24,366 nucleotides of DNA, taken from positions 1 through 24,366 of IMG/VR virus record IMGVR_UViG_3300014208_000125. One strand, given 5' to 3'. Position 1 is the stretch's first letter; the number at the start of each line of letters is the position of its first letter. The position numbers were made by a program, and so were the translations under genes. Below, one piece after another: positions 1 to 24,366 of the stretch. The DNA is from a virus. Its lineage: Duplodnaviria > Caudoviricetes. The notes below the pieces were generated by a model. That model searched no databases. It saw only the letters and a program-made list of their open reading frames with translations, and was not told where the DNA came from.

Positions 1-1
1 A

Positions 2-226
2 GGGCCAGTGTATCAAAAGATGTACTTTTTCAGTTTTATGATATTCAGGATTAATTCCTTCATTTTCCCACACTTTTTTTAACTCCTTAATTCTGCTATA
101 CGTATTTGCTTCTCCTAAAGTATAGGCATCTATTAACATCTGTTTTATATATGCTTTTACTTCTTCGTTCTTTGAGAATGTTTTACCGCTGAATTTCACT
201 AATAATTCTTCAAGTTGAGTGTTCAT
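2..226 (-). CDS. hypothetical protein, 3'-truncated by the window edge
   Basis: ATG at 226 overlaps the TGA of the upstream ORF (ATGA); frame stays open to the edge (MNTQLEELLVKFSGK...). Confidence 0.6.
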   Translation of the reverse strand, partial: MNTQLEELLVKFSGKTFSKNEEVKAYIKQMLIDAYTLGEANTYSRIKELKKVWENEGINPEYHKTEKVHLLIHWP

Positions 227-339
227 GTTATTTTCTTATAAATTAAATAAGGGATAATCCATAAAGGGAAGGTTACAATTATAAGACCACAGGAAAAAAT
301 ATCTACTAAAAAATCCATGTCTTCTATTATTTTTTTCAT
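223..339 (-). CDS. small hydrophobic (single TM) protein, 38 aa
   Basis: Hand-translated MKKIIEDMDFLVDIFSCGLIIVTFPLWIIPYLIYKKIT; abuts the ORFs on both sides. Confidence 0.55.
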   Translation of the reverse strand: MKKIIEDMDFLVDIFSCGLIIVTFPLWIIPYLIYKKIT

Positions 340-525
340 TTATTTAATTATTAACTTCCCATCTATAAACATCTGCATAACAAAACGAGCTACCATAAAA
401 TTTACATACTGTCTTTTCTTTCCTAGTAGTTTAGAACATTCAGATTCTGTGATCTCCCCGGATATTCTTCCTCTCAGTATAGATTCTTCTTTCTTGGAGA
501 AGGTGTATTGGCTGTTAATTTTCAT
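340..525 (-). CDS. hypothetical protein, possible HTH DNA-binding
   Basis: In operon with ATGA overlap; 'GEITESECSKLLGKKRQYV' resembles a helix-turn-helix. Confidence 0.55.
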   Translation of the reverse strand: MKINSQYTFSKKEESILRGRISGEITESECSKLLGKKRQYVNFMVARFVMQMFIDGKLIIK

Positions 526-962
526 TTATTAGAGAATTTATTACATAATTTATAATGACCCTTAAAAGCTTCTTCTGCTTTGTTATAAGACATGAAGTCT
601 AAATCTTTATTTACTATTATTCTGTAAGGACAGCATGATATATCTTTTTCTGATTTTTTTGCTTTAAATACAATTGTTTCATATTTTCTATCAGCTCCAA
701 TATCTTCGCATCCGAATTTTTTCATATACGCATGGTCAAAATCATCTCCAAGTCTGTGTTTATTTTCTTTAAACCATTTTAAGTCACAAATTTCAGCGTG
801 TATTTCTCTTATTTTTCTATCTGGCCAATATTCTCCAACTGTTGAAACTATATATTTTCCGACTTTTGTTGCCATCACAAATCGGCAGTAAGAAGAATAA
901 ATAAAGTGTGCAGGGTGTGGCATCCAAACCCACTTGTCTCTTTTAATTTTCATTTGCTTCAA
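522..962 (-). CDS. hypothetical phage protein
   Basis: 146-aa ORF overlapping both neighbours in the minus-strand operon. Confidence 0.75.
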   Translation of the reverse strand: MKQMKIKRDKWVWMPHPAHFIYSSYCRFVMATKVGKYIVSTVGEYWPDRKIREIHAEICDLKWFKENKHRLGDDFDHAYMKKFGCEDIGADRKYETIVFKAKKSEKDISCCPYRIIVNKDLDFMSYNKAEEAFKGHYKLCNKFSNK

Positions 963-1422
963 GTTTATTCTTATAATATTTTATTTTCTCTTCATAAGGA
1001 AAATCCCAACCGTCTTTCTGATTCAATACGTCAAATTCGTGGTCTATTTGTTCAGTATATTTACTCCACATTTTTACCTGATATTTTCTCCAATTACCTG
1101 ATAAATTAATATTACAGTGATAACATTGGCAATTTACATTTCGTTCATCAAAGAATAGATATTTTTTACATGTTGCACCTGTTCTATAATGTCCTGCTTG
1201 AGCTGGCCATGTTTTTTTATCACAAGTTATGCAAATATATTTATCTCTTTCTCTGATAAACTTTGAGAATAATTTCCATAAATCTTCATGGAGTTTTGTT
1301 TTGGTCGGCAGTTTTTCCTTTTTTACTTTCTTTACCTTGATTATTTTCTTTTTGGATTTAATTTTTAGTTTAAAAGGTTTCTTCTTGAATCCGCTACGTT
1401 TTAATTGAGATGTTCGTTTCAT
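943..1422 (-). CDS. ninG: NinG/Rap-like recombination endonuclease
   Basis: FSKFIRERD..CITC..QAGHY..FDERNVNCQCYHCN motifs typical of NinG. Confidence 0.85.
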   Translation of the reverse strand: MKRTSQLKRSGFKKKPFKLKIKSKKKIIKVKKVKKEKLPTKTKLHEDLWKLFSKFIRERDKYICITCDKKTWPAQAGHYRTGATCKKYLFFDERNVNCQCYHCNINLSGNWRKYQVKMWSKYTEQIDHEFDVLNQKDGWDFPYEEKIKYYKNKLEANEN

Positions 1423-1907
1423 GGTCTCTTAAGTTTACCAAGTTCTTCAAGATACTCCAAGAAATTATCTGGACCTCCAAAAGGAAAAATAGTATCTCGC
1501 CATTTCTTATATTCTTTTGGATCAAGTAATTCTGTTTGATAACCTTGGTCTGTCATCCAGTCCATAACTCTTTCAAGAAAATCATTTAGCATTCCTTTTG
1601 TTGATTTTGCTACTTTCTGAGATTTTCCTTTAATCACCAAAAATTCTCCGTTAAATTCACACTTGCACCAATCTCTTACCTTTCTGACATCTTCTGAATT
1701 TCGATAATCAAGTCCTTCTTGATAGTAGGCGATCATCGTGAATATTGCACCCTCAAGAAAACCTCTTTGCTTTTTACTTTCCGGAAGCAAGGGATTTATC
1801 TCTAATCTCATTCCCTCATTCTTTTTTACAAAGTCTTTAAAACGTGCCCGATTATAATCACTTCCAAGATTTATAACACCTCCATTAATCTTTGCTAAGA
1901 AATTCAT
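1419..1907 (-). CDS. NinB/Orf-like recombination accessory protein (putative)
   Basis: Lies between SSB and ninG; 'SKKQRGFL..AI...IA' and 'STK..LNDFLERV..W' resemble NinB-like proteins. Confidence 0.5.
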   Translation of the reverse strand: MNFLAKINGGVINLGSDYNRARFKDFVKKNEGMRLEINPLLPESKKQRGFLEGAIFTMIAYYQEGLDYRNSEDVRKVRDWCKCEFNGEFLVIKGKSQKVAKSTKGMLNDFLERVMDWMTDQGYQTELLDPKEYKKWRDTIFPFGGPDNFLEYLEELGKLKRP

Positions 1908-1910
1908 AGA

Positions 1911-2141
1911 TTAAAACGGTATATCTCCCCCGGATAATTCTTCTGTCGGAGATGCTATATTCTTGGTTGTTGTTTTCTGTTCCTCTTTCTCGTCAAAAAC
2001 ATAAAAGGTTTGATTTGGGAACATATTAAGTTCAATAAACTTTTTTCCTTTATATTCAGCAAGTTTTCCAACATTTAACCAGGATACTTTTTCTGCTCCG
2101 TCTTTAGTGTATGTTTTTTTTGTGCAAATATTTTGTCTCAT
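1911..2141 (-). CDS. minimal single-stranded DNA-binding protein (putative)
   Basis: Beta-rich N-terminus, low-complexity linker, C-terminal GDIPF like the bacterial SSB tail; follows annealase and exonuclease. Confidence 0.6.
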   Translation of the reverse strand: MRQNICTKKTYTKDGAEKVSWLNVGKLAEYKGKKFIELNMFPNQTFYVFDEKEEQKTTTKNIASPTEELSGGDIPF

Positions 2142-2746
2142 TAGAAATTAATTAAGCTATTAACAATATCCTCAACTTCTTTAATTATGTTTTTTTGTTC
2201 TTCTAGGTATTGTGTTATATCTTTTTCAAAATCCTCTCTTTTGAGTTCTATTGTAAAATAATCTTTACAAGGAACTCTAGGATCATAGAATACTACTGAA
2301 AGCTTCTGTAAGTCATCATTAACAATGAAGTATTGAAGTGTTTGAAATTCATAATCTTTTGGTATCTTATTAGTTAAGTATGCTTCTAGGTGGCTTGCAG
2401 AATTTAAACACTTAACTTCGACAGCGTGTTCTCTATCAATAAATCCATCTGGAGATACTGCGATACTCTCGTCATCGTTTCTAGACCACACAACAAGGCT
2501 TGTATCTACCTCTAGACCTGTCTCTTTAGTGAATCTAACGATTGCTTCATTTTCGAGTCTGTGTCCTCTATCCATTGGATTTTCTCCGTCTGACTCATAA
2601 GAAACTCTCTCTGCTATGAGTTCGTAAAATCCTTTCTTCTTTCCAGTACCTCTTAGTGTCAAAACATCTTTCAATCTTGAACCTGTTATTTTTCCCCTTC
2701 TAGAAGCTAACCATTCTTCGTTACTATTAAATGTTGTTGTTATCAT
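2141..2746 (-). CDS. YqaJ/lambda-exonuclease family 5'-3' exonuclease
   Basis: EWLASRRGKITGS, RGHRLE, SPDG, EVKC, Q..Q motifs. Confidence 0.92.
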   Translation of the reverse strand: MITTTFNSNEEWLASRRGKITGSRLKDVLTLRGTGKKKGFYELIAERVSYESDGENPMDRGHRLENEAIVRFTKETGLEVDTSLVVWSRNDDESIAVSPDGFIDREHAVEVKCLNSASHLEAYLTNKIPKDYEFQTLQYFIVNDDLQKLSVVFYDPRVPCKDYFTIELKREDFEKDITQYLEEQKNIIKEVEDIVNSLINF

Positions 2747-3347
2747 TTTTTTTAGGTGTTAGCTTTTCTTTTAATACGTTTTTTAGGTTTTCAAATTCTA
2801 TTTTAACCTCTACTGGTAGAGCCGAGAATATTCTAGATAGTTCTTTCAAATTCTTTGCTGACTGCATCTTTATTTTATATTCGGTCATTTTTTCTTCTTT
2901 GAATTCCTCTCTAACTTCAGTAACATATCTTGAATCTTCAAATTTACCCATAAAGACATCTGTATTAAATCCAAGTTTAGATAATGCTTTTGTAACTGTG
3001 TTGGTTTCAATTTTCTTTGCAAACTCATCATCTACTTTGATGTAACCCTTTGAAGCTACTTTGTATTTAACCAATATTGCATTATGTATTTCAAATTCTC
3101 CACCCGGATAGAAAAATATTGCTTTGTAAATGCAGATAGTATTATCGTCATCTAATTTTTCTAACTTCAAATCAGTATCTTTCAATCCCCAAAAACTTCC
3201 ATATGAACCGAATTGTTCTGTCGCTACTTTGAACTGAGAATATGCGTCAATTGAGGTAATTTTTCTTCCTGATATTGTTGCCTCGCTTGTGTATTCAGGG
3301 TTAGTTTTTTCTACTTCTAACCATAATTTTAATTTATCGTTTTCCAT
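2727..3347 (-). CDS. Rad52/Sak-like single-strand annealing protein (putative)
   Basis: KTNPEYT..ITSIDA..ATEQFG.YG..WG and KK..T..VTKALSKLGFNTDVFMG; paired with the exonuclease. Confidence 0.7.
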   Translation of the reverse strand: MENDKLKLWLEVEKTNPEYTSEATISGRKITSIDAYSQFKVATEQFGSYGSFWGLKDTDLKLEKLDDDNTICIYKAIFFYPGGEFEIHNAILVKYKVASKGYIKVDDEFAKKIETNTVTKALSKLGFNTDVFMGKFEDSRYVTEVREEFKEEKMTEYKIKMQSAKNLKELSRIFSALPVEVKIEFENLKNVLKEKLTPKKNDNNNI

Positions 3348-3348
3348 T

Positions 3349-3504
3349 TTATTTACTTAATCCAATAAAAAAAGCGTCCATTTCATTACAAATATCGTCT
3401 ATGCTTGGCCCTGTAACAACTTTACCTTCTTTTCTTGCTTCGTGTTCGTATTGGGAGGCTTTGCTTCTTAGAATTGATTCCCAACGTGCTTTTAATTGTT
3501 CCAT
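3349..3504 (-). CDS. hypothetical protein, 51 aa
   Basis: Hand-translated MEQLKARWESILRSKASQYEHEARKEG...; 1-nt gaps to both neighbours. Confidence 0.6.
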   Translation of the reverse strand: MEQLKARWESILRSKASQYEHEARKEGKVVTGPSIDDICNEMDAFFIGLSK

Positions 3505-3505
3505 G

Positions 3506-3628
3506 TTATTTAATAATTACCATTCCTAGCAACTCACTTATAAAATACATAAGCACTGGTGTTGTAACTAAACTTATTAATCCAACCCATGCTAGAAACT
3601 GACGCCATGGAGTATAAATTTTATTCAT
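3506..3628 (-). CDS. small membrane protein, 40 aa
   Basis: MNKIYTPWRQFLAWVGLISLVTTPVLMYFISELLGMVIIK; tightly packed in the operon. Confidence 0.55.
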   Translation of the reverse strand: MNKIYTPWRQFLAWVGLISLVTTPVLMYFISELLGMVIIK

Positions 3629-3827
3629 TATGATATTCTAAAGCTTTTAATTCTTCATTCTCAACTTCAATTTGTTTTCTCACTTCTTCAATTCGTTCCC
3701 GATCAAACTTAATATCTTGAAATACTGCCATCAATGCTTTTAAATCTTCTTCAAGAGAAAATTCGTAATCTCTCAAGTCTTCTTTTAAATCTCTCAAGAA
3801 CTGCATCTTCTGATTATATTTACTCAT
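3621..3827 (-). CDS. small acidic coiled-coil protein
   Basis: 68-aa E/K/L-rich ORF in the operon. Confidence 0.7.
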   Translation of the reverse strand: MSKYNQKMQFLRDLKEDLRDYEFSLEEDLKALMAVFQDIKFDRERIEEVRKQIEVENEELKALEYHNE

Positions 3828-3832
3828 AGATT

Positions 3833-3964
3833 TTAATAAGCTCTAGTAAAATCTTCTATCGTTCTTGATTCTATCTCACTAAACATTCTTGATTCTTGTT
3901 GTTCTGCTAGATATTCATTTTGTCGCTCGATAACTTCTTTATAATCTTCTGTTCTATCTTCCAT
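3833..3964 (-). CDS. hypothetical acidic protein, 43 aa
   Basis: Hand-translated MEDRTEDYKEVIERQNEYLAEQQESRMFSEIESRTIEDFTRAY. Confidence 0.55.
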   Translation of the reverse strand: MEDRTEDYKEVIERQNEYLAEQQESRMFSEIESRTIEDFTRAY

Positions 3965-4130
3965 GTTGTTTTATTAAATTTTCCGTTAATAAAATAGTGT
4001 CTGCGATATTTGATAAGGCAACTTTTAAATCTTCATCAACTTCATTTGCGGTTAAATTTCCTTTTTTTATATTCGCTCCCCAACAGTTATTTATTGGCTG
4101 AAATGTAACTTCTATAAAATATGTTTTCAT
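3954..4130 (-). CDS. hypothetical protein, 58 aa, possible HicB-like N-terminal fold
   Basis: MKTYFIEVTFQPINNCWGANIKKGNLTANEVDEDLKVALSNIADTILL...; first ORF after the 4198-4226 promoter. Confidence 0.5.
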   Translation of the reverse strand: MKTYFIEVTFQPINNCWGANIKKGNLTANEVDEDLKVALSNIADTILLTENLIKQHGR

Positions 4131-4197
4131 TATGTTTCATTAATTGCTAAATAGATTTTCAAAGGTCTTTCTAAATTCTTTCGTCGGTGATATTAAT

Positions 4198-4240
4198 AGA
4201 TTAGCACAGTATGCAATACAATGCAATACATAACATGTTA
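4198..4240 (-). promoter_or_regulatory. leftward sigma70-type promoter with tandem-repeat operator
   Basis: Minus strand TTGCAT-N17-TAATCT with TGn extension; ATGCAATACA x2 at 4211-4230; palindrome TAACATGTTA at 4231-4240. Confidence 0.6.
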
Positions 4241-4249
4241 ATATCTATT

Positions 4250-4393
4250 TTACTTAACTTTGTCAAACTTAATACCTTTTAATCTGCAATTTTTACAAAT
4301 AGTTTTGTCTCCAAAGGTTAAGTAATTCTGTGAATGTTTTTTAGTTCCGGTAGTTCCGCAATTAAAACACTTATCTATTTTTTTTGCTTTCAT
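4250..4393 (-). CDS. small zinc-finger protein, 47 aa
   Basis: MKAKKIDKCFNCGTTG...TICKNCRLKG..., two CxxC motifs. Confidence 0.6.
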   Translation of the reverse strand: MKAKKIDKCFNCGTTGTKKHSQNYLTFGDKTICKNCRLKGIKFDKVK

Positions 4394-4724
4394 ACTTGTA
4401 ACTATTAAAATAATAAAAATCCACTATAACTTCTTTTGAAAGTGATATCAGAGATTTTATTTTATCCTCCATGATGTTGTTAGATTCTTGTAGTGATTTG
4501 CAATAATCACACAGGCCGATTGTTTTATGAGTTGTTCCGCATGAGCCACAGGTGTTTAATTTCTTAAAATCAACTATCTTTTTCTTTTTTGTTAAGTAAT
4601 CCATATTTATTTTAATTCTTATTAATTTCGCTCTCCTGTTTCTTGCCCATTGCTTTGAATATTCGTTTAATTTCTCACGATTCAAATCCCAATATGATTT
4701 TGTATAATCTTTAGAATTAGTCAT
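4371..4724 (-). CDS. hypothetical protein with CxxC..CxxC zinc ribbon
   Basis: CGSC..CDYC; basic N-terminal helix. Confidence 0.7.
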   Translation of the reverse strand: MTNSKDYTKSYWDLNREKLNEYSKQWARNRRAKLIRIKINMDYLTKKKKIVDFKKLNTCGSCGTTHKTIGLCDYCKSLQESNNIMEDKIKSLISLSKEVIVDFYYFNSYKYESKKNR

Positions 4725-4726
4725 AT

Positions 4727-4903
4727 CTAAACATTAAATTTATAAAATCTATTTAATCCTCTTTTAGTTTGATAAACTTCTAATTTATCGCATTTATGAA
4801 CGACAAATGTTTTTGGAGGTTGTTCTTTAACTAATTTATCAGTGCTCAAAATTACACTAATTCTGCAACCACAATTTGATGTTTTAATTATTTCTCCGAT
4901 CAT
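4727..4903 (-). CDS. hypothetical protein, 58 aa
   Basis: Hand-translated MIGEIIKTSNCGCRISVIL...; ATGA overlap with the HNH gene. Confidence 0.55.
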   Translation of the reverse strand: MIGEIIKTSNCGCRISVILSTDKLVKEQPPKTFVVHKCDKLEVYQTKRGLNRFYKFNV

Positions 4904-5292
4904 ATCTTAAGAGTTAAACTTTTATTTTCTATTTTTGTTTTTTCTTCGTGACATTTTTCACAAAGAATTTGTAAATTTGTTATTTTATTCGCTTTTTTCC
5001 CTATAATAGATAAAGGAATTATATGGTCTAAGCTTAAATTTACTATTGAAGAACATTTTATACATTTTTTTCCAAACTGTTTATATAAGATATTTTTTTT
5101 ACGTTTTGCCCATTTTGGGTTCACAGGTTCTCCTACTAATTTTCTATGTAAACGTTTTTTAATATTTTTATTAGTGAAATAATTACGATATATAGGAAGA
5201 TTTAATTTATTACATAAACGAATAAATAATCTTTTGTAATATAAACGTTTTCCAAAAATATAAATATATTTATTACTTTGCCAAAATCTCAT
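4900..5292 (-). CDS. HNH endonuclease
   Basis: CIKC..LSLDHIIP..N.ITNLQILCEKCHEEKT. Confidence 0.9.
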   Translation of the reverse strand: MRFWQSNKYIYIFGKRLYYKRLFIRLCNKLNLPIYRNYFTNKNIKKRLHRKLVGEPVNPKWAKRKKNILYKQFGKKCIKCSSIVNLSLDHIIPLSIIGKKANKITNLQILCEKCHEEKTKIENKSLTLKI

Positions 5293-5293
5293 A

Positions 5294-5473
5294 TTAAAAT
5301 TTCTTATTAAAATAATTATCGTTTTTCAATAATTTTGATTTTGTTAGTAATGTTTTAACAAACTTCCGCTTTTCTTCTTCCGTCATTTCACCTCGAACAC
5401 ATTTAATTGTCACTTTTGTTCCTGTTTTCTTCGGTTCTTCATTTTTATCGTTATTTATCATTATCCAAACCAT
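5294..5473 (-). CDS. hypothetical protein, 59 aa
   Basis: Hand-translated MVWIMINNDKNEEPKKTGTKVTIKCVRGEMTEEEKRKF...; fills the gap in the operon. Confidence 0.55.
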   Translation of the reverse strand: MVWIMINNDKNEEPKKTGTKVTIKCVRGEMTEEEKRKFVKTLLTKSKLLKNDNYFNKKF

Positions 5474-5487
5474 AGTTTTAAGTTATT

Positions 5488-6018
5488 TTATTTAGTTCTT
5501 CTATCTTCTCCTTCAAGTTTTATAATCTCGCACATTTCTGCAATTCTTGATGCAATTCTGTCTCCATATCGTTGTTGTAATTCTTCTAAATTAAGATTAG
5601 ATGTAATAAAAATATAATTTTCCATTTCATAATATCTATTAATTATCAAACCGAGAGTTTCTATCACCCAATCAGTTGTTTTTTCAGAACCTATATCATC
5701 TAAAATAAGTATCTTTTTTTCTTCATCTGATGGAAAATCATCGTTTATTAACATTTGATCTAAAAAATTACTTTTATTCTGTGTTATTGATGATTTTATT
5801 GTATATAGTAATTCCGAAAAATTACGAAAACGAGTACTACCTTTAAAATTTTCTACGGAATGAATATAAAATGCATAAGCTAAGTGTGTTTTTCCAGTGC
5901 CACATGGTCCAAAAATATAAACTCCTTTCTTGTTCTTTATTCCAATTTTAATTTTTTGTTTTATATCTTCGCTAAAATCTCCTATCTTTGCATTTATAAA
6001 TTTTTTACTTATTATCAT
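5488..6018 (-). CDS. DnaC/IstB-like AAA+ helicase loader
   Basis: Walker A GPCGTGKT, Walker B LILDDIG, ITSN, RIASRI, GEDRR; follows the replication initiator. Confidence 0.92.
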   Translation of the reverse strand: MIISKKFINAKIGDFSEDIKQKIKIGIKNKKGVYIFGPCGTGKTHLAYAFYIHSVENFKGSTRFRNFSELLYTIKSSITQNKSNFLDQMLINDDFPSDEEKKILILDDIGSEKTTDWVIETLGLIINRYYEMENYIFITSNLNLEELQQRYGDRIASRIAEMCEIIKLEGEDRRTK

Positions 6019-6682
6019 ATTTTTTATATTTACTACTATCAGCTTTTAATATATTTGTTTTGGTATCTTTATTTTTTAGTGGAAATAATCCAGTCCAACC
6101 ATTTTTTATTGATTGCTCTATTATTTCTCTATGAGTATCTTTATTCTTTTCAAGTTCTTTTAATTGCAAATCAATACTTCTTTGTGTAAGAGTTTGTTTT
6201 TTTTCTTTTCTATACAATACCCAAGAATTCCAAATTTCTTTATCTAACCAATCAGGTAAATTGCTCTTATCTAACTCTAACCTAACCTTACCTAACCTAA
6301 CCTTACCTAACCTAACCTGGGTATCCATTTGGTATCCATTTGGTATACCAAGAGAATATACTCCATCTTTTTCTTTTAATAAGTCTTTTTGTTCTTTATA
6401 AATGGTCTCAATATATCTATCGTTTCTGATATAATTATTTTCTTTCCAGTGAGTAATAACGATTACTCCAGTTTCAAATGGAATAACAAAATTTTTAGCT
6501 AATAAAACCTTTAAATCATCAGGATTTGAACCAACTATTCGTATTATTTTTTGAGGATTAACAAATCCGTCATCATCTGCATATATTCCTAAATGAAAAT
6601 ACAAATTTTGTGCTGATACTGGCATTTCTAAAAACTTCTCATCTCCTGTAACTCGTTGACTAAACATTCTTCTATTTGCCAT
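6005..6682 (-). CDS. phage replisome organizer / replication initiator
   Basis: MANRRMFS..FLEMP.SAQ.LYFHL...ADDDGFV N-terminus; W..W..YRKE..SIKNGWTGLF C-terminus; internal repeats. Confidence 0.9.
   Translation of the reverse strand: MANRRMFSQRVTGDEKFLEMPVSAQNLYFHLGIYADDDGFVNPQKIIRIVGSNPDDLKVLLAKNFVIPFETGVIVITHWKENNYIRNDRYIETIYKEQKDLLKEKDGVYSLGIPNGYQMDTQVRLGKVRLGKVRLELDKSNLPDWLDKEIWNSWVLYRKEKKQTLTQRSIDLQLKELEKNKDTHREIIEQSIKNGWTGLFPLKNKDTKTNILKADSSKYKKYDNK
6281..6350. repeat. putative replication origin iterons inside the initiator gene
   Basis: CCTAACCTTACCTAA x2 (6281-6310); GGTATCCATTT x2 (6320-6341); palindrome TGGTATACCA (6341-6350). Confidence 0.7.
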
Positions 6683-6704
6683 TGTTGTTTATTAATTAAT
6701 AAGT

Positions 6705-6741
6705 AAAACAAACGCCACCCGTGGAAGTGGGTGGCGTTTTT
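6705..6741 (-). terminator. intrinsic terminator in the 5' leader of the replication operon (potentially bidirectional)
   Basis: AAACGCCACCC / GGGTGGCGTTT 11-bp stem, 8-nt loop, T-rich tails on both strands. Confidence 0.75.
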
Positions 6742-6835
6742 CTATAACTCGGTAATCTATACTACTCTTAGAATTATAGCAAATTGACCTTCCACAATCA
6801 ACTGCTTATCAAAATATTTCAAACTCGTATCTATA

Positions 6836-6863
6836 ATTATAAACCTATTTATTTTATTGTCCA
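6836..6863 (-). promoter_or_regulatory. leftward promoter of the replication operon
   Basis: Minus strand TGGACA-N16-TATAAT. Confidence 0.6.
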
Positions 6864-6869
6864 GATAGT

Positions 6870-6878
6870 TTATCCACA
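6870..6878 (+). promoter_or_regulatory. DnaA box
   Basis: Exact consensus TTATCCACA, 6 nt from the -35 of the replication promoter. Confidence 0.6.
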
Positions 6879-6883
6879 CCCAC

Positions 6884-6918
6884 AATAAAACCCACTTTAT
6901 CCCCTAAAGGAGTGGGTT
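6884..6918 (-). terminator. intrinsic terminator
   Basis: AACCCACT / AGTGGGTT stem followed on the minus strand by a T-rich tail. Confidence 0.55.
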
Positions 6919-6994
6919 AAATTGCGTTTTCTAAATGACATCATAAGAGACATTCATTCACTTATAATGTTATTTTGTGTGCGTGATTAAGCAC

Positions 6995-7023
6995 TTGCAA
7001 TAGTCTAGCACAAGTACTATAAT
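6995..7023. promoter_or_regulatory. overlapping divergent promoters
   Basis: Plus: TTGCAA-N17-TATAAT. Minus: extended -10 TGcTAGACT at 7002-7010. Confidence 0.6.
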
Positions 7024-7182
7024 TTAAGATAGTATCATCGTGTTCACAAAATTTTAATATTGAAATAGAACTCTCGATAATACATTTTAGCCGGGCTTCT
7101 TATCTGAAGTTTCATTAGTTATAAAATATGGTATGGATAATCCCAGCCGGATATAGTAACAAAATCAATAAGCAGTCTAAAT

Positions 7183-7253
7183 GAAGATTTAGTTTAGTGG
7201 TAGGACAATAGTCTCCAAAACTATTGGCAGAGGTTCGATTCCTCTAATCTTAG
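7183..7253 (+). tRNA. trnW: tRNA-Trp (CCA)
   Basis: Full cloverleaf: D stem GTTT/GGAC, anticodon arm ATAGT-CTCCAAA-ACTAT, T arm AGAGG-TTCGATT-CCTCT, G73; G1:A72 mismatch; CCA not encoded. Confidence 0.92.
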
Positions 7254-7256
7254 CAA

Positions 7257-7320
7257 TACGAAGCCTCGCTAGCTCGTAATATCCACAGGGATAGGGTAAG
7301 TCGCAAGACGCTCGTAGCGT
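7257..7320 (+). ncRNA. candidate small structured RNA
   Basis: Three hairpins including GTC-GCAA-GAC (GNRA loop); repeated GCTCGTA; GC-rich island. Confidence 0.4.
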
Positions 7321-7321
7321 A

Positions 7322-7513
7322 ATGAAACAAAATCAAGAACATAAAATACAATTCGGTGGGTACACAAAACGAAGTTATAAAGAAATTCGTAAAGTTATTC
7401 AGCGAATAGTAAAAAAAGAAATTGAAGAATCAATGGCGGGAGGGGGGTTAAGTAATCCCGATGGTCTCATAAACCGTCTAACCTTGAGCATTACAAGGTC
7501 TCCGCTACAATGA
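7322..7513 (+). CDS. hypothetical protein; 3' half overlaps the tRNA-like element
   Basis: 63-aa ORF with ATGA overlap to the next gene; may be partly spurious. Confidence 0.4.
   Translation: MKQNQEHKIQFGGYTKRSYKEIRKVIQRIVKKEIEESMAGGGLSNPDGLINRLTLSITRSPLQ
7435..7507 (+). tRNA. non-canonical tRNA-like RNA with CAU anticodon (Met/fMet-derived)
   Basis: Four stems at tRNA spacing; anticodon loop CTCATAA; D- and T-loops lack the conserved GG and TTC. Confidence 0.7.
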
Positions 7514-7875
7514 AAATAAAAACAGAGAAAGATTTTATAAAATGGATAAATGATTTAATTATATTATATAAACCTATTTTAGGTTTAGAATTACAAAGAA
7601 TAAAAGTAACCAAAGACAAGGAAACTAAATATCTTTCAATAAAATTCACATATCCTTATTTAGACCCAACAATAAATTTCTCTAACGAAGCATTTGAAGA
7701 CTGGAAAGAAGGTAAATTAGAAGAAGATAGTATACTACACGAATTATGTCACTGTTTAACCGATCCTTTATATTCAAAAGCTTTTGAAAGATTTACTTCT
7801 CATAACGAAATTGAAGATGAAAGAGAAAGACTAACTGACAAAATAGCAGTCATTGTTAGAAATTTATTAAAATGA
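7510..7875 (+). CDS. HExxH zinc metallopeptidase-like protein
   Basis: ILHELCHC motif with downstream Glu residues (EIEDERE). Confidence 0.75.
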   Translation: MKIKTEKDFIKWINDLIILYKPILGLELQRIKVTKDKETKYLSIKFTYPYLDPTINFSNEAFEDWKEGKLEEDSILHELCHCLTDPLYSKAFERFTSHNEIEDERERLTDKIAVIVRNLLK

Positions 7876-8030
7876 CAATAAAACCCATTAAAGCTTGGAC
7901 AATAGTAAACAAGAAAAACCCAAAGTTAGACACTAATTTTATATTTGCCTCAAAGAAAGATATAGAATTAGACGATAATGAAATGTGGGTACAAGTTTTA
8001 ATCTCACCAACTAAATCACCAACTAAATGA
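7872..8030 (+). CDS. hypothetical protein, 52 aa
   Basis: MTIKPIKAWTIVNKKNPK...; ATGA overlaps at both ends; TCACCAACTAAA x2 near the 3' end. Confidence 0.65.
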   Translation: MTIKPIKAWTIVNKKNPKLDTNFIFASKKDIELDDNEMWVQVLISPTKSPTK

Positions 8031-8347
8031 ACTACGAATTAGCAAGAAAATTAAAAGATGCAAAATTTCCACAAAACACAGGAATTGCTATTACTTCTAA
8101 TAATGTTAAATTTAATATAACAAAAACAGATATTTTAACAGATGAAATGTGTTACGAACCTACTCTTTCTGAACTCATAGAAGAGTGCGGAAAAGATATA
8201 GAAGTTTTATGTCAAACATTCCCAGGATGGACAGCATATAGTGACGATCCAGAAAATTCATCAGATTATAAAAGTGGAATAGGAAACACACCAGAAGAGG
8301 CAGTAGCAAATCTTTGGTTAGTATTGGTTAGCATTAAAAAGAAATAA
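8027..8347 (+). CDS. conserved-looking hypothetical phage protein
   Basis: YELARKLKDAKFPQ..PTLSELIEEC..GNTPEEAVANLWL pattern familiar from phage proteins. Confidence 0.75.
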   Translation: MNYELARKLKDAKFPQNTGIAITSNNVKFNITKTDILTDEMCYEPTLSELIEECGKDIEVLCQTFPGWTAYSDDPENSSDYKSGIGNTPEEAVANLWLVLVSIKKK

Positions 8348-8350
8348 AAT

Positions 8351-8386
8351 ATGAAAACTAAAAAGTGCGGAGGTAAAAAGAAATAA
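8351..8386 (+). CDS. 11-aa basic micro-ORF MKTKKCGGKKK
   Basis: Start context identical to the next gene's (19-nt direct repeat). Confidence 0.35.
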   Translation: MKTKKCGGKKK

Positions 8387-8389
8387 AAT

Positions 8390-8626
8390 ATGCGTATACA
8401 CTGGGAATCAAACGGAGATCATAAAGTAAATTTTGAACACTGGACAGAATACTTTGTAATAAAGATACCAGATGGATTATTATATGCAGGACTTTTAATT
8501 GTCCCGAAAGGATACACAAAGATAGTTAGACACAGTGATGATTACGATGTAGGATATTATTACAGAACAACGTTTATTCCGATATTTAAAGTGTTGTTTA
8601 TTATACAGGACTATATAGAAAGATAA
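8390..8626 (+). CDS. hypothetical protein
   Basis: 78-aa ORF with AT-rich start context. Confidence 0.6.
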   Translation: MRIHWESNGDHKVNFEHWTEYFVIKIPDGLLYAGLLIVPKGYTKIVRHSDDYDVGYYYRTTFIPIFKVLFIIQDYIER

Positions 8627-8631
8627 ATAAG

Positions 8632-8640
8632 TGGTATAAT
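8632..8640 (+). promoter_or_regulatory. extended -10 promoter TGGTATAAT
   Basis: Intergenic, upstream of terS; identical 9-mer at three other intergenic sites. Confidence 0.7.
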
Positions 8641-8665
8641 AAGATTTATAATCTTAAATAATCTT

Positions 8666-8917
8666 ATGGCAAAATTTGGAGGTAAACAACCAGGAGCGGG
8701 CAGACCTATCGGTTCAATAAAGAAACCTCGTCTTTCTGATTACCTTTCAGAGGAACAAGTAAAGAAATTAGTAAAAAAAGCATTAGATATGGCAGGAGAA
8801 GGAAACGAAACAATGCTTAAATTCATTTTAGAACAACATTTTGGTAAAGCTATACAACCTATTGGTGGAGAAGACGGAGGTCCAATACAAGTAACCGTTA
8901 TTAAATACGCAAAATAA
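8666..8917 (+). CDS. terS: terminase small subunit (putative)
   Basis: GGKQPGAGRP.GS N-terminus, FGKA.Q.IGGEDGGPIQV C-terminus; directly upstream of terL. Confidence 0.75.
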   Translation: MAKFGGKQPGAGRPIGSIKKPRLSDYLSEEQVKKLVKKALDMAGEGNETMLKFILEQHFGKAIQPIGGEDGGPIQVTVIKYAK

Positions 8918-8918
8918 A

Positions 8919-10247
8919 TTGAGGGAAATAACCTTACCTTACAATTTCGAATTAAGAAAATATCAATTACCTATTTTTGAAGCGTTTGATAAAGGATTCA
9001 AGCGTTTAATTTTAATTCATCACAGAAGAGCTGGTAAAGATAAAGCCTGTTGGAACTTAATGATTAGGGAAGCGTGGCAAACAGTTGGAAACTACTATTA
9101 TTTATTTCCAACATATTCACAAGCTAGAAAAGCATTGTGGGAAGGAAGAGATAAAAGTGGAATGAGGAATATAGACCATATACCTAGAGACTTGATAGAA
9201 GGAAAGCCGAATGAAACAGAAATGAAGATAAAATTAAAGAATGGTTCTTTAATTCAATTAATAGGTGTTGAAGATGCTGATAAAATAGTAGGAACTAATC
9301 CGAAAGGAATGGTATTTAGCGAGTACAGTCTTCAAAATCCAAAGGCGTGGGAACTTATGAGACCAATTCTTTTAGAAAACGGAGGGTGGGCTATATTTAA
9401 TTTCACTCCAAGAGGAAAGAATCACGGATTTAAGTTGTACAATATGGCTTTACAAAATTCTAATTGGTTTGTTTCTAAACTTACCATTGAAGATACTAAT
9501 GTTTTGACAGTTGCAGATATGGAAGAGGAAAGAAAGTCCGGGTATTCAGAGGATATGATACAGCAAGAATATTATTGTTCCTTTATTTCTGCTATTCAAG
9601 GTTCTATTTATTGGGAACAGGTTAATTTAGCCGAAAAGAATGGACATTTTACTGATGTTCCATATGATCCAAGACTTTTAGTGCATACTGTATGGGATTT
9701 GGGAAAAGATGATACTAACTGTATCGGATTTTATCAAAGTAATGGATTAAGTATTAGAAAGATTGATTATTTGCAAGGAAACAAAAAGGGATTACCAGAT
9801 TGGATTAAGATTGTAAAAGAAAAACCATATAATTACGGTAAACATTTTGCTCCTCACGACATAGAAGTTTCTGATTACTCAACAGCAGGGAATCAATCAA
9901 GAAAACAAATAGCAGAAGATTTAGGAATAAAGTTTGAAGTTGTGCCTAATCTTTCTATACGAGACGGAATTGACGCTGGAAGACGGTTTTTTAGTAAATT
10001 ATACGTAGATAAGGTCAAGTGTGCTGATTTCATCGACGCTATACCTCAATATACGCGCGAGTATGATGAAGAAAACAAGATTTTTAAGGATACACCACTT
10101 CACGATTGGACATCTCATTACGCCGACGAGCATAGATATAGTGCTTTAGTTCAAGATTTATTTGATAACGAAACATTCGGAGAAGCGCATTTACAAGTTG
10201 CAGAAAACCGCAGAGAAAGAAATATACCATCAGATTTTGGCATTTAA
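8919..10247 (+). CDS. terL: terminase large subunit (TTG start)
   Basis: YQ motif, HRRAGKD Walker A, VFSE Walker B, FTPRG, WDLG..D and HDWTSHYAD nuclease motifs. Confidence 0.95.
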   Translation: MREITLPYNFELRKYQLPIFEAFDKGFKRLILIHHRRAGKDKACWNLMIREAWQTVGNYYYLFPTYSQARKALWEGRDKSGMRNIDHIPRDLIEGKPNETEMKIKLKNGSLIQLIGVEDADKIVGTNPKGMVFSEYSLQNPKAWELMRPILLENGGWAIFNFTPRGKNHGFKLYNMALQNSNWFVSKLTIEDTNVLTVADMEEERKSGYSEDMIQQEYYCSFISAIQGSIYWEQVNLAEKNGHFTDVPYDPRLLVHTVWDLGKDDTNCIGFYQSNGLSIRKIDYLQGNKKGLPDWIKIVKEKPYNYGKHFAPHDIEVSDYSTAGNQSRKQIAEDLGIKFEVVPNLSIRDGIDAGRRFFSKLYVDKVKCADFIDAIPQYTREYDEENKIFKDTPLHDWTSHYADEHRYSALVQDLFDNETFGEAHLQVAENRRERNIPSDFGI

Positions 10248-10262
10248 TTTATTTTTATAATA

Positions 10263-10271
10263 TGGTATAAT
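10263..10271 (+). promoter_or_regulatory. extended -10 promoter TGGTATAAT
   Basis: Intergenic, 11 nt before the ATG at 10283. Confidence 0.7.
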
Positions 10272-10282
10272 ATTGGTAATAT

Positions 10283-10420
10283 ATGAATAAAAAAATAGTA
10301 AAAATAGCTTTTGACAAGATTGTGGTTGGAGATACATTTACATTTACATTTCCTGTCATTCTAAAAGTATATAAAAAAACAAAGAAATATATTGTATTTG
10401 AAGTAAATAAACTTAAATAA
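10283..10420 (+). CDS. small basic protein, 45 aa
   Basis: MNKKIVKIAFDKIVVGDTFTFTFPVILKVYKKTKKYIVFEVNKLK; TAATG overlap with the portal start. Confidence 0.55.
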   Translation: MNKKIVKIAFDKIVVGDTFTFTFPVILKVYKKTKKYIVFEVNKLK

Positions 10421-12186
10421 TGGAATATCAAAACACAGGTCTAAAATCGCAGATGCAACAGGAAATCCAAAACTATCTCTCAAGGACAGTTGCTATCTCC
10501 GATAATTACGACTTTTCTCAATACAAACTTATTAAGAGAATCAGTCAGTTTGAATCACGAACGTTTCCGACCGGTAAAATAGACTCACAAGGTAATTATA
10601 AATTCTTTTACGATATTATCGGTCCAAGAATTGATAACGAAGTAAAGAATATTGACTTTGATTCCAAAGATATACAGATTTATTCTCCAAGAAAGAACGA
10701 CACACTCGCTTCTATTATCGCAAATCTCAAGCTAGACGAGTATTTGAAGGTGACAGGACAGGCAGAAGAGCTTAATTCTGCCATTGAAGAAGGTTCAGGC
10801 TGGGGTAATGTGGTATGGAAGAAGGTAAAAGGTGGATTTGAACGATGTGATATGCGTAATTTTTACGTTATTAACCAAACCGCAAAAAGTTTAGACGAAT
10901 CTCCAGTAATTGAAAGACATCAATTTACTCAGACAGAACTAAGGTCAAAGAAAGATATTTGGAAGAACGTAGAAGAGACCATAACAGGTTGTAAGTCAGA
11001 TACGTATCAATCTACCGTTGAAGTCACTTCAAATGACACTACGGTGCCATATTACGCGATATACGAGAGAAATGGAGAAGTATGTGTTAAGGATTTAAAT
11101 GATTATAACAACAAAGAATCCAAGGAAACAGATAAGGATAAATACACATGGGCTAAAGTTATCGGAGTAGGCTCAAAAGGTTCCGCCGGAGGAGTTGAAA
11201 TAAAACACATCTTATTTGCCGAAGAGTTACCAAACGTTACTAATTCCGACATTTACAAAGAGTTTCATAGGGGAGCATATAAGGGCAGGTGGTGGAGAGA
11301 AGGTCTCTATGAGCTTCTATTTGACGTTCAGGTGCGTGCAAACCAAATAGGTAATCAGATAGCTCAAGGTCTTGAATTTGCCTCAAAGATTATCTTTGTA
11401 ACCGAGGATAAACTTATAATTCAGAACATTCTTACCGATTTAAAGAACGGAGATATTATCAAAGCAAGGAATCTATCTCACGTTTCCGTAAGAATGGATG
11501 GATTCGACCAGTTAGCAAACGATTGGAACAGAATAATCTCACTTGCAAACAGTATTGCAAATTCTCAAGAGGTTACGACAGGTGAATCAATGCCTTCAGG
11601 AACACCATTCCGACTTGGTTCAATGTTGAATCAGAACGCAAACAAACTTTATAACTTCATCCGAGAGAAACTTGCTATACCATTGTCACAGATATTTGAA
11701 TTGTGGATAGTACCAGAGCTTATAAAAGATTTAAAGACTCAAGAGATATTAAGATTGACAGGTGACAGTGATTTACTTGATAGACTTTATGAAGTAGTAG
11801 CAAAAGATTGGTATCTAAATAATCTAATCGCTATCGGTCCACACGATAAAGCAATGGCGGAGCAGTTAATTGCAGACCAGATAACAGAGTTAAAATCAAG
11901 ACCAGAGTTTCTTATGGAAGGTACTAAGAAATTATTTGACGGATATAAAGCAAATGTGTTTGTCGATATTACGGGTGAGTCGTTGTCGCTTGATGTTGAT
12001 TTACAAACACTATCTACATTCGTTGCTTTAGAGATGGACCCAGTTAGAAGAACTGCAATAATAGAGCAAATGATGAAAATGAAGGGAATCGATGTCGGAA
12101 GTATGCCTAAGACACAACCACAACCAATTAAACCTGCACAACCAATGGTCGGTCAGGTTAAACAACCATTACAAGTAACACAATAA
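10420..12186 (+). CDS. portal protein (P22/podovirus-like)
   Basis: 588 aa after terL; helical; GWGNVVWK, GLYELLFDVQ..N and TGE..PSGTP segments; Q/P-rich tail. Confidence 0.85.
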   Translation: MEYQNTGLKSQMQQEIQNYLSRTVAISDNYDFSQYKLIKRISQFESRTFPTGKIDSQGNYKFFYDIIGPRIDNEVKNIDFDSKDIQIYSPRKNDTLASIIANLKLDEYLKVTGQAEELNSAIEEGSGWGNVVWKKVKGGFERCDMRNFYVINQTAKSLDESPVIERHQFTQTELRSKKDIWKNVEETITGCKSDTYQSTVEVTSNDTTVPYYAIYERNGEVCVKDLNDYNNKESKETDKDKYTWAKVIGVGSKGSAGGVEIKHILFAEELPNVTNSDIYKEFHRGAYKGRWWREGLYELLFDVQVRANQIGNQIAQGLEFASKIIFVTEDKLIIQNILTDLKNGDIIKARNLSHVSVRMDGFDQLANDWNRIISLANSIANSQEVTTGESMPSGTPFRLGSMLNQNANKLYNFIREKLAIPLSQIFELWIVPELIKDLKTQEILRLTGDSDLLDRLYEVVAKDWYLNNLIAIGPHDKAMAEQLIADQITELKSRPEFLMEGTKKLFDGYKANVFVDITGESLSLDVDLQTLSTFVALEMDPVRRTAIIEQMMKMKGIDVGSMPKTQPQPIKPAQPMVGQVKQPLQVTQ

Positions 12187-12190
12187 TAAA

Positions 12191-12412
12191 ATGAGCCCAT
12201 GAGGTAAATCAGTTTCTAAAAACATCAAGGAATTATATCAAGATAATTTAAACACTGGAGTTGCAAGGGGAGCAGGAGGTAAACCAAGAAGTAGAGATCA
12301 GATTGTAGCAATCGCTTTGAGTTCGGCAGGAAAGAAAAAAACTGTTCCATTCAAAGGTAATTCAAAAGAAGGTAAAAAATATCGTTCACCAATACATACG
12401 TTTTATGCTTAA
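12191..12412 (+). pseudogene. small basic phage protein with in-frame TGA at codon 4 (readthrough or nonsense allele)
   Basis: MSP*GKSVSKNIKELYQDN...GKPRSRDQIVAIALSSAGKKK...; no later in-frame ATG. Confidence 0.7.
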
Positions 12413-12417
12413 ATAAA

Positions 12418-12555
12418 ATGAATAAGGAAAATCGTATAAAGGAATTTAAAGATATGTATAATAAATTGAATGATCCTGTAGAGATTCAACGAAATATACA
12501 TAGAGAGAAGATTAATAAAATGAGAGAAGAGAAGAGAAGCGATGCGGGTTTATAA
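12418..12555 (+). CDS. hypothetical protein, 45 aa
   Basis: MNKENRIKEFKDMYNKLNDPVEIQRNIHREK...; AT-rich start context. Confidence 0.5.
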   Translation: MNKENRIKEFKDMYNKLNDPVEIQRNIHREKINKMREEKRSDAGL

Positions 12556-12566
12556 TTAAATAATAT

Positions 12567-12863
12567 ATGGAAGAAACTACACAAAAAAAAGAACCTAGAC
12601 CATTCGACAGGTCAGAATTTTATGAATTACAAGAACTTCACAGAATTGTTATTATCGAAAAATTCAAGAAGGAACAAGTAAAAAATAATACAGCAATCAT
12701 TCCAGATGGAAAGAAGTTAGTTAAACAATTAGAAGCATTATGTAATCTATACGAAGGAATAAAACAGAGATGGATTGCCGATAAACTGATTCAAATGGGT
12801 TATGATAAAGATGAGAAAGTTAAAATAGATATGGAGACAGGCGTGGTAACTAGAGATAAATAA
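12567..12863 (+). CDS. hypothetical protein
   Basis: 98-aa ORF in the head operon. Confidence 0.75.
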   Translation: MEETTQKKEPRPFDRSEFYELQELHRIVIIEKFKKEQVKNNTAIIPDGKKLVKQLEALCNLYEGIKQRWIADKLIQMGYDKDEKVKIDMETGVVTRDK

Positions 12864-13118
12864 ATGAATCCAGAGACAGCTAAAAAATTAATGACGGATA
12901 TTCAAGAATTTAGAGATTTTATCTCATTCCTTTCCAGTAAAGCTTTAGAATTAAATAATCTTTCAGATATTACATTAACAGATCCAGTTGCATTATCGGT
13001 CGAGGTCAAGGCGCGCCAAAAAGCGTATGATAAAATCATTGAAATATTACATCCTCTTATAAATTCAGATACTCATGATAAAGGTGGAAGTATAAAAAAC
13101 AGTGATTTTATTATTTAG
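12864..13118 (+). CDS. hypothetical head-module protein
   Basis: 84-aa helical ORF between portal and scaffold. Confidence 0.75.
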   Translation: MNPETAKKLMTDIQEFRDFISFLSSKALELNNLSDITLTDPVALSVEVKARQKAYDKIIEILHPLINSDTHDKGGSIKNSDFII

Positions 13119-13126
13119 TAGAAAAA

Positions 13127-13135
13127 TGGTATAAT
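13127..13135 (+). promoter_or_regulatory. extended -10 promoter TGGTATAAT
   Basis: Intergenic, upstream of ORF 13158 and the scaffold/capsid genes. Confidence 0.7.
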
Positions 13136-13157
13136 ATAAATATATAATATAAATATT

Positions 13158-13379
13158 ATGGCAAGAAATAAAAAAACAGAGGAAGAAGTTGTAGTCTCTA
13201 AAAAAGTTGTTGATGATTTTATGGATTTACCTACAGTTCCTAACTATAAGTCCGCTTCTGTATTTAGCGATAACGGAACATTCATAAGAACATACACAAA
13301 AGAAGTACACGGAGAGAATTTTGTTGAATTAGCAAATGGTTATGCAAACAAAATCAAAGGAAGTATGAAAGTACTTTAA
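13158..13379 (+). CDS. hypothetical protein
   Basis: 73-aa ORF between the promoter and the structured leader. Confidence 0.75.
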   Translation: MARNKKTEEEVVVSKKVVDDFMDLPTVPNYKSASVFSDNGTFIRTYTKEVHGENFVELANGYANKIKGSMKVL

Positions 13380-13393
13380 AAATTAACTAATAA

Positions 13394-13520
13394 ACTACTA
13401 CAAACTTGGGAGTACCAGCTGGTCTCCGAAGCCATTTATGTAGTAGTCTATGGTTTCGTAGACTAACCGGTACTCTCAAAGTATCGGTTTTTGCGTATTA
13501 TAAATGAGTCAATGACTCGT
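13394..13520 (+). promoter_or_regulatory. structured leader / candidate attenuator before scaffold and capsid
   Basis: 30-position imperfect stem, 9-bp loop pseudoknot, mutually exclusive terminator hairpin, then hairpin ATGAGTC-AAT-GACTCGT. Confidence 0.7.
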
Positions 13521-13542
13521 TAAACAAAAAAAATAATTCCAA

Positions 13543-14145
13543 ATGGAAAACGAAATTAAAGAGTTAGTTGCCGAACAGACAACACTCAATGAAGTAAATG
13601 AGGAAGAAGTCCGAGCTAAAGTTATCAGTGAGTTTGGTTTTGACGAAGTAGATGACATCGAACGAATTGATAAATTAGTAGCCAAAGAGGTAGAGCAGAA
13701 CAAGAGATTATCTTCGGCTATTGGACAGAAAATCAAGTACCGCAAGGAAGTAGAAGAGCTAAAGGGCAAAACTACACCTGCGATTCCTCCAGTCCCTGTA
13801 AAGTTTGATACAGGAGACCTTGATAAGAGAGTAGATGAGAAGTTAGAGAAGAGAGACCTTGATTCACTAGAATATCCAGAGGAAATCAAAACTGAAATCC
13901 AAAGATTAGCTAAAATGCAAGGTATTTCAGTAAAGCAAGCCTCACGTGATCCTTATATTGTTTATAAAATAACGGAACACGAGAAAACGAAAAAAGTTGA
14001 AGACGCAAGTATCTCCCGAAATCATAAGTCAATTTCCAAAAAAGATTTTAACTTTGATTCTCCTCCAGATGTGGACATAACCACAAAAGAAGGACAAGAC
14101 ACTTGGGACGCTTACAAAAAAGAAATGGTAAAACAAGGATACTAA
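13543..14145 (+). CDS. capsid scaffolding protein (putative)
   Basis: Acidic coiled-coil 200-aa protein immediately upstream of the capsid gene. Confidence 0.75.
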   Translation: MENEIKELVAEQTTLNEVNEEEVRAKVISEFGFDEVDDIERIDKLVAKEVEQNKRLSSAIGQKIKYRKEVEELKGKTTPAIPPVPVKFDTGDLDKRVDEKLEKRDLDSLEYPEEIKTEIQRLAKMQGISVKQASRDPYIVYKITEHEKTKKVEDASISRNHKSISKKDFNFDSPPDVDITTKEGQDTWDAYKKEMVKQGY

Positions 14146-14165
14146 TTATTAATTAAATTATAAAT

Positions 14166-15395
14166 ATGAGTTATACAGCTAACAGTTTGTCATACTTAAA
14201 CCCATCATTTTGGGCTAAGGAGGCACAGCGTTCTTTGTTCGTAGATAACAAAGCTATGGCTATTGCTAATACGACATTGAGAAATTTAGTCGCAGGTGAA
14301 GGCGCTACTGTCTACAGGACAATAGTTTCTTACCCAGCTTCTGCTACCTATGTCCCTGGTACAGACATTACAAATACTTCCGTTACAAGCTCAAGTGAGA
14401 CATTAACAATCTCAACTTGGATTGCTTCGATGGTACATGTTGATGACACAGAACAGAGACAGTCTATTATTAAATTGGGAACAAACATCTCTAATAAGAT
14501 GATGAGAGACCACAATAACAGAATTGAGCAAGCTATTTTGGCAGAAGTAAGTAATGCAGGACACAGTATTGATGACGGAAATGTAGGTGGTACAGCTGGT
14601 AATAATGCCGTTGTAAACACAAACACAGTTCCTATGTTCTTTATTGCAGCCGACACAAAGTTGGATGCTGCAGATGCTCCAAAGGCAGGAAGAACAGCTG
14701 TAGTAGGTGGACACTTCTTAGGTCAATTGAAACTCCAGCAAGCCGCTAGAGCCACAACTTTCGGAGATGGTGTTAATACAAGAGGAGTTGTTGCTAATAT
14801 GTTCGGTTGGGACATTCTTTACTCAAATAACCTTCCATATTCCGCAGTATTAACTATTGCAACAAACCCAACAGCCGCTGATACAGTTACAATCGCAGGT
14901 GTAAAATTTACCTTTAAGGCTGCTCTTGCTGCCGCTGGTGATTTGCATATTTGCGATTCCGCAGCAGAAACAGTAGCAAATATGGTTGTTGCATTAAATG
15001 CTCCAGCCACATCCATCACTGAAGCTGGTTCGGGTGGATACACAGCTCTTTCTTCAGATAATGTATTTATCTTGAGAGATAAGAGGAGAATTTCAGCTGT
15101 TGCTACAAGTGCAACTGTAACAACTATTTCCGGTTATGGAGATATCGTAGTTTCAGAAACTCTTTCAGCCGTTGCTGATGTATGGTCTGCACAAAAACAA
15201 ACATCTTTGTTCTGCGTAAAAGGATGTATTGATATGATTGTTCAGATTCCTCCAAAGATTGAAGTTACAAGAGACCAGAATCAATTTGCTGATATTGTAA
15301 AGTCATTACTTGGTTATGGAAAGAAAACATACGCCGATGGTGCAAGGGAGATGGTGTCCGTCGCCATTGATGCTTCTACAAGTGATTGGAAATAG
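14166..15395 (+). CDS. major capsid protein (HK97 fold, P22 coat-like) with an insertion domain
   Basis: P.FWA N-terminus, GVVANMFGWDILYSNNLP, ADIVKSLLGYGKK; follows the scaffold. Confidence 0.88.
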   Translation: MSYTANSLSYLNPSFWAKEAQRSLFVDNKAMAIANTTLRNLVAGEGATVYRTIVSYPASATYVPGTDITNTSVTSSSETLTISTWIASMVHVDDTEQRQSIIKLGTNISNKMMRDHNNRIEQAILAEVSNAGHSIDDGNVGGTAGNNAVVNTNTVPMFFIAADTKLDAADAPKAGRTAVVGGHFLGQLKLQQAARATTFGDGVNTRGVVANMFGWDILYSNNLPYSAVLTIATNPTAADTVTIAGVKFTFKAALAAAGDLHICDSAAETVANMVVALNAPATSITEAGSGGYTALSSDNVFILRDKRRISAVATSATVTTISGYGDIVVSETLSAVADVWSAQKQTSLFCVKGCIDMIVQIPPKIEVTRDQNQFADIVKSLLGYGKKTYADGAREMVSVAIDASTSDWK

Positions 15396-15421
15396 TTATT
15401 ATTAGCTAATTTACCAATCAA

Positions 15422-16096
15422 ATGGAAAACATTAAAAATGTAATTCTCGGAGTACTTGTAGTAGCTGTTCTATTTCTTGGAGCAAAAGTATCTGGTTTGT
15501 CATCTTCTCTAGGTGCCGCATCTGGATACGCTCACTATCAAATGGAATCATTCCTACAAGGAGTTTCCGCAGGTGCTAGAGATCAGTTTTCAGTAAGTAA
15601 TACTGGAGTATTAACTACATCTGGTGCAATCACCACAACTAGTGCATTGACTTCAGGTGCCTTCTCAGCAACTACAGGTGCATTTAGCTCAACGCTTGAT
15701 GTAACTGGAGCAACAGAAGTTGGTCTCTTTACTCAAGGTGGTGGAGTACTTTCAACAAGTACTGTATCAACAGCAATGATTCCAACTGCAGCAACCTTCA
15801 ATTATGGGTTGATTCAGATAACACCAAACACAGCAGACTTGACTTACACATTCCCAGCTACTTCTACAATGTCGGCTATGATTCCGAACGCAGGAGATAG
15901 CAGAACAGTTATGGTTTATAACGCTACTACAACAGCAGGAATTGATGTAATCTTTGCCGCTGGCACAGGTATGGAGATAAAAGGTACTGGTTCTACCCCT
16001 TTAACAATAGACGAAGCTTCAATGGGAACTTTGACATTTGTTAGAAAGGCAAACTCAGATATCTTAGTCTTAGTAAACGCAGCCGTAGCAGATTAG
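15422..16096 (+). CDS. T/S/G-rich beta protein with N-terminal TM/signal segment; putative capsid decoration protein or fibre
   Basis: VILGVLVVAVLFLG hydrophobic stretch; 'LTYTFPA..PNAGDSRTVMVYN' C-terminal domain; directly after the MCP. Confidence 0.65.
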   Translation: MENIKNVILGVLVVAVLFLGAKVSGLSSSLGAASGYAHYQMESFLQGVSAGARDQFSVSNTGVLTTSGAITTTSALTSGAFSATTGAFSSTLDVTGATEVGLFTQGGGVLSTSTVSTAMIPTAATFNYGLIQITPNTADLTYTFPATSTMSAMIPNAGDSRTVMVYNATTTAGIDVIFAAGTGMEIKGTGSTPLTIDEASMGTLTFVRKANSDILVLVNAAVAD

Positions 16097-16098
16097 AA

Positions 16099-16148
16099 CT
16101 TTTGTTCTTAGCAGGGATTCTTGTGAAATCCCTGCAATAGAGCAAGAG
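16099..16148 (+). other. long intergenic hairpin without U-tract
   Basis: CTTTTGTTCT/AGAGCAAGAG and GCAGGGATT/AATCCCTGC stems separated by a small internal loop. Confidence 0.65.
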
Positions 16149-16173
16149 CTCACTTATAAATTAATTAATTAAA

Positions 16174-16569
16174 ATGACAAAAGTAAAATTAGCAATCGCA
16201 GGAGTTCTTGTAGCAGTAGCATCCTATTTAATAGGTGGTTCAGATATACCTGCCAAATTTGGAGGAGTTTCAAACGATTCAGGTTATAGGTACAAGAATA
16301 TAACATCAACAGACGCTTCTGCTACCATTCCTGTGGAGATTGCCACATCAAGTAAGGCATTCATGCTTGGTTCAATCGTAGTAAACACAACTCACGCTAC
16401 TGTTATAAGAATTTATGACGGTATTGCTACTTCAACAGGTACATTAATTGCTTCATTACCTGCTTCCGCTGTTGTAGGAAATTATATCTATGATGTAAAT
16501 GTCAAAAAAGGAATTGTTTTAGACGTGCCAGCTGGATTCGCAGGAAATTATACAATAACTTGGAAATAG
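16174..16569 (+). CDS. small beta-sandwich protein with N-terminal TM/signal segment
   Basis: LAIAGVLVAVASYLIGG; 'LGSIVVN..IRIYDG..YDV..KGIV..TITW' beta pattern. Confidence 0.7.
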   Translation: MTKVKLAIAGVLVAVASYLIGGSDIPAKFGGVSNDSGYRYKNITSTDASATIPVEIATSSKAFMLGSIVVNTTHATVIRIYDGIATSTGTLIASLPASAVVGNYIYDVNVKKGIVLDVPAGFAGNYTITWK

Positions 16570-16586
16570 GGTGTAATAAATAACAG

Positions 16587-17285
16587 ATGAATAGTAATAA
16601 AGGAGTAAAATTAACAGAAGAACACAAAAGAAATATTGGTCTTGCCAATAAGGGCAAACCTGCTCCTAATCGTAATTTTTGGTTAGGTAAAAAACGTTCT
16701 AAAGAAACGAAAGAAAAAATCAGTACTACAAAAACTGGTTCAAAACTTTCTACTGAACATAAAAGAAAGATTGGGTTGGCATCAAAAAAATGTTGGGGAA
16801 ACCCTGAATATTCTAAGAAAATGAGTGAATCTCGGTTAGAACATATTGTTACAAAGGAAACAGCAGAAAAAATTTCCAAAGCCAACAAAGGAAAGAAAAG
16901 ACCCATTGGTTTTGTCGCGCACAATACTTTTAAGAAAGGTTTTACTCCGTGGAATAAGAATAAAAAAAGTTTAATATCACCAGAAGAACATCATAATTGG
17001 AAAGGTGGGATTACATCTGAAAGAGAAAAAATTCGTAAGAGTTTAGAAAATAAAATATGGATTAGGGCTGTGTTTGAGAGAGACAATTTCACTTGTCAAA
17101 AATATGGAGAAACACACGGTGGTTTGAATGCCCACCATATTCAAAACTTTTCTCAATATCCGGAGTTTCGTTTTGCAATAGATAACGGAATCACATTGAG
17201 TAAAAAAGCTCACGAAGAATTTCACAAGAAATATGGATATAAAAATAATAGTCGTGAGCAATTATTAGAATTTATAAATAGTTAA
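16587..17285 (+). CDS. free-standing NUMOD3-HNH homing endonuclease
   Basis: Repeated 'EEHKRNIG..NKG' / 'KETKEKIS' NUMOD3-type motifs, NWKGG, VFERDNFTCQ, AHHI..NGITL..H. Confidence 0.88.
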   Translation: MNSNKGVKLTEEHKRNIGLANKGKPAPNRNFWLGKKRSKETKEKISTTKTGSKLSTEHKRKIGLASKKCWGNPEYSKKMSESRLEHIVTKETAEKISKANKGKKRPIGFVAHNTFKKGFTPWNKNKKSLISPEEHHNWKGGITSEREKIRKSLENKIWIRAVFERDNFTCQKYGETHGGLNAHHIQNFSQYPEFRFAIDNGITLSKKAHEEFHKKYGYKNNSREQLLEFINS

Positions 17286-17296
17286 TTTAAAATCAT

Positions 17297-18010
17297 ATGG
17301 TCTGGAATTCTGAAACAAACCAAGACGATCTAGTAAGTGATATTACATTTTTTACAGACGCAGACACTATCGCTTATCCTCTAGCCGACCGTGCAAGAAA
17401 CGCCAATAGAGGGTTAGATAGAGTAGTTCAACTTATCTTAAAGAGTGACGGACATTGGGAATGGGATGATACTGTTCAATCAACAGAACTTCTTGACGTT
17501 TCAACGGCACTTGTTTCTGGAACGCAGAAATATGCCATAGGAATTACTTGGCTTAAAATTGGAAAGGTCAGGATAAAAGATTCCGCAGGTAATTGGATTT
17601 CATTAACTCCAAAGGATAGAAAACTATTGACAGACGCAGAACTAACAGCAAGTGCTAGTACTCCAAAATACTACGACAGAATGGGTAATTTTATTTATCT
17701 ATATCCAAAACCAAATTATGCTTCAACAGGAGGTTTAGAAATTCAATATCAAAGAGGTGCAGCTTATTTCGTACCAGGTGATACTACAAAAACTCCTGGA
17801 TTTGCTTCTCACTTTCATAGATTAATTTCTTTATATTCTGCTTTAGACTATTGCGAAGTTAATGATATGGAGAAACGTGCTTCTAAAATTCAAGCTAAAA
17901 TAAAACTGCTGGAGGAGGAATTAGTAGCACATTATGCTGATCGCAGTGGAGATGACCAACCCGCAATGAGAGTTCAGAAAGAAGATTTTGGGGAAAGAGC
18001 GTTAATATAA
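17297..18010 (+). CDS. head-tail adaptor protein (putative)
   Basis: LVSGTQKY, P.YY..IYLYPKP, P..ASHFH.LI..YSA motifs; position in the module. Confidence 0.7.
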   Translation: MVWNSETNQDDLVSDITFFTDADTIAYPLADRARNANRGLDRVVQLILKSDGHWEWDDTVQSTELLDVSTALVSGTQKYAIGITWLKIGKVRIKDSAGNWISLTPKDRKLLTDAELTASASTPKYYDRMGNFIYLYPKPNYASTGGLEIQYQRGAAYFVPGDTTKTPGFASHFHRLISLYSALDYCEVNDMEKRASKIQAKIKLLEEELVAHYADRSGDDQPAMRVQKEDFGERALI

Positions 18011-18015
18011 ATTAA

Positions 18016-19476
18016 ATGGCAACAAAAGATAACACATTTAAAATAACCATTGACGACTTCTCATTGGGATTCGCGCCTTTAGCACACTTGGATTCGCTCA
18101 CTACTCTTGGAAAAGCGGGACACGCTACCGCAATGGGTAATATTGACTTGCTTACACACCCTGGAAAGATTACTCAAGGCCCAGGACTTGCAACTCTAAC
18201 CGCAGGGACAGAAGCAGGAGCAGTGACTGAATTAATAAACTATATTACAGATACCGCAGTTGCTTCAAATGTTGCTTATGGGATAGGAAATACTAAACTT
18301 CAACAGATAAGTGCAACAGCAGTGACAAATACTGGTGTTTTCCCTCATACAATAACTAACGCAACAGCAGGTAATTCGTGTATTTATTTTCAAGGTGCAT
18401 TATATTATTTTTTCAACAAATCTTCTGGTGCAGATTTTGGCAAGTATGATTTAGCAACTACTTTTGACGATGATTATGGTTCTACTGTGCCAACTGGTGC
18501 CGCCGCACTTCAATCAGCTCCACACCCTGTAGCAAAGAAGGAAGATATTTTAATGTTCGGAAATGGTAGATATGTTGGTACTTTTATCTCTTCAACAGCG
18601 ACAGTTGCTCCGACTAAACTTGATTTTGGGGTAAATTCAGAGGTAGCAGACTTATGTTTCCACGCTAATCAGTGGTACTTAGCGGTAAACGCTGGGATTT
18701 TGTCAGGTACAAATCGTGCTTCCTCACAAATTTATTTATACGACGGGGCGGCTTTAACTTCTATTCTATCAGACGAAGTAGCTGTGGGTGTTCAACAGAT
18801 AGGCTTTATTATGCCCGTAAACGGCGTTGTATACGTTGCATACAAGGATTTGTCATCCGCAGGTGGTTTTGCTATCGGATACATCTCAGGGAGGCAAATT
18901 AAGCCTTTAAAATACTTCACTGGTTCACTTCCTACGTTCGCACAAAAGACTTTATTTAAAAATACAATTAGTTTTGTCTCCAACGCGCTTATTTATTCCT
19001 GCGGTGCAGTAATAGAACAGTTACCTGTACAGATTTCACAGTTAGCAGACGGTGGATTTTCAACAGTTGGTGCTTTAGCAGCTCCATTCGGTAATCCGAT
19101 GGTAGCGAGTACGCAAACAACTTCATTCAAACTAGCTCAATTTAGTGGATTTGATACCGCTTGTACGTGGAAGAGTATTGTTTTTCCAGTAACCAACGGA
19201 ACTTATAAAGGTATGATAGATACAATTATTGTTCATACAAAAGTGCTAGGAGCAAATGCTAGTTGCGCGATAACCTTTGAAGCTAATCAAGGTGTTTCAA
19301 CATCCGCAAGCAAAACGATAACAACTACTGGCAAGACAAGACATGTATTTACAAACTTTTCTTTAAAAGATATAGAAGATTTTAGAATTGCTTTAACTTG
19401 GGCGGCAGGTAACGCAACAAACGATTGCGAAATTAGGAAGATAGATATTATGGGACACTTTGTAGAAAATAGTTAA
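18016..19476 (+). CDS. tail nozzle / tubular protein B-like (putative beta-propeller)
   Basis: 486-aa beta-rich protein between adaptor and tailspike. Confidence 0.6.
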   Translation: MATKDNTFKITIDDFSLGFAPLAHLDSLTTLGKAGHATAMGNIDLLTHPGKITQGPGLATLTAGTEAGAVTELINYITDTAVASNVAYGIGNTKLQQISATAVTNTGVFPHTITNATAGNSCIYFQGALYYFFNKSSGADFGKYDLATTFDDDYGSTVPTGAAALQSAPHPVAKKEDILMFGNGRYVGTFISSTATVAPTKLDFGVNSEVADLCFHANQWYLAVNAGILSGTNRASSQIYLYDGAALTSILSDEVAVGVQQIGFIMPVNGVVYVAYKDLSSAGGFAIGYISGRQIKPLKYFTGSLPTFAQKTLFKNTISFVSNALIYSCGAVIEQLPVQISQLADGGFSTVGALAAPFGNPMVASTQTTSFKLAQFSGFDTACTWKSIVFPVTNGTYKGMIDTIIVHTKVLGANASCAITFEANQGVSTSASKTITTTGKTRHVFTNFSLKDIEDFRIALTWAAGNATNDCEIRKIDIMGHFVENS

Positions 19477-21807
19477 ATGGATTTAACACCAAAATATACA
19501 ACTTTAACGGCAGAGGAAGAAATTGTGATCCCTGCAAATTTTCAGGATAACTCGGGACAACTTGTTGGAGGATTTTCTGCTACTCCCGCAGAACTTACGC
19601 AAGGCAAGATTAAACTTCAAGGAATTGCTGAAAGATTTTTAATTGGGGATGCAACACTACCTCTCACTGGTACAGGCGTTTTTATAGGTTGGGATGGAGA
19701 AACTACAAAGAACTATGATTTTCGTGTAGGAGATCCTTCTGCTAATTATATACACTGGGATGGTTCTCTCGCTACTTTGACGATTGTAGGGTCAATTACA
19801 GCTACTTCTGGTTCAGTTGGTGGATGGTCTGTATCCTCAACTGCTATATATTTTAATGGTGCAACAGACGCATTATCAGCAGGAATGGCTCCAGCAGATT
19901 ATCCTTTTTATGCAGGAAAGAAATATGTGGATAGGGCAACAGCTCCATTCAGAGTAAATACAGCAGGAGATTTATTTGCTAGTTCAGCTACTATCACAGG
20001 TTCTATCACAACGGGATTTGGTTCAACAATAAATGGAACATATATTGATTCTCTTGATGTTAGTAAATTAAATGCAGGTACAATAACATCAAAATCAATT
20101 ACACTTGCAGTTGCAGGAGGTACAGGAGACGTTAAAATACAAGCAGGAAAGACAGATTTTACCAATACAGAGAGTGGTTTTATTCTTGGTATTGATGATT
20201 CTGATTCCGATAAAGCCAAGTTTTATTTGGGGGATACTAATAATTATATCAATTGGGATGGATCATCTTTAACTGTCCTCGGAAATATAAATCTTGGAGG
20301 TACAAATATAACAGTTTCAGCAGTAGCGGATATTCAAACAGCACTAAATGATGTCTTTACCGCTGGTGGAGGTACTGTCTATCTCCAAGCAGGAACATAT
20401 CTTTTAACCGCAGATATTACTATTCCAAGCGGAGTAACACTTCAAGGAATAAACAGAGATACTGTAATAATAGATTGCAACTCTTCTTATGCCGTAAAAA
20501 TGGTTGGTTCTGATAACTATTCAACAGGAGACGTTACTATCGCCGACGGTTCAAGTACTGTAACAGGAACTAGCACTGTATGGACTGCAGGGATGATTGG
20601 AAGATATATTTACTTGTATGGTTATTGGTATGAGATAACAGGGAGAACAAGTAACACTGAAATAACAATAGGGGTTCCTTATGATGGACCAAACCTAACA
20701 AATTCTGTTTACATGATTGCTAATCCGAATTTCCACTCGATTGTAAGAAAAATTACGGTTCAAAATGCAACAGGGGCGGGTGTTATCTCTACATATTCAT
20801 CAGAGCCTATCTTTGATGATATTCAGATATTTAATTGTGGGACTGGATTAGATTTAGACTATATCTACGCTCCAAATATGTACGGTTCTTTTGATTCAAA
20901 TGGAGTTGCATTAAATATGAATTACTGTGATTCATTCAAGATTGATTACTGTGCATTCGTAAATTCTACAGTAGGAGCTGGTATTATAATGACAAATTGT
21001 AATAGTTCAACTGTATTTGATACAGGAATATCAGGAAATACTGGGAATGGAATAACTTTGACTGGATGTACAAACATAACTTTCTTGAGCGTAAATTCAA
21101 ATACTAACGGAGCAAATGGTATTGAGCTAGTATCAGGAAATTCAGACTTGGAATTTATCTCAATGAATGCTGATAGTAACGTTGGAGACGGATATAAATT
21201 AACAGCTACTACAGATAACATAACTATAATCGGAAGTTCTATCACTAATAATGGAGCTTATGGAATAAACAATGCGGCAGCAACAAACGACAGATGTATA
21301 TTCTCTTCAAACGTTATAACAGGAAACGTAACAGCAAGCGGTATTGATAGTGGGACAAGTACTATTATAAGAGGAAACTATGGATGGGATGACAATGGAA
21401 CAAATGCTTTACTTGATTTGGTTATACTTTCTGCTTCGGATAATCTTAAATTTTCTGCGGACACGTTGAGAATTGGTAATTCAGATACGTACGAATTAAA
21501 AAAACAAATAACAGTAAGACAAGGTGGAACAGTGAGAATAAAATTTGATTTAAAACAAAGTAATAGTGGAAGTAGTGCATTTGCTAGAATATATATTAAT
21601 GAAATTGCAGTGGGGACAGAACAGCAATCTTCTGGTGCAACATATACAACTTTCTCTCAAGATATAAATATAAAAGCGTTTGATAGAATACAATTATACG
21701 CCAAAGATACTTCTGGTTCAGGTTCAGACTTGTATCAAGTAAAAAATTTCCGAATTTATTATGACAGAGCAGTCACAACAGTTGCTGGAGTAGTGGATAC
21801 AGATTAA
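19477..21807 (+). CDS. tailspike / receptor-binding protein with pectin-lyase-like beta-helix
   Basis: IQTALND...GGGTVYLQAGTY..ITIPSGVTLQG cap and repeated 'N..GI.L' coils. Confidence 0.85.
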   Translation: MDLTPKYTTLTAEEEIVIPANFQDNSGQLVGGFSATPAELTQGKIKLQGIAERFLIGDATLPLTGTGVFIGWDGETTKNYDFRVGDPSANYIHWDGSLATLTIVGSITATSGSVGGWSVSSTAIYFNGATDALSAGMAPADYPFYAGKKYVDRATAPFRVNTAGDLFASSATITGSITTGFGSTINGTYIDSLDVSKLNAGTITSKSITLAVAGGTGDVKIQAGKTDFTNTESGFILGIDDSDSDKAKFYLGDTNNYINWDGSSLTVLGNINLGGTNITVSAVADIQTALNDVFTAGGGTVYLQAGTYLLTADITIPSGVTLQGINRDTVIIDCNSSYAVKMVGSDNYSTGDVTIADGSSTVTGTSTVWTAGMIGRYIYLYGYWYEITGRTSNTEITIGVPYDGPNLTNSVYMIANPNFHSIVRKITVQNATGAGVISTYSSEPIFDDIQIFNCGTGLDLDYIYAPNMYGSFDSNGVALNMNYCDSFKIDYCAFVNSTVGAGIIMTNCNSSTVFDTGISGNTGNGITLTGCTNITFLSVNSNTNGANGIELVSGNSDLEFISMNADSNVGDGYKLTATTDNITIIGSSITNNGAYGINNAAATNDRCIFSSNVITGNVTASGIDSGTSTIIRGNYGWDDNGTNALLDLVILSASDNLKFSADTLRIGNSDTYELKKQITVRQGGTVRIKFDLKQSNSGSSAFARIYINEIAVGTEQQSSGATYTTFSQDINIKAFDRIQLYAKDTSGSGSDLYQVKNFRIYYDRAVTTVAGVVDTD

Positions 21808-21828
21808 TTTTATAAAACATTATTTTAA

Positions 21829-21837
21829 TGGTATAAT
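21829..21837 (+). promoter_or_regulatory. extended -10 promoter TGGTATAAT
   Basis: Intergenic, 10 nt before the ATG at 21848. Confidence 0.7.
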
Positions 21838-21847
21838 ATAGTAATAA

Positions 21848-24082
21848 ATGGCATATAATTTAACGGAACAACAATTATCAGAGATACAAGCTAGAACAGG
21901 TACTAGGGATTTATCTCGTACTCAATTTAATATTCAACTTCAAGATGGAACAATAATTCCGGCGGGTATTAATCCAGGTCAGGGGGCTACAATTAAATTA
22001 GGCGGTGAAGTTATGGATAGAAGTACAGCTCAAGGTTCCGCTATTGCTTCTCAATTTGTAGGTCAAGGAATAGTAGACCCAGCACAAGAAATGGCAAAAG
22101 CATTAAAAGCAACTCCATTATCAACCAATGTTCCAGTAAATGGACCTGCTAGCCCAAGTAATCTTTTAACTTCGGGGACAGTTCAGGGTCAATATAAAGG
22201 AAAAGACATTTTTGCGGGTACAGACGCACAGGTTCAAGCACAAATGAGCGCGATAGATTCAGGTAGTAATCAGTTGGGACAACAAGACCAACTCGCTTCA
22301 ATGTTGCAAACTGTGAAAGGTATGCAGAAACAAGTCGAAACTACTCCTACATCATCAATTCCAAGTACCGTAGACGGCTCAAAAATAGCCCCTACACCAA
22401 CGATACCAAATATTCCGACTCCTACATCAACTACTGATATTTATTATGGAGGATTGGCAAAACAAGTTGCAGATTTAACTACTAAACTTGAAACGGAAAG
22501 ACAGACACAACAAACAGCACTCGATACAAAAAATGCTGATTTACAAAAACAATTAAATGATATAAAAACACTTCAATCAGAGGGGATGTTAAAACAAGGT
22601 AGTCTCGTTGCAGAAGAGGCAAGCAAAAAAAAGGAACAGTTAGATTTAGAGATTGCCAGATTCAATGAGAATTATGATAAAGTACAAGGATTAGCAACAC
22701 AACTTTCTGATTTAACTACTACAGGAAATGAAATAATCGCACAGCAAAAGGCAGTGACAGGACTTTCTTCCATAAGAAATCCTAGAATATCACAAACTAT
22801 TTCAGATATAACCGCACAAAGCGGAGTAATCCAAGCGGCAATTTCTACATATAACGGACAAATGAATCAAGCACAAAATCAATTACAGAGTGCTAACAAT
22901 GCTATATCCGATATTTATAAAGACCAAATAGATTATTACGATACTATTTATAATTATTATCAAGATCAAAAAGGGGAAGTATCAGATTTAAAAGCTGATG
23001 TTGTTAATAAACAAGCAGATCTTGCTAAAGAAAAAAGCGATGCGATAAAAACACAACTTGATAATGCACAGAAGACTTATAATATGATAGCCTCGGCGAT
23101 GACTTCTCCAGAATCGGCACTTTTTATGGCAGAAGCTGGTGTCACATTAAATGATACAATAGAACAAATAAATACTAAAATAGCTTTAAAAAGCAAATTA
23201 GATACGATTAATGATAAGAAAAATCAACTCTTAGAAGAAGGATACGAATTTGTTCCATTTCCAAGTTATCAATCTGGCCAAGATATGGTTACTTTTAATG
23301 TAGAGGGACAAAATTTAACATTCAAGAGACCTGTATCAACAGCAAAGACAACTACTATACCTTCAACATCAGCAATCTCTTCTGGAAACATAGAATCTGA
23401 AATAGGTGGAGATTTATTTGCTTATGCTTCTCAATATGCAGATACAGGTAAATTACCAGTTGTCACTGAATTGAAAAATTCTGGGATAAATGTCGGTCAA
23501 GTATCTTCTATTGCTAAACAGTTGCCAAAACCAAATGGTGCCATTGTTTCAACTAATACGGGAGTTCCCTCAACAAAAATGAGCTCCACTCAAGAATCTG
23601 CCATAACAGCATTAAGTGAAATAGTTAACACCACGATACCAGCAATGCAAAAATTATATCCAGAATTATATACTGGTTTTCTTGGAGGAATTGGTGGTAA
23701 AATATATACGACACAAGAAAGACAAGATTATGATACTTTTAGACAAGAATTTTTAAGCAAATTATTAGTTGCAAGATCAGGAGCGGCAGTAACTGAACCA
23801 GAGTATAATAGATATGCGGCATTAGTTCCTGAATCATCTAGTCTTAATCCGTTATCTACAGTAAATATATTTAGAAGTGAGCAGGGATCAAAAACACTTT
23901 CTTCAATCGCTGAATCGATGAAAAATCAGTTAGATTCTGTATTAAATGCGAACCAATTATCAATTTATGGTTATTCAAAAGTTAATATTGATGGAAAAGA
24001 AAGAACCGTTGGTGAAATTCTTGACGTTGGTGGGACTAAATATAGAGTATTACCAGACGGTAATTTAACTGATATAATATAA
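21848..24082 (+). CDS. putative DNA ejection / internal virion protein
   Basis: Q/T/S-rich with long coiled-coils; follows the tail genes as in podoviruses. Confidence 0.6.
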   Translation: MAYNLTEQQLSEIQARTGTRDLSRTQFNIQLQDGTIIPAGINPGQGATIKLGGEVMDRSTAQGSAIASQFVGQGIVDPAQEMAKALKATPLSTNVPVNGPASPSNLLTSGTVQGQYKGKDIFAGTDAQVQAQMSAIDSGSNQLGQQDQLASMLQTVKGMQKQVETTPTSSIPSTVDGSKIAPTPTIPNIPTPTSTTDIYYGGLAKQVADLTTKLETERQTQQTALDTKNADLQKQLNDIKTLQSEGMLKQGSLVAEEASKKKEQLDLEIARFNENYDKVQGLATQLSDLTTTGNEIIAQQKAVTGLSSIRNPRISQTISDITAQSGVIQAAISTYNGQMNQAQNQLQSANNAISDIYKDQIDYYDTIYNYYQDQKGEVSDLKADVVNKQADLAKEKSDAIKTQLDNAQKTYNMIASAMTSPESALFMAEAGVTLNDTIEQINTKIALKSKLDTINDKKNQLLEEGYEFVPFPSYQSGQDMVTFNVEGQNLTFKRPVSTAKTTTIPSTSAISSGNIESEIGGDLFAYASQYADTGKLPVVTELKNSGINVGQVSSIAKQLPKPNGAIVSTNTGVPSTKMSSTQESAITALSEIVNTTIPAMQKLYPELYTGFLGGIGGKIYTTQERQDYDTFRQEFLSKLLVARSGAAVTEPEYNRYAALVPESSSLNPLSTVNIFRSEQGSKTLSSIAESMKNQLDSVLNANQLSIYGYSKVNIDGKERTVGEILDVGGTKYRVLPDGNLTDII

Positions 24083-24366
24083 TGGCAATTTTCACACTAA
24101 AAGAAGCTATAAAAAGAAATAATACAACACCCGAAGAAGTAAAATCAATGGGTGTTATTGAAAAAAAAGAGGAAAAACCAGGATATGTTTCTCGTGTGTT
24201 TTCCACTGCAAAGACAGCAGTTAAAGAAGCCGTTAAAACAACAGAACGAGGTGCAGAATTGATGGAACAAGGAAAACCTGTCCAAGGTGCAATTATGAGT
24301 GGACTAGGTGCGGCAGGATCTGCTGTTAGATTAGGATTTTCTCCAATCACTGCGGCATTAGAACCT
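24082..24366 (+). CDS. putative ejection protein, 3'-truncated
   Basis: TAATG overlap; MAIFTLKEAIKRNN...GAIMSGLGAAGSAVRLGFSP open to the window end. Confidence 0.65.
   Translation, partial: MAIFTLKEAIKRNNTTPEEVKSMGVIEKKEEKPGYVSRVFSTAKTAVKEAVKTTERGAELMEQGKPVQGAIMSGLGAAGSAVRLGFSPITAALEP

Follow-up and report, generated by a model that had tools for sequence, protein, structure and literature searches.

A phage tRNA(CAU) gene of initiator type with a bulged acceptor stem: fold, family and possible role

Genes and features of the tRNA(CAU) locus

The window, that is, the whole 24,366-nucleotide stretch of viral DNA that was analysed, has leftward replication genes and a rightward arm with terminase and major-head genes. 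An initiator-type tRNA gene with a CAU anticodon lies where the rightward arm begins, the tRNA-Trp gene being 180 bases upstream of it; its parts and neighbors are given in Table 1.

Table 1. Parts of the tRNA(CAU) gene and adjoining features (window coordinates)
Feature	Coordinates	Strand	Basis or remark
tRNA(CAU) gene of initiator type and bulged-acceptor class (positions 1-73)	7435..7507	+	fold, shuffles, covariance model
Acceptor 5' strand, paired with 7499-7506: G1 (wobble with U72), G2:C71, C3:G70, G4:C69	7435..7441	+	sequence and model alignment
G8, G9 and D arm (stem strands 7444-7447 / 7456-7459): G11:C24, U14 for A14, A18 G19 for G18 G19, G26	7442..7460	+	
Anticodon arm (7-base loop 7466-7472, CAU at 7468-7470): G29:C41 and G30:C40 kept, U31:A39 for the third G-C pair	7461..7477	+	
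T arm (stem strands 7482-7486 / 7494-7498), loop A54 G55 C56 A57 U58 U59 A60	7482..7498	+	loop type recurs in other phage tRNAs
Acceptor 3' strand, 8 bases, single bulged U at 7501 (between 67 and 68); discriminator A73 = 7507	7499..7507	+	
CAA trailer, CCA not encoded; final base = A of next start codon (ATG at 7510)	7508..7510	+	
tRNA-Trp(CCA), ends CAA, G1/A72 mismatch; only other tRNA in the window	7183..7256	+	ARAGORN, Rfam, parser
63-codon ORF running through the tRNA	7322..7513	+	either doubtful as a gene or a short gene read through
121-aa protein, conserved HExxH motif (HELCH), 80 homologues	7510..7875	+	not linked to the tRNA elsewhere

The cloverleaf at 7435-7507 is genuine. All of the stems that an earlier note on this DNA had placed at tRNA spacing are present; the variable loop has 3-4 bases, and three of the pairs are G-U. 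The D stem is predicted to be extendable to 6 bp, leaving a 4-base loop, and the anticodon stem is likewise predicted to reach 6 bp. The minimum-energy fold is the cloverleaf, at -26.8 kcal/mol (z -2.6), with 4 of 200 shuffles folding as well. The energy minimum bulges the 5' acceptor strand; the register that bulges the 3' strand is only 1.3 kcal/mol costlier and is the one backed by relatives. An 8-bp, tRNA-Sec-like acceptor was also considered and was dropped because U8-bearing relatives fix the 5' strand at seven bases.

The only two sites that a strict cloverleaf parser picks out in the window are the tRNA-Trp and the tRNA(CAU), and 300 dinucleotide shuffles of the window yielded no CAU cloverleaf and three of any anticodon. 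The expectation that standard annotation would pass over the gene is borne out: ARAGORN misses it at default, calling it tRNA-Met when the threshold is relaxed to 95%, and Rfam (RF00005 included) has nothing at the locus at E<=10. Four DNA sequencing runs contain no variant letters, the element itself being covered by one run only and by one identical contig; none of the listed runs matching the window is an RNA sequencing run.

Both overlaps of the tRNA with reading frames look incidental. The gene is literally embedded in an ORF, as had been pointed out, but the only homologue of that ORF is itself, and it has no Pfam or PHROG family. The overlap of the CAA trailer with the ATG of the HExxH gene was also correctly seen, and such a tRNA occurs in none of 18 viral loci with HExxH homologues, 14 of which were also checked with the covariance model described below.

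A Shine-Dalgarno motif was found in none of the 33 window genes checked, and the best-matching sequencing runs are groundwater and landfill metagenomes; together these suggest a host of CPR or Bacteroidota type. A promoter scan of the window gave five sites against 4.0 expected. The tRNA-Trp has, besides its 1/72 mismatch, an A-U-rich acceptor stem, which is unusual for an elongator. On the minus strand at 6710-6739, just upstream of the start of a leftward replication gene, an 11-bp G-C-rich hairpin is followed by a T run; a terminator is unexpected at such a place. Directly after the tRNA-Trp, a 19-base motif (7261-7279) is shared with two viral contigs (L336:601-619 and L337:601-619), one of which also has an HExxH gene downstream of it. 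No common fold is evident among the three loci, and the motif was rejected as a tRNA-linked processing element, there being no tRNA within 600 bases of it in the two other loci.

The bulged-acceptor class in phages

The distinctive trait of the gene is its acceptor bulge, which the earlier note mentioned only in passing. The bulged class is defined here by a CAU anticodon, an initiator acceptor end, one unpaired base, at 66a-68a, in a 3' acceptor strand of 8 bases, pairing in every stem and a phage context. The window gene has all of these, its phage context being given by the terminase and major-head genes, and is one of a class of initiator-type tRNA(CAU), widespread among phages, in which the acceptor bulge is on the 3' strand.

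A first pattern, combining both acceptor strands with the anticodon loop, retrieved phage tRNAs ending in CCA, mostly amid other tRNA genes and all with eight bases from the T stem to the discriminator. With the acceptor patterns, six of ten viral matches are bulged tRNAs, one is plain and three are chance; 8 of 20 metagenome matches are tRNAs, among them the record of the window itself (L050), and in cell genomes the figure is one of seven, lying within a 20-tRNA array. The exact T loop combined with the anticodon gave 11 matches in viral contigs, all 11 not tRNAs, and an AGC T loop combined with the bulge gave seven, of which six are chance and one is an initiator-type tRNA that has no bulge and a T loop of 8 bases. 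A wide pattern fixing the 8-base spacing had at least 120 matches in IMG/VR, from which, after setting aside 16 unparsed and 13 duplicates, 91 distinct bulged tRNAs were obtained. The control pattern, with normal spacing, likewise had at least 120 matches, 33 of them unparsed, and gave 87 distinct plain genes, a set that includes host-like genes. The bulge is common in phage initiator-type tRNAs: bulged-spacing stretches in IMG/VR number roughly 530 and plain ones about 7800, both rough extrapolations (the latter from 1 of 64 parts).

For 86 of the 91 bulged genes among the matches listed, omitting a single base lets pairs 2-7 all form. In the bulged genes the extra base lies between 66 and 69, most often as U (53) or A (28). 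The patterns or parser fix the anticodon loop, C56-R57-A58, C69-G70-C71, A73, CCA and G2-C3, and the conservation of these positions is therefore not evidence. When 66 of the 91 genes are aligned, 94% of cells are paired and there are 338 two-sided changes, distributed over 18 of 21 pairs; the covariation exceeds that of all 500 shuffles and of all slid controls. The view that the shape is under selection is thus supported, and the random stem decay in homologues that would have spoken against it is not seen. ARAGORN overlooks 22 of the 91 bulged genes as compared with 2 of the 87 plain ones (among the matches listed).

When the covariance model is built from the 66 other genes, the window gene being left out, 7435-7510 is the top hit in the window (47.3 bits, E about 1e-8), and all 21 pairs of the aligned window gene are standard, with the bulge column filled. 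Ordinary tRNAs with other anticodons reach up to about 55 bits on the same model, so class membership of the window gene is read from its anatomy and not from its score. At 47 bits, below several ordinary other-anticodon tRNAs, the window copy is among the most divergent members; its base 58 is U, in contrast to the A58 (a pattern-fixed position) of the scanned members, and it differs from them also in that CCA is not encoded. Sequence patterns found no close relative of it in viral contigs, and the argument for selection on this copy is therefore taken from its intact stems and paired swaps.

Among the tRNAs examined, the bulge is restricted to phage CAU tRNAs. Of 322 distinct tRNAs from the loci of the bulged genes that have another anticodon and encode CCA, 321 have seven bases in the 3' strand, and the remaining one can be read as having an additional C ahead of CCA, so that the bulge is present in at most 1 of 322. 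A bulged pattern requiring a TTCRA loop had six matches in 802 cell genomes (two samples of 401, all non-CPR): three have no tRNA stems in the matched string, and the others are a gene in a 20-tRNA array (L060), a gene standing alone on a contig of 1.6 kb and a 3'-half remnant. Full bulged genes thus occur in 2 of 802 cell genomes, both of doubtful chromosomal origin; the plain pattern is present in 37 of 41 control genomes, from one of the two phyla sampled. Two of 28 plasmid matches were checked and neither is clearly bulged. Cultured phages that have the bulge include Aeromonas phage TS3, Acinetobacter phage CRR8, Vibrio phage phi-ST2 and Vibrio phage nt-1, a phage of V. natriegens in which the bulged tRNA is unannotated; in named records, 5 of 15 parsed CAU genes were flagged as bulged, one of them (L348) doubtfully. 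At L335 (G789:C116) an initiator tRNA is represented by its 3' half alone, with one additional C, as expected of an integration-site remnant.

Core swaps, initiator determinants and the closest known systems

Besides the extra U, the window tRNA departs from the canonical initiator at G8, U14, A18, A54, G55 and U58. It had been claimed that U8, the D-loop GG and the T-loop TTCRA are replaced; they are, but G19 and C56 are kept, and the seemingly lost elbow is a set of co-varying swaps (A18/G55, G8/U14, A54/U58) that recur in other phage tRNAs. Over the 178 bulged and plain genes among the matches listed, D-loop GG accompanies U55 in 154 and AG accompanies G55 in 21, with three other combinations; U14 tracks the loss of U8, being found in 7 of 34 genes without U8 and in 2 of 144 with it (again among the matches listed). 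All seven G8/U14 genes are bulged, with D stems of 4-6 bp as in the window gene. T loops with A54, U58, U59 and A60 have nine other matches in the fetched loci, eight of them tRNA-like by eye; they include annotated tRNA-Phe genes of cultured phages, and the L112 loop is identical to that of the window. The reversed 54:58 arrangement may be a phage-wide motif.

Loops of the A54/U58/U59/A60 kind are spread across several anticodons (L341, L187, L085, L107, L112, L124, L312). The T5-like Escherichia phage IrisVonRoten, a cultured E. coli phage, has an unannotated initiator-type tRNA(CAU) (L342:151-226) with no bulge, G8, D-loop AG and a T loop starting GGC, a rebuilt elbow akin to that of the window gene.

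The initiator-like character proposed from the letters holds up, since the formyltransferase determinants G2:C71, C3:G70, G4:C69, A73 and R11:Y24 are all present, as are G29:C41 and G30:C40. The absence of a Watson-Crick 1:72 pair is provided by the G1-U72 wobble, which is weaker than a full mismatch; natural wobble variants at 1:72 are noted for initiators in the accessible part of one account (PMC6265465). R11:Y24, which lies outside the pattern-fixed positions, is found in 72 of the 91 bulged genes among the matches listed. The run of three G-C pairs at 29-31:39-41 was said not to be intact, which is correct for its third member, two of the three pairs being retained. Among the matches listed, where these pairs are not pattern-fixed, 87 of 91 bulged genes have G30:C40, 33 have G29:C41 and 24 have G31:C39, the full set of three surviving in 6 of 91 bulged genes and in 7 of 87 plain genes; loss of the triplet is ordinary for phage initiator-type tRNAs. 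The retention of G30:C40 in 87 of 91 listed genes agrees with the E. coli finding that G30 is the one essential base of the three pairs, as given in the part available of PMC5389676, where 16S A1339/G1338 are described as reading pairs 29:41 and 30:40. Both the elbow and the lost G-C pairs, which the earlier note had stressed, are real, yet they are common in phage CAU tRNAs.

Phage initiator tRNAs are already known from T5, the initiator tRNA of which is formylated. The T5 gene (AY543070, annotated "initiator tRNA fMet") shares with the window gene phage encoding, CAU, G2:C71, C3:G70, G4:C69, an unpaired or weak 1:72, G30:C40 as the only sure one of the three pairs, and a D stem that can reach 6 bp. 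The T5 acceptor is of 7 bp with no bulge, and T5 has U8, D-loop GG, T-loop TTCGA, U73 and an encoded CCA, where the window gene has the bulge, G8/U14, A18/G55, A54/U58 and A73. With bacterial tRNA-fMet, as far as described in the available portions of PMC9976931 and PMC5389676, the anticodon loop, 2:71, 3:70, 4:69, 73, R11:Y24, G29:C41 and G30:C40 are shared. The window gene differs in its U:A third pair, its G-U at 1:72 and its extra acceptor base, and U8, A14, G18, U54, U55 and A58 are all replaced.

The geometry of tRNA-Sec comprises a 6-bp D stem with a 4-base loop, a 6-bp anticodon stem and no U8. These features, the two stems as predicted, recur in the window gene. Among the non-canonical cloverleaves described in the accessible part of PMC7609411, namely tRNA-Sec, SelC* tRNA-Cys and allo-tRNAs, SelC* tRNA-Cys has a bulged base in its acceptor/T branch, at 51a in the T stem, whereas the window bulge is at 67a. 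The window gene has no long variable arm and no UCA, and its acceptor is of 7 bp, not 8 or 9. In the text of that review the terms phage, initiator and fMet are absent. The nuclease-evading phage tRNAs of PMC10264068 are likewise phage copies of a host tRNA altered at toxin-read sites; their substitutions are in the anticodon loop, the acceptor going without mention in the part available, while the hallmark of the window gene is an insertion in an initiator acceptor stem. No earlier account of the bulged class was found in the literature searched, which largely excluded older and subscription papers and supplementary tables; the class is absent from the accessible parts of two tRNA-structure reviews (PMC7609411, PMC10424219) and of a jumbo-phage review (PMC7824862).

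Possible roles of the bulged initiator-type tRNA

It has long been asked why phages carry tRNAs. Host toxins are known to attack the initiator tRNA, and VapC requires a G-C pair next to the anticodon loop. We give about an even chance to the reading that the window gene encodes a functional initiator tRNA whose altered shape lets it evade toxins directed at the host initiator. The tRNA(CAU) would be transcribed with the tRNA-Trp and late genes, excised by host processing enzymes and given its CCA by the host. By the identity rules, in which methionine charging depends on CAU and formylation on a weak 1:72, 2:71, 3:70, 4:69, A73 and R11:Y24 (PMC9976931, in part), MetRS would charge it and the formyltransferase would accept it through its weak 1:72, G2:C71, C3:G70, A73 and R11:Y24. 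Entry to the ribosomal P site would proceed through the kept G29:C41 and G30:C40, and the L shape would be held by G19:C56 together with the swapped partners 18/55, 8/14 and 54/58.

The least certain steps concern the toxins themselves. According to the accessible part of PMC7595197, AtaT requires G4G5G6:C67C68C69 and contacts the C67-C69 backbone. The bulge sits within this contacted region and might interrupt the run needed by AtaT-type acetyltransferases. VapC toxins cut within the anticodon stem-loop (PMC7180214, in part), and the altered 31:39 pair would adjoin a VapC-type cut site; initiation might then go on when the host initiator is destroyed. Among the three roles suggested earlier, a nuclease- or toxin-resistant initiator fits best. 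The other tRNA of the window is tRNA-Trp, also an AtaT substrate class (PMC7595197, in part), which fits the toxin reading weakly and could be chance.

Some published observations are set against escape from toxins. According to van den Berg et al. (PMC10264068, in the part available), tRNA-fMet is generally not among the tRNAs encoded by phages of a host that has VapC, and neither Met tRNA of phage Sf14 is classed as fMet in the accessible part of its description (PMC12482277). The under-calling of bulged tRNAs by annotation, which affects phage initiator tRNAs as counted above, bears on published statements that phages avoid tRNA-fMet.

The frequent Watson-Crick pair at 1:72, found in 57 of the 91 bulged genes among the matches listed, also counts against the toxin reading and points instead to effects on elongation or peptidyl-tRNA hydrolase. 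It favors an explanation that we consider unlikely, though far from negligible, namely that the gene encodes a working Met tRNA the bulge of which tunes sorting between initiation and elongation: the bulge would either replace the 1:72 mismatch as a guard, standing in against EF-Tu and peptidyl-tRNA hydrolase, or allow the tRNA to serve start and internal AUG. The pair is present in only 19 of 87 plain genes, a difference that persists after redundancy thinning (27/46 vs 18/65, p 0.002; both comparisons among the matches listed), and in E. coli pairing at 1:72 makes initiators open to the hydrolase and able to act in both steps (PMC6265465, in part). Significance is lost with stronger thinning (11/23 vs 8/31, p 0.15, among the matches listed), there are host-like genes in the plain comparison set, a second CAU tRNA is close by in 12 of 61 longer bulged loci, and the window copy itself has a wobble at 1:72.

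It is improbable that the class is functional while the window copy is decaying under relaxed selection. This copy is of the lowest-scoring kind of member, with three G-U pairs and no encoded CCA, it overlaps an ORF and a start codon, and its single identical contig offers no variant sequence for testing selection. Against decay, all 21 of its model pairs are standard and each loop change is matched by a partner change that recurs in phage tRNAs, as in the D arms of the seven bulged G8/U14 genes and in the A54-type T loops described above.

The suggestion that the RNA is a decoy, binding initiator-targeting toxins with no role in translation, draws on an initiator-like acceptor end and anticodon loop set on a body that departs from the tRNA consensus. 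It is a poor fit and quite improbable, because the changed features are those that toxins are reported to read, and the ribosome and formyltransferase sites are kept; in addition, at least one further tRNA gene is present in 52 of the 61 longer bulged loci. The third suggestion, a processing signal in the shape of a tRNA that would release an HExxH mRNA with almost no leader, takes its appeal from the trailer that overlaps the ATG and from the lack of Shine-Dalgarno motifs in the 33 window genes. It goes unsupported and is very improbable, given the 18 HExxH loci without such a tRNA and the fact that the G8/U14 and other relatives inspected adjoin unrelated genes or other tRNAs; freeing of the HExxH mRNA may be a side effect at the window locus. 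A lysidine-type tRNA-Ile2 reading AUA would agree with CAU, A73 and the 3.3% share of AUA among codons of the 33 window genes, but is scarcely credible, since acceptor G4:C69 and G5:C68 follow the initiator pattern and not the TilS determinants C4:G69/C5:G68. Identity as tRNA-Sec (UCA anticodon, 8- or 9-bp acceptor, long variable arm) was rejected on the CAU anticodon, the 7-base 5' acceptor strand and the variable loop of 3-4 bases, and identity as tRNA-Pyl (anticodon CUA) on the CAU anticodon.

The reading as a toxin-escaping initiator can be carried further, to a claim that is possible but doubtful: that phages across many hosts evolved an initiator class whose acceptor insertion blinds toxins that read the acceptor helix, with the rebuilt core of the window gene (G8/U14, A18/G55, A54/U58) showing "invariant" bases to be dispensable for initiation. 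If true, there would be a hidden arms race over the start tRNA. A one-base insertion in phage initiator-type tRNAs, nearly absent elsewhere in what was searched, offers a clean one-base test of counter-defense.

Bulged and plain forms also occur near one another. Two adjacent initiator-like CAU tRNAs (L102, at 801 and 948) comprise one bulged gene and one plain gene whose T loop is of the A54 type and which has a C1/C72 mismatch, and bulged-spacing and plain forms lie on the same contig at L068 and L202. On a 127-kb metagenome contig, an ordinary initiator-type tRNA (L043:1498-1572) has its extra base apparently on the 5' acceptor strand.

Follow-up and report, generated by a model that had tools for sequence, protein, structure and literature searches.

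We conclude that the leader in front of the scaffold-like and capsid genes of this phage record belongs to a portable, strongly co-varying RNA family without an Rfam entry, which, judged from its sequence, would work like a pyr-type attenuator joined to a boxA of the rrn/nut type. Its three overlapping helices are mutually exclusive, and they co-vary among relatives. We consider it highly probable that the leader is an attenuator of one polarity or the other. The whole reading that we favor, to which we give an even chance, is a default-off attenuator that is opened when a Nus-type complex, probably together with a phage factor, covers the first strand of the leader.

Helices, folds and covariation of the leader

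The window, by which we mean the whole stretch of 24,366 nt that was analysed (the 24-kb phage record IMGVR_UViG_3300014208_000125), encodes a terminase (phrog_2, PF03237), a 588-aa portal-like ORF that is named by its position and has no family match, a 200-aa scaffold-like ORF (13543-14145, plus strand), likewise without a family match and named for its place ahead of the capsid gene, and the major capsid protein (14166-15395, plus strand; phrog_267, E = 1.7e-19). Small ORFs lie between the portal-like and scaffold-like ORFs. An extended -10 promoter-like site (13127-13135, plus strand), recognized from its sequence, stands ahead of a 73-aa ORF and is the likely start of a transcript that would include this ORF, the switch and the head genes. 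Of 39 switch leaders, 14 have such a site in the 750 nt that precede the scaffold start; of 389 background windows, 11 do. Ahead of its late gene blocks, the window has four extended -10 sites that are identical (8632-8640, 10263-10271, 13127-13135 and 21829-21837), and the late genes include an HNH/NUMOD3 gene (16587-17285).

All elements of the switch lie on the plus strand. Strand A (13394-13402) forms the 5' side of a predicted anti-antiterminator helix and is the exact complement of strand A' (13439-13447), which sits in the 14-nt loop (13436-13449) of a long stem. The 5' arm of this stem, the predicted antiterminator (13406-13435), pairs with the 3' arm (13450-13479) at 27 of 30 positions, including three G-U pairs, and the last 13 nt of the 3' arm double as the 5' arm and loop of a predicted intrinsic terminator (13467-13492). 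The terminator, which is exclusive with the long stem, has an 8-bp stem (13467-13474 with 13480-13487, one G-U), a 5-nt loop and a short U-tract of only five U (13488-13492); a simple terminator scan of the plus strand did not list it. A sequence-only reading of this DNA had described the two arms, the exact complement of A in the loop, the exclusive terminator and a 73-aa ORF ending 14 nt upstream of A, at 13379, and all of these are found where it placed them. The parts missing from that reading are the boxA and an inner hairpin (13405-13431), which belongs to the minimum-energy fold and pairs 13409-13412 with 13424-13427, 13414-13416 with 13421-13423, and 13405-13407 with 13429-13431 around an AGCU loop.

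The region from 13380 to 13530 folds far better than chance (z = -6.31; none of 200 shuffles folds as well). Its minimum-energy fold consists of A:A' enclosing the hairpin of the 5' arm, followed by the terminator, and not of the long stem. Fold energies are -33.6 for A:A' with the inner hairpin and terminator, -36.8 for the long stem and -21.8 for A:A' with the inner hairpin alone. On prefixes ending between 13447 and 13460, when most of the 3' arm has not yet been made, A:A' has a probability of 1.0; on prefixes ending between 13475 and 13492, the long stem wins at equilibrium, so that any "off by default" behavior rests on kinetics and termination needs a kinetic trap. Across the family, when each of the 35 copies analysed is cut off at the end of A', its minimum-energy fold always contains A:A', and all 35 are predicted to have a hairpin of -7 to -19 kcal/mol in the stretch that separates A from A'. 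The computed barrier to refolding into the long stem is 14.1 kcal/mol in the window with A free and 4.1 kcal/mol with A blocked, from a calculation without pseudoknot toeholds (13432-13435 with 13450-13453), which would lower the barrier. The family medians are 18.1 and 4.4 kcal/mol, and the barrier is higher with A in 35 of 35 copies, a result that is partly built in, since the copies were selected for A/A' runs of at least 7. Blocking A lowers the terminator probability in the window from 0.81 to 0.0. Of the 35 family copies, 16 have a terminator probability above 0.5 with A free, and 26 have one below 0.05 once A is blocked; in 19 copies, the terminator is not favored even with A free, and in 5 its probability stays above 0.5 despite the blocking of A.

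The sequence-only reading had drawn A and the loop as a pseudoknot with the long stem. An H-type pseudoknot on an intact stem was rejected, as the 3-nt linker cannot span 30 bp: even fully stretched, it permits A:A' together with at most 23 to 24 of the 30 bp, excluding at least the basal 6 to 7 bp, and the linkers in the family measure -1 to 8 nt against stems of 23 to 41 bp. The predicted terminating fold is thus nested, not pseudoknotted. A transient partial pseudoknot with the apical few pairs may occur as an intermediate. The tips of the inner hairpins are often self-complementary (AGCU, UGCA, GGCC or GAUC), as in the window (13417-13420) and in loci L001, L012, L022, L038, L056, L067, L085, L095, L098 and L136, which would allow kissing dimers; non-palindromic tips also exist.

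Related loci were fetched from three collections by alignment of the scaffold-like protein, of which there are 174 homologs. The scaffold start could be assigned in 136 loci and not in 6, giving 94 distinct leaders, of which 92 were long enough for analysis. Of these 92, 54 have a long stem that overlaps with a terminator followed by a U-tract. Forty-four non-redundant copies share less than 80% identity with one another and 44 to 69% with the window. In 33 of the 44, the 21 nt upstream contain a run of at least 8 Watson-Crick pairs with the copy's own loop, a frequency far above that in cross-pairings of A and loop from different copies (38/1892) or in shuffles (83/8800), and the 35 copies with a run of at least 7 have 32 different A cores. 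In an alignment of 25 sequences, 91.2% of the cells in the long stem are paired, double changes occur at 20 of its 21 pairs, and its covariation score is 0.80, against 0.27 when shuffled. The terminator has a score of 0.417, where shuffling gives 0.264 and none of 500 shuffles does as well. Since the presence of both helices was the ground for selecting these sequences, both sets of counts lean upward. For A:A', an independent check used an inner-hairpin pattern that specifies neither A nor A', together with an RNA model, R1, that holds no A:A' pairs. The pattern gave 17 viral matches; the 12 that also score with R1, three of them already known loci, all show A/A' runs of 8 to 13 nt, and the other five show runs of 3. 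The earlier proposal of a terminator/antiterminator switch in front of the scaffold and capsid genes, for which covariation across scaffold-gene leaders had been suggested as a check, is therefore strengthened by covariation of all three helices. Outside one subfamily, which keeps a tip of 3 bp, a bulge and an AGCU-type loop, the inner hairpin varies widely in sequence.

The switch is patchily distributed on a quick tree of the scaffold-like proteins (19 changes over 91 rows), and it is not confined to scaffold-like genes. Complete copies also precede portal-like genes (L043, 2965-3095; L312), other scaffold-like genes recognized by look and position (L311, L313, L314 and L325), and HNH-type and other genes (a set that includes L317 and L321). 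Some complete switches follow unrelated ORFs or stand directly behind promoters, without the 73-aa ORF. In L312, L315, L326 and L247, the switch lies just behind an extended -10 site, and its boxA scores no more than 3.2 bits, with the A/U-rich spacer-like stretch kept. Neither boxA nor the upstream ORF is indispensable to the switch, and it is mainly for this reason that we posit a further, probably phage-made, factor. When the RNA model was run on 61 genomes around the Paceibacterota-related genome G001, with 55 candidates scored per genome, it found only the known phage contig. In L007, L008 and L009, HNH/NUMOD3 genes are inserted before the switch or within the capsid gene.

The boxA-like site, the upstream ORFs and the probable host

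A boxA-like site with the start of an A/U-rich spacer, a putative site for NusB-NusE and NusA, lies at 13371-13386 on the plus strand. With 13.5 bits, it is the top matrix score in the whole window on both strands, and it agrees with the boxA consensus given in PMC5725501 at 10 of 11 positions. The same motif follows the promoter in the rRNA leaders of relatives of a Paceibacterota bin. By a matrix of 14 distinct rRNA-leader sites from Paceibacterota-related genomes, picked with a pattern written after the phage motif had been seen, 18 of 35 switch leaders score at least 8 bits. This score is reached in 37 of 3500 shuffles, at the ends of 3 of 262 other genes and in 8 of 152 windows taken from non-switch leaders. 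In 11 of the 35 scaffold-gene copies, boxA scores below 5 bits. The distance from the boxA core to A is 12 to 23 nt. We rejected the possibility that the motif is a -35 box, as no -10 element was seen at 17 nt in the copies inspected by eye. In the rRNA transcription complexes of Escherichia coli, as outlined in PMC8632103, NusB-NusE sits on boxA, and NusA, SuhB and S4 keep hold of the RNA that directly follows; binding of NusA to the spacer after boxA is described in PMC2724277.

NusB was found in 39 of 41 genomes around the Paceibacterota bin and Rho above cut-off in none of the 41, all of which are incomplete. In the absence of a Rho match among these candidate host relatives, boxA is unlikely to act against Rho there. 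In the two genomes examined for it, G001 (L145:1483-2394) and G002 (L144:1009-1908), NusB carries a C-terminal NUDIX fusion, and the NusB frame is about 300 aa long in all 39 matches among the relatives of G001. An RNase III-like gene, named from its sequence, adjoins nusB in both G001 and G002.

We infer that the phage host is a member of the Patescibacteria. A Shine-Dalgarno-like 4-mer precedes none of the 22 window ORFs of at least 110 aa, and the anti-Shine-Dalgarno sequence is missing from all 11 readable 16S rRNA ends among relatives of the Paceibacterota bin, a twelfth (L159) being out of register and left aside; these two observations together fit such a host. Among nine genome-bin matches, one is named Paceibacterota and two more are bins of 0.7 to 0.9 Mb; the remainder carry unrelated labels (Acidobacteriota, Pseudomonadota, Ignavibacteriota and archaeal bins). 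Few phages of Patescibacteria have been characterized, as is remarked in the preprint 10.1101/2024.03.08.584096. In the window, a small basic ORF (12191-12412) is broken by an in-frame TGA at codon 4; TGA is the stop codon of 5 of 24 long ORFs, and the phage encodes a tRNA with a CCA anticodon (7183-7253).

The 73-aa ORF (13158-13379, plus strand) is predicted to encode a small beta-beta-alpha-beta domain, and its stop codon lies inside boxA, 14 nt before A. It has no Pfam or PHROG match. Sixty homologs occur in the fetched loci, and a separate homolog search with the protein returned only itself. The AlphaFold model has pLDDT above 90 in ten-residue blocks from residue 31 to the end. Fold searches gave no clear match, with nothing in the PDB by Foldseek at E 0.001; the resemblance to the AP2-titled chain 6sy0_A is weak (Z 2.1, rmsd 2.6, 39 aligned), and the best Z overall is 3.0. 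Homologs precede 36 of 44 switch leaders and also 15 of 38 leaders without a switch, which, with the complete switches that have no such ORF, speaks against this ORF, a candidate regulator in the sequence-only reading, being a regulator that the switch needs. Nor could a small gene be tied to the switch by its distribution in loci with and without it (98-aa ORF, 22/25 versus 7/25; 73-aa ORF, 22/25 versus 11/25), given that detection favors close relatives. A 45-aa basic ORF (12418-12555) after the portal-like gene is present in 38 of 50 loci, 23 of 25 with the switch and 15 of 25 without it; from its sequence, it is probably helical and is a candidate RNA-binding peptide. The small late ORFs that were scanned gave no family match and no homolog of N.

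Two further RNA elements deserve mention. A small hairpin with a C-AAU-G loop (13506-13518, plus strand) is a separate conserved element that occurs with or without the switch. Of 93 leaders, 70 have a GC-rich small hairpin among their final 58 nt, 5 to 35 nt before the scaffold start, and in 47 of these 70 its loop is C[AAT]G, C[AAAT]G or C[TAT]G; within the window, such a hairpin precedes 2 of 18 genes, the scaffold-like gene included. Its sequence and position suggest that it is likely to be a translational operator, and it could be one of the GP20/P22 type. For comparison, the autoregulation of the P22 scaffold is reportedly a leader-type control of a head gene. Another hairpin motif, with a conserved tail, is seen in L015, L029, L034, L055, L113, L129 and L137, and the tail also occurs at 13516-13525 in the window.

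The other element is the replication leader on the minus strand, which the sequence-only reading had linked to the late switch through a shared logic of upstream segment and loop pairing. There, a strong terminator hairpin (6710-6739) stands before the replication gene, and its loop is matched by the complement in an upstream 7-nt segment (6789-6795), 49 nt away. The arrangement is the inverse of the late switch, as the segment targets the loop of the terminator. Among 47 distinct replication leaders, the window included, 11 have a terminator-like hairpin and 7 have a 7-nt complement; six of these 7 form one near-identical group with a different, weak hairpin. No copy of the window's architecture was found in the 46 other distinct replication leaders. 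Given this inverse targeting and the lack of copies elsewhere, a shared RNA-switch strategy is not supported.

Proposed mechanism and alternative explanations

In the mechanism that we favor, A:A' and the inner hairpin would form directly after the transcription of A' and ahead of that of the 3' arm, as predicted by folding. This anti-antiterminator would tie up the 5' arm and leave the 3' arm free to close the terminator, and polymerase would by default stop before the head genes, at about 13492-13495. The kinetic trap could arise from the ring that A:A' makes around the 5' arm, through which the polymerase-tethered 3' arm would probably be unable to wind three turns. If A were covered, only the weak inner hairpin would be left, and the long stem would zip up and absorb the 5' arm of the terminator. 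Nus factors at boxA, or a partner, might reach and cover A, and a late product of the phage would presumably set the timing. A bolder version, which we think rather unlikely, holds that phages of Rho-less Patescibacteria use the rRNA Nus complex of the host, with its NusB-NUDIX fusion, as a local switch-thrower and have no antiterminator protein of their own. The Nus complex at boxA would itself cover A, and capsid genes would be read only when Nus factors are free and the trailing ribosome is gone, tying virion production to the ribosome-making state of the host.

The opposite default must be weighed against this. As in a PyrR-type system, the long stem would normally win, and a protein, such as a repressor made early or scaffold or capsid protein in excess, would stabilize the fold of A:A' and inner hairpin and so cause termination, with boxA as an accessory. 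PyrR itself works by stabilizing the terminating fold, as outlined in PMC7430163. The long stem is indeed stabler by 15 kcal/mol before the terminator has been made, 12 of 35 copies favor the read-through fold by a margin above 5 kcal/mol, and the subfamily tip of 3 bp, bulge and AGCU-type loop is a possible binding site. Barriers of 13.5 to 28 kcal/mol would, however, hold the terminating fold without any protein, the inner hairpin has a variable sequence outside the subfamily, and a boxA 12 to 23 nt before A is left unexplained; we regard a protein-stabilized off state as unlikely. Quite unlikely, in our judgment, is an arrangement like that of lambda nut and N, in which boxA with the A:A' and inner hairpin fold recruits an N-like phage protein that makes polymerase terminator resistant along the late operon, the long stem serving later for processing or for disarming the site. 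The order of boxA, spacer and hairpin is that of nut as described in PMC2724277, and the 45-aa basic ORF (23 of 25 switch loci, 15 of 25 others) could be thought of in this role, but a conserved stem of 23 to 41 bp that overlaps a terminator would not be needed, copies without boxA exist, no N homolog appeared among the small late ORFs scanned, and the extended -10 sites that several late blocks possess lower the need for processive antitermination.

Three further explanations each appear very improbable to us. Control by an RNA in trans, with the logic of P4 CI or c4, would have the A' loop of the read-through RNA, or an antisense RNA, capture A in a positive feedback. A co-varying second A of 7 to 8 nt does follow directly on the U-tract in 5 of 35 copies (L004, L026, L065, L086 and L094; 30 of 1190 cross pairs reach at least 6 in the control), resembling the seqA and seqC that flank CI as presented in PMC4825925, and it could lock the read-through fold by pairing with the loop. 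In L033 (~321-331) and L107 (~1248-1261, minus strand), moreover, copies of A of 11 and 14 nt directly precede the start codon (AUG) of an early gene for 63 aa that is homologous in the two loci, but these amount to one homologous event. The window has no downstream copy of A, 12 long records show no general second copy of A or A', and an antisense sigma-70 promoter matching at least 10 of 12 positions is found in 0 of 35 copies, against 42 of 1050 shuffles. Coupling to translation, raised in the sequence-only reading for the 73-aa ORF, supposes that a ribosome finishing the upstream ORF either covers A or is in competition with the loading of Nus factors. In 28 of 33 copies, 14 to 23 nt separate the upstream stop from A, and in 18 of 24, the stop precedes the core of boxA by 0 to 5 nt; in the window, it lies inside boxA. 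A terminating ribosome reaches roughly 10 to 12 nt, however, which puts 14 nt or more at or beyond its limit; the distance to A is more uniform from boxA (sd 3.3) than from the stop (sd 5.3), the transcripts of promoter-proximal copies contain no upstream ORF, and in a compact genome any leader will follow closely on a stop codon. Finally, there might be no regulated termination at all, the long stem being an RNase III site or a stabilizer and the other pairings side effects. With 27 of 30 positions paired, the stem here has a length of about 30 bp, which is suitable for RNase III; rRNA leaders have a boxA followed by an RNase III helix, and G001 and G002 have an RNase III-like gene beside nusB. 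This leaves unexplained both the covariation of A:A' and the terminator with U-tract that overlaps the 3' arm in 54 of 92 leaders. Cleavage may be an added layer.

The timing of late genes in phages of Patescibacteria is little known, and the switch offers a concrete, testable mechanism for it. If Nus factors flip the switch, they would have a new job, the steering of a local fold and of intrinsic termination in bacteria that seemingly lack Rho, and this would be a clue to why reduced genomes keep NusB. A switch of about 130 nt with swappable A/A' pairs is also a possible regulatory part.

Comparison with known systems

At the gathering score, the sole Rfam match in the window is a tRNA, and 20 related loci have none, so that the Rfam scan suggested as a check for the sequence-only reading produced no family for the leader. 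Matches by e-value below the cut-off, to Plasmid RNAIII (24.1 of 60 bits) and to miRNA models, were rejected. In the literature that we searched, we found no description of such a late-gene mechanism in phages of Patescibacteria, and a pyr-type attenuator and an rRNA-type boxA were not found together. The survey of PMC10690425, as far as it is drawn on here, reports 8,495 candidate RNAs from IMG/VR, 1,241 of them with possible terminators, as well as GP20 leaders. The switch motif may be among its unnamed candidates, and the part of its supplementary data that was compared gave no match. Like GP20-a (RF02991), GP20-b (RF03003) and the six further GP20 leader candidates of that survey, the switch is a structured leader before head-assembly genes. 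Unlike them, it also precedes portal-like and other genes, with the six candidates compared by description only; no Rfam match to GP20-a or GP20-b was obtained, and the downstream protein has no Pfam GP20 match.

The CI RNA of P4 resembles the switch in having a loop complementary to an upstream segment (seqA), with a downstream one (seqC) matched in 5 of 35 copies here, and in an output by premature termination. Phage P1 c4 follows a similar logic. The phage switch differs in that an intrinsic terminator is predicted to be set in cis, with no evidence of a processed trans RNA; the window has the upstream target alone, and there is no Rfam match. With lambda nut, a boxA-spacer-boxB site used with N, and with the rrn boxA, which assembles NusA/B/E/G, SuhB and S4, the leader shares a boxA, an A/U-rich spacer and a hairpin, and the site in the window, at 13.5 bits and 10 of 11 positions, agrees with the boxA consensus. 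Unlike both, the phage site abuts a local switch with its own antiterminator, and some copies do without boxA. Unlike lambda, no N homolog was found in these loci, and the likely hosts have no Rho match and a NusB-NUDIX fusion.

The closest likeness is to the pyr attenuators of Bacillus subtilis, as outlined in PMC7430163, which have three exclusive helices in the same order, with a 5'-most fold that blocks the antiterminator and permits termination. By sequence, covariation and predicted folds, the leader has this architecture of overlapping, mutually exclusive helices, and it has no Rfam match to the PyrR binding-site family. In contrast to the pyr attenuators, the anti-antiterminator of the phage switch closes on the loop of an antiterminator of 23 to 41 bp with a boxA beside it, the switch precedes structural genes, and its default is predicted to be off, by kinetics.
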